Below, piece by piece: positions 1 to 64,000 of a stretch of DNA of 64,000 bases. Under the pieces are notes generated by a model. The model saw only the letters and a list, made by a program, of their open reading frames with translations. It was not told the origin of the DNA and ran no database searches. The stretch covers positions 1 through 64,000 of the forward strand of contig JAVQSZ010000002.1 of assembly GCA_033581555.1 (NCBI GenBank), in the 5' to 3' direction. The number at the start of each line of letters is the position of its first letter. Within the stretch, counting starts at the first letter, position 1. A program made the position numbers and the translations under genes. Source of the stretch: Nitrososphaerota archaeon. Its GTDB lineage: Archaea > Thermoproteota > Nitrososphaeria_A > Caldarchaeales > Calditenuaceae.

Positions 1-153
1 AAGGTGGAATCTCATTGCGAGGAGCGTAAGGTCATTCCCGAAGTTGCTGAGTGAAGGAGACCATGCGCCCTTGAAGGTACCACCGATCCTCCACTTTCGG
101 CTCACCCTCGCACCACCTCTTTTATCGGGGGCTCGACGAGGCATCACGGCGAG

Positions 154-1344
154 ATGGTCCGGGTCTTCAGGGACGAGGACAGGCTCTCCCCCGAGTACGT
201 CCCCTCAAGGCTCCCGCACAGGGAGGACGAGCTCGAGCACCTCCTCACCCTCTTCGGGTCCTTCATCGCGGGGAAGAGGACCGGCCAAGTCAGGGCCCTA
301 CTCACGGGTCCGACGGGCACGGGGAAGACCGCGCTCTCCAAGCTCTTCGGCTCCAAGGCCGAGGAGGTCGCGAGGAGGTCCGGGGCGCTCCTTAGGCACG
401 TCCACGTCAACTGCAGGCTCCACAGGACCCTCTTCTCGGTCCTCAGGAGGACGATCGAGTCCCTCGGGATAGGGCTCCCGACCAGGGGCCTGGCCAACGA
501 GGAGATCCTCCACAACTTGACCACCTACCTCGACAGGGAGGGGATGTCGCTGATCCTGACGCTCGACGAGGCTGACGTCCTGATCAGGGAGGAGCAGGAC
601 GCGGTCTACTACCTCGCGAGGATCGGTGAGGAGAGGTCCGAGGGCTCGAGGATCTCGCTGATACTGGTCCTAAGGGGTCTCGAGGGCCTGAACGTCTTCG
701 ACGCTGGCACGAGGACGATGTTCGTCACGAACGCGGTCCACCTCACCGAGTACACCTACGGCCAGCTCAGGGACATCGTCTCCTTCAGGGCATCGGAGGC
801 CTTCTACGAGGGCGTCGTGACCGATGAGGCCATCGAGGCGATCGTCGACCAGGCGGGGGAGAGGGGGGACGCGAGGTACGCGATCGAGCTGCTCTGGAGG
901 GCCGGGAAGTTCGCTGAGCGAGACGGGTCGCAGAGGGTCACCGCCGAGCACGTAAGGAGGGCCGCAGCGAGCATCTACCCCGCTATCAGGAGGGAGAGCC
1001 TCCACTACCTCTCGCTCCACGAGAAGCTCGTCCTCCTCGCGGTCGCGAGGTTCTTCCAGTCGAACGACTCGCCCTCGGTAACTGCCTCGCAGCTGAACAG
1101 GCTCTACGCGTTGGTCTGCGAGGAGAACGGCACGATGCCGAAGGCCTACACGAGGTTCTGGGAGATCCTCCAGAAGCTCGAGGACCAGGGCTTCATCAGG
1201 ATCAGGGTCCAGAGCGAGGGGATCAAGGGCAGGAGGAGCTACATCACGCTCCCGGAGGTCCCTGCCTCGATACTGAGCAGGGAGCTCGAGGCGATCCTGA
1301 GGAAGGGGAAGTCGCTCACCCACGGCGAGCGCGACGAGCCCTAG
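154..1344 (+). CDS. cdc6: Orc1/Cdc6 replication initiator (AAA+ ATPase with C-terminal winged helix)
   Basis: LSPEYVPSRLPHRE N-terminus, Walker A GPTGTGKT, VHVNC, Walker B LTLDEAD, GDARYAIELL; TATA-like TTTTAT ~30 nt upstream of the ATG. Confidence 0.95.
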   Translation: MVRVFRDEDRLSPEYVPSRLPHREDELEHLLTLFGSFIAGKRTGQVRALLTGPTGTGKTALSKLFGSKAEEVARRSGALLRHVHVNCRLHRTLFSVLRRTIESLGIGLPTRGLANEEILHNLTTYLDREGMSLILTLDEADVLIREEQDAVYYLARIGEERSEGSRISLILVLRGLEGLNVFDAGTRTMFVTNAVHLTEYTYGQLRDIVSFRASEAFYEGVVTDEAIEAIVDQAGERGDARYAIELLWRAGKFAERDGSQRVTAEHVRRAAASIYPAIRRESLHYLSLHEKLVLLAVARFFQSNDSPSVTASQLNRLYALVCEENGTMPKAYTRFWEILQKLEDQGFIRIRVQSEGIKGRRSYITLPEVPASILSRELEAILRKGKSLTHGERDEP

Positions 1345-2650
1345 CCGCTGCCCTGGCCCTCGGCCCCCGCTCCTCGGCCGCGGCCTCCTCTGGCCCTGCC
1401 TTCAGCGGCCTCAACCCCAGCTCCGGCGCCCTCGCGGCCAGCACCTCGACCTCCCTCTCGGTCAAGCCGAGGGCCTTCGCTATCCTCCCGTCTCCCGCCT
1501 TCAGCATCAGCCTCAGGTACGGGATGAACTCGGTCGCGGCCTTCGAGGTGGACATGTGCGTCCTCTGAGCGACCTTCGCGAGGACCGACCTGATCGCCTC
1601 CCTCTCGGCCCTCGTCTGCTGGAGGAACCTGATCCTCGAGGGGAACTCGAGCCTTCCTCCCTTCTCACCCGTCGAGGCCTTCACGACGCCCGGCCCTGCG
1701 GAGAGCAGAACCGTGCCGTACTTCATCAGCTCCCACCTCTGGAACCTCGAAGCCCTCCTCAGGTGAAGGTCCGCGTCCGCGAGGACCCTGTAGGCCTCCT
1801 CGAGTGCCCTCGGGTCCCTGATCTGGGTCTGGACGTTGTCGAAGACCCAGGTCAGCGCCGTCTCCGGGTCGAGGTCCGTGTTCGCGAGGACTCCGCGGCC
1901 GTCCGCGAGCCTCTTCGCGCCGAAGACCCTCGCCATCAGCTCGAAGGCATTCAACTCCACGTCCCTCGACTGCATCGCCTCCAGAGCCCTCAGGCCTCCC
2001 CCGAGCATCGCCGTGGCCTGGAGGTCGTTGATCGCGGCCCTCATGTCGCCCCTCGCCCTCTCCGCTATCGCCTCGATCAGCCCGTCGTCGACCCCCAGCC
2101 CCTCCCTCCTCGCGATCTCCCTCAACCTCTCCGCGATCTCCTTCGGCCTCAGCCTCCCGAACTCGATGAGGAGGCACCTCTCCCTGAGGGGCGCGACGTT
2201 GGGCTCCCAGACGTCGTTCGCGGTCAGGACCATCGGGACCGAGGTCCTCTGGATCAGCGACCTGAGCACCTCCGCCGTCCCCGACTCGGCCGAGAGGACC
2301 GCGCCCTCGACCTCGTCGACGAGGACCATCCGCCTCCTCCCGAAGACGGTCGTGGAGGAGATCGCGTGCCCCAGTACCTCCTCGAGGGACTCGGGAGTCC
2401 TCCTGTCGCTCGCGTTCACCTGGACGAGGTCGTAGCCGTGCTCCTCCGCGTAAGCCAAGACCAGCGACGTCTTCCCGGTCCCCGGAGGCCCGTGGAGGAG
2501 GGCCGCCTTCCTCTCCGGCACGCGCCCCGACTCCCAAGCCCTCATCCACCTCACGAACTCCTCGACGGCCTCTTTGTTCCCCACGATCTCCGAGACCCTC
2601 CTAGGCCTGTACTTCTCGGCCCAGGGCAGCTGCCTCACCGGTCCTGTCAT
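1316..2650 (-). CDS. rfcL: Replication factor C large subunit
   Basis: LPWAEKYRP, GPPGTGKT, VNASDRR, LVDEVE, GDMRAAINDLQ motifs. Confidence 0.95.
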   Translation of the reverse strand: MTGPVRQLPWAEKYRPRRVSEIVGNKEAVEEFVRWMRAWESGRVPERKAALLHGPPGTGKTSLVLAYAEEHGYDLVQVNASDRRTPESLEEVLGHAISSTTVFGRRRMVLVDEVEGAVLSAESGTAEVLRSLIQRTSVPMVLTANDVWEPNVAPLRERCLLIEFGRLRPKEIAERLREIARREGLGVDDGLIEAIAERARGDMRAAINDLQATAMLGGGLRALEAMQSRDVELNAFELMARVFGAKRLADGRGVLANTDLDPETALTWVFDNVQTQIRDPRALEEAYRVLADADLHLRRASRFQRWELMKYGTVLLSAGPGVVKASTGEKGGRLEFPSRIRFLQQTRAEREAIRSVLAKVAQRTHMSTSKAATEFIPYLRLMLKAGDGRIAKALGLTEREVEVLAARAPELGLRPLKAGPEEAAAEERGPRARAAARARRARRG

Positions 2651-2750
2651 CCGGGACTCATCCTGCTGAGCCGGACTTAGGGATTGCCCCCCGTCGAGAC
2701 CAACCGGAACTCCATAAAAAGCACGGTGGACTGGGACCCTGGAGGGAGGC

Positions 2751-3086
2751 TCAGGGCTCGAACCTGACGGCGCTGACGGCCTCGCTGATCAGCTTAGCCC
2801 TCTCGGAGACGATCTCCTGCGCGAGCCTGCAGAGCTGGAGGACCCGCAGGTCCGCGATCGAGTAGTAGCTCATGTTGCCCGTCCTCGTCACGCCTACTAT
2901 GCCGAGCCCCCTGAGGACCTGGAGGTGCTGGGAGGTGGCTGACTGAGAGAGCCCCACGGCCCTCGCGAGCTCGGTCACGGCCCTCGGACCCTCCCTCAGG
3001 ACCGAGAGGATCCTCAGCCTCTTGGGGTGCGAGAGCGCCGCTAGGAACTCCGCGACCTGGTCACAGGACCCCTCAGGCCCCGCCAA
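2751..3086 (-). CDS. ArsR/SmtB-family transcriptional regulator
   Basis: ALSHPKRLRIL ... SQSATSQHLQVL winged HTH; last gene of the sulfur operon. Confidence 0.9.
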   Translation of the reverse strand: MAGPEGSCDQVAEFLAALSHPKRLRILSVLREGPRAVTELARAVGLSQSATSQHLQVLRGLGIVGVTRTGNMSYYSIADLRVLQLCRLAQEIVSERAKLISEAVSAVRFEP

Positions 3087-4278
3087 CCCCCTTCACCTTG
3101 TAGGGCTTCCCGAGGTAGAGGTCGAAGACCGGGTCCACCCTCCCTCTCAGCATCTCCCAATAGACCGCGGGGAAGGCCCTCTTCATCAGGTACTTCATGA
3201 GCGAGGGCCTCTGGCGCGACGGTGGCCTCTCGTAGGTCGCGGCGACGAAGACCGCCCTACTCCCTCCCAGCTCGAGAGGGCAGTTGATCCTCCCCGTGTA
3301 ACAGTAGACCTTCCCGGTCCCGAGGTAGTCGGCCGCGATGTTCTCCGCTGCGACTATCGCCTCGAGGTGAGCGACCACGCCAGACTTCGAGATAGGAATG
3401 TTCGTCGCGTCACCGACCACGTAGACGTCGTCGAACTTCGGGTGCCTCAGCGTCTCCTTGTCCGCGGCCACCCAGCCCTCCTCGTCCCCGATCTCGGACT
3501 TGAAGACGACGTCAGCCCCCCTGTGAGGCGGAACGGTGATCAGCAGGTCGAACCCGATCTCCTCACCCTCCAGCGAGTAGACCTTCCTCTCCTTCGGGTC
3601 GACGTAGTCGGTGTTGAACATCGTGTAAAGCCTGATCCCCCTCTCCTCCATCAGCGGCTCGACGACCTCGGCTATCGCGGCCGCGGGGTATGCCCTCGCG
3701 TAGGGCGTCGCGAAGAGCACCTCGACCCTCTCCCTGATCCCCCTCTTCCTCATCAGTTCCTCAACGAGGAAGGCCGCCTCGACCGGAGAGGGCGGGCACT
3801 TGTGAGGTATGTTCGTCAGGACCAGTACCCTGCCCCCGTTGAAGCGCTGGAGCGCCTCCCACGTCCTCCTCGCGTCCTCCTGACCCGTGTGGAAGTTATA
3901 GGAAGTCTCCTTCAGCCCTGAGATCGCGTCGGGCCTCGCGACCGAACCGGTAGCAATGACCAGGTAGTCGTAGTTCAGCCTCTCCGAGTCGACGTAGACC
4001 GCCCTCTCCTCGAGGTTGACCCGCTCGACGGCCCTCTCGTGGAGCAGGACCCTCCTGTCCAGTAAGTTCCTCTCGGGCCTCCTGAAGGAACTCGGCTCAG
4101 CGCCCCTGAACGCGATGTCGATGTTCCCCGGCGAGAAGACGTGCTCCGACGAGTCCGCGAAGAGGTGGACCTCGACCCTCCCGGAGGAGACCTCGCTCCT
4201 CAGTAGAGAGACCGCCTTGTTCGCCAACAGCGTCCCGCCGGTCCCTCCTCCCACGACCGCGATCCTCTTCGGCGTCAT
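3073..4278 (-). CDS. sqr: Sulfide:quinone oxidoreductase-like FAD-dependent oxidoreductase
   Basis: VVGGGTGG FAD motif, YDYLVIATG, HKCPPSPVE and GRINCPLE Cys motifs, VGDAT; start moved to ATG 4278, which overlaps the tusA stop. Confidence 0.85.
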   Translation of the reverse strand: MTPKRIAVVGGGTGGTLLANKAVSLLRSEVSSGRVEVHLFADSSEHVFSPGNIDIAFRGAEPSSFRRPERNLLDRRVLLHERAVERVNLEERAVYVDSERLNYDYLVIATGSVARPDAISGLKETSYNFHTGQEDARRTWEALQRFNGGRVLVLTNIPHKCPPSPVEAAFLVEELMRKRGIRERVEVLFATPYARAYPAAAIAEVVEPLMEERGIRLYTMFNTDYVDPKERKVYSLEGEEIGFDLLITVPPHRGADVVFKSEIGDEEGWVAADKETLRHPKFDDVYVVGDATNIPISKSGVVAHLEAIVAAENIAADYLGTGKVYCYTGRINCPLELGGSRAVFVAATYERPPSRQRPSLMKYLMKRAFPAVYWEMLRGRVDPVFDLYLGKPYKVKGVGGA

Positions 4279-4508
4279 CTCCCCTTCCTCACCACCTTGA
4301 CGACTATCCTGAAGTAACCCTGCTCGTCCTTGATCTCGAGGACCTCGTTCCCGCTCTTCTTGGCCCACGCGGAGACGTCGCTCTTGGCACCCGGGTCCGT
4401 CGCGAGGAGCTCAATCTCGTCGCCCGCTTCCGCCGACTTGTAGGCCTTGATCAGCTCGGTCAGCGGCCCCGGGCAGAAGCTCCCCCTCGCGTCCACGACC
4501 CTCCTCAA
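4275..4508 (-). CDS. tusA: TusA/SirA-family sulfur carrier
   Basis: VDARGSFCPGP motif and LATDPGAKSDV. Confidence 0.92.
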   Translation of the reverse strand: MRRVVDARGSFCPGPLTELIKAYKSAEAGDEIELLATDPGAKSDVSAWAKKSGNEVLEIKDEQGYFRIVVKVVRKGR

Positions 4509-5008
4509 ATGAAGATCACCTGACCTCCCTCGGAGAGCTGGAGGAACGTCGCGGCCCCGACCACATCGTCGACCTCGGGTATCAGGTCACTCTCCTTCAG
4601 ACCCAAGACCGCCATCGTCGTCGAGCACGCGTGTATCTTCACGCCCATCTCCTTCGCCTGCTTGATCAGCTGGTAGAGGTCCGGGACGTTGTGCTTCGCC
4701 ATCCTCTTCCTCATCATCTTGGTCGCGAGGGCCGTCATCCCGGGCAGGACCGCGAGGACGTTCGGCATCCCGAGCGAGGTGTTCCCGACCGGTGAGAGCT
4801 TCAGCGAGTTGACCCTGTCCTTCCTGATCGCGTCGAAGCCCCAGAACGTCACGAAGACGTGGACTTCCATCCCCATCGCCGCGGCCGCCTGCGCTATGAT
4901 GAACGCGGGGTACGCCATGTCGAGGCTCCCCTTCGAGAGGATGATCGAGATCTTGCCTGCGCCCCTCTCTGCCTCCCTCTCGACTCCCGAAACCCGAACT
5001 GTTCCCAT
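4505..5008 (-). CDS. DsrE/DsrF/DrsH-like (DsrE2-type) sulfurtransferase
   Basis: LDMAYPAFI, FVTFWG, IHACSTTM, VGAATFL; ATG at 5008 follows SD GAGGTGA (5014-5020, minus strand). Confidence 0.88.
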   Translation of the reverse strand: MGTVRVSGVEREAERGAGKISIILSKGSLDMAYPAFIIAQAAAAMGMEVHVFVTFWGFDAIRKDRVNSLKLSPVGNTSLGMPNVLAVLPGMTALATKMMRKRMAKHNVPDLYQLIKQAKEMGVKIHACSTTMAVLGLKESDLIPEVDDVVGAATFLQLSEGGQVIFI

Positions 5009-5042
5009 GCCGGTCACCTCAGCAGTAGAATGTCTGAATTTT

Positions 5043-5210
5043 CTAATAAACCGGAACGCGTGAATGTACCCGTATTCATTTTGCATAAAGTTGTATACAA
5101 ACTCATACATCGTGTGACGTCCCAGGTCTAAGCTCCGGGTCGCGATGGACCTTCCGGCTCAAGATCGCGGAACGAGATGGCACCGGAAGCCTCTGAAACG
5201 GGAATTTCAG
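5043..5210. promoter_or_regulatory. AT-rich promoter/operator region of the dsrE-tusA-sqr-arsR operon
   Basis: Minus-strand TATA TTTATTAG 5043-5050; inverted repeats TGAAT-N8-ATTCA 5061-5078, TTGTATACAA 5091-5100 and CTGAAA-N6-TTTCAG 5193-5210. Confidence 0.55.
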
Positions 5211-5274
5211 TACAAGCTTTTTTGTTGAATTATGGTTCGACTACGATATTCATGCGCCCTCTACAGCAACTAGG

Positions 5275-5389
5275 TGCGGGGGGTGGGATTCGAACCCACG
5301 AACCCCTTCCGTCTGGCCGAGCCTACGGGGAGCGGGTCACCCATCCCTGATCTTAAGCCCGCCGCCTTTGTCCGCTTGGCTACCCCCGC
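5275..5389 (-). tRNA. tRNA-Leu(TAA) with two introns (5338-5351 at 37/38; 5307-5322 in the variable arm)
   Basis: GCGGGGG/CCCCCGC acceptor stem, GCGGG/CCCGC anticodon stem, GTTCGAATC T-loop; removing 14+16 nt BHB-flanked introns leaves an 85-nt class II tRNA. Confidence 0.9.
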
Positions 5390-5485
5390 ACCGAGTCTAG
5401 AGGTCCCGCGTCGGCTTAAAACTTGTGTGGGACCTAGGTGGTCGGTCAGGAAGCGCTTTAATGAGGCGCGGCAGAACGCTGGGGC

Positions 5486-6577
5486 ATGAGGTACAGGGAA
5501 CGGGTCGAGAGGCTGATGACGCTGATGAGGCTCCACGGCATCGACAACTTCTTGGTGACGGGGAGGTCGAACCTCCTCTACTTCACTGGGATCGATGGCC
5601 CCGGGGCCCTGTTGGTCTCCACCAAGAGGAGCCCGACCCTCTTCGTCCCACCGCTCTCTAAGATCGCCGCCGAGACCTACGCCCCGGATTTCCTAGAGGT
5701 GGTGGCCACCAAGATCGACGAGCGGTTCAACGTCGTGGTGGCTGAGAACGTGGGGAGCGTCGGTGGCGCGACGGCGGTCGACGAGATGCCCCTCGACGAC
5801 TACAGGTTCCTCTCGGGGCTCTTGGCTCAGGCCGAGCTGAGGCCCGGGATGAGCGTCGTCTGGGAGCTGAGGGAGATCAAGGACGAGGACGAGATCGCCG
5901 CGATAAGGAGGGCCTGCGAGATCGCCGACAGGGCCATGAGGGCCGCCTTCGAGATCCTCTACCCTGGGATAACCGAGAACGATGTGAAGGCCGAGATCGC
6001 GGCCGAGGTCTACAGGTCGGGTGGCGAGAGGCTGGCCTTCGACGTGATCGTCGCATCGGGCCCGAGGTCGGCGCTCCCGCACGGCCCGCTCCAGAGGTCA
6101 GGCGAGCACGATAGGGCGCTGAGGGAGGGTGACGCGGTCGTGATAGACCTGGGAGCGGTCGTGGAGGGCTACCACTCCGACGTCACGAGGACCTTCTTCA
6201 TCGGCAGGCCCGACTCCCAGTTCACCTCCGCTTACGAGGCGGTGGTCGCCGCGAAGGAGGCCGCGGAGCAGTACATCAAGCCCGACACGCTCTGTGGCTA
6301 CCCGGACGCGGTCGCGAGGAACAAGCTCGCGGAGCGCGCGCTCTCGGAGCACTTCGCCCACAGCCTCGGGCACGGACTCGGACTCGACATCCACGAGCCT
6401 CCAAGGATGTCCCCCACGAGCTCGGAGAAGCTGGCAGCCAACATGGTGGTCACCTGCGAGCCCGGCGTCTACATCAAGGGCCGATGGGGGATACGGATCG
6501 AGGACACGCTGCTGGTCACCGAGAGGGGACCCGAGAGGCTGACGAGGTTCGAATACTCTGAGTACGCGGTCTCTTAA
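5486..6577 (+). CDS. Xaa-Pro aminopeptidase/prolidase (M24B)
   Basis: IDLGA..EGYHSDVTRT, HSLGHGLGLDIHE, TCEPGVY, GIRIEDT. Confidence 0.93.
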   Translation: MRYRERVERLMTLMRLHGIDNFLVTGRSNLLYFTGIDGPGALLVSTKRSPTLFVPPLSKIAAETYAPDFLEVVATKIDERFNVVVAENVGSVGGATAVDEMPLDDYRFLSGLLAQAELRPGMSVVWELREIKDEDEIAAIRRACEIADRAMRAAFEILYPGITENDVKAEIAAEVYRSGGERLAFDVIVASGPRSALPHGPLQRSGEHDRALREGDAVVIDLGAVVEGYHSDVTRTFFIGRPDSQFTSAYEAVVAAKEAAEQYIKPDTLCGYPDAVARNKLAERALSEHFAHSLGHGLGLDIHEPPRMSPTSSEKLAANMVVTCEPGVYIKGRWGIRIEDTLLVTERGPERLTRFEYSEYAVS

Positions 6578-7359
6578 GCACCGAACCTCCTGCTCCTGGC
6601 CTGGTAGGTCCTGATCGCCCTCAAGAGGTCTATTCTCCTGAACTCCGGCCAGTAGACGTCGAGGAAGACCAGCTCACTGTACGCGATCTGCCAGAGGAGA
6701 AAGTTGCTGATCCTCTCCTCGCCCGAGGTCCTGATCACGAGGTCGGGTTCCGGGAAAGGCAGCTCTCCGGTGTAGAGGTACCTGCCGAAGACCTCCTCGC
6801 TGACGTCGTCCGGCGACAGCTCTCCGCTCCTCACGTCCTGGGCGACTCTCCTCACGGCCTGGATGATCTCGTCCCTCCCACCGTAGGCGACCGCGAGAAT
6901 CAGGAATCGCTCGGAGTTGTGGGCCGTCTCGCGCTCGAGCCGCTCGAGGGCCCTCCCGACCTCTTCCGGGAGCACCCACCTCCTCCCTATCACCTTCACC
7001 CTAACGCGCTTCGACCTCACCTCATCGTCTCGGAGGAAGCGCTCGGTAGACTCGACGAGAATTTTGTATACGGTCTCGACCTCCTCCTTCGGCCGCCTAG
7101 CGATGTTCTCGAGGGAGAGGACGTAGAGCGTGACCGTGTTCACTCCCAGGTCGAGGCACCACCTCAGCAGGTCCTCGACCCTCCGAGCGCCGGCCCTGTA
7201 GCCCTCCTCGACGGAGAGGCCGTTCAGCCTCGCCCACCTCCTGTTACCGTCGAGGATGACCGCGATGTGCTTAGGGATCTCGCCCCGCTTCACGCTCCTG
7301 TGGAGGAGGGCCTCGTAAAGCGCGTACGCGCCCAGGGCCTTAAGCAGGAGTCGCATCAC
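6574..7359 (-). CDS. uppS: cis-prenyltransferase (polyprenyl diphosphate synthase)
   Basis: PKHIAVILDGNRRWA, YGGRDEI, IRTSGEERISNFLLWQ. Confidence 0.95.
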   Translation of the reverse strand: MMRLLLKALGAYALYEALLHRSVKRGEIPKHIAVILDGNRRWARLNGLSVEEGYRAGARRVEDLLRWCLDLGVNTVTLYVLSLENIARRPKEEVETVYKILVESTERFLRDDEVRSKRVRVKVIGRRWVLPEEVGRALERLERETAHNSERFLILAVAYGGRDEIIQAVRRVAQDVRSGELSPDDVSEEVFGRYLYTGELPFPEPDLVIRTSGEERISNFLLWQIAYSELVFLDVYWPEFRRIDLLRAIRTYQARSRRFGA

Positions 7360-8534
7360 CCGGCCTCACCCTCGCCCGCGGCCCGCCCCCTCCTGAGGAA
7401 CCCGAGACCTACAGCGGAGAGGAGGATGTACATCGTCGCGAGCGAGGCGATCCCCATGATCACGATTAGGATCATCTGGGTGATGTAAATCTCCTCGCCC
7501 CTGACCAGATAGCTCCCCAGGGCCCTGAGGAGCGCCCAGAGGAAGACCAGGAAGACCAGTGCGGTCGCAGACCTCACGACCCTCACGCTCCTGAGGTAGA
7601 TCTGGTAGAAGAGGTCGTATAGGAGCGAGATCGTTGCGGAGATCACCAGCAGGTCGACTGAGCTGAGGAGCATCACGCCGGCCAGCAGCGGCATCCTCTG
7701 GGCCCAGAAGACCGGGTCTTGGGCTCCGGCGGAGGGCGGGGGGAAGTTCTGGGCTATGTAAGCAGTGACGCTGTTGATCCCTGCGACCAGCGCGACGACG
7801 ATCAGGATTGCGGAGGAGATGCCTACGTAGACCCTGACTTGGTAAAGCGCCGGCCTCGCCGGGACCGTCTGGAGCTTCCTGAAGAACGACGCGACCGCCG
7901 TGTCTATCCCGAAGCCCCTTACCGCGAGGGCGATTCCTATGAGGATGAGGAACGTCGCGGGTGTGAGGAGGTTGTAGTAGAAGAGGACTCCTATCGCGAG
8001 CAGGAAGGTCCCCGGAATCCCCAACATCACCCTCGCGTACTCGGACTCGAAGAGCGCTGTCCTGAAATACTTCCCCAACAGGATCCACGTGGTCTCTATC
8101 GATGGGTTCTGCTTGACCACTAACTTCCTCACCGAGGTCACCTTGACCCTCGAGGTGATTATCGCGCTCACCGACTCGGAGAGGGGGCCGTCGGTGACGA
8201 CGATGCTCTCGTCGGCCGGGAACTCCGCGATCACCCGCTCGATCTCCTGGGAGAGCTTCCTGTCGGACTCGAGGCCACCGCCGGGCTTGCCGGAGACCGT
8301 CGCGATCTCAACGACGCTGTCGCCCTTCCTCGAGAGCTCGTCGTAGAGCTTGACCGCCGCGAACATCGCGTTCGCGTCCGCCTCCTCGGGGTCCGCGAGG
8401 AGGAGGTCCTTGGCCGCGAGGAAGTTCCTGTCCCTCCCAGTGATCGGGGTCTCCCATCCGGTCTTCCGACCGACGTCGTCGTCCTCGTCAACAACCAGTA
8501 TCAGCACCCTCCTCGCGGCCCCCTCCTCGGCCAT
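7356..8534 (-). CDS. DUF373-family membrane protein
   Basis: LVVDEDDDVG..P.EADAN..F N-terminal domain plus several TM helices; typical neighbour of archaeal uppS. Confidence 0.8.
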   Translation of the reverse strand: MAEEGAARRVLILVVDEDDDVGRKTGWETPITGRDRNFLAAKDLLLADPEEADANAMFAAVKLYDELSRKGDSVVEIATVSGKPGGGLESDRKLSQEIERVIAEFPADESIVVTDGPLSESVSAIITSRVKVTSVRKLVVKQNPSIETTWILLGKYFRTALFESEYARVMLGIPGTFLLAIGVLFYYNLLTPATFLILIGIALAVRGFGIDTAVASFFRKLQTVPARPALYQVRVYVGISSAILIVVALVAGINSVTAYIAQNFPPPSAGAQDPVFWAQRMPLLAGVMLLSSVDLLVISATISLLYDLFYQIYLRSVRVVRSATALVFLVFLWALLRALGSYLVRGEEIYITQMILIVIMGIASLATMYILLSAVGLGFLRRGRAAGEGEAG

Positions 8535-8594
8535 CCGGGAGTATGGGCATCGCTTGCCCTATTATAATTGAGTTCGGAGGGAGGGGAGACGGGA

Positions 8595-9230
8595 TCAGAG
8601 CCGAAATACCCGAAGTACAAGGAGAACCCCCATCGCCAGGAGGATTAAGTTCAGCGCGACCTCCGCGTACTTCAGGGCCCTCGAGCCCAGGACCCTCAGT
8701 CCCCGCTCGGAGGCGAAGGAGATCAGGGTCAGCCAGGCGTAGTCCATCCAGATGTGGGATGCGTACATCAGCACGACCCCGGGGATGGAGGCGAGGGCGA
8801 GGGCCTCCGAGATGAGCGCCGCGCCGACGGTGAGCCACCACGTCAGGAAGAACGGATTCAGGCCGGTGAAGAGGAGCCCCGCGATCAGCGGCCCGCCCCT
8901 AAAGCTACCAGCTTCACTGTTCCGGTCGACTTGACCCCGCGATCTTAGAGACTGCGCGAGACCGAGGGCGCCGAAGGCGATGACCGCCAAACCGCCGAGC
9001 GCGCCGATTATCATTTGGGCACTGCGGTCGTGCAGGACGCCGGCGAGGCCCGTCGCTATCAGCATCACCAGCGGGAACTCGACGATCATGTGCCCCGTGG
9101 AGACCAAGGGACCCGCGACCCTACCGAACCTCGCGCTCGAGGCGATGGTGGCGACCGTCAGCGGGCCCGGAGAGAGGACGCCGCTCGCTGAGACCACGAC
9201 GACCATCGGGATCAACGTCTCCCATCCCAT
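8595..9230 (-). CDS. LysE-family translocator
   Basis: SGVLSPGP, GH..VE, NPFFLTWW; hydrophobic. Confidence 0.88.
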   Translation of the reverse strand: MGWETLIPMVVVVSASGVLSPGPLTVATIASSARFGRVAGPLVSTGHMIVEFPLVMLIATGLAGVLHDRSAQMIIGALGGLAVIAFGALGLAQSLRSRGQVDRNSEAGSFRGGPLIAGLLFTGLNPFFLTWWLTVGAALISEALALASIPGVVLMYASHIWMDYAWLTLISFASERGLRVLGSRALKYAEVALNLILLAMGVLLVLRVFRL

Positions 9231-9325
9231 CGGGCGGGCGGAGGTCGGGATCCTCTGATAACGGTTTCCCGGCCGGCCCGGACGGGTGAAGGCTTTTTGG
9301 ACGCGGAGGCGGAGTCGGTTGGGCG

Positions 9326-9700
9326 ATGGACCGGCTCGGCGGGGACGAGCGGGTGAAGAGGCTGGCCGCGGCGCTCAAGTCGGGGGCGAAGCTGAGGACC
9401 GAGAGCTGTCCTGAGTGCGGGAGCCCGCTGGTTGAGGTGAAGGGCGAGGTCATGTGCGCGGTCTGCGAGAAGCCGGTTGTGATCGTCAGGGACGAGACCG
9501 AGGCCGGACGGGCGGTCTACCCGTACGTCCTGAGCGCGCTGGAGGAGGTCGCGGTCGCGAAGATCGACGAGCTGACGAGGATCCTCGCGAGGACGGGCGA
9601 CCCCGACGAGATCGAGAGGCTCGCCGAGGCGATAGACGCCCTTATCACGGTCCTGAGAAAGGGAATGGAGCTTCAGGAGTCCCTGAAGAGGAAAGAGTAG
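9326..9700 (+). CDS. UPF0148/autoantigen p27 (SSSCA1-like) zinc-ribbon protein
   Basis: LKSGAKL..SCPECGSPL...GEVMCAVC. Confidence 0.82.
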   Translation: MDRLGGDERVKRLAAALKSGAKLRTESCPECGSPLVEVKGEVMCAVCEKPVVIVRDETEAGRAVYPYVLSALEEVAVAKIDELTRILARTGDPDEIERLAEAIDALITVLRKGMELQESLKRKE

Positions 9701-9709
9701 CGGCCCGGG

Positions 9710-10714
9710 TCAGACCTCGATCCAGGTCCCGACGCCCTCCTTCACGGCCTTCCTGTAGATCAGCTCGCCGGTCGCGAGGTCGAGGATCGCGAGGCCGGTC
9801 GAGTCGTAGACGGTGACCTCGGAGTCGCTAGTGCGGCCGGGCTTCCTCCCCGCGACCACCTCGCCGATCTCGCCGGTTATCTCCTCTACCCTCAGGAACC
9901 CCTGCCTGATAGGGACGTTGACCTCTCCGCTGTGGACCGCCTGCTCCATGTCGTCGACGAAGACCCTTGCGGACTTTAAGATCCTCGGGTCCAGCTCCTG
10001 CTTCCCCGGAGCGTCTGCGCCGATCGCGTTGATGTGCGTCCCGGGCGCGACCCACTCGGCCATCACGATCGGCGACCTCGCAGGCGTCGCGGTGCAGAGG
10101 ACGTCGACTCCACGGACGCAGTCGGCGGCCGACTCGCAGACCCTGGGAGTCAGGCCGAGCTCCCTCGAGGCCCACTCCGCGAAGGCCCTCGCGGTCTCGG
10201 TCCTCCTGTCGTAGACCCGGACCTCAGAGACGCCGTTCAGGACCTCGACCATCGCCATCAGCTGCGTCCTCGCCTGAGTTCCGGCTCCGACGACGCCCAC
10301 CGACCTCGAGCCCCTCCGCGCGAGGTACTTGGTCGCGACGCCGCTCCCCGCGCCGGTCCTCACCGCGGTCAGCCAGGTCCCTCCCATCACCGCGAGCGGC
10401 CTCCCGTCCCTCGGCTCGTAGAGCACGACGATCGCCATCACCGTCGGGAGCCCGAACCTCTCCGGGTTGAAGGGGTGCGAGTTCACCAGCTTGACTCCCG
10501 CCCTTCCCAGCGAGGGGATGTACGAGGGCATCACCCTGAGGTCGCCGTCCGCCTCGTGGAAGTAGAGGTAGGTCTTCGGCGGCATCTGGACCCTACCTAG
10601 CCCCTTCTCCCTGTAGGCGGTCTCGACCGCGTTGATGGCCTCCCGCATCGTGAGCAGCGATCTCACTTCCTCCTCCTTCAGCAGCAGCACCTTCACACGC
10701 CTACTGCACCGCAC
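9710..10714 (-). CDS. ala: Alanine dehydrogenase / ornithine cyclodeaminase (mu-crystallin family)
   Basis: QMPPK.YL, DLRVMP, GVKLVNSHP, LTAVRTGA, GAGTQA, DSTGLAILD. Confidence 0.88.
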   Translation of the reverse strand: MRCSRRVKVLLLKEEEVRSLLTMREAINAVETAYREKGLGRVQMPPKTYLYFHEADGDLRVMPSYIPSLGRAGVKLVNSHPFNPERFGLPTVMAIVVLYEPRDGRPLAVMGGTWLTAVRTGAGSGVATKYLARRGSRSVGVVGAGTQARTQLMAMVEVLNGVSEVRVYDRRTETARAFAEWASRELGLTPRVCESAADCVRGVDVLCTATPARSPIVMAEWVAPGTHINAIGADAPGKQELDPRILKSARVFVDDMEQAVHSGEVNVPIRQGFLRVEEITGEIGEVVAGRKPGRTSDSEVTVYDSTGLAILDLATGELIYRKAVKEGVGTWIEV

Positions 10715-10773
10715 GGTCTAATATGCTCTCCAGAGGATTCATGGTTAATAGCGAGCCGATGGCGTCGTGTGGT

Positions 10774-10895
10774 GGGGCACCGGTCATAGGACGGGGGAAA
10801 CGCCCGGACCCGTTCCGAACCCGGAAGCTAAGCCCCGTCCGCGCGGTGAGTAGTGGGGTGGGAGACCACCCGTGAAAGCCGCGTGCTGGTGCCCC
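10774..10895 (+). rRNA. rrf: 5S rRNA (not linked to 16S/23S here)
   Basis: Terminal helix GGGGCACCGG/CTGGTGCCCC, CCCGTTCCGAACCCGGAAGCTAAG core, 122 nt, upstream TTAATA. Confidence 0.93.
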
Positions 10896-10908
10896 TTCTC
10901 TCCCGCGA

Positions 10909-12807
10909 TCACGGCTGAGAGCCCGAGGCCTCTCCCCTGACCGCGGCCCTAGCCACCTCGACGACCTCGGCGGAGCCGTATGGGACCAGCGACGCTAGCT
11001 CCGCTACCAGCGAGCCATCGAGTTCGAGCCCCGATTCGCTCGCGGCCCTCAGCAGCTCCCTCGCGACCTCAACGGCCCTCCGCCGCCCTGGTGCGACGAC
11101 CGCGTAGACCGTGGCGACCGAACTGACCCAACCCCTGCTCCCGGAGACTGCCCTGCCGTCCGGAGTGATCCCGACCGCGAGCTCCAGCCTCACCTGCAAG
11201 TAGTTCTTCGGCGGCTTGACGATGAACGACCCCTTCGGGAGGTAGGTGCCGGGAGGCGGCGTGAAGGAGATCTGCTCGGGCTTCACGTAGTAAACCGTGA
11301 CCGACCCGAGCCCCTCCCTCCAGGCCCTGCTGTGACACCCGCAGAACGTCGCGGTCTCAAGGATGTCCTTCTCGTTGCCTCCGCCCTTCAGCAGCGCTAC
11401 CGGCGAGCCCCTCACCTCCGCGTGGAAGACGAGGTCGTCGGGGTCCGTGTGCCTCCTGAGGAGCCTGACGTTGCTCTGCGCGTCCCTCCCGGCCACGACG
11501 AGCCTCCCCGAGCTCGTGAACGTCCACCGGTAGGCCTCGTACCACTCCCTCGGCCTCGACCGCTTGACTGAGGGCTCCTCGACGAACATCGCGGCGGTAA
11601 CGGACCTCCTCAGCTCCTCGACCTCTGACCTCAGCCGCTCGACCTCGGCCCTGATGTTACGCGCCGCCTCCTCGAGCCCCTTCACCCTCTCGTAGATCCT
11701 CGAGGCCTGCTTTGAGACCTGCTCCCTCGCGCTGAGCGGGAACTCGGCTCCTCCCATCCTCACGACCAGCGCCCCTCCCTCCCTCTTGACCGAGAGCACA
11801 CCGATCTCCGCCGAAGCGTCGCTCCCTACCCTGAAGGACTCGAGCTCGTGCATCCGGGCGAAGACCTCGTCGGCGAGGGCCCTCAGCTCCACTGCATCTA
11901 CCTCGACCTTCCGGAGCGCCTCCTCCTTCTCCGCGATCTCCCTGCTCAGCCTCGCGGCTCTCTCCTCGACCTCCTTGGACCTCGACGCGGCCCGCTGGAC
12001 CGCCGAGTGCTCCGCGAAGTACCTCGAGACCGCCTCGTTGATCGTCCCGAACGCTACAGGTTCGTACCCCTTCGCCTCGAGGTGCGTGAGCCTCGCCATC
12101 GAGACCTCGACCCCTTCTCGAGACCTGTAGACGAGAGGCCTTCCCGCCGAGAGCTCCTCAAGAATGCCTGAGAGCGCTCCCCCGATCCTCTCCAGCTCCT
12201 CCGCGCTCAGCTCCCTGACTCTCCTCGAGCCCTCGATCTCAGCCCTGTGGAGGACCTCGTTGACGTACTTCGGAGGGAGGTTCAGCGACCTCACCATCGC
12301 GGACCCCACCTTCTGATCCCCGGGCAGGGACCTCAGGGCCCCGAGTAGCTCCTGCGAGTTCAAGGGCCTCGGGGTCGGAGCCTGGACCCGCTCTCCGCGC
12401 TCAAGGGCCGGACGCGATATGACGACCTCGCCGGACTCAGAGAGGAGCACCGTCCTGCCTCCGGGGAAGAGCTGGAGCAGGAGTTTATCTCCGGAGTCGA
12501 AGAGCACCTCGACGACCCTCTCGCCCTCGACTGCCCTGAAGTCCATCACCGTCCTTCCCCTCAGCCTGGACCTCAACGAGGAGGCGAACTCGTCGGGAGG
12601 AGGGTGCTCCTCGTACGTGCCCTCGACCAGGAAGAGGAGGGACTCGGGCACGACCCTCAGCTCGACCGTCCCAGACCTAGTCCTGAGCTTGAGCGTGTAG
12701 CTCCCGTCGGGCATCGAGTAGACGTTCGCGACCTTCGCGCCCTCCAGCCTCGAACGGATTTCCCTCGCCAGCGCTTGGAGCTCGAAGTGGCTCAGCGGTA
12801 CTCTCAT
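10909..12807 (-). CDS. rqcH: NFACT/RqcH (NEMF-like) ribosome quality-control protein
   Basis: NFACT-N, H2TH, coiled coil, then WYEAYRW...GRDAQSN...FHAE...YLPKGSF NFACT-R domain; ATG at 12807 (the upstream ORF extension is antisense to lutC). Confidence 0.9.
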   Translation of the reverse strand: MRVPLSHFELQALAREIRSRLEGAKVANVYSMPDGSYTLKLRTRSGTVELRVVPESLLFLVEGTYEEHPPPDEFASSLRSRLRGRTVMDFRAVEGERVVEVLFDSGDKLLLQLFPGGRTVLLSESGEVVISRPALERGERVQAPTPRPLNSQELLGALRSLPGDQKVGSAMVRSLNLPPKYVNEVLHRAEIEGSRRVRELSAEELERIGGALSGILEELSAGRPLVYRSREGVEVSMARLTHLEAKGYEPVAFGTINEAVSRYFAEHSAVQRAASRSKEVEERAARLSREIAEKEEALRKVEVDAVELRALADEVFARMHELESFRVGSDASAEIGVLSVKREGGALVVRMGGAEFPLSAREQVSKQASRIYERVKGLEEAARNIRAEVERLRSEVEELRRSVTAAMFVEEPSVKRSRPREWYEAYRWTFTSSGRLVVAGRDAQSNVRLLRRHTDPDDLVFHAEVRGSPVALLKGGGNEKDILETATFCGCHSRAWREGLGSVTVYYVKPEQISFTPPPGTYLPKGSFIVKPPKNYLQVRLELAVGITPDGRAVSGSRGWVSSVATVYAVVAPGRRRAVEVARELLRAASESGLELDGSLVAELASLVPYGSAEVVEVARAAVRGEASGSQP

Positions 12808-12876
12808 CCCCTCCGGAGCTCGAGAGCACTCAGCCTTCAATATCCTTATTTCAGCGGTGCCGCCGCAGACTGACGG

Positions 12877-13410
12877 TTGTCGCTGGAGACCTTCCTCGAG
12901 AGCTGTGGGGCGAACGGCGTGCGGGTGGAAGTGTTGCGCGGAACCCTCGAGCTCGGGGAGGCCGTGAAGAGGGCCGCATCGGAGGTGGGCGCGAGGCTGA
13001 TCGTCGTCGACGACGCCCTCGCTGAGGCCGCAGACCGGGGCGAGCTCCTCCTTCCGACCGAGGCGAGGCCGCTGAGGGAGGTCGACCTCGAGCTCCTGAG
13101 GCCCCACGACAACGGGGTTCTGCTGGTCAGGTCGGCGGGCGCCGCGATCGCCGAGATGGGGGCTGCGGCCCTCTGGGGCGACGAGCGGACGCAGAGGGCG
13201 ACCGCGATGGCTGAGCACCTGATGGTCGTGATTCGGGCCGAACGCGTCCTCGACGTCGCGAAAGCGTCTTCTGTAATCCGCAGGGTCTTGACGGAGTCGG
13301 GCGGGCCGGTCCACCTCGTGATGGGGCCCAGCGCGACGAGGGACATCGAGCACGTGAGGGTACTCGGTGCCCACGGGCCGGTTACGCTGAGGTTCGCGGT
13401 GAGCCCATGA
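12877..13410 (+). CDS. LUD-domain protein (LutC/YkgG-like)
   Basis: AIAEMG, GPSATRDIE..RVLGAHGP. Confidence 0.85.
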   Translation: MSLETFLESCGANGVRVEVLRGTLELGEAVKRAASEVGARLIVVDDALAEAADRGELLLPTEARPLREVDLELLRPHDNGVLLVRSAGAAIAEMGAAALWGDERTQRATAMAEHLMVVIRAERVLDVAKASSVIRRVLTESGGPVHLVMGPSATRDIEHVRVLGAHGPVTLRFAVSP

Positions 13411-15494
13411 GCCTCGAGCGCAGGACCTCGGAGGCGCTGAGGGAGAGGAGCAGAGTCGAGAGGCTCTGGTGGGTCTTCGAGGAGACGAAGCGGTCTCGGG
13501 ACGAGGGGATCAGGAGGCTGGACGTCGACGAGCTGAGGCTGGTCAGGGAGTCGAAGGTCTCTGCCCTCCGGAGGCTCGAGGAGCTGATCGAGGAGGTGAG
13601 GATCGCGGTCGAGCGGGCCGGAGGCGAAGTGTTCCTCGCGAGGGACGCGGAGGACGCGAGGAGGACGGTCATCAGGGTCCTGAAGGACGCGGGCGTGAGG
13701 ACGGCGATCAAGTCCAAGTCCATCACGAGCGAGGAGATTCGCCTCAACGAGGCCCTCATCTCCGCAGGTATCGAGGTCGTCGAGACCGACTTGGGCGAGA
13801 GGGTCGTCCAGCTCTCGGGCGGGAGGCCCTCACACATACTAGGGCCTGCGCTCCACATGGGCAGGGAGGAGGTCGCCGCGATACTGAGTAGGTCGCTGGG
13901 AGAGGAGGTTGACCCAGACCCCCGGAGCATCGTCGCCGCGGTCAGGAGGCACCTCCGCGAGGAGATGATGAGGGCGGCCGCGGGAATCACCGGCGCGAAC
14001 GCGGTCGACTCGGAGACCGGGACCGTCGTGATCGTCACCAACGAGGGGAACGAGCAGTTCGTCGTCGGGTTCCCGGAACTCGTCGTCTGCGTCGCGGGAG
14101 TCGAGAAGCTGGTGAAGGGCCTTGAGGCCGCGGTCAGGATCGCGAGGGTCCAGTCGGCGAGCGCGACCGGCAGGATGCCCTCCTACGTCACCCTGTACGG
14201 TCCCCGGTGGTGGGGAGAGGGGAAGAGGTTCGTACTGGTCCTGCTCGACAACGGGAGGACCGAGGCCCTGAGGGACCCGTGGCTCTGGCAGGTGAACCTC
14301 TGCGTGAGGTGCGGAGCCTGCTTCAACGTCTGCAACCCCTACAAGACCGTGAGCGGCCTCGTCTTCGGGGGGAACTACACAGGACCTATCGGGATCGTCT
14401 GGGACTCGGTGACCTCGGGACCGGAGACCGCGAACGGCTACTCGCGGCTATGTCTGTCCTGCGGCCTCTGCGAGCTCGAGTGTCCGATGGGGATCAGGAT
14501 ACCCCTGCTGATCTCGAGGGTCAAGTCCTTCGGGAGGAGGGGAGTGAGGCTGACCGCGCTCGCTGAAGGGTTCGGGTTCTATGCGAGGCTCGGGTCATCG
14601 ATGGCCGGCCCGCTCAACAAGGCGCAGCGGTCGAGGTCCTTCAGGGTCGCGCTAGAGCTGCTCGCAGGGATCGACAGGAACGCGCCGCTGCCGGAGTTCA
14701 GGGGCGGGACGTTACGGAGGGCCCTCAAGGCGTCAGGGATTGCGGATGACGGAGAGGGTGCGGGGAGCACGGTCGTCTACGTCCCGGACACGTTCGCGTC
14801 ACTGATCGACTGGAGGGTCGGACTCGAGGCCGTCGCGCTCCTCCGGTCGCTCGGTTACCGGGTCGTCGTCTGCGACAGCGTCGGGACAAACATGCCCGCG
14901 GTCCAATACGGTCACTTGGGGCTGGCCGCGAGGGTCGCTAAGAGGGTCGTCTCCGCCCTACACCCACACGTCGAGAGGGGAGCGAGGGTCGTCGTGACCG
15001 AGCCCACCGCGGGGTACTGCGTCAGGGAGGTCTTCCCCGCGCTTTTGGGTACGCAGGAGTCCGAGGAGGTCGCGAAGTCGACGCTCAACTTCACGGAGCT
15101 CGTGGTCTCCGACGGGCTTCACTCAAGGTTCAGGCGGTCCAAAACGTCCAGCGAGGTCGTCTACTACCACGTCAGCTGCCACGGGAGGGGGACGGGTCTC
15201 GAGGCCGCGACGAGGGCTGTTCTCGAGTCGCTCGGCCTGAAGGTCGTCTCGGAGGAGCTGGGTTGCTGCGGGATGGCAGGGACCTGGGGGATGAGAAAGG
15301 GCGCCGTCGGACACGGGCTAGGCGCTGAGATAGGGAGGATGGGCTCCAGGAGGATCGCGGAGACGCGGCCCGAACTCGTGGTGACCGAGAGCAGCATCTG
15401 TGCTCTGCAGCTAAGGAGGTTCCTCAACGTCCCGGTCCTCCACACGGTGAGCCTGATCTTCGGGTCAGTCAACGGCGCGGCGCCTTCGCGTTAA
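13407..15494 (+). CDS. LutB-like LUD + 2x[4Fe-4S] protein fused to CCG domains (LutB-LutA fusion)
   Basis: KSKSITSEEI, ETDLGE, TNEGN, CVRCGACFNVC, CLSCGLCELECP, YHVSCH, CCGMAG. Confidence 0.85.
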   Translation: MSLERRTSEALRERSRVERLWWVFEETKRSRDEGIRRLDVDELRLVRESKVSALRRLEELIEEVRIAVERAGGEVFLARDAEDARRTVIRVLKDAGVRTAIKSKSITSEEIRLNEALISAGIEVVETDLGERVVQLSGGRPSHILGPALHMGREEVAAILSRSLGEEVDPDPRSIVAAVRRHLREEMMRAAAGITGANAVDSETGTVVIVTNEGNEQFVVGFPELVVCVAGVEKLVKGLEAAVRIARVQSASATGRMPSYVTLYGPRWWGEGKRFVLVLLDNGRTEALRDPWLWQVNLCVRCGACFNVCNPYKTVSGLVFGGNYTGPIGIVWDSVTSGPETANGYSRLCLSCGLCELECPMGIRIPLLISRVKSFGRRGVRLTALAEGFGFYARLGSSMAGPLNKAQRSRSFRVALELLAGIDRNAPLPEFRGGTLRRALKASGIADDGEGAGSTVVYVPDTFASLIDWRVGLEAVALLRSLGYRVVVCDSVGTNMPAVQYGHLGLAARVAKRVVSALHPHVERGARVVVTEPTAGYCVREVFPALLGTQESEEVAKSTLNFTELVVSDGLHSRFRRSKTSSEVVYYHVSCHGRGTGLEAATRAVLESLGLKVVSEELGCCGMAGTWGMRKGAVGHGLGAEIGRMGSRRIAETRPELVVTESSICALQLRRFLNVPVLHTVSLIFGSVNGAAPSR

Positions 15495-15531
15495 CAAAGT
15501 TTATCAGTGGGACGCCTCGCAGAAGTCCGGC

Positions 15532-16098
15532 TTGGAGGGGGAGGTAATTCTCCCGCTCGAGGGCAGGAGGTTCTACGAACTCGAGGTCGCTGGATACAGG
15601 AAGACCCTCCCGCTGATGAAGGTCTCCGACAGGCTCTACATCGCGTACTTCGACAGCCTCGGCGACGTCGACTTCATCTCCCACTGCGCTAAGCTCCTAG
15701 CGGAGAAGCTGAAGGGGGCAGAGGTCCTCTTCACCTCAGAGACGAAGGGCGTCCCGCTGGTCCACGAGATCGCGAAAATCCTGGGACACAGGCAGTACGT
15801 GATCGCGAGGAAGAGAGCGCTGCCGTACATGGAGAACCCGATCACGGTCACCTACAAGCCCATCACCAGCGAGAGGCCTCAGACGCTCACGCTGGACGGG
15901 AGGTACGCGAGGCTCCTCGAGGGGAAGAGGGTCGCGATCGTCGACGACATCGTCAGCACTAAGGAGACGATGAGGGCACTCGAGGACCTCGTCAGGAGGG
16001 CCGGAGGCCAAGTATACAAGAAGGCCGCGATACTGGTCGAGGGCAAGGTCCACGACGACGTGGAGCACTTGGGCGTCCTGCCGCTCTTCGTCGAGTAA
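15532..16098 (+). CDS. Type I phosphoribosyltransferase (adenine PRT-like)
   Basis: ETKGVPL, IARK, VAIVDDIVST PRPP-binding loop. Confidence 0.88.
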   Translation: MEGEVILPLEGRRFYELEVAGYRKTLPLMKVSDRLYIAYFDSLGDVDFISHCAKLLAEKLKGAEVLFTSETKGVPLVHEIAKILGHRQYVIARKRALPYMENPITVTYKPITSERPQTLTLDGRYARLLEGKRVAIVDDIVSTKETMRALEDLVRRAGGQVYKKAAILVEGKVHDDVEHLGVLPLFVE

Positions 16099-16180
16099 GA
16101 CCGGGTGAACGGATCCCCGAGGGCGCTGTGGAGACCCTCTGCGGTAACTCTTACTAGCACCGAGGACTGGCTGGACTGGC

Positions 16181-16960
16181 ATGAGGGCAGCCTCCCTGAG
16201 GCGGCGGGGACTGATCAGCGTGATGCTCAACCGCAGGTCGATCAGGTACTTCTCGGGCACGCCGGTCGGAGAGGAGGTGGCGAGGCTGATAGTCGAGGCC
16301 GGGCAGAGGGCCCCCTGCGTGTACCAGTCCTACTCTGTGATCAGGCTGAGCGACCCCGAAATGAGGAGGAGGTTGATCGAGATCGTCGGCGACGACCCGC
16401 CGCTGAGGGCGCCGCTAGTCCTTCTGGTCTGCCTCGACCTCAGGAGGACCTCGAGGGTATTCTCGATGTTGAAGGAGAGGCACCTGCTCAGGTCCGAGAG
16501 GCACCCGGTCGAGACGGTCGAGATGCTCGTGGAGCTGGCGATGTTCATGGAGAACATGATAATCGCGGCCGAGGCGCTGGCGTTGGGGAGCGTCGTCCTC
16601 GACTACCCGCTCAGGGCTCCGGACGAGTTCTCGAGGACCCTGGGACTCCCGGAGAGGGTTGTCCCGCTCTTTCTCCTCTGCATAGGCCAGCCCGCCGAGT
16701 CCCCGCCGCTCAGGCCGAGGCTGCCCCTCGAGGTCGTCTACCACGTCGACAGGTACCGTGAGCCGTCCGACGAGGAGTTGAGTCAGTACCTCCAGGAGGC
16801 CGATGAGGCCTACAACGCGGAGGGCTATCTACGGAAGTACGGGAACATGGACGCGAAGTACATGGAGTACTTGGCCGAGAAGGTCGCGCTGAACAAGGCC
16901 CACGAGGAGGAGGCCTCGAGGGTCCAGAAGTTCCTGAGGTCATCGGGGTTGACGATCTGA
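16181..16960 (+). CDS. Nitroreductase family (NfsA-like) flavoprotein
   Basis: NRRSIRYF, AGQRAP, IIAAEALALGSV, RPRLP.EVVYH. Confidence 0.85.
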   Translation: MRAASLRRRGLISVMLNRRSIRYFSGTPVGEEVARLIVEAGQRAPCVYQSYSVIRLSDPEMRRRLIEIVGDDPPLRAPLVLLVCLDLRRTSRVFSMLKERHLLRSERHPVETVEMLVELAMFMENMIIAAEALALGSVVLDYPLRAPDEFSRTLGLPERVVPLFLLCIGQPAESPPLRPRLPLEVVYHVDRYREPSDEELSQYLQEADEAYNAEGYLRKYGNMDAKYMEYLAEKVALNKAHEEEASRVQKFLRSSGLTI

Positions 16961-17012
16961 CCGCTCTCAGGCCGCCACGGGTAAATAGGCGTGGAGAGCG
17001 CCAGGGGTCGGG

Positions 17013-18074
17013 TTGGGGGCGCTGGAGGAGCTCTCATCGAGGTACCTGAGGCTGATTGGCGCGTCGATGGAGTCCGTCCTCCCGAGGACCTCCGACGAGG
17101 AATACCTCAGGAGCGTCACGGGGTTGAAAGGGGCACGGTTCGATGCCGAGGCGATCTCGAAGTCGGTCAACGTCCCCGCGTGGGACCTCCTCGATAGGGG
17201 TGGGAAGAGGTGGAGGCCCGTACTGACGATGCTGACCTACGAGGCGCTGGGTGGGAGGGCGGAGGAGATCGCGGACCTCGCGGCCGTCACTGAGCTGATT
17301 CACAACGGAACCCTCGCGGTCGACGACGTGGAGGACCAGAGCGAGCTCAGGAGGGGGAAGCCCTGCGTCCACGTGATCTACGGCGTCGACGTCGCGATCA
17401 ACATGGGGAACACGCTCTACTTCCTCCCGATGGCCGCAGCGCTCCGGCGCGGGAGCGTTCCGCCTTCTAGGGTCGAGAGGGTCCTGAGGGCCTTCGTCGA
17501 GGAGATGACGAACCTCAGCCTCGGTCAGGCGATCGACATAGCCTGGCACAGGTCGCTCTCCTCCAACTACGACGAGATGACCTATCTCACGATGTGCAGC
17601 CTCAAGACCGGCTCGCTGGTGAGGATGGGGATCAGGTTCGCCTGCGCCCTCGCTGACGCCGAGCCGTTGACTGAGGCGGCTTTAGTCAGGTTCGGTGACT
17701 CGGTCGCGGTCGCCTTCCAGATCCAGGACGACGTCCTCAACCTCGTCGGGGAAGAGAGGGAGTACGGTAAGGAAATAGGCGGCGACATAAGGGAGGGGAA
17801 GAGGACGCTGATGGTCGTCCACGCGATGAGGGTCCTGCCCCCGGAGAGCTCGAGGAGGCTCAGGGAGATACTTGACTCCAGGACATCCGACTCTTCCCTG
17901 ATCAGGGAGGCAATAGATCTTATTCTTTCAGCTGGATCAGTAGAATATGCGAAGTCCTTCTCGAGGAGATTGGTTGAGGAGGCATGGGCGGGGCTCGACG
18001 GCGTCCTACCCGACTCAGCACCGAAGAGGGCCCTTAGGGAGCTCGCGGAGTTCCTTATAACGAGGTCGCACTGA
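17013..18074 (+). CDS. Polyprenyl synthetase (GGPP synthase-like)
   Basis: GGKRWRP, DDVED..LRRG, GQAID, KTG, FQIQDDVL. Confidence 0.93.
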   Translation: MGALEELSSRYLRLIGASMESVLPRTSDEEYLRSVTGLKGARFDAEAISKSVNVPAWDLLDRGGKRWRPVLTMLTYEALGGRAEEIADLAAVTELIHNGTLAVDDVEDQSELRRGKPCVHVIYGVDVAINMGNTLYFLPMAAALRRGSVPPSRVERVLRAFVEEMTNLSLGQAIDIAWHRSLSSNYDEMTYLTMCSLKTGSLVRMGIRFACALADAEPLTEAALVRFGDSVAVAFQIQDDVLNLVGEEREYGKEIGGDIREGKRTLMVVHAMRVLPPESSRRLREILDSRTSDSSLIREAIDLILSAGSVEYAKSFSRRLVEEAWAGLDGVLPDSAPKRALRELAEFLITRSH

Positions 18075-18096
18075 ACGAATTGTAGACGTCATAAGA

Positions 18097-18170
18097 CGCC
18101 TGGGCCGGGATTTGAACCCGGGTCACCGGCTCGACAGGCCGGTATACTAACCTGGCTATACTACCCAGGC
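18097..18170 (-). tRNA. tRNA-Asp(GTC)
   Basis: GCCTGGG/CCCAGGC acceptor stem, CCGGC-CT-GTC-GA-GCCGG anticodon arm, GTTCAAATC; no intron. Confidence 0.95.
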
Positions 18171-18295
18171 TCCCCGTTCACGGGTGATCTTCAGCTAGCT
18201 CATAAACCTCTCACGTGTAGAGGATAGGTCCTACCGCGGTCGATCACACGTTATCACGAGAAATTCGAGAGTTAGCCGTGAGTTCCGCGACCGAG

Positions 18296-19106
18296 TCAGA
18301 CCGTCCTGGCCTCGACTTCGAGCTCGCGCAGCTTGTCCAGAGCGATCTCGGCTGCTTTGCGACCGGAGAGCAGCATCGCACCGAAGGTCGGGCCCATCCG
18401 CGGGAGACCGAACGCCTCCGCGACCGACATCCCCGCCACCATCAGCCCTGGGAAGACCTCGCCGGTCCGCTCGACGACCGAGTCCTCCGACCTCTCGACC
18501 CACATCGGGCTCATCCCAGGAACCTTCAAGAGCCCCCGTTCCTCGAGCTTCCTGACTGCGGCGGCGTCGTGTCCGGTGGCGTCGATCACGAGCTTCGACT
18601 CGATCGCGATTGGGTCCAGGCAAGTGATCAGTTTGGGGGAGTGACTTCACTGGCGTCCAATTCACGACGACCCCTGATACCCTGCCGTCCCTCAGGACGA
18701 GGTCCTCGAGCTGGGTCATGTTGAGGACCCGGACTCCGGCCTCGAGGGTCGTTGCGATCAGCTTGGAGCACGCGTAGGGAGCCGGAGTCGCGAAGAGGCC
18801 GTCGGAGACCCTCTAGTACCTGATGCCCAGCTCGTCGAGGACGGTTTCAGCGGGGTGCCTGAACGTCGCCACGTTCATGAGGTATCCTCCGATCCAGAAG
18901 CCTCCGCCGAGGTAGTTGTTCTGCTCGACGAGCAGCACCTTCACGCCCCTGAGCGCTAGGTCCCTTGCGGCCATCAGCCCCGCGGGCCCGCCGCCCACTA
19001 CGACGACGTCGCTCTCCAGGGCTCCGAGCAGCTGCTCCGCGAACTTCGAGACGATCGTGCTGGCGATCTCCTTCTCCCCGACCTCCGAAGCGAACTTCAC
19101 CGACAT
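18296..19106 (-). pseudogene. thi4: Thi4 thiazole synthase, disrupted (in-frame TAG 18813-18815; +1 frameshift in the 5-nt run 18635-18639)
   Basis: [50 protein letters not shown] motifs are spread over three ORF fragments that rejoin when both lesions are corrected. Confidence 0.88.
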
Positions 19107-19151
19107 CTCGGTCAGGTCCGCGGGCATCCGATTATTAAGCAATTTAATAAA

Positions 19152-19736
19152 TCACTTATGCTCACCTGCCCGCCGTTCCTCCTGACCTCCTTCCCTCGCT
19201 TGGTCACCGGTCAGCCGGAGCGCCTGCTCGATCAGCCTCTTGACCCTCGCCCCGGAACCCTCCGCTCCGATCAGCGTCGAGAAGAGATGCGAGGTCCTTA
19301 GGACCCTACTCCGGCCCCTCCGCTCGACCTCGATCAGACCGAGCTCCTCGAGCTCCCTGACCTGAGCGTAGGCCCTCGAGCCCCTAACCGCAGCGACCGC
19401 CGTCATCTCGATCGGCTGGTGGTAAGCGATGAAGGAGAGCGTCTTGAGGGCGGACGTCGAGAGGAGCGAGCCCCTGTAGTGCCTCCTGACGATCGGGAGG
19501 AGCTCGTGACGGACGTGGAGGAGGAAGCGGTCGTTGGGCAGCTCGCTGAGCGTGAAGGCCCTCCCCTGCTCGTCGTACTCCCTCTTGAGCTCCCTCAGCA
19601 GCTTGACCACCTCCCTTTGGCTCCTCCAACCAGTGGCCCTCATCAGCGACCTCAGCTCGACCGGCCTGTTCGCCGCGAAGAGGATCGCCTCGACGACGAC
19701 CCTTGCCTCGACCTCGCTAAGCCTGCCCCGCGCCAC
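19152..19736 (-). CDS. scpB: Segregation/condensation protein ScpB
   Basis: VEAILFAA, LKTLSFIAYHQPI, tandem winged helices; downstream of smc/scpA. Confidence 0.9.
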   Translation of the reverse strand: MARGRLSEVEARVVVEAILFAANRPVELRSLMRATGWRSQREVVKLLRELKREYDEQGRAFTLSELPNDRFLLHVRHELLPIVRRHYRGSLLSTSALKTLSFIAYHQPIEMTAVAAVRGSRAYAQVRELEELGLIEVERRGRSRVLRTSHLFSTLIGAEGSGARVKRLIEQALRLTGDQAREGGQEERRAGEHK

Positions 19737-20376
19737 CCCTTCCCCACCTCACTAGGACGTCGAGGCTGCCTTCCTCCTGGACCAAGTCGACGTAGCCCCT
19801 ATTGGCCGCGAATAGGAGGAGGATGATCCGCTTCACCGCGGAGAGCCTGTCGAGCCCCGATATCAGCTCGAGGAGCGAGGCGACCTCCCTCCCTGAGAAG
19901 AACTCCTCAAGCTCCTTGACGAAGGACTCGAACTCCTCCTCGATCCTGATCAGGTAGTCGTCCAGCTTGACGTCGACGTTGATCTGCTCGAACTTCCCCA
20001 CCCGCTCCCCTTGCATCCTCTCTAGGACCGACCTCAAGGCCCTCACGACGTCCAGAAGGGTCGCGCTGATCACGTCGCCCCTCAGCGGTATCTCTATCGG
20101 AGGCGGAACGACCAGGTCAGGCCTCTCGGGCCTGGTGCGTTCCTCCTCGACTTCGAGCCTCTCGGACTTCTCCCTGTGGACCGTCGAGGCGGAGAGGACC
20201 ACGATCCCCGCGTGCCCGAAGTTGACCTCGGAGGACCTGAAGGCGGCCGCGAACTCCCTGAGCATCGGGACGAGCCTCAGACTCCAGGGGTCCAGCCTCT
20301 TGACCGCCGCGGGGTTCAGGAGGACCCTCCAACCTAGCTCCTCGACGACGTCACGCCTTCCCCTCAAGGACCTCAC
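19717..20376 (-). CDS. scpA: Kleisin ScpA
   Basis: LDPW.L.L N-terminal motif, C-terminal LLLFAA..G.V.L.QE; sits between smc and scpB; exact start uncertain. Confidence 0.8.
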   Translation of the reverse strand: MRSLRGRRDVVEELGWRVLLNPAAVKRLDPWSLRLVPMLREFAAAFRSSEVNFGHAGIVVLSASTVHREKSERLEVEEERTRPERPDLVVPPPIEIPLRGDVISATLLDVVRALRSVLERMQGERVGKFEQINVDVKLDDYLIRIEEEFESFVKELEEFFSGREVASLLELISGLDRLSAVKRIILLLFAANRGYVDLVQEEGSLDVLVRWGRGGAGQA

Positions 20377-23300
20377 CGAGCCTCGCGGCGATCACGTTCG
20401 AGGCTCCGTTCCTCCCGTAGACCCCGATCAGGAGGTCGGCCTTCTCAGCGACGATGTCCTTCAGGCTCACGACGATTATCTGTATCCTCTCGGACATCTC
20501 CTTCAGAAGCTCCGCGAGGTTCGCGGAGTATGCTGCGTCGAGGTGGGCGTCGACCTCGTCGAAGATCAGGAAGTCAGCGGGCGTGAGGGACTGAAGGGAC
20601 AGAAGCAGGGCTACCGCGGAGACGGTCTTCTCGCCACCGCTGACGCCCCTCGCGGACCTCGGGGCCTTACCGGGGAACCTGACGACCATCTCGATCCCCG
20701 ACTCGAGTGGGTTCTGGGGGTCGGTGAACTCCAGCCACCCGTCGCCGCCCGTTAACCTGCTGAAGTAGTTCCCGAATCCCTCCGAGACCCTCCTCACCGT
20801 CTCGGCGACGGCCTTCAGCTTCTGCGAGTCGATCTCCTCGATCAGCTTCAGGATCTCGTTCCGCTCGGACTCGAGCTCCGAGATCCTCGCGGACCTCTGC
20901 CTGTACGCCGCGGAGACCTCGCCGTACTGTATGGCCGCAAGCTGGTTGACGAGCTCCAGCTCCTTCAGCTCCTGCTCAAGCGAGGACTTCAGCTCCTCAG
21001 CGATGCGGTCCGGGAGCTCTAGTGACTGCACGTCGGACTGACCTCCGAACTCACGCATTCTCTCCTCGAGGGCCCTCCTTCTCGAGGCCAGCTCGACCCT
21101 CGCCAGCTTCAGGGACTCCAGCTCCGAGTCGATCGCCGCGATGTCTTGCGGGAGCGAGTCGGCGCTCTCCCTCAGCGACCTCATGGCCTCGGAGACCTCC
21201 ACAGACTTGGCCCTCAGTAGCCGGAGCCGCTCCTCGAGCCTCGAGAGCTCAGATTCCTTGCCCCTTGCGACCCTCAGGACCTCCGCGTACTCCTGCGCAG
21301 CGGCCATGACCCTGCCCAGCTGCTCGGCCGCGACCCTCTCGAGCTCCTCCAGCCTCGTTGGAGTGTTCGTGATCCTAGATCGAAGGGCGACCAGCTCGCT
21401 CGACACAGAGTTGAGCCTCTCCCTCAACCTCTTCAGCTCCGCCGAGATCCTCGAGCGCTCCTCAGCCAGGACGAATTGCTCCTTGGTCAGGCCGTCCAGC
21501 TTGTCCCTCTCGACGTCGGGAGGGTCCGGCGCGGTGACGGACCTTATCGATCTCTCGATCTCCTCCCTTCGGGCTCGAAGCTTAGAGAATCTGGCCGGTA
21601 TGCCCGAGAGCTTGGCCTCCAACTTCGAGGCCTCGGACTCGAGCCTCCTCAGGTCGGCCGCGACCGCCCTCTCCTGGGATCTGAGCTCCGACTCCCTCGA
21701 CTCGAGCGACCTCAGCTCGCCCCGTAGCTCCGACTCCTTCTCCCGGACGGCTCCGGCCTCGCCCCTCACCCTCTCGAGCTCCGACTCGACGTCCCTGAGC
21801 AGGGACCTGATCCGCGCGGTGAGCCCCGCGACCGCCTTCATCTCTTCCCTCAGCTCGGACTCGGAGACTACGCCTCCCAGTGAGGCGAAGATCCCGCGGC
21901 CGTCGTGGACGGCCCCGTGCGGTGTGACCGCAGCCCTTCCCGCGGGGAAGGAGGGCCCCTCGACCACCTCAGCGCAGTAGAGCGCGACGTGAAGCGCGGC
22001 TTTCGCTTCCTCCGACGCGCACTCCGCCAGACAAGCCAGACACCTGCCCCCTCTCCCGTCGCACCTCCCCCGGCCTTCCACGCTGATCGCGTGGACGCGT
22101 AGGTTGAGCTCTGAGGCCGCCAGCACAACCGCGAGGGCGTCCGAGTCTCTCCTCACGACTATGGCGTCCAAGAGCTCGCCGAGGGCCCGCTCGAAGACCG
22201 GAGCGAGGGCCTCGGGGAACGAGACGAGGTCCCTCAGTACGCCGACCGCGCGGTCACCCAGCAGGGCCCTGAGCCTCTTGACCGACTCTGGACGCGCTGC
22301 TTGCCCACCGTCGACGGAGAACGCCCTCGACTCCGCCTCCCTCAGCGCCCCCATCAGCTCGGTCCTCCTCGCCTCGAGCTCGCCGGCCCTCGACTCGAGC
22401 GCTTCTACCAACCTCTTCCCGCCCTCGAGGCTCTTCAGGACATCCGCCCTCCTCGCCTGGACCTCCTCGAGCTCGGCCCTCACCTTGGTGAGGCGATCTG
22501 CCTTCGCCGCGATCTCGGACCTAAGCGACTCGAGCTTGGCGACGAGCCTCGCCTCCTCGCCCGCTAGCGCCGAGAGCTCACCGTCGACCTCCGATGCCTC
22601 CCTGAGGAGCCTTACCCTCTCCTCGGAGACAGACCTCAGCCTCGACTCGTACTCCGCGAGCGCTGACCGCAGCGCCGCAGCCCTGGCCGCAACTTCCGAG
22701 AGCCTCGCCTCGACCCGCCTCAGCTCCTCCGAGAGCTCCGACTCCCTCGACTCCAGCGCGGCGACCTCCTCCTCGAGCGACCTCAACCTCGCTGCGTCGG
22801 CGGCCACGGCAGCCGCCATCGCAGCCGCCCTCCTCTTCGCCTCGGCGTACCTCTGGCCCGAGTCCCGCATTCTGGTCCTGAGCCTCTCGATCGACGCCCT
22901 CGCCGACGCCAGCTCCGAAGCGAGCGCCCTCGCCCTAGTGACCAACTCCTCCTCTTCTCTGCGGACCGCAAAGGCCTCTGCCTCCACCTCGGAGAGCCTC
23001 CTCCTGATCGACTCGAGCTCCCGGACTTTCGTCTCCCTCCGCTCCTGTAGTGCTGCGATCGACTCGGAGAGCCGCATCAGCTCCTGGTCGATCCGGGATA
23101 GCTCCCCGACCACCTCGCGCCTCCTGAGGGCCTCGAGCTCGGCCGCGACGTGACTCCTCCTGGAAAGGTCGAACCACTCTACCTCGAGTTGGACGAGCCT
23201 CTTCCTCACCTCCTCAGCGCCGGCCTTCGCGACCGCGACGTTCCTCTCGGCCCTCTCGAGCTCCTTCAGCGCCTCCTCCTTCCTCTGGTCGAACTCCGCG

Positions 23301-23803
23301 GTCCCCGCGACCTCCTCTATCAGCTCCCTCAGGTCGTCCGGCCCCATTTCAGCTATCCCGAGGACCGCGCCTTGGCTGACGACGTTGAAGCCCGAGGGCC
23401 TCAGGTTCGCTGCCGCGAGCAGGCTCAGGAGGTCAGTCCTCCCCACGGTCTTGTTGTTGACGACGTACTCGCTCTCGCCGGTCGGGAGCAGCCTCCTTGT
23501 GATCGTTACCTCGTCGGCGTCAAGGGGTATCGCCCTGTCGGAGTTGTCGAGGACTACCGTGACCCTCGCGGACTGAGCCGCGCCCCCGGACTCGGACTGG
23601 TTGATCAGCTCCGACATCCTCGAGACCCTCAGCGCGTGTGTGCTCAGCTCGCCGAACGCGAACTTGACCGCGTCGATGATGTTGCTCTTACCGCTCCCGT
23701 TGGGGCCGGCGATCACGACCAGCCCCTTCACGAGCTCGATCGTCTGCCTCTTCGGCGGGAACGACTTGAACCCCTGCAGCGTTATCCGCTTCAGGTGGAC
23801 CAA
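20351..23803 (-). CDS. smc: Chromosome segregation protein SMC
   Basis: GFKSF, GPNGSGKSN, long coiled coils with central hinge, VSGGEK, FDEVDAHLD. Confidence 0.96.
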   Translation of the reverse strand: MVHLKRITLQGFKSFPPKRQTIELVKGLVVIAGPNGSGKSNIIDAVKFAFGELSTHALRVSRMSELINQSESGGAAQSARVTVVLDNSDRAIPLDADEVTITRRLLPTGESEYVVNNKTVGRTDLLSLLAAANLRPSGFNVVSQGAVLGIAEMGPDDLRELIEEVAGTAEFDQRKEEALKELERAERNVAVAKAGAEEVRKRLVQLEVEWFDLSRRSHVAAELEALRRREVVGELSRIDQELMRLSESIAALQERRETKVRELESIRRRLSEVEAEAFAVRREEEELVTRARALASELASARASIERLRTRMRDSGQRYAEAKRRAAAMAAAVAADAARLRSLEEEVAALESRESELSEELRRVEARLSEVAARAAALRSALAEYESRLRSVSEERVRLLREASEVDGELSALAGEEARLVAKLESLRSEIAAKADRLTKVRAELEEVQARRADVLKSLEGGKRLVEALESRAGELEARRTELMGALREAESRAFSVDGGQAARPESVKRLRALLGDRAVGVLRDLVSFPEALAPVFERALGELLDAIVVRRDSDALAVVLAASELNLRVHAISVEGRGRCDGRGGRCLACLAECASEEAKAALHVALYCAEVVEGPSFPAGRAAVTPHGAVHDGRGIFASLGGVVSESELREEMKAVAGLTARIRSLLRDVESELERVRGEAGAVREKESELRGELRSLESRESELRSQERAVAADLRRLESEASKLEAKLSGIPARFSKLRARREEIERSIRSVTAPDPPDVERDKLDGLTKEQFVLAEERSRISAELKRLRERLNSVSSELVALRSRITNTPTRLEELERVAAEQLGRVMAAAQEYAEVLRVARGKESELSRLEERLRLLRAKSVEVSEAMRSLRESADSLPQDIAAIDSELESLKLARVELASRRRALEERMREFGGQSDVQSLELPDRIAEELKSSLEQELKELELVNQLAAIQYGEVSAAYRQRSARISELESERNEILKLIEEIDSQKLKAVAETVRRVSEGFGNYFSRLTGGDGWLEFTDPQNPLESGIEMVVRFPGKAPRSARGVSGGEKTVSAVALLLSLQSLTPADFLIFDEVDAHLDAAYSANLAELLKEMSERIQIIVVSLKDIVAEKADLLIGVYGRNGASNVIAARLGEVLEGKA

Positions 23804-23942
23804 AGCCCAGGCCCGTCGCCGGTCCCTGCCTTAATGCGTATCGGGCACGGTAGTACCGCGAAGATCCGTTGGTAAGATCCCGGACCTTCCCCCTGGTACG
23901 ACCCCTTCTGCGGCTCCGGTTTTTATCTGGACCGGTCGTGCG

Positions 23943-25013
23943 GTGCGGGGGTTGGCGAGCGGACGTGTCAGGGTCGGAATAGTCGGTGCCTCCGGGTACA
24001 CGGGCGGAGAGCTCCTGAGGTTGCTCGCGACCCATCCGAAGGTCGAGGTGACCGTCGCGACCTCGAGGGAGTACGCGGGCCAGCCGATCACGAACGTCCA
24101 CTTTCACCTCAAGGGGTTCCTCGGTAACCTGAAGTTCTCCCAGCTCTCGATCGACCAGCTCTCCGAGAGGTGCGACCTCGTCTTCACCAGCACGCCGAGC
24201 GGCGTCGCGAAGGACTTCGCGCCCGAGCTCCTCGAGGTCGGAGTGAGGGTGATCGACCTGAGCCCCGACTTCAGGCTGAAGGACCCGAGCCAGTACGAGA
24301 GGTGGTACGAGTTCGCGCACCCCTCACCGGACCTCCTCGAGAGGGCGGTCTACGGCCTGCCGGAGCTCCACAGGGAGGAGCTGAGGGGCGCTAGGCTGGT
24401 CGCGTGCCCTGGCTGCAACGCAACGGCTGCGCTCCTCTCCCTGATCCCCGCGGTCGAGCAGAAACTGATCGACTTAGACCACGTCGTCGTCGACGTCAAG
24501 GTGGGGAGCAGCGAGGCCGGGATGAGGCCGACGCTCGGGACGCACCACCCTGAGAGGGCGAACGTCATGAGGCCCTACGAGGCCACAGGTCACAGGCACG
24601 TCGCGGAGGTCGAGCAGGAGCTCTCGGCGCTCTCGGGGAAGACGGTGAGGGTCGCGCTGGTCCCCCACGCGGTAGGAGCCGTAAGGGGAGCCCTCGCAAC
24701 GTCGCACGTCTGGCTGGTCGACAGGTCAACGGACGAGCTCGCGGTCTGGAGGGCCTTCGCGAGGAGGTACGGCCATGAGCCCTTCGTCAGGATAGTGAGG
24801 GGAGGTAGGTACCCGGACCCGAAGTACGTGATCGGCTCGAACTTCGCGGACGTCGGAATGGCCGTCGAGCAGAGGATCGGGAGGGCCGCGCTCTTCGCAG
24901 CGATCGACAACCTGATGAAGGGCGCCGCTGGTCAGGCGGTCCAGTGCATGAACTTGGTCTTCGGGTTCGACGAGAGGGAGGGCCTATACGCACCGCCGTT
25001 GAGGCCGGCATGA
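23943..25013 (+). CDS. argC: N-acetyl-gamma-glutamyl-phosphate / [LysW]-phosphate reductase (ArgC/LysY)
   Basis: GASGYTGGELLR, IDLSPDFRL, YGLPELHR, PGCNAT, IDNLMKGAAGQA. Confidence 0.93.
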   Translation: MRGLASGRVRVGIVGASGYTGGELLRLLATHPKVEVTVATSREYAGQPITNVHFHLKGFLGNLKFSQLSIDQLSERCDLVFTSTPSGVAKDFAPELLEVGVRVIDLSPDFRLKDPSQYERWYEFAHPSPDLLERAVYGLPELHREELRGARLVACPGCNATAALLSLIPAVEQKLIDLDHVVVDVKVGSSEAGMRPTLGTHHPERANVMRPYEATGHRHVAEVEQELSALSGKTVRVALVPHAVGAVRGALATSHVWLVDRSTDELAVWRAFARRYGHEPFVRIVRGGRYPDPKYVIGSNFADVGMAVEQRIGRAALFAAIDNLMKGAAGQAVQCMNLVFGFDEREGLYAPPLRPA

Positions 25014-25078
25014 GCTCAAGTCTCTCTGCGCTCGGTCGAGGTCCCCTAGCGCGACAGCGCCCTCAGGATCACGCGAAC

Positions 25079-26059
25079 TCAGAGCAGCCTGACGTTCTGC
25101 CTCTCGTCGAGGGAGATGGCCCTGTAACCCAGCCTCCTGAGGTGCGAGGCGAAGACCGAGGAGCTCCCGTACATCGTGACCACTACCCTCGGCGAGACCG
25201 ACTCGACGTACTCGACGAGGCCCGCGAAGTCGGCGTGGCTGCTGAGGGCGAAGGAGGCGTCGAAGCCCGCGAAGGACCTAGTAAGTGCCCAGCCTGTGGC
25301 GACCGACCAAGAGGCCCTAAGGCCTCCTAAGCTCTTGACGCGCTCCGAGACGTAGACGAGCTCTCCGTCCCTTAGGACCTCGGAGGCCTCCTCGGTGCCC
25401 TCGACGACGAACTCCATCCAAGGGTAGGCCCTCTTGTAGACCGAAGCGACCGACCCGACGTCCCTGCTGACGAGGACGGGCACCCTCATGGACTGGTTCA
25501 CGAGCGCGATCACCTCCTGAGCCTTCCCAGCCGCGTAGACGCTGAAGGCCGGAACCCTGCCGTCCCTCAAGGTCTCCTTGATCCACCGGACGACCTTCGC
25601 GTAGACGAGCTCCCTCTCCTCGAACCTATAGACCGGGGAGCCGTAGGTCGACTCGATGACCAGGACGTCCGCCTCCGTCGACCAGGCGGGGTCGTGGAGT
25701 ATCGAGGCCTGCGTGTTGAGGTCTCCGGTGTAGAGGAGCTTCCTTCCGTCCAGGTCGAGCTCGAAGACCGCGGAGCCCAGCATGTGCCCCGAGGGCTGGA
25801 CCGAGACCCTTACGCCCCCTAGGTCCGCCGAACGGCCGAAGTCCAGCCTGACGTGGTTCCTTACCTTGACGCCCCTAGCGCCGAAGATCAGCCTCGTCTC
25901 CTCGGTCATGACCGCGGACCGGGATCCACGGCCGGAGAGGTGGTCCATGTGGGCGTGGGAGACGCACGCGAAGGCCATCGGCTCATCCGAGTCGAGCGCG
26001 ACGGTCCTGCCGTCGTCGAGCGTGAGGACTGCGCCGTTCCCCCTCCTCGCGATCTCCAT
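25079..26059 (-). CDS. MBL-fold beta-CASP nuclease
   Basis: SHAHMDH, GHMLGS, YTGD, ESTYG, GKAQE, SSHADF. Confidence 0.88.
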   Translation of the reverse strand: MEIARRGNGAVLTLDDGRTVALDSDEPMAFACVSHAHMDHLSGRGSRSAVMTEETRLIFGARGVKVRNHVRLDFGRSADLGGVRVSVQPSGHMLGSAVFELDLDGRKLLYTGDLNTQASILHDPAWSTEADVLVIESTYGSPVYRFEERELVYAKVVRWIKETLRDGRVPAFSVYAAGKAQEVIALVNQSMRVPVLVSRDVGSVASVYKRAYPWMEFVVEGTEEASEVLRDGELVYVSERVKSLGGLRASWSVATGWALTRSFAGFDASFALSSHADFAGLVEYVESVSPRVVVTMYGSSSVFASHLRRLGYRAISLDERQNVRLL

Positions 26060-26064
26060 CCTCC

Positions 26065-26940
26065 TCAGACCTCGACGGTCCTAACCACTCCAGGACCTAA
26101 CTCCGCGACGAAGCCATCGGTCCTCGACGAGAACTCGGCCCTGACTCCCCTCCGGGCCGCGACGTCCCTCGCGGTGCTCGAGACGAACCCCGAGAGGCCC
26201 TCGGCCTTCACGAGGACCGGCTCGAAGTAGGCCCTCTTGCCCTCCTCCTTGACCGTTACGTACCCGACCGCGAAGAGGAACGGGCCCGAAGACTGGCCGA
26301 CGAACATCGCCAGCGCGTTCAGCGACCCGAGGGCGTAGGGCGCCGCGTCCGTGACCGCGCCCCTCAATCCTTCGAGCAGCTCCCCGACCGGCCTGCCCTC
26401 GAGCCTGCTCAGGACGAACTTCAGGAGTACGTGGGAGTCGGTGTAGACGCCCGGGTCACCGAGCCCGATCAGCATCGCGAGCTCGGCCTTCCTCACGCCG
26501 CCGTTGTGGGAGAAGAGGGCCTCGTAGAGCTCGGGACCATTCTGCCCAAGGAGGACCACTTCGCCTGAGAACGGGTGGCCGGCATTGACGCCCCGCGGCT
26601 CGGACCCGGTCCGCCTGCTGTGGAGGATCAATGCGAACTCGTCCCCCCTCTTGAGGAGCGCCTTCAGCTCCCCCGCAGCCTCCTCGAGGGCCCTCAGGTT
26701 GGCATGACAGGCTTCCTCGCCGGCCAGCCGCGGTGACGCGTCGAACCGCGCCCTCATCACCTCCCACGAGCCCTTCACCCTCCTCGCCAGCGCGAATCCG
26801 TAGCCGTGGCAATGCCTGCCGTCGCCGACCAGACGTTCGAGGTACGGGTCGTTGGCCGACGCCTCGACGGCCGAGTCGATCAGCTCGCCGGCAAGGGCCC
26901 TCGCTCCCTCGAGGAACCTCAGCGCCACCATCCTGCACAA
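26065..26940 (-). CDS. Class II glutamine amidotransferase-like Ntn hydrolase
   Basis: N-terminal (M)CRM nucleophile, H.HGYG, LHSR, SHNG, TDS. Confidence 0.75.
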   Translation of the reverse strand: MCRMVALRFLEGARALAGELIDSAVEASANDPYLERLVGDGRHCHGYGFALARRVKGSWEVMRARFDASPRLAGEEACHANLRALEEAAGELKALLKRGDEFALILHSRRTGSEPRGVNAGHPFSGEVVLLGQNGPELYEALFSHNGGVRKAELAMLIGLGDPGVYTDSHVLLKFVLSRLEGRPVGELLEGLRGAVTDAAPYALGSLNALAMFVGQSSGPFLFAVGYVTVKEEGKRAYFEPVLVKAEGLSGFVSSTARDVAARRGVRAEFSSRTDGFVAELGPGVVRTVEV

Positions 26941-27047
26941 GGCTCCGACTCCATAGGCTGACCGGCCGAATTAAGCGTATTCCCACCGGACGGCCCGGCC
27001 CCCTCGGTCCCCGAACCGATAATACGTGACCCCGCTTCCGTCACGCG

Positions 27048-27254
27048 ATGCTCAGGAGGCTCATCGCGGCGCTCTGGCGGCGGAGGACGATCAGCCCCTC
27101 GGCGGAGGTACGCGACGCGGTCCTGAAGGGCCTTGAGGACCTCAGGGGCACCGACCCCAGGGTCAGCGAGCTGAGGAGGCTGAGGGAGCGGCTCGAGTCG
27201 CTGGCTAAGCACGCTTCCGGTCACTCGGGTCGGGGCTCGGGCGACAAAGACTAA
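27048..27254 (+). CDS. Hypothetical protein
   Basis: ATG ~25 nt after GATAATA; host-like AGG/GAG codon usage. Confidence 0.5.
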   Translation: MLRRLIAALWRRRTISPSAEVRDAVLKGLEDLRGTDPRVSELRRLRERLESLAKHASGHSGRGSGDKD

Positions 27255-27291
27255 TTACGACACTATTAGCGCAATATTAGGTGGTTCGGGG

Positions 27292-27498
27292 ATGCCAAAG
27301 CACGTCCTCGTCACCCTGACCGACGAGCAGTACCGTTGCCTCTCTTACCTCAAGGGCAAGATGGGGAGCAGCGACGCGGAGGTCCTCAGGAACGTATTCA
27401 TCGCGTGGGTCTGGGAGAAGATGGGAGGGGCCGCGCTCGGCGAATGCTGGACCGACGTCAAGAAGCTTGTCCCTGAGGAGAAGAAGGCCGAGGGCTGA
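27292..27498 (+). CDS. Small RHH/CopG-like DNA-binding protein
   Basis: KHVLVTLTDEQY..L..L..KMG.S.AEVLRN beta-alpha-alpha pattern; AT-rich upstream region with repeated TATTAG. Confidence 0.65.
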   Translation: MPKHVLVTLTDEQYRCLSYLKGKMGSSDAEVLRNVFIAWVWEKMGGAALGECWTDVKKLVPEEKKAEG

Positions 27499-28927
27499 CC
27501 GGTTCCGGGAGCTCGGAGCCGAGCTCCAGGTTCCTCCAGATCAGGTACTCCGGCGGCGAGATGGCCCTAGCCAGCCTCTCCCCGAGCTTCGACACGCCTA
27601 GTGGCCTACGTATGGGGAAGCCTCCGACCGCCCTCCTGAGGGCCTTTAAGACCTTTCTCTTCTCCTTGGGCCTGAGGGACCTATACCACTCGACGAAGAG
27701 CCTCCGGTCTCTGATGACGAAATCGTCGGCCCCCAAGTCCTTCAGGAGCTCACGCGCGGCCTTCACGTCCTCCCTCGGCTCTTTACCGACCTCGATCCTC
27801 CTCATCCCAGCCCTCTCGAAGAACGGGTTATACCTCGCCATCACCGCCAGGGCCTCGACGTAGGCCTTCCCGACCAGCGGCATCGTCCTCCTCACCAGCT
27901 CCGCTCCGAGACCTATCCCCCTGAACTTCGGGTGAACCACGACCCTCGAGATCCTGGTGAAGTGCTCATTTAGCCACTTGACGTACCTTTTCCTCCCGAG
28001 CTCCTTCTTGAGCTCCTTGAGGAACGGGAAGGCCGCTTCCCGCGCCCTCAGGTGAGGATAGACCGAGGTGTAGACGATCACGCCCGCCAGCTCATCGCCG
28101 ATCCTCGCGGTAAAGATCGCCTCGATGAACGGCGGCTTCTTGCCCCTGTAGTGGAACTCCGCGAGCTCCTTGTAGTCCCACAGCGTCCCCCTGGAGACCT
28201 CGAGGCTCCGCATCAGGGAGCACGTCTTCGGTCGGGGGAGGTCGTAATGGACCTCGGCCGCAGACCCAATCCTCTTCCTCACCAGCACGTCCGGTCCCAG
28301 GTCCTCGATCAGGTCGTCGTGGGCCGTCGCTAGCACCAGCGTCGTCCCGTTCGCACGGGCCCTCTTTTGGACCAGGTACGCGATGACCTTCGCGGTCGTC
28401 CGGTCGAGGTTCGAGCAGAACTCGTCCGCCACAAGGGTCCTCGGCCTCCTGTCGAGGGCCTTCGCGAGCAGATACCGGAACTTCTGGCCGTCGCTGAGCT
28501 CCTTATACCTCCTCAGGAAGACGAAGGCCTCGCCTAGCCCGACCGACGAGAGCAACTCGATAGCCTCCTTCGTGTCCCTCCCGACTCCCTCGATCACGAG
28601 CTCGCCCGGCTTCGCCTCGATCTCCCTGAGGTCTACGACCGGCCGGAAGCCCTTCACGTCCCTGAGCCTCATCGCAAGGTCCTTCAGGATGAGGGACTTG
28701 CCCCCGCCGCTCTCGCCGGTCACGAAGACGACGTCCCCGGGGTCCACGTCGATGACCAGGTCCCTGTAGATCACCCGGCGCCGACCGTCGAGCCCGATCC
28801 CGAAGGCGTCGTGGACGTCCAGCGTCCGCCTCGTCCTCGGAGCGGAAGCCTCGAAGGACTTCGAGAGCCTGAACGCCCTCCTCGGCCTCTGCTCCAGCTC
28901 TATCGGGTCCCTTACTCGGAACCTCAT
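27458..28927 (-). CDS. ABC-type ATPase fused to a GNAT acetyltransferase (COG2401-like)
   Basis: GESGGGKS, LSDGQKFR, ADEFCSNLDR, ATAHDDL, then FHYR and ISRVVVHPKFRGIGLG acetyl-CoA motif, NPFFERAGM; ATG overlaps the terminase stop (ATGA). Confidence 0.88.
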   Translation of the reverse strand: MRFRVRDPIELEQRPRRAFRLSKSFEASAPRTRRTLDVHDAFGIGLDGRRRVIYRDLVIDVDPGDVVFVTGESGGGKSLILKDLAMRLRDVKGFRPVVDLREIEAKPGELVIEGVGRDTKEAIELLSSVGLGEAFVFLRRYKELSDGQKFRYLLAKALDRRPRTLVADEFCSNLDRTTAKVIAYLVQKRARANGTTLVLATAHDDLIEDLGPDVLVRKRIGSAAEVHYDLPRPKTCSLMRSLEVSRGTLWDYKELAEFHYRGKKPPFIEAIFTARIGDELAGVIVYTSVYPHLRAREAAFPFLKELKKELGRKRYVKWLNEHFTRISRVVVHPKFRGIGLGAELVRRTMPLVGKAYVEALAVMARYNPFFERAGMRRIEVGKEPREDVKAARELLKDLGADDFVIRDRRLFVEWYRSLRPKEKRKVLKALRRAVGGFPIRRPLGVSKLGERLARAISPPEYLIWRNLELGSELPEPVSPRPSSPQGQAS

Positions 28928-30237
28928 GCCTCCAGGAGCGAAGCTGTTGACCCGGAGCCCGAGACCGTCGCGCCCCACGCTGCCAGCGCCAACGCCCTGG
29001 CGAGATCGTCGTGGGTCCCGGGGTCGTGGTGGAACCTGACCCTCCCTCCCTTCGTCCTCTCGTGCTTGACGGCCCTCAGCGAGTCGATCAGCCTGCTGTC
29101 GAGGTACATCCTCAGCCTCCCCGACTCCATCAGGACCCTGATCAGCAGCATCGTCCTCTCGACCTCCGCGGGACCCACTCCGATCACCTCGACCCCGTAG
29201 GACTCCAGCTGCTCCCTTATCAGGAGGCCGGCGCCGATCTCCTCCAGCGCAACCCTGAAACCCACCTCCCTCTGAAGCCTCGCCACTCTCGAGGCCGAGT
29301 AGGTGTAGCTGTCGCTCATCCAGGACTCGACGTGGACGACCCTAAGGGCGTCGCCCCTCCGCTCGACGACGACCAGCGCGTTCGGGTCGGACCTTCCTCC
29401 CCAGTCGAAGCCCGCTGTCAGGTCAGCGTCGCCGCTCGGCTGAGGGTCGTAGTCGTCGACGCACTTCCTGATCAGGTCCGCTGAGAAGAAAGACGCAGCG
29501 TCCTCGACGAACTCCGCGAGGTACTCCCTCCTGAACGCCTCATCGCCGATCAACCCCCTCTGCTCCTCCACGAACCCACTCGGGACAAGCGGACAGACGC
29601 TCACGGGCCACCTCTTCACGCTCCAGTCGCCGCTGGTGAAACACCTGTAGAAGACGTGGTTCTTGTCCCAGGGAGTGCTGATCATCAGGAAGCTCCCGCC
29701 GGTCGTCGCGACCTGGGGCATCAGGGCCTGCGTGATCACCTCCTCCGGGACGAAGGCAGCCTCGTCGACGACCACGAGGTCCGCGGTGAATCCCCTGATC
29801 GTGTGGCCGAACCTCCCTGAGGGCAGCGCGACGACCCTGCTGCCGTTGACGAACCTGACCGAAGTCCTGTCGCGGCCCGCGACCAATGAATGCCCTGCCC
29901 TTGAGGACTTGAGGAGCTCCTCGACCCTCTCGAGGAATAGCGCGCTCTGCCTCAGGGTCGGCGCGACCACCAGGCCCCTCGACCCGGACCTCGTGAGGCA
30001 GAGGTGGAGGACCTTCGCGGCCGCGGTCGTCGACTTTCCCACTTGCCTCGCGGCGCAGACGCAGATTCTGGGACTCGGATCAGTCAGGAGGTCGACTTGG
30101 TAGGGGAACGGCCTCCACGAGAGGAACTCTACTGCGAACTCGACCGGGTCCTCGGGGACGCGGGCTAGACCCGAATCCCTCAGCCTCCTAAGGGCCTCGA
30201 CCCTCCTCTTCAGCTCCCTCGGGACCGCAGGGCTCAA
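28924..30237 (-). CDS. Terminase large subunit (ATPase + RNase H-fold nuclease)
   Basis: PYQ adenine motif, ARQVGKST Walker A, VAPTLRQS, IRG..ADLVVVDEAAF Walker B, ISTP coupling motif, FRREYLAEF, GFDWGG..D and HDDL nuclease acids; TTG start overlaps the upstream stop. Confidence 0.9.
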   Translation of the reverse strand: MSPAVPRELKRRVEALRRLRDSGLARVPEDPVEFAVEFLSWRPFPYQVDLLTDPSPRICVCAARQVGKSTTAAAKVLHLCLTRSGSRGLVVAPTLRQSALFLERVEELLKSSRAGHSLVAGRDRTSVRFVNGSRVVALPSGRFGHTIRGFTADLVVVDEAAFVPEEVITQALMPQVATTGGSFLMISTPWDKNHVFYRCFTSGDWSVKRWPVSVCPLVPSGFVEEQRGLIGDEAFRREYLAEFVEDAASFFSADLIRKCVDDYDPQPSGDADLTAGFDWGGRSDPNALVVVERRGDALRVVHVESWMSDSYTYSASRVARLQREVGFRVALEEIGAGLLIREQLESYGVEVIGVGPAEVERTMLLIRVLMESGRLRMYLDSRLIDSLRAVKHERTKGGRVRFHHDPGTHDDLARALALAAWGATVSGSGSTASLLEA

Positions 30238-30548
30238 CCCGACCCGCCCTCCATCCGCTCGACCAGGGCCCGTATCTCCTCCAGCTCCCTCTCCCTCTTC
30301 AGTCTGCCCAACAGCGCCAGCCCCCTCAGCGCGATACCTACACACGCTTGAGAGGCCCTGATGTCGCCCTTCGACTTCGCGGCCTGGGAGAGCGAGCAGG
30401 CCTCCTGGACCAGCGCCCAGACCTCGTCCTCGATCCTCCTCCAGTCAGAAGGCGCCTGCTTCTCCTGCGGCCTCCTCTCGATCGCCTTCGCGAGCCTCGC
30501 GAGCCTCCTTTCGACCCTCGTGACCGTCCGGATCAGGGAGCCCCTCAA
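30234..30548 (-). CDS. All-helical protein, candidate terminase small subunit
   Basis: 104 aa, basic and helical, translationally coupled directly upstream of TerL (positional inference). Confidence 0.5.
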   Translation of the reverse strand: MRGSLIRTVTRVERRLARLAKAIERRPQEKQAPSDWRRIEDEVWALVQEACSLSQAAKSKGDIRASQACVGIALRGLALLGRLKRERELEEIRALVERMEGGSG

Positions 30549-30889
30549 AGCCCCTCACCGTAGTACCTCACGTTGTCGAGGTAGTTCCTCACGCCCTTCT
30601 TCGGGACGCTGAACCTCTCCCTCTCGACGCTCTCGATGAGTTGAACAGGGATGTACGTGATGTCACTGGTCTCGGGCTTCCTCTCCACCACTAGTCGCAA
30701 GTACTCGATCCTCTCGCCCCTCACGAACCCTCCGAACGCGCCAATCGAGTAGATCGGGCTGTCTATGACTTCCGGGTTCTTCACGGTGTTCGGAACGTCC
30801 CTCCAGGTGCAGGCGTCCCACCACTTCACCACCACAAGTTCCCCCTCCTTCACTCCTTTCAAGAGCTCCCTCACCCTCCTATTGGCCAC
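30545..30889 (-). CDS. Virus-type small beta-barrel protein (WxDA...S.G...IP motif, possibly Sm-like)
   Basis: LVVVKWWDA...SIG...TYIPVQLIESVE pattern; first gene of the terminase operon. Confidence 0.55.
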   Translation of the reverse strand: MANRRVRELLKGVKEGELVVVKWWDACTWRDVPNTVKNPEVIDSPIYSIGAFGGFVRGERIEYLRLVVERKPETSDITYIPVQLIESVERERFSVPKKGVRNYLDNVRYYGEGL

Positions 30890-31012
30890 GTCAATTCAGA
30901 ACATGGCCTGGCTTACTGGTTACCGGTTTTTTGAATTTTGGCGAAGTTCTGTTTTGAAAACAGTCTTTCAACATAGCGAGGGCTAATCCGAGGCTCGATC
31001 ACTCGAAGACCG
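30890..31012. promoter_or_regulatory. Divergent AT-rich promoter with a palindromic operator
   Basis: Perfect inverted repeat CTGTTTT-G-AAAACAG at 30949-30963 and T-tracts between two divergent operons. Confidence 0.6.
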
Positions 31013-31339
31013 ATGTACGGCTCAATACGGGAGGTAAGGGTCAAGGTAGGACTGCAGGAGGACGACTCGTCCCTCGACCAGCTGCTGGCGGTCTTCCTCG
31101 AGGAGGCGGAGGCCCTGATCGACGCGACCCTCGAGTCCCACGGGCACCAGGTCCCGCTCGCGGACCCACCGCTGAGGATCAGGAAGCTCTCCAGCACCGT
31201 CGCCGCGCTCCTCTTTCTGGCGTGGAGGTCGACGAGGAAGGAGGAGGCCGCTTCACTATTGAGGGCGGTGAGGGAGGAGCTCGCGGCCCTCGGGGAGGAC
31301 ATCAGGGCGAGGGGCACGGTGCTCCTGACGGGTGAGTGA
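31013..31339 (+). CDS. Head-tail adaptor-like protein (HK97 gp6/SPP1 gp15-like)
   Basis: Y.S..EV+..+G....DSSLDQLL...LEEAEALID helical-bundle pattern, ~108 aa. Confidence 0.65.
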   Translation: MYGSIREVRVKVGLQEDDSSLDQLLAVFLEEAEALIDATLESHGHQVPLADPPLRIRKLSSTVAALLFLAWRSTRKEEAASLLRAVREELAALGEDIRARGTVLLTGE

Positions 31340-31568
31340 GGTGAGGAGGGAGGCGAGGCTGACGGTGAGGAGGAACCAGAGGGGCGTTACGGTCAGCTTC
31401 GGCGTCGAGGACTGGCTCGGTGCCCTAGCGATCTTCCTAGCCGTGGCCTTCGTGGCTCTCCTCTGGGCAGGCAGGGCGATAGAGGCGACGCTGGTCGGGA
31501 GCTTCGGCGGCGCCCTCTCGCTGAGCGAGATGGTCAGGAGGGCCGGGAGGAGGTCGGGTAAGAGGTGA
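31332..31568 (+). CDS. Small two-TM membrane protein
   Basis: Two hydrophobic segments and a basic C-terminus; overlaps its neighbours. Confidence 0.6.
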   Translation: MSEVRREARLTVRRNQRGVTVSFGVEDWLGALAIFLAVAFVALLWAGRAIEATLVGSFGGALSLSEMVRRAGRRSGKR

Positions 31569-31771
31569 GGTGCAGGTCCACTTGCGCCTCAGTCGAGGGC
31601 GCGTCGAGGAGGGTGAGGTATGGGCTCGGGTACGCCTGGTGCGCGGTCTGCGAGGTCGCGTTACCCTCGAGGTGCTGCGAGGACAGAGGAGGCTCGCTGA
31701 GGTGCCCCTGCTGCAACAGCTCCGTCAGGCTCTCGCCGAGGACCAAGAGGTGGTACGCGGTTGGAGCATGA
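31565..31771 (+). CDS. Small Cys-rich zinc-finger protein
   Basis: CxxxC...RY..G...CxxCE...CPCC...R..PR; coupled by a GTGA overlap. Confidence 0.65.
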   Translation: MRCRSTCASVEGASRRVRYGLGYAWCAVCEVALPSRCCEDRGGSLRCPCCNSSVRLSPRTKRWYAVGA

Positions 31772-32051
31772 GGTCCAGCTGAGCCTCTCCTCGGCCCTCT
31801 TTGGCGCGCTCTACGGAGCTGTCTTCGCCGGCGCGGGCTACCTCAAGTCGAGGAGGCGGGAGGAGTTCTCGCCGGAGAAGTTCCTCAGGACGGTCGCCCT
31901 CGGGGCGCTGGTCGGCCTGACCTCGGCGCACCTTGGACTCGAGCTCGACGACGTCCGCCTAGACCAGATGCTCCTCACCGGAGGTACCGTGACGCTGCTT
32001 AACGACCTGCTGAGCGCCATGCTCGCTTCCCGGAGGGGCTTGAGGAGATGA
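31761..32051 (+). CDS. Small membrane protein, holin-like
   Basis: TM - GYLK...EEFSPEKFLRT - TM pattern with a basic C-tail. Confidence 0.55.
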   Translation: MEHEVQLSLSSALFGALYGAVFAGAGYLKSRRREEFSPEKFLRTVALGALVGLTSAHLGLELDDVRLDQMLLTGGTVTLLNDLLSAMLASRRGLRR

Positions 32052-32647
32052 GGGTCACGCTGCTGGCCGGGCTCGCGCTCGCCTCCCTCGCCCTGATCGG
32101 AGGGGGGATCGCTCTCTCCTCGCCCGAGTCGGAGCTTGTAAAGAGGACGGTCGTGAGGGAGTTCCACGTCCCGCTCCCCGGCGACTTCCCGGTCCACTTC
32201 GATGAGTACGAGATTAGGGTGAGGTGGAGGACCGCCGAGTCGCTGGCCCTCTTGGCAGCTGGTTCGGTCGCCCTCGCGGCTGCTGCGGGACTTGCGTACT
32301 CCGAGAGGTCCACCGTCTTCAGAAGGGTGGTCGCGGCGCTCGGCACCGCCTACGGCATCGGGGTCGCGATGCTGGTGGCCTCGAGGAGAGACTTCAGGAC
32401 CGCGGCACCGATCCTCCTGCCTCTGGGAGTCGCGGTGATGGCGCTCTCGCTGACGCTGATGAGGCTGCTTGGGAGTAGGCCCGAGGAGGATCTCAACCGA
32501 CGCGAGCCCTCACGCGGACAGAGACGACCGTCGATTTCCTCCCCGACTCGAGGACGTCGAGGACCCTCAGCTCGTAGGGGAAGAGCTCCAGAGGCCGGCC
32601 GCCGACTTCCCTCGGGCCCTCGGAGAGGACCAGCTCTGCGAACCTGA
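32048..32647 (+). CDS. Multi-pass membrane protein (3' ~50 codons overlap an opposite-strand gene)
   Basis: Four hydrophobic helices in the first ~140 aa; ATGA coupling. Confidence 0.55.
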   Translation: MRVTLLAGLALASLALIGGGIALSSPESELVKRTVVREFHVPLPGDFPVHFDEYEIRVRWRTAESLALLAAGSVALAAAAGLAYSERSTVFRRVVAALGTAYGIGVAMLVASRRDFRTAAPILLPLGVAVMALSLTLMRLLGSRPEEDLNRREPSRGQRRPSISSPTRGRRGPSARRGRAPEAGRRLPSGPRRGPALRT

Positions 32648-32915
32648 CTGCAGCGCTGACCGCCTCCGATGCCTGAAGCACTGCGTCCGGCCTCGAGCTC
32701 TCCACGACGACCTCGTACTCCTGGTCGGCGCCGATCCCGCTCCCGCCGACGGTTGTCCTCTCGAGGCGCACCTCCCTCAGCAAGACGAAGGCCCTCGGGT
32801 AGATGGGCAGCGTGACCTCCCTCACAACGGCCGCGATCAATCCCTCCTCCCTCAGCCTCTCAACGAGCCCGAGCAGCGCGCCCTCGACCTCCTTGACCAT
32901 CAGGCCTCGGCTCAT
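32493..32915 (-). CDS. Tail terminator/completion-like protein (lambda gpU/SPP1 gp17-like)
   Basis: 140 aa, helix - YP.AFV strand - YEVVVES strand - helix - terminal strand layout; viral context. Confidence 0.45.
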   Translation of the reverse strand: MSRGLMVKEVEGALLGLVERLREEGLIAAVVREVTLPIYPRAFVLLREVRLERTTVGGSGIGADQEYEVVVESSRPDAVLQASEAVSAAVRFAELVLSEGPREVGGRPLELFPYELRVLDVLESGRKSTVVSVRVRARVG

Positions 32916-33100
32916 CTCCGCTCCGCCCTGATCAGGAACCCTTCCCTCGAGATCAGGTCCCTGATCGCCATCCGGACTGCCTCGGCGACGCTAGCGTAGA
33001 CCCCCGAGTCGACCAGCTCCTCCAGCGCGTCGAGGTACGCCTCAGGCAGCCTCACTGTCAGGGGCCTCAGGCCGCTCTTGGTCCTGAGCTGGACCGCCAA
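32912..33100 (-). CDS. Ribbon-helix-helix (CopG/Arc) regulator
   Basis: LTVRLPEAYLDALEELVDSGVYASVAEAVRMAIRDLI. Confidence 0.88.
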   Translation of the reverse strand: MAVQLRTKSGLRPLTVRLPEAYLDALEELVDSGVYASVAEAVRMAIRDLISREGFLIRAERR

Positions 33101-33223
33101 CCCGGTGAGTCCGCGGGCCCATCCGATTTAAGCGGAGAGAGCAGGACCGGTGCGAAGGTGGAAGTGCGCGCGGAGCTTGAACCGGAATACGCTATTATCC
33201 CACAATCGGAATCCAGTGCCGAG

Positions 33224-34147
33224 ATGAGGGGGCACTTCCTCGAGGTCCTGGACCTCTCGAGGGACGAGTTCGTCGAGGCCGTCAGGACCGCTGTGCGATT
33301 CAAGACGGAAGGTTACCCGAGCTCGGGGCTGAAGGGGAAGACGATCGCGCTGATCTTCGAGAAGCCCTCGACAAGGACGCGGGTCTCTTTCACCTCCGCG
33401 ATCAGCAGGCTCGGTGGGAGGTTCGACTACATCTCGTCCGCGGAGCTGCAGCTCGCTAGGGGCGAACCGGTCAGCGACGTGGGGAGGGTCCTCTCGAGGT
33501 ACGTCGACGGACTCGTCTGCAGGGTCTACAGCCACTCGACGCTGGAGGAGCTGGCCGCGAACTCAAGGGTCCCGGTGATCAACGCCCTTTCGGACAAGCA
33601 CCACCCCTGCCAGGCCCTAGCCGACTTGATGACGGTCTTCGAGCTGAAGAAGACCTTCAAGGGGGTCAAGGTGGCCTTCGTCGGGGACGGGAACAACGTC
33701 GCCACCTCCCTGATGCAGGCCTGCGCCCTGACCGGCGTCGACTTCGCGATCGCCTCACCTGAGGGCTACTGGGTCCCTGAAGAGGAGAGGAGGAAGGCCC
33801 TCGAGTCCGCAAGGGCCTCTGGCGCGGAGCTCACATTCACCGAGGACCCGGTCGAGGCCGTGAGGGACGCGGACTTCGTCTACACCGACGTCTTCGTCTC
33901 GATGGGTTTCGAGGCAGAGAGGGAGCGGAGGCTGAAGGCCTTCCTGCCTCGCTACAGGGTCACGAGGGAGCTGATGTCCAAGGCCAAACCCGGAGCCAAG
34001 TTCATGCACTGCATGCCTGTGAAGAGGGGCGAGGAGGTTGAGGCCGAGGTGGCCGACGGTCCGAGCTCCGTGATGATCGACCAAGCCGAGAACAGGATGC
34101 ACACGGAGGCTGCGCTCCTGTACCTAATCTACGGCAGGTGGAAATGA
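33224..34147 (+). CDS. argF: Ornithine carbamoyltransferase
   Basis: FEKPSTRTR, HPCQALAD, GDGNNV, YTDVFVSMG, MHCMP, QAENR. Confidence 0.95.
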   Translation: MRGHFLEVLDLSRDEFVEAVRTAVRFKTEGYPSSGLKGKTIALIFEKPSTRTRVSFTSAISRLGGRFDYISSAELQLARGEPVSDVGRVLSRYVDGLVCRVYSHSTLEELAANSRVPVINALSDKHHPCQALADLMTVFELKKTFKGVKVAFVGDGNNVATSLMQACALTGVDFAIASPEGYWVPEEERRKALESARASGAELTFTEDPVEAVRDADFVYTDVFVSMGFEAERERRLKAFLPRYRVTRELMSKAKPGAKFMHCMPVKRGEEVEAEVADGPSSVMIDQAENRMHTEAALLYLIYGRWK

Positions 34148-34208
34148 GTTTCAGAGGTGACGGAGAAAGCTTATAACCGTTAGTTGATGTTGTAACATAA
34201 GGGCTGCG

Positions 34209-34502
34209 TTGCTGGACCCCTCGACGCAGCAGTACGTCGTCCACGGCATCACTTTGATGGTCGGGATGTTGATTGGGTACGGGTTGGCACAGGCCCTGAG
34301 GGGACTTGTGTTAGTGACCTTGGTCATCGCCGTCACGGTGCTGCTCGGCCTCGCCCTCGCTGACGTGCTGCCCCTCCAGTCTCTCCTCGAGTCCTTGAGG
34401 CCGATAATGGATTCGGTGAGGAGCCTGCTCGGACCCCTTCTGAGCTACCCAATGTTCTTCGTCGGGCTCCTGATCGGAATGGCCTTCGGGCTGGCTAAGT
34501 GA
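34209..34502 (+). CDS. Small membrane protein (about 3 TM)
   Basis: Highly hydrophobic 97-aa ORF downstream of TTATAA. Confidence 0.6.
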   Translation: MLDPSTQQYVVHGITLMVGMLIGYGLAQALRGLVLVTLVIAVTVLLGLALADVLPLQSLLESLRPIMDSVRSLLGPLLSYPMFFVGLLIGMAFGLAK

Positions 34503-34551
34503 TCGCAGCTTTGGGGTTAGATTATTAGGTGAGTCATCGCGGTAACCGGGG

Positions 34552-36684
34552 ATGCGGAGCGGAGCGGGTAGGCTGCTGGAGAGGCTCTCCGATCCCCTGA
34601 GGTGGCTCGACAGGAGGCTTGGCGGGAGGCTGACCCCGCTCGAGGCCGCTATACTGCTGCTCGCCGTCTCGGCGGCCTTCATGGTGAGGTCCCTCCCCGC
34701 GAGGTGGGGCCCGGTCCTCAGCGAGTTCGACCCCTGGTGGCACTACACGGTCGCGAGGATGATCATCGAGAGGGGCTGGGCCGGGTTCTGGGAGTTCAGG
34801 GGGATGGTCGACACGCTCTCGTGGCACCCGACTGGCCTCAACGTGGGGACCACCTTCTACCCCGGAGTGGCCTTCACCATGGCCTTCGTCTACCTGACCC
34901 TCTCGTCGATGGGCGTATCGGTCGACCCCGTCGCGCTCGCAGCAGCGCTCCCAGTCTTCTACGGCATGGTCACCGTCGTAGCCGTTTACTTCTTCGCGAG
35001 GTACGTCGTCGGGAGGGGCGCTGCCCTCGCCTCCGCGCTCCTCCTAGCGCTCAGCGCGGCCCACATCTCGAGGACCCACTACGGCTGGTTCGACGACGAG
35101 GCCCTCTCGATACCGCTGATGCACGCGGCCTTCATCTTCTACCTGATAGCCATCAACGAGAAGAGGACACTGAGGGGCTCCTTGTTCTTCGGCCTCATCG
35201 CGGGGCTACTGATCGGGTACGTCACGGCCACCTGGGGAGCTCACAGGCTAGTGATCGCGCTGATACCGCTCTACACGGCTGTGCTTGCACTGTTGGGCAG
35301 GATGGACAGGAGGATCCTAGTGGCCTATCTCGCGACCTTCGCGACCTACGCCTCGATAGCCGTCAACGTCCCCAAGCTCGGCGTAGGCTACCTCACCGAG
35401 ATCAGCATGGCTGCGGGCTGGCTGGTCATACCATATCTGGTGGCCGCGTGGCTGGCGAAGGAGCGCCTCGACGAAGTGAGGTCCCTCCTCGTGACGAGGG
35501 GCATCGTGCTGGCCATCGGGGTAGTGGGATTGGCATCCCTCGCGCTCGGAGCCCTCGACATACCCGGCCTGAAGTTCTTCTCAGTGTTGCTCCCGCAGCT
35601 GAGGGGCACCCTCCCGATCGTGCAGTCGGTGGCCGAGAACCAGCTCGCTACTTGGGGCTCGCTCTTCCTCGACTTCGGCCCGACGCTCCTCCTCGCGCCC
35701 TTCGCGCTCTACCTCCTGGTGAAGAGGGGGACCAACGAGTCGGTCTTCCTGACGGTCTACGCGGTCCTGGCCTTTTACTTCGCCTCCTCGATGGTGAGGC
35801 TCGCCCTCCCGACCTCGCCGGTCGTGGCCGTTCTCGCCGGGACGACGACCTCCCACGTCCTCGAGTCGACCTTCAAGGCCCTAGCGGCTCCCGCCCCGAG
35901 GGCCAGGAGAAGGGCGCCGTTCGATAGCAGGGTTGCGATCGCTGTCCCGCTGGCCGTCCTGCTAGCGCTGACGCTGTACTACGTCCCCGCCAAAGCCGGG
36001 GGACTCTCCCAGTACTCCAGCATCGACTACGCCGACGTCCCGCCGACCGTGCTGGCCAGCAGCCTGCCCGTCAAGCAACCCCTCCACGATTGGCCGAGGG
36101 CCCTCGAGTGGATGAGGAACAACCTACCTCAGGACGCGGTCGTGGCGTCCTGGTGGGACTATGGCAACTGGATCTCGAGGCTCGGCAACAGGACCAGCAT
36201 CATCGACAACACGACCATCGACAGCATCAGGATCGCGAAGACAGCCTACGCCTTCCTCTCGCCTCCGAACGCGAGCAAGAGGATCTTCAAGGAGCTTGGT
36301 GCGACACACGTACTGATCTTCGTGACCTTCGCACCCTTTGTCGGAGGCCAGCAGGGAGGCCAGCTCTTATTTTACGGAGACGAAAGCAAATGGTATTGGA
36401 TGCTGAAGATAGCGAATCAAGAGGCGGAGAACATCGGTTATCAGAGGATAGATGAGGCGAGCCTTTTAGGCCCTGAGGGATCCCCGACCACAGCTACCGA
36501 GAAGTTCTGGAGGGAGACGACGCTAGGGCTGATGATACCCTATAAGCCAGTGAGGCTCGGGGCGCAGACCTACTACACGTACAGTCCGCCCCAGATAGAA
36601 GGGTTCAGACTGGTCTACTCATCAAGTCCGCCGTATAGCCCCAACACCTACGCCTACGTTTACATCTACGAGATCGTGGACTGA
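34552..36684 (+). CDS. aglB: Oligosaccharyltransferase AglB (STT3)
   Basis: EFDPWWHY, WFDDE, SVAEN, WWDYG, DNTT; many TM helices. Confidence 0.95.
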   Translation: MRSGAGRLLERLSDPLRWLDRRLGGRLTPLEAAILLLAVSAAFMVRSLPARWGPVLSEFDPWWHYTVARMIIERGWAGFWEFRGMVDTLSWHPTGLNVGTTFYPGVAFTMAFVYLTLSSMGVSVDPVALAAALPVFYGMVTVVAVYFFARYVVGRGAALASALLLALSAAHISRTHYGWFDDEALSIPLMHAAFIFYLIAINEKRTLRGSLFFGLIAGLLIGYVTATWGAHRLVIALIPLYTAVLALLGRMDRRILVAYLATFATYASIAVNVPKLGVGYLTEISMAAGWLVIPYLVAAWLAKERLDEVRSLLVTRGIVLAIGVVGLASLALGALDIPGLKFFSVLLPQLRGTLPIVQSVAENQLATWGSLFLDFGPTLLLAPFALYLLVKRGTNESVFLTVYAVLAFYFASSMVRLALPTSPVVAVLAGTTTSHVLESTFKALAAPAPRARRRAPFDSRVAIAVPLAVLLALTLYYVPAKAGGLSQYSSIDYADVPPTVLASSLPVKQPLHDWPRALEWMRNNLPQDAVVASWWDYGNWISRLGNRTSIIDNTTIDSIRIAKTAYAFLSPPNASKRIFKELGATHVLIFVTFAPFVGGQQGGQLLFYGDESKWYWMLKIANQEAENIGYQRIDEASLLGPEGSPTTATEKFWRETTLGLMIPYKPVRLGAQTYYTYSPPQIEGFRLVYSSSPPYSPNTYAYVYIYEIVD

Positions 36685-36685
36685 G

Positions 36686-37462
36686 TCATCCGATGTAGGA
36701 CGGCCTCCTCTCCTCTTCCTCCCCGTGCTCCAGCATCCCCCTCACGGCCCTCTCCATCTGCTGGATGAACCTCTGCTGCTTTGCGACCTCCTCGTCAAGC
36801 CTCGTGGTGTCGATCTGGATCCCGAGAAGAGTCGAGATCAGCTGAGCAAGCCTCTTAGTGGCCCTGAAGTCGGGCATGAACGCCTCGGTGTCGGCGACGA
36901 CGAACATCGCCCTCGCGCCGGAGATCACGCACCTCCTGAGGAGCGCCGAAGAGAGTCTGTCCATTGGGAGCGCGTCCATGGATGGGGCCATCTTCGCGCC
37001 CAGGGCCACTGCCCTCCTGAGGAGTTCCTGGTCGGTGGAGGCGACGTAGAGGTCGCCGGTGCCCGTGAACCTGCTGCTCGAGACGACGATGAGCAGGTCC
37101 TCCGGAATGATCCCCAGATCCCTGACGAGCCTCTCCGAGACCGACTCGCCGGCCTCCGTCGAGTCGACGACGAAGTTCCTCACGAGGACGACCGCGTTTA
37201 CCGAGTCGACGTACTGGTAGACCTCGACCTTGGGGAGGCTCGAGACCCCCTCGCTGTCGATCAGACAGACCTGCGGGAAGTGCGGGGAGAAGAGGGACTT
37301 CACCCTCCTGACGCCCTTCTGCTCCAGGAGGACGTTCGCGAGGATCATGCCCACGGCCCCAGGCCCGGGAGAGAGGTCCAACAGGACCTTCTTCCCCCTC
37401 ACGAACTCCGCGTGTTCCTCGACCAGATCCAAAACCGAAGCACCTCCGTTCTTCTCGCTCAA
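36686..37462 (-). CDS. PAC2-family proteasome assembly chaperone
   Basis: PGPGAVG, SPHFP, PDFRA, L..IDTTRL, C-terminal SYIG. Confidence 0.72.
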   Translation of the reverse strand: MSEKNGGASVLDLVEEHAEFVRGKKVLLDLSPGPGAVGMILANVLLEQKGVRRVKSLFSPHFPQVCLIDSEGVSSLPKVEVYQYVDSVNAVVLVRNFVVDSTEAGESVSERLVRDLGIIPEDLLIVVSSSRFTGTGDLYVASTDQELLRRAVALGAKMAPSMDALPMDRLSSALLRRCVISGARAMFVVADTEAFMPDFRATKRLAQLISTLLGIQIDTTRLDEEVAKQQRFIQQMERAVRGMLEHGEEEERRPSYIG

Positions 37463-37495
37463 CGCCCTCGATTTAAGCCGCTCGGGAGAAGCCGC

Positions 37496-38224
37496 TCAGG
37501 GTCCGACGCTCACGAGCTCACCGCCGACCTGCTCGCGCTCGACCTTCTCCTTAGGTATCGTGACCCTTACCCTGACCTTGTCGCCGTCCTTCAGCCCGAA
37601 CCTCCCCCTGAGGTAGACCGGCGAGATGACCTCTACGACGTCGTCGCCGTAGTGCGTCCGCTCGATGAACAGCACAGCGCAGAGCTCGGAGTCGTTGAAG
37701 GTCCCGCCGATCGCCTTGAGGCCGCCGTAGGTCCTGTTCCCGTTTCTAAAGCCCTCGATCCTGACGTCGGCGATCTTGCTGAGCAGCCTCCTGTTGTGTA
37801 TCGAGTCGACCGAGAGCAGTCTGACGTTCAGCGTTCCCGGGTAAGGGTCGAACCCAAGCTTCTCCCTGAACTGCCGCCTGTACTCGGGCAACGAGACGTA
37901 GTAGGCGCCCTCGCCGAAGCCCGTGAAGACCCTGCCCTCGAGCACGAAGTCCATCGGCCTCTCGATGACCGCCCTGAGGTCCGTATATAGATCCAATAGC
38001 TTGTTGAGTCCGAGTTCCGTCACCCTCACGTACGTCACCCTGCCCACGGACCGCCTCTCGATCAGCCCCTCCTTCTCGAGCCTTATCAGGATCCTAGAGG
38101 CCGACTGCTGCGAGGTCCCCAGGGCCTTAGCGAGAGCGGGGGTGGAGACCCTGACGCTATTGGAGAACCCGTTCTGTGCGTAGAGGTTCAGGAGGGCCTT
38201 GATGGCCACGAGGTTCAGGGCCAT
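37496..38224 (-). CDS. ribK: CTP-dependent riboflavin kinase with N-terminal winged HTH
   Basis: SQQSASRIL HTH, G.GEGAYYV, PYPGTLN, ERTHY, LKDGD. Confidence 0.92.
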   Translation of the reverse strand: MALNLVAIKALLNLYAQNGFSNSVRVSTPALAKALGTSQQSASRILIRLEKEGLIERRSVGRVTYVRVTELGLNKLLDLYTDLRAVIERPMDFVLEGRVFTGFGEGAYYVSLPEYRRQFREKLGFDPYPGTLNVRLLSVDSIHNRRLLSKIADVRIEGFRNGNRTYGGLKAIGGTFNDSELCAVLFIERTHYGDDVVEVISPVYLRGRFGLKDGDKVRVRVTIPKEKVEREQVGGELVSVGP

Positions 38225-38298
38225 CGCGCATAACAGCGTTATACCACCTGATATAGTTTGAACTGAGCCATGTGGGTCCGACCAGGACTGAAAGGTGC

Positions 38299-38907
38299 CT
38301 AGCTGACGGGGACGGTCTCGTCCTTCAGAATCCCGCTGCTCCCTATGAGGAGGATGTCGATGCCGTTACCGCTGCCGCTGTCCCTGGCCATGGACGCCCT
38401 GAGGGCCTTGATCGCGAGCGAGTAGATCTCCTGGGAGCCCATCTCGGGTTTGTACTCGCCCTCGAGCACGCCGACCGCGATCTCCGCGCCCGACCCGACG
38501 ACCGCGTAGTCGTCCTCGATCATCGAGCCCATCGCGTCGAGGACCAACACGTGAGGCCCCTTGTCGTCGAAGCCGCCGACGATCGCCTCGGTCAGGTAGG
38601 GGAAGTACCTGCTCCCGAAGAGGAGGTTCGACATCACCTTCGCGATCGCGGTGACGGAGGGCTGCCTCCTCTCCTCGATGACGTACAGATTCACGAGGAA
38701 CTTTACGTCCCTAATGAGGTTCTGCATGTCCGAGACTAACCCCGCGCAAGCCGCTCCTACCCTTGGGGTGACCTGGAAGACCTTCCTGACGTTCTTCGAG
38801 ACGACGAAGTAGCCGTAGGTCAGCCTCTTCTCCGAGGCCAGCACCACCGCGTCCTTACCTCTGATTCCGAGCGTCGTCGCTCCGGGGAACGGGTACTGAA
38901 ACGCCAT
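38299..38907 (-). CDS. psmB: Proteasome beta subunit (Ala at the Thr1 position, probably non-catalytic)
   Basis: PGATTLGI, GLVSDMQ, VGSGAEIA, RDSGSGNGID. Confidence 0.93.
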   Translation of the reverse strand: MAFQYPFPGATTLGIRGKDAVVLASEKRLTYGYFVVSKNVRKVFQVTPRVGAACAGLVSDMQNLIRDVKFLVNLYVIEERRQPSVTAIAKVMSNLLFGSRYFPYLTEAIVGGFDDKGPHVLVLDAMGSMIEDDYAVVGSGAEIAVGVLEGEYKPEMGSQEIYSLAIKALRASMARDSGSGNGIDILLIGSSGILKDETVPVS

Positions 38908-39034
38908 GCCCTGAGCGACAGAGCTTCGCTCGTTATATTAAGGTACGTTCCCTATACAGGAGCCAGAGGCCGAGTCCGATCCCATCTCTGAGCTCCCAAG
39001 CTTAAATCACGGTGAGATCTGGTAGGGCCGAGGG

Positions 39035-40189
39035 ATGCTGATCCCGAGGAGCTCCATCGGTTACATGAACCAGGTCTTCGAGAACGTCTCACAGGTCAAC
39101 TGGGAGGAGGCCGCGGCGCTATACGCGTCGCTAAGGGGGGCAGGCGTCATCGTGCTCAACGGCGAGGGGAGGAGCAAGGGCGCCCTGAACATCGTCTGCT
39201 CCGAGATCGCGAAGATGAGGGGAGGGAAGGTCGTGATGGACAGGGCTGACGTCGGCTTCCCCGACCGGGACATGGACGGCGCAGCGCCGATCCTCTGGGA
39301 GCGCTACGGCAAGCTCTCGCTTCTGGTCCTCTCGGGGAGCGGGAGGTCGCTGGTGCCTCTGGTGGACGCCCAGAAGCTCGCGCTCTACATCACCAGGACC
39401 GGAAGGAGGAGGGAGTTCAGCGTCGACGTCGTCACGAGCGACCCGAACTCTCCGCTCGGGAGGCTCGGGAGGGACTTCGGGACCTGCCTGACCGTGAAGG
39501 GCCGCGAGATCGACGAGGACGCTGTCGACACGTCAGCCTTCAAGTCCGTCGGGATCCTCGAGGACGTCTTCATCTTAGGCGCCAGCCTCGTCCTACAGGC
39601 GATAGCCGAGTCCCTCTACACCGGCAGGCCCTACGAGATCAGGGAGAGGGTCCAGAGGCTGATGAACGAGACCAACGGCGTCATCGAGGCATTCGTGGGC
39701 AGCGACTTCACCAAGACGCTAGTGGAGCTCCTGGAGAGGAGGAACCTCGCGTTCTTCGCGGGACTCGGGAGCGGAAGGGAGGTGGGCAGGATGATAGCCG
39801 TGAGGCTGGGACACGTAAAGAGGGCGATCGGCGACCAGGTCTACGTCGCGGGGGAGTCGAGCACGCCGCCGCCAAGGGCAGGGGACGTCCTCCTCGTGAT
39901 CTCCTACAGCGGCGAAACCGAAGTCGTGATCTCCTGGTGCAGGAACTTCAAGAAGCTCGGGGGGACCGTGCTCTCGATAGTCGGGAGGAGCAACACGACG
40001 CTCGAGTCGCTCTCGGACCACACCTTCAGGATCGAGACGAACGCCGAGCCAGGCGCGCCGAACGACTTCTACATCAAGGCCGCGTTCGCGACCAGCCCCG
40101 TCCCGATCCTATTGGTCGAGAGGCTGCAGGAGAGGGGGCTTAAGCTACCGGAGTACATACTCAGGTGGTACCACAGCATCACGGGCTAA
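39035..40189 (+). CDS. Tandem SIS-domain protein (6-phospho-3-hexuloisomerase-like)
   Basis: NGEGRS/LSGSG in the first half; AGLGSG/ISYSGET in the second half. Confidence 0.7.
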   Translation: MLIPRSSIGYMNQVFENVSQVNWEEAAALYASLRGAGVIVLNGEGRSKGALNIVCSEIAKMRGGKVVMDRADVGFPDRDMDGAAPILWERYGKLSLLVLSGSGRSLVPLVDAQKLALYITRTGRRREFSVDVVTSDPNSPLGRLGRDFGTCLTVKGREIDEDAVDTSAFKSVGILEDVFILGASLVLQAIAESLYTGRPYEIRERVQRLMNETNGVIEAFVGSDFTKTLVELLERRNLAFFAGLGSGREVGRMIAVRLGHVKRAIGDQVYVAGESSTPPPRAGDVLLVISYSGETEVVISWCRNFKKLGGTVLSIVGRSNTTLESLSDHTFRIETNAEPGAPNDFYIKAAFATSPVPILLVERLQERGLKLPEYILRWYHSITG

Positions 40190-40204
40190 CGCAGGTCAAG
40201 TGCC

Positions 40205-40645
40205 TCAGCCCCTTTCGACGATCTTCCTGAGGTTGTCTATTATCTCGGTCACCTTCTCCTTCGTCACGCTCTCGATCAACCTCCCGCCTACGCTCGCCGC
40301 CAGTCCGCCGACCGTGAGGTCCGCTGCCCACTTGACCCTCGACCCCCTCTCGGACGGCTCCACTTGGGCGTCGATCCTCACGTTGACCGTCGACTGAAGC
40401 CCGCTCCCCTTCCCCACGACCGCAACCCTGCTGTAGGGCGTGACGTCCTCGTACCTGAAGTCGACCTTCATGTTCCCCTTTATCGGACCGAGGGAGATCA
40501 CGAACTCGACGGCGAACTGCCTCTCGTCGATCACGGTGACCTTTCTGACGTCGGGGATCGCCTTGCTGAACTGCCTCGGGTCGCTGGCCACCTTGAAGAA
40601 CTTCTCGGGCGGTGCGTTAAGCTCGAAGGAACCCTCGAACTTCAC
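40205..40645 (-). CDS. CoxG/SRPBCC-family protein
   Basis: KFEGSFEL.AP, LGPIKG, GGLAASVGGRLI; GTG start chosen. Confidence 0.8.
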   Translation of the reverse strand: MKFEGSFELNAPPEKFFKVASDPRQFSKAIPDVRKVTVIDERQFAVEFVISLGPIKGNMKVDFRYEDVTPYSRVAVVGKGSGLQSTVNVRIDAQVEPSERGSRVKWAADLTVGGLAASVGGRLIESVTKEKVTEIIDNLRKIVERG

Positions 40646-40759
40646 GCCGCAGCCCCGATCGAACCCGATTAAAACCTGAGCGCCGACCCGCGAACCTCTC
40701 AAGACCGGACCCACGTTCACCAGTTCAATTTATTATCGACGAGTAGGAGAGGATCCCGA

Positions 40760-41668
40760 ATGGTCACGCTGAAGGAGGTGCTGGGCCCCCTCTGGACGGC
40801 GGCCAAGCACGTCTTCGCGAAGCCTTACACGTTCAAGTACCCATACGAGAGGGTTCCGAGCGCGCTCCAGGAGAACTACAGGTACGACCCCAAGGCCGGG
40901 ATCGCGTATCCGGGGTCGAAGGGAAGGCACCTTCTGAGGCTCGACAAGTGCACCGGATGCAGCCTCTGCGACATCGCCTGTCAGAACATCGCCGAGGCGA
41001 TCACGATGGTCTACGCCTACGACGTCTTCCTCGAGATGGCCGAGTCGGCCTACGCGGAGCTGGGGAAGAGGGGCTCTCCCGTCACGAGGGCCGTCGACCT
41101 GATCGCGGAGGGGTTCACGAGGTACCTCTCGGACGAGTACAGGGGAGGCTTCTCGCACCCGATCCTCCCTGTGATGGTGGACCTCAAGGCCGCGACGAAG
41201 ACCCAGTCCGGGTACTCGGTGAGGCTCAACGCAGACGCGGTCTGGGCGCACGGCCTCGATCGGTTGGTCGTCAACTACCTCGAGGACCCCTTCAGGGCCC
41301 TGATCTCCGAGGGCTACGAGGTGAGGCTGGTGAAGGACGAGTCACCGGACAGGGCCGTCTACGAGCTCTCCAAGGACGGCTCCTCCGTCACCCTGCGTGT
41401 CGAGAAGAGGAACTTGAACATCCCGGTCAACAAGAAGTCCTACTTCCCCTCGGTGGACTACGGGAGGTGCGTCTTTTGTGGGTTCTGCGTCGACGCTTGC
41501 CCGTTCTACGCCCTCGAGATGACTCCGGACTTCGAGCTCTCGTCGACCTCAAGGGTCGGGCTGGTCTACAATCCAGTGGCGCTAGCGGGGCCGAAGATCT
41601 CCACGAACCCGCCCTCGATCAACCCGATCGACGCGATAATGGGTTGGCTAAGGAGGAAGCTCGGCTGA
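40760..41668 (+). CDS. nuoI: NADH-quinone oxidoreductase subunit I with a large insertion
   Basis: T.KYP, GRH, CTGCSLCDIAC, DYGRCVFCGFCVDACP, MTPDFEL. Confidence 0.88.
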   Translation: MVTLKEVLGPLWTAAKHVFAKPYTFKYPYERVPSALQENYRYDPKAGIAYPGSKGRHLLRLDKCTGCSLCDIACQNIAEAITMVYAYDVFLEMAESAYAELGKRGSPVTRAVDLIAEGFTRYLSDEYRGGFSHPILPVMVDLKAATKTQSGYSVRLNADAVWAHGLDRLVVNYLEDPFRALISEGYEVRLVKDESPDRAVYELSKDGSSVTLRVEKRNLNIPVNKKSYFPSVDYGRCVFCGFCVDACPFYALEMTPDFELSSTSRVGLVYNPVALAGPKISTNPPSINPIDAIMGWLRRKLG

Positions 41669-41672
41669 TGGG

Positions 41673-41966
41673 TCAGAGGGCCTTTCTCCAAGCTGAAGCG
41701 AAGTCCAATAGCCCCTCGAGGCTCCTCACCGTCAGCGAGATCACCCCGCTCCTCCTCTTCACCTCTTCGACGAACTCCACAAGCAAGTCCTCGTCGCACT
41801 CCAACTCCACGTAGACCTCCCTAGATTCCTCAGCGTCCCAGCCCAGGTAAAGGCCGGTCACCGAGCGCCCGAACCTCTCCAAGACATCAGAGACGACGCT
41901 CGCCGCGGCTCCACCCTCGACCTCGAGCCTCGCCACGTACCGCTTCGAGCTCCGCTCCGCAACCAC
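41673..41966 (-). CDS. ACT-like small protein
   Basis: Beta-alpha-beta-beta-alpha-beta pattern ending in GVISL. Confidence 0.5.
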   Translation of the reverse strand: MVAERSSKRYVARLEVEGGAAASVVSDVLERFGRSVTGLYLGWDAEESREVYVELECDEDLLVEFVEEVKRRSGVISLTVRSLEGLLDFASAWRKAL

Positions 41967-42022
41967 GGCACCGCGTCGGCGGCGCAGGCTTTAGCGTTGT
42001 CACAGCCCGACGGCTCAAGGGC

Positions 42023-43588
42023 CTACCCTAAGGAGCGGCGCAGCGAGGCGGCCCTGACGAGCTCCTGCCTCGGGTCGAGTCCGGTGAGGACGGAGATCGC
42101 GACGATCTCGACGGCTTTGAGGTAGACCCTGTCGGAGAGGGACCTCGGGCCGGTCTTCACCCCGAGGTTCTCCTCGACAGCGCTGAGGTCCTCGACGTAA
42201 CTCGGGACGAACCGCTCAACGAACTCGGACCCGAACGCGCTCCTCGCCTCATCCCTGTTCTCGCTGAAGAGTGAGATGCACTCCCAGCTGACCCTCCTCG
42301 CGGCGGCCTCGAGGTCCCTCCTGATGTTGACGTGCGTCTCCTTCAGGAAGTCGAACTCTTCCTCGGTCAGGGAGCTCAGCGCCCTGAGTCCGATGAACTC
42401 GGGAGGCATCCCGATCGAGTAGAGCGCGGCTGTGAACGGGATCGCCCTGGGCAGCGTTATCGACCCGACCCTCCTGCTGTAGCCGAAGAGGCCGACGTGC
42501 TGCCTCCTCGCCCTCCTGGGCGGGACGTAGGACGCGACAAGGTTGATCGCCCTCGCGGCCGCTTCCACGCTGCCCTGGAACGCCGGGACCAGCTTCGAGG
42601 CGACCCTCAGCATCAGCTCCCTGTCGACCTCCCTTGCCTCGCCGCCGGGGAGGGCAGACTTCAACCTCGAGACCGCTGTCCTCGCCTGCTCGACAGGGTA
42701 GTCGTACCTGAACGCCGATTGGACCGTGACCGTGTGGACGCCCCTGTACTCCTCCGCGAAGCCCTCGACGTTCTCGGGGGAGTTGTGGCCCCTGAACGGG
42801 AGCGACCCGGCGCCGATGATAGGGAAGATCTGTATCCCGAGTTGCTCCGATGCCCTCCTGCAGGCCCAGAGTCCGTACTTAGCGAGGAGGACCGCGACGA
42901 CGAAGCCGTAGTTCATCGCAGGGTCCGACCTGGCGAGGAAGACCCTGAGGTACTTCGGGCCCACGAGCTCCGCGTACTTCACCAGCAGCTGCTCGAGCCT
43001 CGATATCGTCCCGAGGTCCTCGACCAAGGGTATGACCCCGACCGACTCCGGCTCAATCTCGCCGACCCAGTCCGCGAGCCTAGTGCCCTGGAAGTCGATT
43101 CGTTCCTTCAGGGGAGCGGCCACGGCCTTTCTGTAGCTCTCCCCGACCCTGAGGAGCTCGACGTGGCTGGTGGTGAAGGGCAGGATCACCTCGAAGACCG
43201 CGGGAGGGCCCTCGTCGCCGTAGAAGGCCCTCGCGACGTCGTTGTGCCTAGGGATCGACTGGAGCGTCTCGAGGAAGACCTTCCGCTCGACGACCTCGAT
43301 GGAGGGGTTCGGGAGCCTGAAGGTGAGGAAGACCTCCTTCCCGAGCCTCTTGGACCTGAAGTAGTCCGGGTACGACGTGATCAGCTTCCTCAGTACGTGC
43401 GGGTCAATGTCCTTCCCCTCAGCGTCCCACATCACCTCGTCCGCGCCGTACTCCGCGTAGGCCCAGTAGACCTCGACGACCTCGTCCTCCCCCGCGATCA
43501 TCGGGTCGCTCGACCACGGAGGCGCCGAGACGTGGTCCGGGTGCTGCGAGGCCATTGCCCTAGGTATTGGCCTCTCGACCTCCCGCAT
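42023..43588 (-). CDS. ppcA: Archaeal phosphoenolpyruvate carboxylase
   Basis: PRAMASQHPD, MWDAEGK, FLARSDPAMNYG, GSLPFRG, PRAIPFT. Confidence 0.95.
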   Translation of the reverse strand: MREVERPIPRAMASQHPDHVSAPPWSSDPMIAGEDEVVEVYWAYAEYGADEVMWDAEGKDIDPHVLRKLITSYPDYFRSKRLGKEVFLTFRLPNPSIEVVERKVFLETLQSIPRHNDVARAFYGDEGPPAVFEVILPFTTSHVELLRVGESYRKAVAAPLKERIDFQGTRLADWVGEIEPESVGVIPLVEDLGTISRLEQLLVKYAELVGPKYLRVFLARSDPAMNYGFVVAVLLAKYGLWACRRASEQLGIQIFPIIGAGSLPFRGHNSPENVEGFAEEYRGVHTVTVQSAFRYDYPVEQARTAVSRLKSALPGGEAREVDRELMLRVASKLVPAFQGSVEAAARAINLVASYVPPRRARRQHVGLFGYSRRVGSITLPRAIPFTAALYSIGMPPEFIGLRALSSLTEEEFDFLKETHVNIRRDLEAAARRVSWECISLFSENRDEARSAFGSEFVERFVPSYVEDLSAVEENLGVKTGPRSLSDRVYLKAVEIVAISVLTGLDPRQELVRAASLRRSLG

Positions 43589-43636
43589 CCCCTTGAAGCG
43601 ACGCGCCTCGGGTTAGATTTTTAGGATGGGCCCGAG

Positions 43637-44512
43637 GTGGGCGGGCGGGATTTGCGGGAGATCCCGATAAGGGAGCTCGAGATCGACGCAGAGCTCATCG
43701 CAGAGTACCTCTCGAGGCGGCTGAGGCAGTACGTCTTCGAACACGCAGGGAAGTCGGGGGGCGTGGTCGGGCTGAGCGGGGGACTGGACTCGACCGTGAC
43801 CGCGTACATCGCGGCTAGGGCCTTGGGGCCGGAGAGGGTCAGGTGCCTGATACTCCCGACCTCGGTGACGCCTGAGGAGGACCTGATGGACGCCCTGACG
43901 GTCGTCAAGGAGCTCTCGATCCCCGAGTCCAACTACAGAATCATCGACGTGGACCACGTGGTCGAGGAGATATCCGCGAGGGCTGACGTTGCGGACAGGG
44001 TGGTCAGGGGCAACATCGCCGCGAGGGTGAGGATGGTCTTCCTCCACGCGGTCGCCGCGAGCACGGACAGCCTCGTCATCGGGACCAGCGACAAGTCCGA
44101 GCTGACGATCGGTTACTTCACCAAGTACGGCGACGCCGGGGTCGACGTGATGCCCATCGCGGACCTCTACAAGACGCAGGTGAGGCAGCTGGGGATGTAC
44201 CTCGGGATACCGGAAAGGGTCCTGACGAAGCCGCCTTCTCCTAGGCTCTGGAGGGACCACCTGGCGGTCGACGAAATCGGGATGAGCTACGAGCTGCTCG
44301 ACAGCATCCTCTACCTGAGGTTCGACATGTGGATGGATTCCGAGAGGGTGGCGGAGGAGCTGGGCGTGGACGCCTCGCTAGTGGAGAGGGTCGAGAGGAT
44401 GGTCAGGTCGAGCCAGCACAAGAGGATGATGCCCGAAGTCTTCAGGATTGGGTTCAGGTCGCACGGCTCCGACTGGCGCTACCCGAGGGAGTGGCAACCG
44501 GTCAGTAGATAG
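43637..44512 (+). CDS. nadE: NH3-dependent NAD+ synthetase
   Basis: GLSGGLDS, NIAARVRM, GYFTKYGD, LYKTQV, SQHKR. Confidence 0.95.
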   Translation: MGGRDLREIPIRELEIDAELIAEYLSRRLRQYVFEHAGKSGGVVGLSGGLDSTVTAYIAARALGPERVRCLILPTSVTPEEDLMDALTVVKELSIPESNYRIIDVDHVVEEISARADVADRVVRGNIAARVRMVFLHAVAASTDSLVIGTSDKSELTIGYFTKYGDAGVDVMPIADLYKTQVRQLGMYLGIPERVLTKPPSPRLWRDHLAVDEIGMSYELLDSILYLRFDMWMDSERVAEELGVDASLVERVERMVRSSQHKRMMPEVFRIGFRSHGSDWRYPREWQPVSR

Positions 44513-45716
44513 GACCCGCGACCCGGAGCTTCCTGGTCCTGGACCTCACGAAGAGGGCGATCCCGAGGACGACCGCTACCACCGAGCCGACCGAACCGGC
44601 CGCGAGGCCGACGAGCTGCTCGAAGGTGAGCGGGATGCCCCCGATCTCGAGGTAGACCGGGAGCCTCAGCTCAACCGACCCGCGCCTCACGGCCTCCGGC
44701 GAGAGCTCCCTGACCTCAGAGAGGCCCTTGTACTCGACCCTTAGGAAGTGCTTGACCGGTATGACCCTGCTGAGCCTCGCGACGCCTCCCTGGTCCGCGA
44801 AGGCGGTACCGACCTCGTGCCCTTCCCTCACGAGCGAGGCCTTTGCCCCCTGAAGCGGCTGGCCGTTCGCGCCGAGCACGGAGACCGTCAGCTCGTAGAC
44901 CGACGCGGTCACGGTGAAGGACCTGACCTCCCTACTGAGCAGGAGGACCTCGCTGGCGACCTCATAGCCCTCGTAAGTCACGGTCACCGGGAGGCTGTTC
45001 GGCCCCTCGGGCCCCTCCAGCGGCACCCTCCTCAGGACGACCGCTCCTCCCTCGTCGGTCGCGGAGCTCACGCCCATCGCCCTCAAGACCGCACCGCCCA
45101 GCCCCTTGCCCCTCCTGTCGATCACGGAGACCCTCACGTCGCCGACCGGGAGCACGACGGCGCCCCTCCTGCTCAGGTCATCGCCGGACCCCGCTCCCAC
45201 GCCGAAGGCTTTCCTGTTGTAGACCCTGCTCTCCCACTCGACCGATATCGTGTAGTGAAGCGTCCTCAGCGCGTTCCTTAAGACGATCGAGCTCCCTACG
45301 ACCCTAACTTCGCCGAGCGCGTCCGGAGGCTCGACCCTGACCGCGAAGGGCCCCGGCAGCTCTGCGCCGCTCAGGTCGACGACCCTCAGCGCGAAGTCGA
45401 AGAACGGCAGCTCGATCGTCTCGACGACGTTCTCGACGTTGACAGCGACGGCCCTTGAGGCGATCAGGTGGGACCTCCAGTACACGGAGACCCTGTAGAC
45501 GCCCCTGACGACCCCGGAGAGCGTGACCGAGGCCCTCCCCTCGTAGGTGAGCGTCCCCATCGGCCCCTCGATCACGACCCTCAGCTCGTTGACGACGTGC
45601 TCGGCGTTCAGGACGCTGACGACCAGTGACGGGGACGAGGACGCGGGCTGGAGGTGCGACGAGAGGAGGAGGGCGGCCGCGAGCGCGAGGGCTGTTACGA
45701 TCGATCCGCGAGCCAA
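44502..45716 (-). CDS. Membrane-anchored surface protein with carboxypeptidase-regulatory-like beta-sandwich repeats
   Basis: Signal peptide, repeated V.V.D..G..L.GA motifs, C-terminal TM and basic tail. Confidence 0.7.
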   Translation of the reverse strand: MARGSIVTALALAAALLLSSHLQPASSSPSLVVSVLNAEHVVNELRVVIEGPMGTLTYEGRASVTLSGVVRGVYRVSVYWRSHLIASRAVAVNVENVVETIELPFFDFALRVVDLSGAELPGPFAVRVEPPDALGEVRVVGSSIVLRNALRTLHYTISVEWESRVYNRKAFGVGAGSGDDLSRRGAVVLPVGDVRVSVIDRRGKGLGGAVLRAMGVSSATDEGGAVVLRRVPLEGPEGPNSLPVTVTYEGYEVASEVLLLSREVRSFTVTASVYELTVSVLGANGQPLQGAKASLVREGHEVGTAFADQGGVARLSRVIPVKHFLRVEYKGLSEVRELSPEAVRRGSVELRLPVYLEIGGIPLTFEQLVGLAAGSVGSVVAVVLGIALFVRSRTRKLRVAGPIY

Positions 45717-45717
45717 C

Positions 45718-46527
45718 TCAGACCCTCACCCCGGCCCTCGAGAGCGAGGAGCTCGTGACCAAAGCCGCGAGTGCTACGAGGACGGTCATTGCGCCGGGCG
45801 GGAATCCGACGTGATAGGAGAGCGTGACCCCGGCGAAGACCGACGCTTGTGCGATCGCGATCGAGAGCGCCAGGCACCGCTTCATCGACGTGGCGAGGCT
45901 CGAGGCGGCGGCCACCGGTATTATGGTCAGCGCGGTTACCATCAGGACCCCGAGAAGCCTTATCGAGCTCACCACGGCCATCGACGCGAGGACCGCCAGC
46001 AGAACCTCGACGTATTCGGGCCTGTGACCCCTGAGCCTGACGAGCTCGCTGCTGAGGACGTAGAGCTGGAGGGCCCTGTACCGGAGCGCGAGGGTCCCCA
46101 GGACAACCCCTAGTACGACGGTCGCGGACGCGATCTCCTCCCACCCGACCAGCAGGATCGAGCCGAAGAGTATCCCCTGGACGCTGAGCCTCGACCCGAG
46201 GCTGTAGGCGATCGAGGCGGTGGCTGCCCCGAGGGCGAGGAAGATCGCCGCGGCCGTATCGCCCGAGAAGCCCAGGGACCTGACCATCCAGAGTACCCCG
46301 AGCACGGCGAGCGCGGTCACACCGTACAGCAGGAGGTCCTGGGACGCGACGTCAAGGAGGGCCGCGGCTGCCAGAGCCCCGAAGGTCACGTGGGCCGCGG
46401 TGTCCCCGATCATCGAGAGCCTCTTCGGGACCACGAAGTTACCGACCACCGGGAGGATCACCGCGACCAGGACGCCGGCGACGTAGGCCCTCAGCATGAA
46501 GCCCTCGAGCGGCGGTAGCAAGCCCAC
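45718..46527 (-). CDS. Metal (Zn/Mn) ABC transporter permease, ZnuB-like
   Basis: SMIGDTAAH, LFGSIL, GVLMV.AL..IP. Confidence 0.88.
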   Translation of the reverse strand: MGLLPPLEGFMLRAYVAGVLVAVILPVVGNFVVPKRLSMIGDTAAHVTFGALAAAALLDVASQDLLLYGVTALAVLGVLWMVRSLGFSGDTAAAIFLALGAATASIAYSLGSRLSVQGILFGSILLVGWEEIASATVVLGVVLGTLALRYRALQLYVLSSELVRLRGHRPEYVEVLLAVLASMAVVSSIRLLGVLMVTALTIIPVAAASSLATSMKRCLALSIAIAQASVFAGVTLSYHVGFPPGAMTVLVALAALVTSSSLSRAGVRV

Positions 46528-46634
46528 ACTGACCCCAGTGTTCAGTCCGGGCTGGGCGTAATTTCCCTTTCCGGCCCAAGATAGCGATCGGGTCTAATGC
46601 TTGAATAGCGAGGCGCGGGAGACCCGGTGGAGCC

Positions 46635-47207
46635 ATGGCGGGACACGAGCAGGTCTTCTACGTCACGGTGCCCCCGGAGAGGCTCGCGGTCCTGATAGGG
46701 CCGGGGGGATCGACGAAGAAGGCCATCGAGGACCGGCTGGGGGTGCTGCTGAACGTCGACAGCTCCGACGGCAGGGTCGAGATAAGGCTCGCTAGGCCTC
46801 CGTCCGAAGGAGGGGACCCGGTCGCGCTCTTCAAGGCGAGGGATATGGTGACCGCGATAGCCAGCGGCTTCAAGCCCGAGGTCGCTATGAAGCTCGCCAG
46901 CGACAACGTCACGCTCTCGGTGATGGACGTCTCCGAGCACGTCGGTAAGGACCCTGAGGACGTCAGGAGGGTCATGGGCAGGGTGATCGGCGCGCAGGGG
47001 AAGACTAAGAGGATCATCGAGGAGACGGCCCACGTCGACGTCGCGATTCAGGGCGATAGGGTCGCGATAATGGGGCACCCGGAGGACGTGGAGGCAGCGA
47101 TGAGAGCGGTGACTATGCTGGTCCAAGGGTCCCCTCACAGCGCGGTCTACAGGTACCTCGACCAGTACGCCCAGAGGAGAAAGTTCAGCAGGCGCGGCCT
47201 ACTTTGA
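46635..47207 (+). CDS. KH-domain rRNA-processing protein (Pno1/Dim2-like)
   Basis: LIGPGG and GRVIGAQGKT KH loops, GSPHSAVY.YL. Confidence 0.9.
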   Translation: MAGHEQVFYVTVPPERLAVLIGPGGSTKKAIEDRLGVLLNVDSSDGRVEIRLARPPSEGGDPVALFKARDMVTAIASGFKPEVAMKLASDNVTLSVMDVSEHVGKDPEDVRRVMGRVIGAQGKTKRIIEETAHVDVAIQGDRVAIMGHPEDVEAAMRAVTMLVQGSPHSAVYRYLDQYAQRRKFSRRGLL

Positions 47208-47525
47208 CCTCGGAATCGGGACGTTGTGGGACTTGACCCTGAGGACCTCGACGTTCACGACGTTCGGCTCGAGCGAGGCCTCGTCCCCGAAGCTCACCGT
47301 GCCCTTAAGCCTGTTGACGTGGGCGAACCTCGACCTCAGCTCGCTGCCGACCCTCGCGAAGTAAACCGTCCCGGCCCTTCCCAGGCCTCCTAGTGGGAGG
47401 AAGATGACTCCGTCCTCGGCCGAGTAGTTGACGAACGGCGCCGGCAGGAGGGAGGCCAGCCTGAAGAGGTCCTCGGGCGACTGTAGCTCCACGGCCACGA
47501 CCCTCGGGACCCTCTCTCCAGCCAC
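47199..47525 (-). CDS. Hypothetical protein
   Basis: Compact ORF with host codon usage that fills the gap between two genes. Confidence 0.55.
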   Translation of the reverse strand: MAGERVPRVVAVELQSPEDLFRLASLLPAPFVNYSAEDGVIFLPLGGLGRAGTVYFARVGSELRSRFAHVNRLKGTVSFGDEASLEPNVVNVEVLRVKSHNVPIPRSK

Positions 47526-47633
47526 GGCGCCCCGATCAGGCCACAGGATTTGAACGTTTTCGGCGCTGGGGAGGGAAGCCCCTCAGTCCGACAGGCGGTA
47601 AATCCTAAATCTGGAGCGGCGGAACTTGTGCCG

Positions 47634-48731
47634 GTGAGGAGGGTAGGGGAGGCGAGGCTCTGGCTGGTCTCGGGTCCGGTTCCCCACTTCAAGGAGATGG
47701 TCGAGCTGGGGAGGGAGATAGTCAGGGCCCTCGTCGAGGTTCACGGGCCCGAGGAGACCGTAAGGAGGTTCTCTGACCCCGCGTGGCTGACGGCCCTCGC
47801 GTGCGTCCTAGGGTTCGAGTGGGACACCAGCGGCCAGACGACGGTCACGCTCAAGGCCCTCAAGGAGGGGCTCAGGGGCGCGGACGTCCCGGTGAAGGTG
47901 GTGGGAGGGAAGGGCGAGGAGATGAGGTGGGTGCCCTACGAGCTCGAGAAGCTTGACCGCGAGGTGGGCCTCAGGGAGAAGGACGAACTGATCGCCGTCT
48001 CGAGGCTGACGTGCAGCGTCGATGACGCGGCCCTCCAGGACTCCTACGCTGTTTACTTCCACGCGATGGTCGTCTCGGAGGAGGGGAGCTGGGCGGCGAT
48101 CAACCAGGGGATGAACGTAGAGGCCGGGTTAGCGAGGCGATACCACTGGTCGTCCGAGAAGGGAGCGTCGGCCGAGAGGCCCCACACGTCGATCGTCGCC
48201 GAGAGGAGCGAGGCCGCAGTACTGGACATGACCAGCCCGGAGTCGAGGGAGACGAGGGAGGCGGTGGTCGAGATGCTGAAGGACACGCCCATGACGAGGC
48301 TCAACGAGGACCTGACTCAGGCCAGGGCCCTCCTTAAGGGCCAGAGGCTCCTCGATAGGGACGCAGGGCCCTTCGCAGGTGCCGAGGTCCCAAGGCACCT
48401 CCTCCCGCCGAGGTCGTTCGACGAGGAGACTGTCAGGAGGGCGAAGGGCGTCGAGAGCTTCGAGGAGCTCCTCTCTGTTAAGGGGATGGGGCCAGCGACG
48501 GTCAGGGGGCTGGCGTACGTCTCAGCGCTCGTCTACGGCACTAGGCTCTCTTGGCGGGACCCGGTCAAGTTCGCCTACGCCCACGGGACGAAGAGCGGAA
48601 GGCCCTACATGGTCGACAGGAGGGCGATGCTCAGGAACGCCGAGGTCCTTCGGGAGGCGGTCAAGTCCGCGAAGCTCGGCGACCGTGCGAAGCTCGAGGC
48701 CCTGAGGAGGCTCCAGTCGCTGATCGAGTGA
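47634..48731 (+). CDS. DUF763-domain protein
   Basis: RFSDP.W...CVLG.EW..SG.TT, GGKG, QGMN...ARRYHW, DPVKFAYAHG.K; start approximate. Confidence 0.85.
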   Translation: MRRVGEARLWLVSGPVPHFKEMVELGREIVRALVEVHGPEETVRRFSDPAWLTALACVLGFEWDTSGQTTVTLKALKEGLRGADVPVKVVGGKGEEMRWVPYELEKLDREVGLREKDELIAVSRLTCSVDDAALQDSYAVYFHAMVVSEEGSWAAINQGMNVEAGLARRYHWSSEKGASAERPHTSIVAERSEAAVLDMTSPESRETREAVVEMLKDTPMTRLNEDLTQARALLKGQRLLDRDAGPFAGAEVPRHLLPPRSFDEETVRRAKGVESFEELLSVKGMGPATVRGLAYVSALVYGTRLSWRDPVKFAYAHGTKSGRPYMVDRRAMLRNAEVLREAVKSAKLGDRAKLEALRRLQSLIE

Positions 48732-48823
48732 CGGGGTCTGCCCCCGACTCCAGCATACCGACGATCCGATTTCTCTCGGAGGGTATAAATTAAGAGCATA
48801 GGGTAGAGAGTTCTTGAGAGATC

Positions 48824-50026
48824 GTGATCGTGATACTGTTGACTAAGGCTGTGCCGGCCAGGACGACCAGGGTCATCACGGTCGGCGGCGTCCTGAAGAG
48901 GGAGGAGATGGACCTCGTGATCAACCCGCTCGACTTCAAGGCGCTCCAGGCCGCCGACTACGCGAAGAGGTACAACGGCGGCAAGCTCGTCGCGGTCAGC
49001 ATGGGCCCCGACTTCAAGGTGAAGCCGCTGATCTCGGAGCTTTACGCCCACCCCATCGAGGGCGTCGACGAGGGAATCATCCTGAGCGACAGGAGGATGG
49101 CCGGTGCCGACACGTGGGCTACCGCATACACGCTGGCCCTGGGGATCAAGAAGGTGCTCGACCTGAACAGGGGCGCGGTCGAAGAGCTGAGGTCGATGGT
49201 CGAGTCCGGCGAAGGCCCCGAGAGGGTCCTCGAGAGGGCGAAGGAGCTCTACGAGAGGAACCTGATCCCGAACCTCCTCTACACCGACAAGCCCGGCGCG
49301 CCGCTCGGGGTCCTCCAGCGCTACGCCAGGGGCCAGGCGACGAGGGACGAGGTGATCGAGGCGCTAGATAGGGTGAGGGTCGAGTTGGAGAGGTTCCTGA
49401 TCGTCGCGGGGCTAAAGACATCCGACGGCGAGACCGGGAGCACCGGGCCCCAGACCGCGGAAGCGCTCTCGGACCTGATGGGCAGACAGATACCGGACAT
49501 CACGCACGTCACCTGGTTCGAGGTCGACGCGGAGAGCGGGACGCTGATTGCGGAGCGGAAGCTCGGGTCCTACGTCCAGAGGGTCAGGTCTCCGCTGCCC
49601 TGCCTGATCACCATCTCGCCCGAGTACAGGCCCGACGTACCTCGGGTCTCGAGGAGGAAGAGGTCGAGGTCCTTCTCTTACAGGAACAAGTCTCCGGAGG
49701 TCGTCGTCTGGAGCGCCGACGCGATCGGCGCCGACCCCTCTCAGATAGGGCTGGCAGGCTCCCCGACGATCGTCGGTCCGGGGATAGACATAGGCGGCAT
49801 ACCGGTCCAGAAGTTCCTCGGCGTGACGAAGGTCTTCTCCGAGAGGGTCGAGAGGCTCGAGTTCAACGGCAAGACCTACGGGCCCTTCGAGAGGTTCCAG
49901 AAGGTCGAGGGCCTGCCGGAGGAGCTGGTGAGGGAGCTCGAGGCGAGGGGGCTCGTCAAGGTGTACGACCTGAAGGACCTGATAGCGGAGGTGTTCGGCG
50001 GTGTCCTCGCAGCTGCAAAGCATTGA
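48824..50026 (+). CDS. etfB: Electron transfer flavoprotein beta (FixA-like), long form
   Basis: INPLD, SMGP, SDRRMAGADTWAT, DGETG..GP, GLAGSPT. Confidence 0.9.
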   Translation: MIVILLTKAVPARTTRVITVGGVLKREEMDLVINPLDFKALQAADYAKRYNGGKLVAVSMGPDFKVKPLISELYAHPIEGVDEGIILSDRRMAGADTWATAYTLALGIKKVLDLNRGAVEELRSMVESGEGPERVLERAKELYERNLIPNLLYTDKPGAPLGVLQRYARGQATRDEVIEALDRVRVELERFLIVAGLKTSDGETGSTGPQTAEALSDLMGRQIPDITHVTWFEVDAESGTLIAERKLGSYVQRVRSPLPCLITISPEYRPDVPRVSRRKRSRSFSYRNKSPEVVVWSADAIGADPSQIGLAGSPTIVGPGIDIGGIPVQKFLGVTKVFSERVERLEFNGKTYGPFERFQKVEGLPEELVRELEARGLVKVYDLKDLIAEVFGGVLAAAKH

Positions 50027-51119
50027 GGTCAGGATAGAGGGGTACACCGACGTCTGGGTCTACTGCGAGCACGAGGACGGCCGTCTCACCAGGGCGACGA
50101 CCGAGGTCATAGCCGGTGCCAAGAAGATCGCCGAGAGGGTCGGGATGAAGGTCGTCGGCGTCCTGATGGGCTACAACCTCGGCGACCTCGTGAACGAGCC
50201 GATCTACTACGGGGCCGATAAGGTGATCTACTGCGACGACCCCCGCCTCAAGGACTACCAGGTCCTGCCGTACACGACCGTCCTCTCCGACATGGTCCTG
50301 AAGCTGAAGCCGTGGGCGCTGCTCTTCGTGACCAGCGAGATCGGGAAGGACCTCGGACCGAGGGTCGCCTATAGGACGAGGACGGGTCTCGCCGCGGACG
50401 TGATCGACCTGATAGTGGAGGACTTCATCATGAACCTGCCCACGGGCCGGTACGTCTACAAGAACTGCATAGCTCAGGTGAGGCCCGACTTCGCGACGAG
50501 GATCGCGAAGATCTTCACGCCGAAGCACAGGCCCCAGATCAGCAGCGTGAGGCCCGGGAACTTCACGCCGTTGCCGAGGGACGAGAGCAGGACCGGTGAG
50601 GTGATCAAGTGGGAGCCACGGTTCAACGAAGACGACTTCCAAGTGGAGGTCCTCGAGACGAGGCGCCTCCCGAAGAGCGAGGTGAAGCTCGAGGAGGCGA
50701 ACGTCGTCGTCAGCCTGGGGCTCGGGATATTGAGGGACGCCACGGGGAACCCAAGGGACCCGAGGGAAGCCTACAAGATGGCGGAGGAGCTGAAGAGGCT
50801 GATACAGGAGAAGTTGAGGCTGAAGGCGGAGATCGGCTCGAGCAGGGCCCTGATCTACGCCCAGCTCAAGGAGCTCGAGGGCCTGATCACGAAGGAGAGG
50901 CAGGTCGGCCAGACGGGGAAGACCGTTGCTCCTGACGTATACATCGCCCTAGGGATAAGCGGAGCCCTCCAGCACAGGGTCGGGATGCAGAGGGCGAAGA
51001 AGATCATCGCGGTTAACACGGACCCGAACGCTCCCATCTTCCAGATCGCGCACTACTGCGTCGTCGGGGACCTCTACGAGTTCCTCCCGAGGCTGATCGA
51101 GGAGCTGAGGTCGATCTGA
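50001..51119 (+). CDS. etfA: Electron transfer flavoprotein alpha (FixB-like)
   Basis: TGLAAD, RPQISSVRP, QVGQTGKTVAP, GISGALQH, NTDPNAPIF. Confidence 0.92.
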   Translation: MSSQLQSIEVRIEGYTDVWVYCEHEDGRLTRATTEVIAGAKKIAERVGMKVVGVLMGYNLGDLVNEPIYYGADKVIYCDDPRLKDYQVLPYTTVLSDMVLKLKPWALLFVTSEIGKDLGPRVAYRTRTGLAADVIDLIVEDFIMNLPTGRYVYKNCIAQVRPDFATRIAKIFTPKHRPQISSVRPGNFTPLPRDESRTGEVIKWEPRFNEDDFQVEVLETRRLPKSEVKLEEANVVVSLGLGILRDATGNPRDPREAYKMAEELKRLIQEKLRLKAEIGSSRALIYAQLKELEGLITKERQVGQTGKTVAPDVYIALGISGALQHRVGMQRAKKIIAVNTDPNAPIFQIAHYCVVGDLYEFLPRLIEELRSI

Positions 51120-51120
51120 G

Positions 51121-52821
51121 TTGGGCTACGACTTCGACGTCATAGTTGTCGGAGCGGGGCCCGCCGGATGCGCGGCCGCGATGAAGCTGGTCCAGAACGG
51201 CGTCGACGTCGCCCTTCTGGAGCGCGGCCCCCTCGCGGGGAGCAAGAACGTCTCGGGCGGGGTCCTGTACCTGGACTACATCCCGGGCTACACGGTGATC
51301 GACGTCTTCCCCGACTTCGTCGAGAGGGGGCCGGTCGAGAGGCGGATCGTCTCGCACGAGGTCCTCTTCGTCACCGAGGCCACTCGCTCCAACGGCACCG
51401 CGTCGTACAAGGTCAGGAGGGTCGACGAGCGCTCTTTCCTGACAAGGCTCGGGGTCACGGGATTCAACTACACCGGCGAGAGGGCCTACTCGGTCCTCAG
51501 GGCGAGAATGGACCGGTGGATGGCGAACAGAGTCCAAGAGGCTGGGGGAGTGTTGAACACCTGCACCACCGTGGAGCACCTCCTCTTCGAGGACGGAAGG
51601 GTGGTCGGGGTTCGGACCAGCGACGAGGAGCTGAGGTCGAAGCTGGTGATCGATGCGAGCGGCGTCACGTCGAACCTCGTGGTCGAGGCGGGACTGAGGC
51701 CGAAGCTCGAGCCGTACCAGGTCTATCACGGCGTCAAACACGTCTTCAAGCTGAAGCCCGAGCTCATCGAGGAGAGGTTCGGGGTCGGGCAGGGCGAGGG
51801 CAAGGCGATCTACTTCGTCGGGCCCTTCATGAGGGGCGTGAGCGGAGGCGCCTTCCTCTACACGAACAAGGACACCCTCAGCGTCGGGATCGTCGTCTCA
51901 CTGGACTCGTACCTGAGGCGCGCGGCCGAGGACCCGGTCAACGTCGGGAAGCCGATGGACATGCTGGAGGAGTTCGAGGCACACCCTGCGGTCTCCAGGT
52001 ACCTCGAGGGCGCAGAGCTCGTCGAGTATTCGGCACACAACATACCGAAGGGCCACAAGACGTTCCTCGAGAAGCCCTACAGGGCTGGGTTCCTGGTGAC
52101 CGGCGACGCGCTTGGAGCCTTCGTCAAGATCGGTGGCCTCATCGACGGCATGAGGAGGGCCATCGCTACCGGGATAATGGCGGCCGAGGTCGCGCTGAGG
52201 TGCATCGCGGCCGACAAGTTCGACGAGGACGCGCTCTCTCACTACAGGGAGCTCCTAAGACCGATCCACAGGGACATCAGGAGGTCCGCCACCAACTCCG
52301 CGATAAGCGAGGGCCGGATCGGGTACGGTTTGGGCCCGAGGCTGCTGCTCGCGACCGGAGGGGAGCGGGTGATCTCGGCGTCGAGCAACGCTCCGCATTC
52401 GGGGTCGAGGGACGTCATCAAGAGGGTCCAAGAGCTCACGGGCATGCTCCAGTACGACGAGGACCACCACTACAGCCACATCAAGGTCGACATCGACGCC
52501 GCGTCCGCCTTCGCCCTGAAGCAGTGGGTGCCGGCGTGCCCGGTCAACTGCTACACGCTCCTGCTCGACAAGGGCGTCTTCGCGTCCTACAGAGACCTCT
52601 ACCTCTTCAACCTCAACAGGGCGATGTCCGAGGGGCTCTCCGAGGAGGCCGCGAGGGCCAGGGCGCTCAAGGAGACCCTCGAGGACGTGGCGAGGGCGAG
52701 GCTTAGGTTCGACTATGTGGCGTGCGTCGCGTGCGGGACTTGCGGCGTGATAGGCCCGAAGGGCGTCGTGGACTTCGGACACGAGAGGCGTGGCCACGGG
52801 GTCATCTTCAGGTACGGCTGA
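51121..52821 (+). CDS. fixC: ETF-quinone oxidoreductase, FixC-FixX fusion
   Basis: GAGPAG, GSKNVSGG, EYSAH, GDALG; C-terminal ACPVNCY and CVACGTC ferredoxin motifs, GV.FRYG. Confidence 0.88.
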   Translation: MGYDFDVIVVGAGPAGCAAAMKLVQNGVDVALLERGPLAGSKNVSGGVLYLDYIPGYTVIDVFPDFVERGPVERRIVSHEVLFVTEATRSNGTASYKVRRVDERSFLTRLGVTGFNYTGERAYSVLRARMDRWMANRVQEAGGVLNTCTTVEHLLFEDGRVVGVRTSDEELRSKLVIDASGVTSNLVVEAGLRPKLEPYQVYHGVKHVFKLKPELIEERFGVGQGEGKAIYFVGPFMRGVSGGAFLYTNKDTLSVGIVVSLDSYLRRAAEDPVNVGKPMDMLEEFEAHPAVSRYLEGAELVEYSAHNIPKGHKTFLEKPYRAGFLVTGDALGAFVKIGGLIDGMRRAIATGIMAAEVALRCIAADKFDEDALSHYRELLRPIHRDIRRSATNSAISEGRIGYGLGPRLLLATGGERVISASSNAPHSGSRDVIKRVQELTGMLQYDEDHHYSHIKVDIDAASAFALKQWVPACPVNCYTLLLDKGVFASYRDLYLFNLNRAMSEGLSEEAARARALKETLEDVARARLRFDYVACVACGTCGVIGPKGVVDFGHERRGHGVIFRYG

Positions 52822-52834
52822 ACCTCTTTCCTCC

Positions 52835-53518
52835 TCAAGAGCCCAGCAAGTGCCTCTCTAGCAGGCAGAGGGCCCTCGAGACCGCAACCCACGCGTCGAG
52901 CCTGTGGTTCGAGACCCTGAGCCCGACGTCGACCACCTCGAGCACCTCCGGGCCGAAGTCACCGTGCGGGAAGCCGCCGACGATGAGCTTCATGCCGTCC
53001 GCCTCGACCGAACCCGCCCCGATCGCGGCCTCCATGTCCTCCCCTGACTCGTGGAGGAGGACCCTTTGACCCGGACCGAGCTCCTCCAGCACACTCCTCA
53101 GGTCCGACTCCTCCATCTCGAGGAGGACGGTACCGTCGTCGGCGGTGAGCCTCCCCTCCCTGTAGAGCTGCTCGATGAGGCCCTTGAACCGGTCGTAAAC
53201 CCTCGGGAGCCTTGTTGAGGGGTTCACCCTGATCCACCTGTTGTCCCGGGTGTGGACGTGGACCCCCAACATCCCCGAGAGGTTCAGCGGCGAGCCGAGG
53301 GCCTCGAGGAGGGTGAAGTGGACGATGTCAGGTCTGCCGCGCCTGTGGCCGTCGCTGAGCCTCCTCATCGCCCTGTGGTGGTAGGAGGAGTCGAGGAGCG
53401 TCCACCTGACGTCCTTCTTCCTCCTCCTGCAGAAGGAGACGACGTCGGGCTCTCCCCAGAGCTCCCTAGGGATCAGCTCGATCGCGGCCTCGGCTATCAC
53501 TAAGTCGACCCTCGGCAA
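52835..53518 (-). CDS. nep1: 16S rRNA pseudouridine N1-methyltransferase Nep1/Emg1
   Basis: LLDSSYHH, GRPDIVH, RLPRVYDRFKGL, GGFPHGDF. Confidence 0.93.
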   Translation of the reverse strand: MPRVDLVIAEAAIELIPRELWGEPDVVSFCRRRKKDVRWTLLDSSYHHRAMRRLSDGHRRGRPDIVHFTLLEALGSPLNLSGMLGVHVHTRDNRWIRVNPSTRLPRVYDRFKGLIEQLYREGRLTADDGTVLLEMEESDLRSVLEELGPGQRVLLHESGEDMEAAIGAGSVEADGMKLIVGGFPHGDFGPEVLEVVDVGLRVSNHRLDAWVAVSRALCLLERHLLGS

Positions 53519-53560
53519 GAGGCCGTCAGCTCCAGGCCTGTCGCTCTAAGCCTCGGTGGG

Positions 53561-53983
53561 TCACCTGTAGGACTTCTGCTTGAACCTCCTCGCGGACCTC
53601 CTGTTCGGCTTCTTGGGCTCGGTCCTCCTCGGATCACCGGAGATCAGGTGGTAGTCGTAGGCCTCGAAGGACTTCCTCAGCTCCGGGTTGAGCGCCGCCA
53701 AGGCCCTCGAGATCGCGATCGCGATCGCGTCGGCCTGGCCCAGGATCCCTCCTCCCTGTACGTTCAGGTAGAAGTTGTAGGAACCGGCGGCCTCGCCGAC
53801 GATCCTGATCGGCACCAGCGCCTTCTCCCTCGCGACCCAGTTCCCCCAGAGCTCGATCGGAGTGCCGTTCACCACCACCTTCCCCGAGCCCCGCTCGACC
53901 TTCAGCCTCGCAACCGCCTCCTTCCTCTTCCCCACGAAGACCGTTCTGAGCGCCTCCGCCCTCGCCGCCTGCACCATCCTCAA
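53561..53983 (-). CDS. rps9: 30S ribosomal protein S9 (uS9)
   Basis: GKRKEAVAR, GGGILGQADA, DPRRTEPKK, QKSYR; start may be ATG 53977. Confidence 0.95.
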   Translation of the reverse strand: MRMVQAARAEALRTVFVGKRKEAVARLKVERGSGKVVVNGTPIELWGNWVAREKALVPIRIVGEAAGSYNFYLNVQGGGILGQADAIAIAISRALAALNPELRKSFEAYDYHLISGDPRRTEPKKPNRRSARRFKQKSYR

Positions 53984-54060
53984 GTCTTCGGGCTCGTTCT
54001 GTATTTAAATGAGAACCGGGTCAGGGTTTTTATGAGGACGCCGGGATTCGTCCGAAGGGG

Positions 54061-54567
54061 TTGTCGGAAGAGGAGCAACAGAGCTGCCCCATCGACGTGA
54101 CGCCCTCGATGATCGCGGGGCTGGTCGAGGTCCTGGTGCTCTGGGGAGGCCGGATTGACCTGCACAGACTCGCGAGGGAGACCGGGATGGAGACCGGGCA
54201 CCTCCTGAGGGTCGCGGAGGTCGCGAGGGCGCTGAGGTTCGTCGAGGTGGCGAACGGTGACCTGATCCTCACGAGGGAGGGTCAGGCCTTCAGCAGGAAG
54301 GGGACCTCCGGGAAGCTGGGGATGTTGAAGGAGCTAGTGCAGGGCCTCGAGCCCTTCAGGTCGATCATCGCGCTCCTCTCCTCGGTCCAGTCGCCGCTCT
54401 CGGTCGAGGAGATCAACGAGAGGCTTGGGCTCTGCGCGGTAGAGGAGGAGCAGCTCAGGAGGCTCAACTCATTCATCATCGACTGGCTGGTCGCGACCGG
54501 GATACTGGAGTACGACGGCGAGTCCTCTTCCTTCAGGATCAAGAGGACCAGGAGGTCTAAGCCTTAG
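54061..54567 (+). CDS. Stand-alone AAA-associated (NitT/TauT C-terminal) winged-helix protein
   Basis: IAGLVEVL...GRIDL..LA, GDLILT.EG, I.W....GILEYD. Confidence 0.72.
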   Translation: MSEEEQQSCPIDVTPSMIAGLVEVLVLWGGRIDLHRLARETGMETGHLLRVAEVARALRFVEVANGDLILTREGQAFSRKGTSGKLGMLKELVQGLEPFRSIIALLSSVQSPLSVEEINERLGLCAVEEEQLRRLNSFIIDWLVATGILEYDGESSSFRIKRTRRSKP

Positions 54568-55316
54568 TTCCCCATCAGCACGATCACTTCATCGACGATG
54601 TTCAGGAACTCCGGGCTCCGCCTGACCCTAGGCCTCTCGAGCTCGACCTTAACCTCCGCGACCACGGTCGCGGGCCTTCCCTTCAGGACGAGGATCCTGT
54701 CTGAGAGCTGGACTATCTCGTCGACGTTATGCGAGACCAGCACGACGGAGGCCGGGGGGAGGCTGGAGTCGTACCACATGTGCTCTATCTCCCTGATCAG
54801 GGCCAGCGCGGTCAGCGGGTCCAGGTTGCTGAACGGCTCGTCGAGGAGAAGGAGGTCTGGGAGGCTGACGAGGGCCCTCGCGAGGGCGACGCGTTGCTGC
54901 ATCCCGCCGCTGAGCTCCCTAGGGTAGGCCCTCTCGTACCCCGAGAGCCCCGTGAGGTCGAGGAACCTCATCCCTAGCTCCTTCTTCTCCTCCTCGGTGA
55001 GGTCCCTCCTCGCCTTGAGGGGGAGCGTGACGTTCTCGATCACGGTCAGCCATGGCAAGAGCGTCGGGGACTGGAACATCATCGAGATCCTGGGGTTAGG
55101 ACCGTTGAGGGGCTCGCCCCTGAAGAGGACCCTGCCCTTCGTGGGCTTGAGGAGTCCAGACATGAGCCTGAGGAGCGTCGACTTGCCGGTCCCGCTCGGC
55201 CCGACGATCCCCACGAACTCGGCGTAGTTCACGTGGATGTTGATCCCCTGGAGGACTGGGCTCCGGGAGTTGGCGTAAGCGAAGGAGACGTCCTCCATCC
55301 TCACGAGCTCGCTCAT
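54564..55316 (-). CDS. ABC transporter ATP-binding protein (NitT/TauT family)
   Basis: GPSGTGKS, LLPWLTV, YPRELSGGMQQR, DEPFSNLD. Confidence 0.92.
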   Translation of the reverse strand: MSELVRMEDVSFAYANSRSPVLQGINIHVNYAEFVGIVGPSGTGKSTLLRLMSGLLKPTKGRVLFRGEPLNGPNPRISMMFQSPTLLPWLTVIENVTLPLKARRDLTEEEKKELGMRFLDLTGLSGYERAYPRELSGGMQQRVALARALVSLPDLLLLDEPFSNLDPLTALALIREIEHMWYDSSLPPASVVLVSHNVDEIVQLSDRILVLKGRPATVVAEVKVELERPRVRRSPEFLNIVDEVIVLMGN

Positions 55317-55385
55317 CCCGACCCGCCCCGGAGCCGGGCAATATTTACGTGAGAGCTGGAGCCCCGGGCCTCGAGCTCGCCGGAA

Positions 55386-55967
55386 TCAGGCCTCGACGTG
55401 CGGCGGCCTCACGAAGAGCCAATACCTGTTGTCGGGGTCAGAGAGCTCCTGGAGTATCCTCTTCACGACGCTTCCTTTCACGTCCTGCAGTCCGGTCCTC
55501 TTCTCGATCTCTTCGAAGGACTCGAAGGGCTTCTTCTCTCTCTCCTCGAGGACCTTCAGCATCGTCTTCTTCCCGATCCCCTGGATCACTTCGAGCGCGT
55601 GGAGCCTCGGTGTGAGGGGGCCGCAGGTGTTGAAGAACTTCACGAACTTCGGCTCCTTCTCGTTGACGATCCTCTCCACCGCCCTCTCGAGCTCGAGTCT
55701 CGCCATTTCGGGGAGGTCCTGGTACCCTATCCTCCTGATGATCCTGACCATGTCCCTCGGCGCGTCCTTCCCGATGTAGAGGAGGTTCCCTGGGACCAGC
55801 TTCAGCTCAGGGGAGACCGCGGCCTCAAGGAGCGTGAAGTGCTCTGTCCCCAGGAGGTAGATGACGTTCGCGTGCCCGTGCCTCCCGCCCCTCCTCGACT
55901 GCTCCATCCCTAGGACTATCGCCTCGTCCTCGTAGACCTTCGGCCTCCAGCGCTCGAACTCCCGCAT
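55386..55967 (-). CDS. DUF655 putative RNA-binding protein
   Basis: G...FTLLE, FFN..GPLTPRLHALE...GIGKK, PFESFEEI; lies in the rpl21e-rpoF cluster. Confidence 0.88.
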   Translation of the reverse strand: MREFERWRPKVYEDEAIVLGMEQSRRGGRHGHANVIYLLGTEHFTLLEAAVSPELKLVPGNLLYIGKDAPRDMVRIIRRIGYQDLPEMARLELERAVERIVNEKEPKFVKFFNTCGPLTPRLHALEVIQGIGKKTMLKVLEEREKKPFESFEEIEKRTGLQDVKGSVVKRILQELSDPDNRYWLFVRPPHVEA

Positions 55968-55968
55968 A

Positions 55969-56334
55969 TCAGTCCTCGGACCTTCGGTCTGAGCCCGCGT
56001 GCTTCCTGATCGTCTCGACAATCCTCCTGAGCCTCTCCTCGTCCGCGAGGACCGTCAGCAGCAGCCTCTTGTACCCGGAGAGGACCGACCTGAGCTCCTC
56101 CACGGTCATCGGGCAGACGTTCACGACCTGCGTCGCCTCAAGCTCGTCGAGGCCATGGTCCCGCATCAGCTCCTCCTTGAGGGCCCTTGCGGCATCCGGG
56201 CTGACCTTCGAGTATGCCGAGACGTAGCTGTAGACCCTCTGGACCATCGGCGACCTGCCCCTCTGTACCCCCTCGAGTAGCTCCTTCACCTCCGGTATCG
56301 AGAGCGGCCTTGAAGAGATCACGCGCCTCGGCAA
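55969..56334 (-). CDS. rpoF: RNA polymerase subunit Rpo4/RpoF
   Basis: SIPEVKELL, QVVNVCP.TVEELR; gene context. Confidence 0.88.
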   Translation of the reverse strand: MPRRVISSRPLSIPEVKELLEGVQRGRSPMVQRVYSYVSAYSKVSPDAARALKEELMRDHGLDELEATQVVNVCPMTVEELRSVLSGYKRLLLTVLADEERLRRIVETIRKHAGSDRRSED

Positions 56335-56344
56335 GGGAGGTCAC

Positions 56345-56638
56345 CTAGCCCGCGTGGGGCCTGAGGTGGTCAGGGAGGACGTAGAGCACCTTCCTTTTGG
56401 ACCCTAAGTAGACCTCTACCTCGTAGGCCCTACCTCTCTTTCTTACGACGGTCCCGACCTTGCCGTGGAACCTCTTGTGCGGCAGCGACCTGTGGACCAT
56501 GGGGTCGGAGGCGATCACGACTCTGCTGCCCACGGGGTAGTCTACCAAATGGACCTCGGGCCTAGGCCCCATCCTCGACCCCACCGGCTTCGTGAGCAGC
56601 GTCCTCGTCCGGTACCTGTAGCCGTGATGCCGCGCCAG
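56345..56638 (-). CDS. rpl21e: 50S ribosomal protein L21e (probable CTG start)
   Basis: HHGYRYRTR.LL N-terminus, PHKRFHGKVG, RGRAY, PDHL. Confidence 0.92.
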   Translation of the reverse strand: MARHHGYRYRTRTLLTKPVGSRMGPRPEVHLVDYPVGSRVVIASDPMVHRSLPHKRFHGKVGTVVRKRGRAYEVEVYLGSKRKVLYVLPDHLRPHAG

Positions 56639-56750
56639 GCCTTTCCACCCGGTTTAGAACCAGTCCCTTCAGTGTATTTAAGTGTTGAAAAGCGGGATCC
56701 GTCCGGCTTCGGCGGTTGAGCTTATCACTTCCCGGAGCGCCTCGGGACGC

Positions 56751-57848
56751 GTGAGGCCGCGGGAGGACCTATCGGGGTTCGAGCCGTACGCTTGGGAGCC
56801 CTCGACCGAGGAGATCGCGAGGACCTTCGGTCTCAGGCCGGAGGACGTGGTGAGGATGGACACGAACGTATCTCCCTACAGACCGTCGGCGGTGATGAGG
56901 GCGTTGAGGTCGGAGCTGGATCGGATCGAGGTCAACCAGTACCCTGACACGAGCTACAGGGAGCTGAGGGAGGCGATGGCGGAGTACGTGGGGTGGGACC
57001 CGGAGCTGATCGTCCCGACGAACGGCGCCGACGAGGCGATCGACATCGTCTCGAGGGCCTTCCTCGCGAAGGGGAGGAGCGCGGCCTCTCCAGTCCCGAC
57101 CTACTCATACTTCAGGGTCGCGACCGAGCTCCAAGGCGCCGAGTTCAGGGGCGTCGCGAGGCTCGAGGGCTTCATCGAGGACGTCGACTCCCTCCTGAGG
57201 GCCTGTGACCGGAGCACATCCGTCGTCTGGCTCTGCGACCCCAACAACCCGACCGGGAACGGGCTCGAGGAGGGCACGATCGAGAGGGTCTGCCGCGAGA
57301 CGGAGGCGCTGGTCGTCGTCGACGAGGCCTATCACGAGTTCTCCGGGAGGACCGTGGTGAGGCTCCTCTCGAGGCACGAGAACCTCTGCGTGATCAGGAC
57401 ACTCTCGAAGGCCTTCGGGTTGGCGGGGATCAGGATAGGCTACCTGGTCGCGAACGGGTCTGTCGTGAGGGAGCTGAACAAGGCCAGGCCCCCCAACAGC
57501 ATAGGGTCGGTCAACGCGAGGTGCGGGGCGATCGCGCTCAAGAGCCACGGCTACGTGAGGAGGGACGTGGAGAGGATCGTGAGGGAGAGGGAGAGGCTGA
57601 GGTCGGAACTCTCGAGGCTCGACGGAGTCCTCGTCTACCCGTCATCCGCGAACTTCCTCCTGATCAGGCTCCTCGACCGCGACGCTTCCGAGGTGAAGAG
57701 GTCGCTCCTCAGGAAGGGGATCGTCGTGAGGAGCTTCGAGGGGAACCCTTACCTGAGCGGCTGCGTCAGGGTCACGGTCTGCTCGAGGCGGGAGAACGAC
57801 CGGTTCATCCGCGCGTTCAAGGAGGCCCTATCGGCGCCCACCGGGTGA
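56751..57848 (+). CDS. hisC: Histidinol-phosphate aminotransferase
   Basis: DTNVSP, NQYPD, TNGADEAI, DPNNPTG, DEAYHEF, RTLSKAFGLAGIRIG. Confidence 0.9.
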   Translation: MRPREDLSGFEPYAWEPSTEEIARTFGLRPEDVVRMDTNVSPYRPSAVMRALRSELDRIEVNQYPDTSYRELREAMAEYVGWDPELIVPTNGADEAIDIVSRAFLAKGRSAASPVPTYSYFRVATELQGAEFRGVARLEGFIEDVDSLLRACDRSTSVVWLCDPNNPTGNGLEEGTIERVCRETEALVVVDEAYHEFSGRTVVRLLSRHENLCVIRTLSKAFGLAGIRIGYLVANGSVVRELNKARPPNSIGSVNARCGAIALKSHGYVRRDVERIVRERERLRSELSRLDGVLVYPSSANFLLIRLLDRDASEVKRSLLRKGIVVRSFEGNPYLSGCVRVTVCSRRENDRFIRAFKEALSAPTG

Positions 57849-58469
57849 CGGATCGCCCCGCCCAGCGAGGGCCCTCGACGCGACGACGAACCTCTGAACC
57901 GCCGTAGCGTAGGCCGCTACCCCGACGGCCGCGAGGGCGAGGTTCAGCACGTGTTCCCAGAGTGGGTATGTCAGCGTCCCCACGACGAGGCCGACCGTTC
58001 GCTCCGCCCTCTCCGCGACCCCGATGCCTGCCAGCTCCACTCCTAGTGACTCGGCGCGGGCCCTAGCGTAGCTGACGAGCAGCGACCCGGTCGCGAAGAG
58101 CAGGACCTCGAGCCCGCCTGCAGGCCCCATCAGCAGCCCGACCGAGACCGCGGCCTCCCCGAACTTGTCGAGCACCGAGTCCTCGAAGGCACCCCTCGCG
58201 GTGACCCTCCCTTCCCTCCTCGCGACCTCGCCGTCTAACGCGTCCAATAGCCCCGACGCTAGGTACACTAGCCCTCCGAGCGGCACGAACCAGGCCCACG
58301 CCCTGTGGAGCGCGAACATCGAGGCCGCGAGGGCCGCGAGCCCTAACGCCGAGTAGGTCAGGGCGAACGGCGAGACCCTCCTCCTGACCATCGCCTCGAC
58401 GAGCCACCCCGAGGCCCTCCTCAGGACCTCCCTCTCGAGCTCGCGCTTTCCCCGCAACTCCTCGATCAA
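57828..58469 (-). CDS. CDP-alcohol phosphatidyltransferase (archaetidylinositol phosphate synthase-like)
   Basis: DALDGEVAR....T.RGAF.DSVLDK, VSYARARAE, ERAER. Confidence 0.9.
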   Translation of the reverse strand: MIEELRGKRELEREVLRRASGWLVEAMVRRRVSPFALTYSALGLAALAASMFALHRAWAWFVPLGGLVYLASGLLDALDGEVARREGRVTARGAFEDSVLDKFGEAAVSVGLLMGPAGGLEVLLFATGSLLVSYARARAESLGVELAGIGVAERAERTVGLVVGTLTYPLWEHVLNLALAAVGVAAYATAVQRFVVASRALAGRGDPSPGGRR

Positions 58470-58782
58470 CCGCGGAGGCGAGTGTAAAAACTCGACGGAG
58501 CACCGAGCCGGAGGCTCGCGGCATCGCGACCGCACCGACATGTGCACGTCCATGGGTCAACACGCGAAGCCCTAAGACGTCGCACGGCCCCTCATGCCGG
58601 TAACCAGCCGGATGCCGTCCCCCTGATCCCCCTTCACTCGATCGAATCATGAGCCTCGGAGACCTCGCCCTCGCCAGCAACATCTACTAAGCCGTCGCTG
58701 ATTTGACGGGATCAAATGACGTGGAAGCGGTCAGAGAACCGCTCTCGCGGAGTCGACGAGAAACGTCATACGTCGGGTTCGG

Positions 58783-60360
58783 TCACTCGACGACGACCGT
58801 CCTCGACTGCTCCCTGAGGAACGTCAGCAGGTAGTGGGGCCCTCCGACGCCCTTCCCGGTCGCCCCGCTCGCCTTCCACCCGACGAAGGTCTGGGCTCCA
58901 GGCCAAGCGCCAGTCGTCGACCCGCCCCGCCTGTTTGCGTAGCAGACGCCGAACTGTATCTTCGAGAAGAACCTCTCGACCTCGGACTTGTCCTCTGAGA
59001 AGATGCCCGCGGTGAGGCCATATTCGGTGTCGTTTGCGGCGCTTATCGCCTCGTCGAGGGCCTTGAACTTCGCCACCAGCAGGATCGGGAGGAAGAGCTC
59101 TTCCTTCCAGAGCCTGTGGCCGCGCGGGAGGTCAGCGATGATCGTCGGCTGGACGTAGAAGCCCCTGTCGTAAGGCTCCCCTCCAAGCGCCTCGCCCCCG
59201 TAGAGGACCTGGCCCCCCGCCCTTTTCGCCTCCTCGACGTAGGCCCTGAAGTTCTCGACGGCCCTCCTGTTGATCACCGGGCCCATGAAGGTCTCCTTTT
59301 CCCTCGGGTCCCCGACCCTCAGCTTCGACGTCTCCCTCACGAGCTCCTCTAGGAACCGCTCGTAGATCCGCTCGTGGACGTAGAGCCTCGAGGTCGCGGA
59401 GCACTTCTGGCCTCCGTACCCGAACGCGGCCCTAATCACGCCTGTCACGGCCTTCCCGATGTCCGCCTTCTCGGTCACGATCGTCGGGTTCTTGCTCCCC
59501 ATCTCGAGGATGATCGGCTTGGGGTAGGGCTGGCTGGTGAGGAACCTCCTGTAGAGCCTCATCCCGACCTCCTTCGACCCGGTGAAGGCTATCCCCGCGA
59601 CCTTCGGGTTCGTCGTCACTTCCTCCTCGAAGACGTCTCCGGGCCCTGTCAGGAAGTTGATCGCTCCGGGCGGAACTCCTGCGTCCCTGAAGACCCTGTA
59701 GAGGAGGAGTCCTGCGAGCGGGGCCTCACTGGTCGGCTTGAAGACGACCGTGTTACCCGTGATGAGGGCGCCGAGGATCATTCCGTTCGCGAGCATGAAC
59801 GGGAAGTTGAACGGAGATATCACGACCCAGGCGCCATAGGGTCTCGCGACCATCTTACAGACCTCACCCGGAGCTCCGGGCCCCAAGTCCCTCTGGTATC
59901 CGTTGTTCTCCTCCATCACCCTGCAGTAGTACCTGATCGCGTCGATCGCCTCCCAGCACTCCGCCAGCGCCTCGAGCCTGTTCTTCCCGACCTCGTAGGT
60001 GATCACCGCGGCTATCTCGAACTTCCTCTCGTCGATCAGCTGCGCCGCCCTCTCCATCACTTTGACCCTCTCCCTCCAGTCAAGCTCGGACCAGCCCTCG
60101 AAGGACCTGTCTGCGACGTCGATCGCCTTCGCGATGTGCTCCCTCTTCGCCCTCTGGAACCTCGCAACCAGTAAGCTCGTGTCTATTGGGCTCCGGTCCT
60201 CGAACTCCTCGCCGGTCCAGACCTCCTCCTCGCCGATGTACAGCGGGTAGCTCCTCCCCAGGTACTTCCTCTCCACCTCCTTCAGCGCGTTCTCGAAGTT
60301 CGGGTGGATCGTCGGGTCCGCGAAGAGGGTCACGTAGGTGATCTTCTGCTGACCGGACAT
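58783..60360 (-). CDS. Aldehyde dehydrogenase family, 1-pyrroline-5-carboxylate dehydrogenase-like
   Basis: ISPFNFP, FTGSKEVG, EMGSKN, GQKCSATSR, EELF.P, TGAWPGAQ.F.GWK. Confidence 0.88.
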   Translation of the reverse strand: MSGQQKITYVTLFADPTIHPNFENALKEVERKYLGRSYPLYIGEEEVWTGEEFEDRSPIDTSLLVARFQRAKREHIAKAIDVADRSFEGWSELDWRERVKVMERAAQLIDERKFEIAAVITYEVGKNRLEALAECWEAIDAIRYYCRVMEENNGYQRDLGPGAPGEVCKMVARPYGAWVVISPFNFPFMLANGMILGALITGNTVVFKPTSEAPLAGLLLYRVFRDAGVPPGAINFLTGPGDVFEEEVTTNPKVAGIAFTGSKEVGMRLYRRFLTSQPYPKPIILEMGSKNPTIVTEKADIGKAVTGVIRAAFGYGGQKCSATSRLYVHERIYERFLEELVRETSKLRVGDPREKETFMGPVINRRAVENFRAYVEEAKRAGGQVLYGGEALGGEPYDRGFYVQPTIIADLPRGHRLWKEELFLPILLVAKFKALDEAISAANDTEYGLTAGIFSEDKSEVERFFSKIQFGVCYANRRGGSTTGAWPGAQTFVGWKASGATGKGVGGPHYLLTFLREQSRTVVVE

Positions 60361-60422
60361 CGGGCATAATTCTCCGGCGCGGTTAAAATCCTTTTTAGAA
60401 CGCGCAGTGGTTAGCTGCAGAG

Positions 60423-60500
60423 GCCCCGGTCGTATAGCCAGGTCAAGTATACCGGCCTTTCGAGCCGGGGACCCGGGTTCAAATCCCGGCCGGGGCACCA
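60423..60500 (+). tRNA. tRNA-Glu(TTC), CCA encoded
   Basis: GCCCCGG/CCGGGGC acceptor stem, CCGGC-CT-TTC-GA-GCCGG, GTTCAAATC, ACCA. Confidence 0.95.
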
Positions 60501-60838
60501 CGACCTTCACGACGCTCGTCTCGATCTAGGGGCGATGAGGCCTGGCCGGGTCCGGAGACGAGAGGGTGACCTGGGTCATCGACCGCTGAAGACGGACGCT
60601 CTCCCTGACTTCGGAGCTCGGGACGGTCTAGTGCAAATGGATGAGGGGCGCGGCGTGCCGATCGAGTTCACGCCGAGGCGCGAAGGGGCGAGGAGGCGGT
60701 ACGCCGTGGCCGCCCCCAGCGAGAAGAGGGCTTTGGAGCTCAAGTGGGCCGCGAGGTCTGTCTTCAACGTCCGGTGACCTGGTCCGCGTCGTGAGGAATC
60801 GCCCAAATCTAGGCCTGAGGAGCTTGGAGCGGAGGGAG

Positions 60839-61987
60839 GTGAGCGGAGCGCTCAGTAGGTTGAGCAGGAGGAGTTTCCTGGTCGGTGCAGGTGCCGCCCT
60901 GTTAGCAGGAGCTACTTACTTCGGGCTCAGGGCCTTGACGACGCCCGTCGCGGCCCCCGAGGGGCGAGGACGCGCGGACTTCGACGTCGAGACGGTCGCT
61001 GAAGGCCTCGAGATACCATGGTCGATCGCGTTCCTCAGCGGAGACGAGGCGGTCGTGACCGAGAGGCCTGGAAGGGTTAGGCTGCTGGACCTTAGCTCCG
61101 GCAGGGCAGAGCTCCTCGGGACAGTTGACGTCGCCCACGTCGGAGAAGGAGGGCTCCTCGGGTGCAGCCTGCTCGGAAGGGGTCCGAGGCTTTTGGTATA
61201 CAGGACCTCGTACGCCGGCCAGCGCCTGACGAACTCGGTCCTGCTCTTCGACGACCTCTCGCTCGGGGACCACGTCGTCCTAGTCTCAGGGATCGAGGCC
61301 GCATCGATCCACAACGGCGGCAGGGTGAAGGTCGGGCTAGACGGGAACGTCTACGCGACGACGGGGGACGCCGCGAGGCCCGAGCTCTCCCAGAGGTTGG
61401 ACTCGCTGGCTGGGAAAGTCCTGAGGTTCAGGCCCGACGGCTCCGCACCGTCCGACAACCCGTTCCGAGGGTCGATCGTCTACAGCTACGGCCACAGGAA
61501 TCCCCAGGGGATCGCTTGGAGCCCAAAGCGCGGGAGGCTCTTCGCGACCGAACACGGACCCACCGGCGAGTTCGGGAGGTTCGCGCACGACGAGCTCAAC
61601 CTGATCGTCCCTGGAGGCAACTACGGGTGGCCCCACGTGATCGGCGTTGGACGCGACCCGAGGTTCGTGGACCCGGTCCTGGAGAGCGGCGACGCGACTT
61701 GGGCGCCCTCCGGCTGCGCGTTCTGCTCAGGGTCGGAGCTCGAGGCACTCGAGGGCAGGCTGCTCTTCGCTGCGCTTAGGGGAGAAGCGCTGCACGCCGT
61801 CGCGTTGGACGCCGAGGAGCAGTCGGCCGCATCCCATGAGGTCCTCCTTCGGGGAGCTCTGGGCAGGCTCAGGGATGTGGTACAAGGACCCGACGGCTCC
61901 GTCTACCTCCTCACCAGCAACCGGGACGGCCGCGGCAGACCGAGGCCCGGCGACGACCGAGTGGTCAGGATTGTGCCGAGACGATGA
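60839..61987 (+). CDS. Tat-exported PQQ-dependent aldose sugar (glucose/sorbosone) dehydrogenase
   Basis: SRRSFL twin-arginine signal, PWSIAF, GEGGLLG, HNGGR, GHRNPQG, GNYGWP, GRLRDV..GPDG; start uncertain (60839 or 60860). Confidence 0.88.
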   Translation: MSGALSRLSRRSFLVGAGAALLAGATYFGLRALTTPVAAPEGRGRADFDVETVAEGLEIPWSIAFLSGDEAVVTERPGRVRLLDLSSGRAELLGTVDVAHVGEGGLLGCSLLGRGPRLLVYRTSYAGQRLTNSVLLFDDLSLGDHVVLVSGIEAASIHNGGRVKVGLDGNVYATTGDAARPELSQRLDSLAGKVLRFRPDGSAPSDNPFRGSIVYSYGHRNPQGIAWSPKRGRLFATEHGPTGEFGRFAHDELNLIVPGGNYGWPHVIGVGRDPRFVDPVLESGDATWAPSGCAFCSGSELEALEGRLLFAALRGEALHAVALDAEEQSAASHEVLLRGALGRLRDVVQGPDGSVYLLTSNRDGRGRPRPGDDRVVRIVPRR

Positions 61988-62120
61988 CCACGAGAGCATA
62001 AGGGCATTACGCCCGGATTCCCGTCGCCCTTCCCGCGGGCACCGTGAAATATCGCCCTGGAGGCGTCGACGACCCGTGCTCGGGGCGAAAGTGGCCGGCG
62101 CCGCCGAGGACCACGCGATC

Positions 62121-62333
62121 ATGTACAGGTGCTACTACCACCCGGACAACTTCGCGGTCAGGAAGTGCGCCATCTGCTCCCGGATGGTCTGCAATAGATG
62201 CGCGGTCTTCACCGGATCGAGGACCGTCTGCAAGGTCTGTTACATGAGGCGCGTCCTCCCGGAGAGGGCGGTCGTCCTGATCTCCACGGGGGTCCGGGGT
62301 TCCGCGTCAATCCGGAGTATGGCCGGGGTCTGA
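62121..62333 (+). CDS. B-box-like zinc-finger protein
   Basis: CYYHP....CAIC...VCNRC......VCKVC. Confidence 0.7.
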   Translation: MYRCYYHPDNFAVRKCAICSRMVCNRCAVFTGSRTVCKVCYMRRVLPERAVVLISTGVRGSASIRSMAGV

Positions 62334-62422
62334 CCTGCGGAGCGCGCCGCACGGTCTCCCGCTCTCCGTATAAGAACGTTTTTTGAGGGGGAATTACGGG
62401 GAGTCTCGGTGGAGTCCGAGCG

Positions 62423-63070
62423 TTGCAGGAAGTCGCTGAGATGATGGGACTGGTCTGGTCGGCCGTAATCGCGGTAGCCGTGATAGTCGTTCTGCTCACG
62501 GTGATCTCGGGCCTGAGGAGGATCACCACGGAGTTGAAGCTCATGAGGGAGGCGCTCCAGATCACGATCAAACCCGTCCAACCGGAGGAGGAGAAGGCGA
62601 CCGCGCGGCCGCAGTCCGAAGTTCCCGCGGAGCCCGAGACGCCGCAGCAAACGGTCCAGACCGCCCCCGTCCCGCCCCCACCGCCTCCACCAGAGCAACC
62701 TCCGCAGCCTGAGGTTATAGTGGTCGGGGAGATCTCGGACCTGAAGGACCTCCTCAGGACCTTCAACCTCAAGTCGGTCCTCCTCTTCGACTCAGCCGGT
62801 CACGTGATCGACCACGAGGGCGAAGATGACCCGGAGAGGCTCGCTGCTCTGCTCGCGGAGGCGTTCTCGGTCATAATGATGGCCAACGACCGCGCCAAGT
62901 CCTTCGCGGTCTTCGACGGAGGCGTTGAGGGGGTGGTGAAGGTCGCGACCGTCGACGAGAGGGAGGTCTACGCCCACTTCAGGACGGGCCGCCCGGTCGG
63001 TGCGGAAGAACTGCGGAGGATAACGGAGCAGATCAGGGTCGTGCTCGCGCGGATGCTGGAGGTCAGGTGA
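62423..63070 (+). CDS. Membrane-anchored protein with a Pro-rich linker and C-terminal Roadblock/LC7-like domain
   Basis: N-terminal TM, PVPPPPPPPEQPPQP linker, SVLLFDSAGHVI...ERLAALLA. Confidence 0.7.
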   Translation: MQEVAEMMGLVWSAVIAVAVIVVLLTVISGLRRITTELKLMREALQITIKPVQPEEEKATARPQSEVPAEPETPQQTVQTAPVPPPPPPPEQPPQPEVIVVGEISDLKDLLRTFNLKSVLLFDSAGHVIDHEGEDDPERLAALLAEAFSVIMMANDRAKSFAVFDGGVEGVVKVATVDEREVYAHFRTGRPVGAEELRRITEQIRVVLARMLEVR

Positions 63071-63073
63071 GCG

Positions 63074-63439
63074 TTGTGCGGGTTCCACTACGACCCAGAC
63101 TCCCTCAAGGTCTACCTGGAGGAGGTCCTTAGGGTCAGCAGGGGAGCGATAGAAGTACTCTTGGTAGCTAAGCCTGATGGCACGCCGGTCGCCCACGCCA
63201 ACTCGATCTCGCTAAGCCCCGACTACCTCGCCGCCGCGATCTCGGCTGTCTCGGGAGTGATCAGGTCGGTGCTGGAGATGCTCGAGCTCGGGGACTACAA
63301 GAGGATCTACGTCGAGCTGACGGACCGGAGGTACGTCTTCGCGATGCCCTATAGGGGCGACGTAGTCGTCGCGATAACGAAGTCCAACCCGAACCTCGGC
63401 TTCATCAACATGCTGCTCTCGGTTTACTTCAAGGAATGA
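63074..63439 (+). CDS. Roadblock/LC7 (MglB-like) protein
   Basis: LVAKPDGTPVA, LAAAISA, NPNLG motifs. Confidence 0.85.
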   Translation: MCGFHYDPDSLKVYLEEVLRVSRGAIEVLLVAKPDGTPVAHANSISLSPDYLAAAISAVSGVIRSVLEMLELGDYKRIYVELTDRRYVFAMPYRGDVVVAITKSNPNLGFINMLLSVYFKE

Positions 63440-63443
63440 GGTC

Positions 63444-63977
63444 ATGAGGAGCATCAAGGTCCTCATCGTGGGACCCTTCAACGCAGGGAAGACCACATTC
63501 ATCAAGACCTTGGCCGGACTGAGCATGACGACGGACGTTGAGGTAACTTCCCCCGAGGAGAGGAGGAAGAAGGAGAAGACGACTGTGGGGATGGACTTCG
63601 GGATGGTCAACATAGGGGACGGGTACGTGGTGAGGCTGTTCGGAAGCCCCGGACAGCCAAGGTTCTCCTTCATGTGGAGGGTGCTCTCGGTCGGAGCCCA
63701 CGGCGTTATCTTCATGGTCGACTCGAGCGACTCCGAGTCCATTTCAGCCTCGGTCGAGGAGTTCAAGAGGGCCCGTGCCCAGTTCGGGAAGCTGCCGATT
63801 GTCGTCGCGGCTAACAAGCAGGACCTGCCCCAGGCCCTGAAGCCCGAGGACGTGAGGTTCGTGCTCAGCGTGCCGCCCACAATTCCGGTGCTGCCATGCA
63901 TCGCGATCGACAAGAACGCTGCCTGGCTCGTACTCGGCACGCTCCTCGAGATGGTGATCGGCAGAAAGAGCGGCTAG
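63444..63977 (+). CDS. MglA-like small GTPase
   Basis: G1 GPFNAGKTT, G2 TTVGMDFG, G3 FGSPGQPRF, G4 NKQD, G5 CIA. Confidence 0.88.
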   Translation: MRSIKVLIVGPFNAGKTTFIKTLAGLSMTTDVEVTSPEERRKKEKTTVGMDFGMVNIGDGYVVRLFGSPGQPRFSFMWRVLSVGAHGVIFMVDSSDSESISASVEEFKRARAQFGKLPIVVAANKQDLPQALKPEDVRFVLSVPPTIPVLPCIAIDKNAAWLVLGTLLEMVIGRKSG

Positions 63978-64000
63978 ACTCACATCCTGGCCCAGGAGAT

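Follow-up and report, generated by a model that had tools for sequence, protein, structure and literature searches.

The cluster of genes at positions 27048-33100 of the window (the whole stretch of 64,000 nucleotides analysed here), termed locus A, is in all likelihood one third of a domesticated Caudoviricetes-type gene set that is inherited vertically in a hot-spring genus of Caldarchaeales, whose named relatives include Candidatus Calditenuis. That the three loci form a domesticated, selected and split head-tail gene set is strongly favoured, while the complete statement, in which this three-locus tailed-virus gene set also includes DNA packaging of the gene transfer agent (GTA) type, is finely balanced. 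The interpretation offered by the first-pass annotation is, overall, partly supported.

Organisation and integrity of locus A

Locus A comprises 13 open reading frames (ORFs), all of them real and placed as in the first-pass annotation, and they are intact in 7/7 genomes of the genus. The features are listed below.

27048..27254, + strand: s68a, possible small regulator, 68 aa; Pfam PSK_trans_fac E=0.01, below cut-off
27292..27498, + strand: RHH2, candidate regulator, putative ribbon-helix-helix (RHH) protein, 68 aa; dN/dS 0.00-0.12
27458..28927, - strand: ABC-type ATPase/GNAT acyltransferase fusion (ABC-GNAT), 489 aa from ATG 28927; last gene of the packaging operon; dN/dS 0.17-0.29
28924..30237, - strand: large terminase subunit TerL, 437 aa from TTG 30237, identified by families, structures and invariant residues; dN/dS 0.12-0.15
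30234..30548, - strand: helical protein, candidate small terminase, 104 aa, directly upstream of TerL and coupled to it; dN/dS 0.15-0.27
30545..30889, - strand: WxDA protein, 114 aa, first gene of the packaging operon, modelled as a small beta-barrel; dN/dS 0.06-0.08
30890..31012, no strand: divergent intergenic region, 123 bp, AT-rich with inverted repeats (sequence read)
31013..31339, + strand: head-tail adaptor-like protein (Mu gp36 type), 108 aa; Mu_Gp36 8.7e-4, below cut-off; dN/dS 0.14-0.18
31332..31568, + strand: mem78, 78 aa, one hydrophobic segment; homolog in genus g2; dN/dS 0.08-0.23
31565..31771, + strand: Zn68, zinc-ribbon candidate, 68 aa, Cys at 26/29 and 47/49/50; dN/dS 0.05-0.22
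31761..32051, + strand: putative holin-like protein, 96 aa; homolog in genus g2; dN/dS 0.18-0.21
32048..32647, + strand: mem199, membrane protein, 199 aa, four hydrophobic segments; dN/dS 0.20-0.46
32493..32915, - strand: tail terminator / tail completion protein, 140 aa, with Atlas structure matches; dN/dS 0.12-0.29
32912..33100, - strand: RHH62, ribbon-helix-helix regulator, 62 aa; RHH_1 1.2e-6, above cut-off; dN/dS 0.08-0.11

The packaging operon is read leftward in the order WxDA protein, helical protein, TerL and ABC-GNAT. Its proposed translational coupling is borne out by 4-nt start/stop overlaps at 3/3 junctions (TTGA, TTGA and ATGA, read directly from the sequence), of which the second joins the TerL start to the upstream stop and the third the ABC-GNAT start to the TerL stop. 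The rightward operon occupies 31013-32647, with overlaps of 4-11 nt between neighbouring genes, and the promoters of both operons probably lie in the intergenic region at 30890..31012. Pfam and PHROG profile scans detected no portal, capsid, tube, tape measure or integrase gene inside locus A, which also holds no tRNA (the closest lie at 18097 and 60423) and is not flanked by an att-like repeat, in agreement with the local absences noted earlier. Host-like GC and codon usage were likewise confirmed, locus A ranking at percentiles 1-71 of the genome's own distribution. Positions 24000-36000 are covered by one 65,870-nt contig from a different study's run, with 74 differences and 1 gap; thus locus A is not an assembly chimera, an outcome that the first-pass annotation had considered. 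None of the RNA runs contains locus A, a result that carries no information on its expression.

The packaging operon

The longest ORF of TerL spans 28924-30345, with the conserved block beginning at TTG 30237, and the protein matches Terminase_6N (1e-13) and Terminase_6C (1.2e-6) above the Pfam cut-offs, phrog_2 (2.6e-44) and two solved structures, 4zni for the ATPase domain (1.8e-14) and 5m1f for the nuclease domain (1.6e-6). The retention of ATPase and nuclease motifs, claimed from the sequence of the window, holds across a 12-sequence alignment in which Q83, R100, G103, R184-G185, D194-E195, T224-P225, D314 and D447 are invariant and K104 is at least 90% conserved; R184-G185 aligns with the residue mutated in 4znj.

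The 104-aa helical protein is a candidate small terminase by its position alone, and among solved structures it matches coiled coils only. Its homolog in the sister genus has 169 aa, with ~55 additional N-terminal residues that resemble a helix-turn-helix (HTH) by eye only and give no family match. In the WxDA protein, which has no family match either, residues W23, D25 and A26 are invariant in 10 sequences. The WxDA model has a pLDDT of 68 and its top Z of 7.2, to WYL domains, falls within the noise band of the tool; there were zero matches to BFVD at E<=0.001, and the closest Atlas clusters are viral hypothetical proteins.

The longest ORF of ABC-GNAT extends over 27458-28978, with ATG 28927 as the probable start. 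Both domains pass the Pfam cut-offs (ABC_tran 2.2e-9, Acetyltransf_1 3.7e-5), phrog_11143 is matched at 5.3e-31, and the Walker A, signature, Walker B and GNAT motif A residues are invariant among 7 sequences. Phage ABC-ATPase/acyltransferase proteins share 32-38% identity with it over 69-90% of the length (best E 9e-51).

The rightward operon and small regulators

The adaptor-like protein of the window scores 19.9 bits against Mu_Gp36, for which the Pfam cut-off is 24.7 bits, and its ortholog in another genus (G026) passes at 26.9 bits; further matches are to the phrog_195 adaptor (0.033) and, by profile against structures, to 5ydn 'Gene product J' (E=0.095). The first-pass annotation had called this protein a gp6-like adaptor. 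The holin-like label of the 96-aa protein is tentative, no segment of it exceeding the hydropathy threshold. Zn68 matches no family above cut-off, and homologs of mem199 adjoin tail genes in genera g2 and g6.

The tail-terminator-like assignment is upheld by Atlas structure searches (TM 0.72-0.81 to Tail_completion_gp17, Phage_tail_terminator and gpU clusters), and the orthologs in G013 and G007 lie immediately upstream of the tail tube gene. The terminator gene is coupled by a 4-nt overlap to that of RHH62. The second proposed RHH protein, RHH2, found no family match in Pfam, PHROG or a further family search. RHH2 is nevertheless the most conserved gene of locus A, being 100% identical in G002 and 86-90% in 5 other congeners, and it adjoins ABC-GNAT even in genomes with a different left flank. 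Membership of s68a in the locus A system is uncertain; it is present only in G002, G004 and G006, with dN/dS 0.29-0.55.

Head and tail genes at loci B and C

A genome-wide search for capsid, portal and tail genes, as advised by the first-pass annotation, located them at two further loci, and the 'split GTA' anatomy it had envisaged is therefore present. Locus B, at ~73.8-81.2 kb of contig C8 in the same genome, encodes capsid, scaffold, a 346-aa protein, portal, an RHH protein, tail tube, neck and tape measure, while locus C, at the junction of the C6 end and the C1 start, encodes three distal-tail proteins. The description 'capsid-less' is consequently accurate for locus A alone and wrong for the system.

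Capsid identity derives from PHROG major-head matches in three orthologs and from a family profile that retrieves 26 proteins, 7/9 of those rescanned passing Pfam Phage_capsid and/or Phage_capsid_4; the structure model has a pLDDT of 33, so the HK97 fold is supported by sequence families only. The portal matches phrog_12 and, below cut-off, PF04860, with phrog_9232 at 1.5e-11 in an ortholog. The tail tube (PF18906, 4e-19), the HK97-gp10-like neck protein (PF04883, and phrog_5 at 3e-13), the tape measure (PHROG matches down to 1e-10) and the distal tail (phrog_1887, and phrog_9983 in an ortholog) complete the set. Host genes flank all three loci, at which no integrase was found. A search for a regulator or promoter motif common to the loci was negative, and the three RHH-type proteins have no detectable relatedness.

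Vertical inheritance and purifying selection

Locus A is syntenic, adjoining argF, in 6/6 congeners. Similarly, in 4 congeners the neighbours of locus B are LigT and a P-type ATPase, the contig of a fifth ending short of this flank, and locus C has identical flanks in G000, G002 and G004; every recovered copy of these two loci is syntenic. The host flank, locus A and locus B give trees of identical topology (UFBoot 97-100), and between G000 and G002 the dS of locus A (0.21-0.59) and locus B (0.13-0.38) is comparable to that of flanking genes (0.24-0.53). Across element genes dN/dS is 0.0-0.5, mostly <0.3 and like that of host genes in three independent species pairs: capsid 0.08-0.10, portal 0.06-0.13 and tube 0.16-0.20, compared with 0.07-0.13 for argF and 0.06-0.09 for AglB. 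The same low pattern is found within three further genera of the order. The checks of synteny and vertical inheritance that had been called for thus agree with domestication rather than a fresh or decaying provirus, as do the intact genes, the fixed site and the host-like composition.

In a tree of 100 sampled sequences the TerL proteins of the genus form a monophyletic group (support 1.0), their closest relatives are chromosomal loci, and the sister clade contains no IMG/VR contig. The module of WxDA protein, small helical protein, TerL and ABC-GNAT recurs in Caldarchaeales, Bathyarchaeia and Nitrososphaeria. In the closest relatives the element is one compact cluster, and thus the split into three loci is secondary.

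Comparison with known systems

RcGTA-type GTAs (Rhodobacter capsulatus, Caulobacter) resemble the archaeal set in their head-tail virus-derived genes without integration or replication genes, vertical inheritance, purifying selection, host-like composition and distribution over more than one locus. [quoted passage not shown] In contrast, the archaeal set is of independent origin with no close sequence relationship, is known here from genes alone, and occupies three comparable loci where RcGTA has one main cluster plus accessory loci. The archaeal set also carries an ABC-ATPase/GNAT enzyme coupled to TerL, and its candidate regulators are RHH proteins instead of GafA/CtrA.

The PBSX-type defective prophage of Bacillus subtilis occupies a fixed chromosomal site as one contiguous prophage-like region, and its tailed particles do not propagate, package host DNA and kill sensitive cells. 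The archaeal set would be similarly fixed and non-propagating, its particles being predicted from genes, but it is split.

Closer to the host, CalSub-Pro, Nvie-Pro1 and NCAV2-Pro1 (Caldiarchaeum, Thaumarchaeota), of the same order or neighbouring lineages, carry genes for Caudoviricetes morphogenesis but neither att sites nor replication genes, according to portions of PMC6563490 and PMC5797428, and GTA-like domestication is raised for a related element of this order in a passage of Krupovic et al. 2019 (PMC6563490). As these excerpts present them, they are single contiguous loci in single genomes, argued from gene content, whereas the present loci are three and dispersed, with conservation, co-divergence and dN/dS measured over 7 genomes of the genus plus three further genera. 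One genus has a similarly contiguous tail-TerL cluster, its TerL being only 27-28% identical.

The two-domain architecture of ABC-GNAT is shared with phage ABC-ATPase/acyltransferase proteins (SSU5-like phage-plasmids, T5-like Pseudomonas and Rhizobium phages). The available part of Iyer et al. 2021 (PMC7824862) predicts that a GNAT domain and the ABC ATPase coupled to it act as a DNA-base acyl-modifying enzyme; linkage to TerL is not described in that part. The archaeal gene fuses both domains in one ORF and follows TerL immediately, its start codon overlapping the TerL stop codon.

Alternative explanations

Particles may be made whose selected function is other than gene transfer, for instance killing in the manner of PBSX, release of DNA, a part in biofilms, or nutrient or repair functions like those reported for Caulobacter GTAs. 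We consider this unlikely, if worth serious attention: the comparative evidence demonstrates selection of the gene set and says nothing on the role of the particle. A full packaging module with intact nuclease and ATPase suggests that DNA is packaged, and PBSX likewise packages DNA. Killer particles are listed beside GTAs for the related thaumarchaeal element in an excerpt of Abby et al. 2018 (PMC5797428). It is rather improbable that locus A works alone and needs no capsid, whether as a DNA-processing or DNA-modifying machine of TerL and ABC-GNAT, a defence-like system, or DNA export with the membrane proteins. The case for it includes congener G001 (3 contigs, 91% complete), in which a deletion removes capsid through neck plus the beginning of the tape measure, searches of the assembly detected no portal, capsid or tube, and loci A and C are retained. 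Locus A is intact there and its constraint is not relaxed (N/S 56/137 on the G001 branch vs 41/109 and 39/86 in sisters), which implies either recent loss or a head-independent role; the former is suggested by the tape-measure remnant, still an open 329-aa ORF. ABC-GNAT is also unlinked from TerL in some genera (another contig in G026, 14.6 kb off in G024), and the membrane proteins of locus A are conserved across two genera. However, the adaptor and tail terminator make sense only with head and tail, so that the terminase repurposed with membrane proteins, the other option of the first-pass annotation, has little support; moreover, these genes belong to a single head-tail cluster in other genera, and PADLOC gave weak ABC-ATPase matches only.

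Two further explanations are disfavoured. Functionless, decaying remnants of an old provirus would fit the missing integrase, att site and replication genes, the large deletion in one congener and the term prophage regions applied in a portion of the Caldarchaeales genome study PMC10547907, but this is very unlikely given ORFs of loci B and C that, like those of locus A, are intact wherever recovered (G001 deletion excepted), invariant catalytic motifs, and host-like dN/dS in the three species pairs and the three further genera. Hardly credible is an active temperate virus, or several, integrating repeatedly at identical sites: IMG/VR lists as viral many contigs that carry TerL paired with ABC-GNAT, yet the three loci are separated by host genes and have neither integrase nor att site, element trees equal the host tree, dS equals flank dS and composition is host-like, and four metagenome runs contained no excised or empty-site form, only joints with sides of <=25 letters.

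Proposed mechanism and significance

Under the preferred reading of a domesticated, split gene set with GTA-like packaging, induction would lead to joint expression of loci A, B and C, and the products of locus B would form procapsids. TerL, aided by the small helical protein, a helper without the N-terminal extension present in the sister-genus homolog, would cut DNA and pump it into these procapsids, so that packaging would be random, and ABC-GNAT, whose gene is coupled to that of TerL, probably has the DNA under packaging as its substrate, with acyl modification of a base as one possible reaction. The adaptor and terminator of locus A would then join heads to tails made from loci B and C, and its membrane proteins may aid release. 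Since the genes are scattered and integration and replication genes are lacking, the element could not spread by such particles, whose cargo would be host DNA for transfer in GTA fashion; that the element cannot package itself follows from the scattered loci, and capsid size plays no part in the argument. Judged from its genes, the three-locus set to which locus A belongs is a promising candidate archaeal GTA.

Organization of the terminase locus

The locus at 27048–33100 (locus A) contains 13 ORFs by ORF calling, and this call together with reading of the sequence confirms the gene layout proposed in the first-pass annotation.

Within 27048–33100, − strand: leftward operon of four genes, WxDA protein (114 aa) > helical protein (104 aa) > TerL > ABC-GNAT (ABC-ATPase/acyltransferase fusion)
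Within 27048–33100, + strand: rightward operon, adaptor-like protein > 1-TM protein > Cys-rich protein > 96-aa protein > 4-TM protein
Within 27048–33100, strand opposite to the rightward operon: RHH gene coupled to a 140-aa tail-terminator-like protein

All three junctions of the leftward operon are 4-nt stop/start overlaps (TTGA, TTGA and ATGA), which place the likely starts of TerL and ABC-GNAT at 30237 and 28927, respectively. Pfam and PHROG scans of locus A reveal no portal, capsid, tube, tape measure or integrase gene, in line with the original description, and neither a tRNA within 9 kb nor an att-like repeat was found; the "holin-like" label of the 96-aa protein is not confirmed. The arrangement is not an assembly artefact, because an independent 65.9-kb contig from another study's metagenome run spans positions 24000–36000 with 74 differences, upholding the contiguity of the locus against the suspicion of a chimera. 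Among RNA runs, none is listed as containing the locus. The divergent intergenic region at 30890–31012 is AT-rich, 123 bp long and contains an inverted repeat and a GTTTTGAAAAC palindrome; the contig from the other study carries a 1-nt T insertion behind position 30926. Two convergent gene pairs share their 3' ends, namely the 4-TM protein and the tail terminator over 155 nt (32493–32647) and ABC-GNAT and the 68-aa protein RHH2 over 41 nt (27458–27498). The metallo-beta-lactamase-fold exonuclease at 25079–26059 (− strand) is similar to the exonuclease of the ligase-associated DNA damage response (TIGR04122, 1.6e-43, below the curated cut-off), and a family search with the neighbouring 291-aa "GATase-like" gene gave no match.

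The adaptor-like protein scores 19.9 bits against Phage_Mu_Gp36, below the cut-off of 24.7, and its ortholog in another genus (G026) scores 26.9 bits, above it; the profile comparison with solved structures gives E=0.095. The 140-aa protein has no sequence-family match of its own and none by profile against solved structures. Its Atlas model superposes with TM 0.72–0.81 on tail terminator/completion clusters that include PF11367, PF23840, PF23961 and PF06141, and its orthologs in G013 and G007 are encoded immediately upstream of the tail tube gene. The modelled fold and this gene order point to a tail terminator or tail completion protein (gpU, gp17).

The large terminase and its operon partners

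Both Pfam terminase domains of TerL score above cut-off and phrog_2 matches at 2.6e-44; the protein also aligns with the solved ATPase (4zni) and nuclease (5m1f) domains of Thermus phage terminases. An alignment of 12 homologs shows no variation at the Walker A, arginine-finger, Walker B/Glu, C-motif or nuclease Asp sites, and R100, G103, R184, D194-E195, T224-P225, D314 and D447 are among its invariant positions. TerL is thus a well-supported Terminase_6-type large terminase, with an N-terminal ASCE ATPase followed by a C-terminal RNase H-like nuclease. The helical protein encoded upstream of TerL is shorter by ~55 N-terminal residues than its 169-aa homolog in the sister genus g4, and its profile matches only coiled coils among solved structures. 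By inference it is a putative small terminase (TerS), and the g4 extension may be of the DNA-binding type; family searches returned no match either for a TerS identity or for an HTH nature of the extension. The RcGTA small terminase is described as devoid of a DNA-binding domain (PMC6854486), a parallel that is suggestive for a protein whose TerS identity is itself putative. The WxDA protein displays an invariant W-x-D-A motif. Its model (pLDDT 68) matches small beta-barrels only, the best being WYL domains at Z 7.2, within the noise band of the tool. No BFVD match was obtained at E<=0.001, the profile search against solved structures was similarly empty, and none of the 28 proteins retrieved by homolog search is informatively named.

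The two Pfam domains of ABC-GNAT also score above cut-off, and their motifs are invariant across seven sequences. With an ABC domain preceding a GNAT domain that retains the acyl-CoA motif, the protein belongs with the phage "ABC-type ATPase fused to acyltransferase" proteins; in cultured phages its relatives (32–38% identity) carry the annotation "ABC transporter" or "ABC-type ATPase fused to a predicted acyltransferase domain". The only functional idea found in print for the family, a prediction in PMC7824862, is that it modifies a DNA base with an acyl group. The PADLOC matches, mad3 and mad8 to the ABC domain, are weak only, and a known defence system is therefore rejected.

A search of public genomes with the ABC-GNAT alignment identified 301 relatives, and the 80 that were kept come from Caldarchaeales, many Bathyarchaeia, Nitrosocaldus and other Nitrososphaeria; the Caldarchaeales record titles include Calditenuis, Terraquivivens, Geocrenenecus, Wolframiiraptor and Benthortus. 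The corresponding IMG/VR search gave at least 199 relatives (80 kept). Where enough upstream sequence was present, TerL lies directly upstream of ABC-GNAT on the same strand in at least 34 of 64 genome loci and at least 45 of 79 viral contigs, and in at least 31 and 40 of these, respectively, WxDA is upstream too. These counts are lower bounds, because the loci were scanned with our own HMMs. A full-length ABC-GNAT is found in 40 of 76 genomes of the order (tabulated best E<=1e-90). In another genome of the order (G024), two full-length copies lie at C1:386254–387579 and C1:581595–582923, with 14.6 kb between one copy and the TerL gene.

Head and tail genes at two further loci

Genome-wide Pfam scanning of the assembly (72 contigs totalling 1.43 Mb, 90.6% complete) revealed a tail tube gene adjacent to a sub-threshold portal on contig C8 (locus B), and a third locus (locus C) was located using the tail genes of relatives as queries.

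Locus B, contig C8, one strand: capsid-like protein, scaffold-like protein, 346-aa protein (o346), portal
Locus B, contig C8, diverging strand: RHH protein, tail tube, 108-aa ORF, HK97-gp10/Neck1-like protein, tape measure
Locus B, flanks: ribosomal protein genes on one side, LigT and a P-type ATPase on the other
Locus C, contig C6 end to contig C1 start: three distal-tail genes of 652, 355 and 140 aa

The capsid gene was identified through its neighbours, and a PF05065 scan of the genome gave no match. The protein itself shows weak PHROG matches (1e-3), three of its orthologs match PHROG major head proteins, and the family profile retrieves homologs at E 1e-106 to 1e-42, seven of the nine rescanned passing PF05065 (Phage_capsid) and/or PF25209 (Phage_capsid_4). 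The structure model has a pLDDT of 33 and a pTM of 0.22, and profile comparison with solved structures gave no match. By sequence families only, the protein is a candidate HK97-type major capsid. The 346-aa protein could, at a guess prompted only by its position and by invariant His and Ser residues, be a prohead protease; none of its 14 homologs is functionally named, and the profile search against solved structures was empty. Two short ORFs of 90 and 93 aa (L027 5301–5839, contig C8) on the left side of the capsid gene show dN/dS of 0.5–2.3 between congeners and are probably non-coding. In the nearest compact relatives (loci L070, L073 and L075), a Phage_capsid_4 match (5.4e-10) forms the C-terminal third of a 661-aa protein at L070 6183–8168 (− strand), and L073 and L075 have similar ORFs. 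This organization is reminiscent of the fusions of protease and capsid reported in thaumarchaeal elements (PMC6563490).

Locus C is complete in two congeners. In the source genome an assembly gap interrupts it, one part lying at the end of C6 and the other at the start of C1; an amino-acid permease/AsnC pair flanks it on one side and further host genes on the other. The two contig ends (L040 9044–9415 and L039 1–1281) are neighbours, since the contiguous congener locus L042 shows the distal-tail locus bridging the gap. Over the three loci the predicted particle parts comprise TerL, capsid, scaffold, portal, adaptor, terminator, neck, tube, tape measure and distal tail, a complement of tailed-virus structural and packaging genes that should suffice for a particle and amounts to roughly 17 kb of coding sequence.

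Inheritance, selection and origin of the split

All six congeners carry locus A in synteny next to argF, and five of the six have locus B in a syntenic position. The flanks of locus C agree in the three genomes in which both are assembled; the locus also occurs in G001 and G006, and searches of the 66%-complete G005 genome did not recover it. Concatenated alignments of the host flanks, of locus A and of locus B give maximum-likelihood trees of one topology (UFBoot 97–100). For the closest pair, dS is 0.21–0.59 in locus A genes, 0.13–0.38 in locus B and 0.24–0.53 in flanking genes. The dN/dS of the conserved locus A genes from RHH2 to RHH62 is 0.00–0.46, reaching 0.55 in the uncertain small gene s68a; locus B gives 0.03–0.50 and host neighbours 0.05–0.36. 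In GC, GC3 and codon usage every element gene set falls inside the genome's own distribution. The loci are thus vertically inherited under purifying selection, and the synteny and dN/dS check proposed at first pass returned fixed sites, matching trees and values no higher than 0.55 in locus A among the congeners. Two-genome comparisons in three other genera of the order similarly show fixed, genus-specific positions, with TerL dN/dS of 0.07–0.12. Among the 41 genomes of the order searched, TerL occurs in 28 and the portal in 19. Between G006 and G004 (positions 23943–36684 of the window against L015/L016), dS varies from 0.07 to 1.5 between adjacent genes (argC 1.53, MBL exonuclease 0.23, RHH2 0.07, Zn68 1.42), and these swings suggest mosaic recombination between lineages.

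In another genus of the same family the tail genes, adaptor, WxDA, TerL and ABC-GNAT occupy a single locus, with the portal-to-capsid genes ~21 kb away, and in a third genus TerL, the tail genes, the portal and ABC-GNAT lie inside ~14 kb. The seven sequences of the genus form a monophyletic group (support 1.0) in a FastTree of 100 TerLs, and the sister clade of this group (support 0.999) consists of chromosomal loci only. Five of the sister-clade loci hold the whole element as a compact ~11-kb cluster that ends with ABC-GNAT and adjoins host genes for DUF763, H+-pyrophosphatase and MscS. It follows that the element was originally compact and that its dispersal into three loci in the genus is secondary.

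A proposed domesticated particle system

The three loci and their surroundings yielded no integrase or replication family, and host genes separate the loci. The system has no recognized integration, excision or replication module and would not propagate as a unit. An active temperate Caudoviricetes provirus is disfavoured, as the element lies in three loci and neither an integrase or replication module nor, at locus A, an att repeat was found; four metagenome runs yielded no excised or empty-site form, the joints having sides of at most 25 letters and being treated as spurious. A complete but scattered parts list, the lack of integration and replication genes, co-divergence with the host and purifying selection fit a GTA-type particle system that has been domesticated and split over three host-flanked loci. 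The first-pass proposal of a domesticated, split GTA-like system is supported as far as comparative genomics goes, and its "capsid-less" and "repurposed terminase" elements are not, the former in view of the capsid-like gene in locus B on contig C8. Krupovic et al. raise GTA-like domestication for a related element of the order that occupies a single locus (PMC6563490), Abby et al. do so for a thaumarchaeal element (PMC5797428), and another study calls such regions prophages (PMC10547907).

Evidence contrary to the domesticated-particle reading comes from one congener, G001 (3 contigs, 91% complete), in which a clean deletion extends from the capsid gene into the beginning of the tape measure gene and genome-wide searches found no portal, capsid or tube. 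Loci A and C are intact in this genome, and N/S for locus A on the G001 branch is 56/137, not above the values of sisters with complete systems. The loss of the head genes may be recent, or locus A may act without heads. The tape-measure remnant (L038 11608–12597) is an open 329-aa ORF with an ATG start and dN/dS of 0.22–0.23 against its sisters. As to a shared regulator, BLAST detects no similarity among the RHH proteins RHH62 and RHH2 of locus A and RHHb of locus B, and no intergenic motif common to the loci is apparent by eye.

Significance

GTAs are not known to be genetically defined outside bacteria, and the one reported archaeal GTA, that of Methanococcus voltae, is without assigned genes. 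An intact, split head-tail gene set that co-diverges with its host in an uncultured genus of hot-spring archaea constitutes a concrete, testable GTA candidate. Its dispersal over three loci extends domestication beyond one frozen prophage. The GTA idea, present in print only as speculation (PMC6563490), thereby gains measured support. Neither the three-locus arrangement nor the TerL and ABC-GNAT module was found described in a literature search of article texts.

A bolder proposal, which we consider improbable, is that this would be the first genetically defined archaeal GTA, descended from a compact head-tail element common to Caldarchaeales, Bathyarchaeia and Nitrososphaeria, in which TerL and ABC-GNAT would work in tandem, acylating DNA during packaging; the conserved WxDA-TerS-TerL-ABC-GNAT module would represent a novel type of packaging machine that incorporates its own DNA-modifying subunit and is widespread among Thermoproteota. 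If this were true, transferred host DNA would reach the recipient pre-protected or tagged. 

Independently of that proposal, the translational coupling of TerL to ABC-GNAT, recurrent in hundreds of Thermoproteota loci and IMG/VR contigs, points to an unstudied DNA-packaging step of archaeal viruses, and the "prophage regions" annotated in such genomes may represent host-maintained systems.
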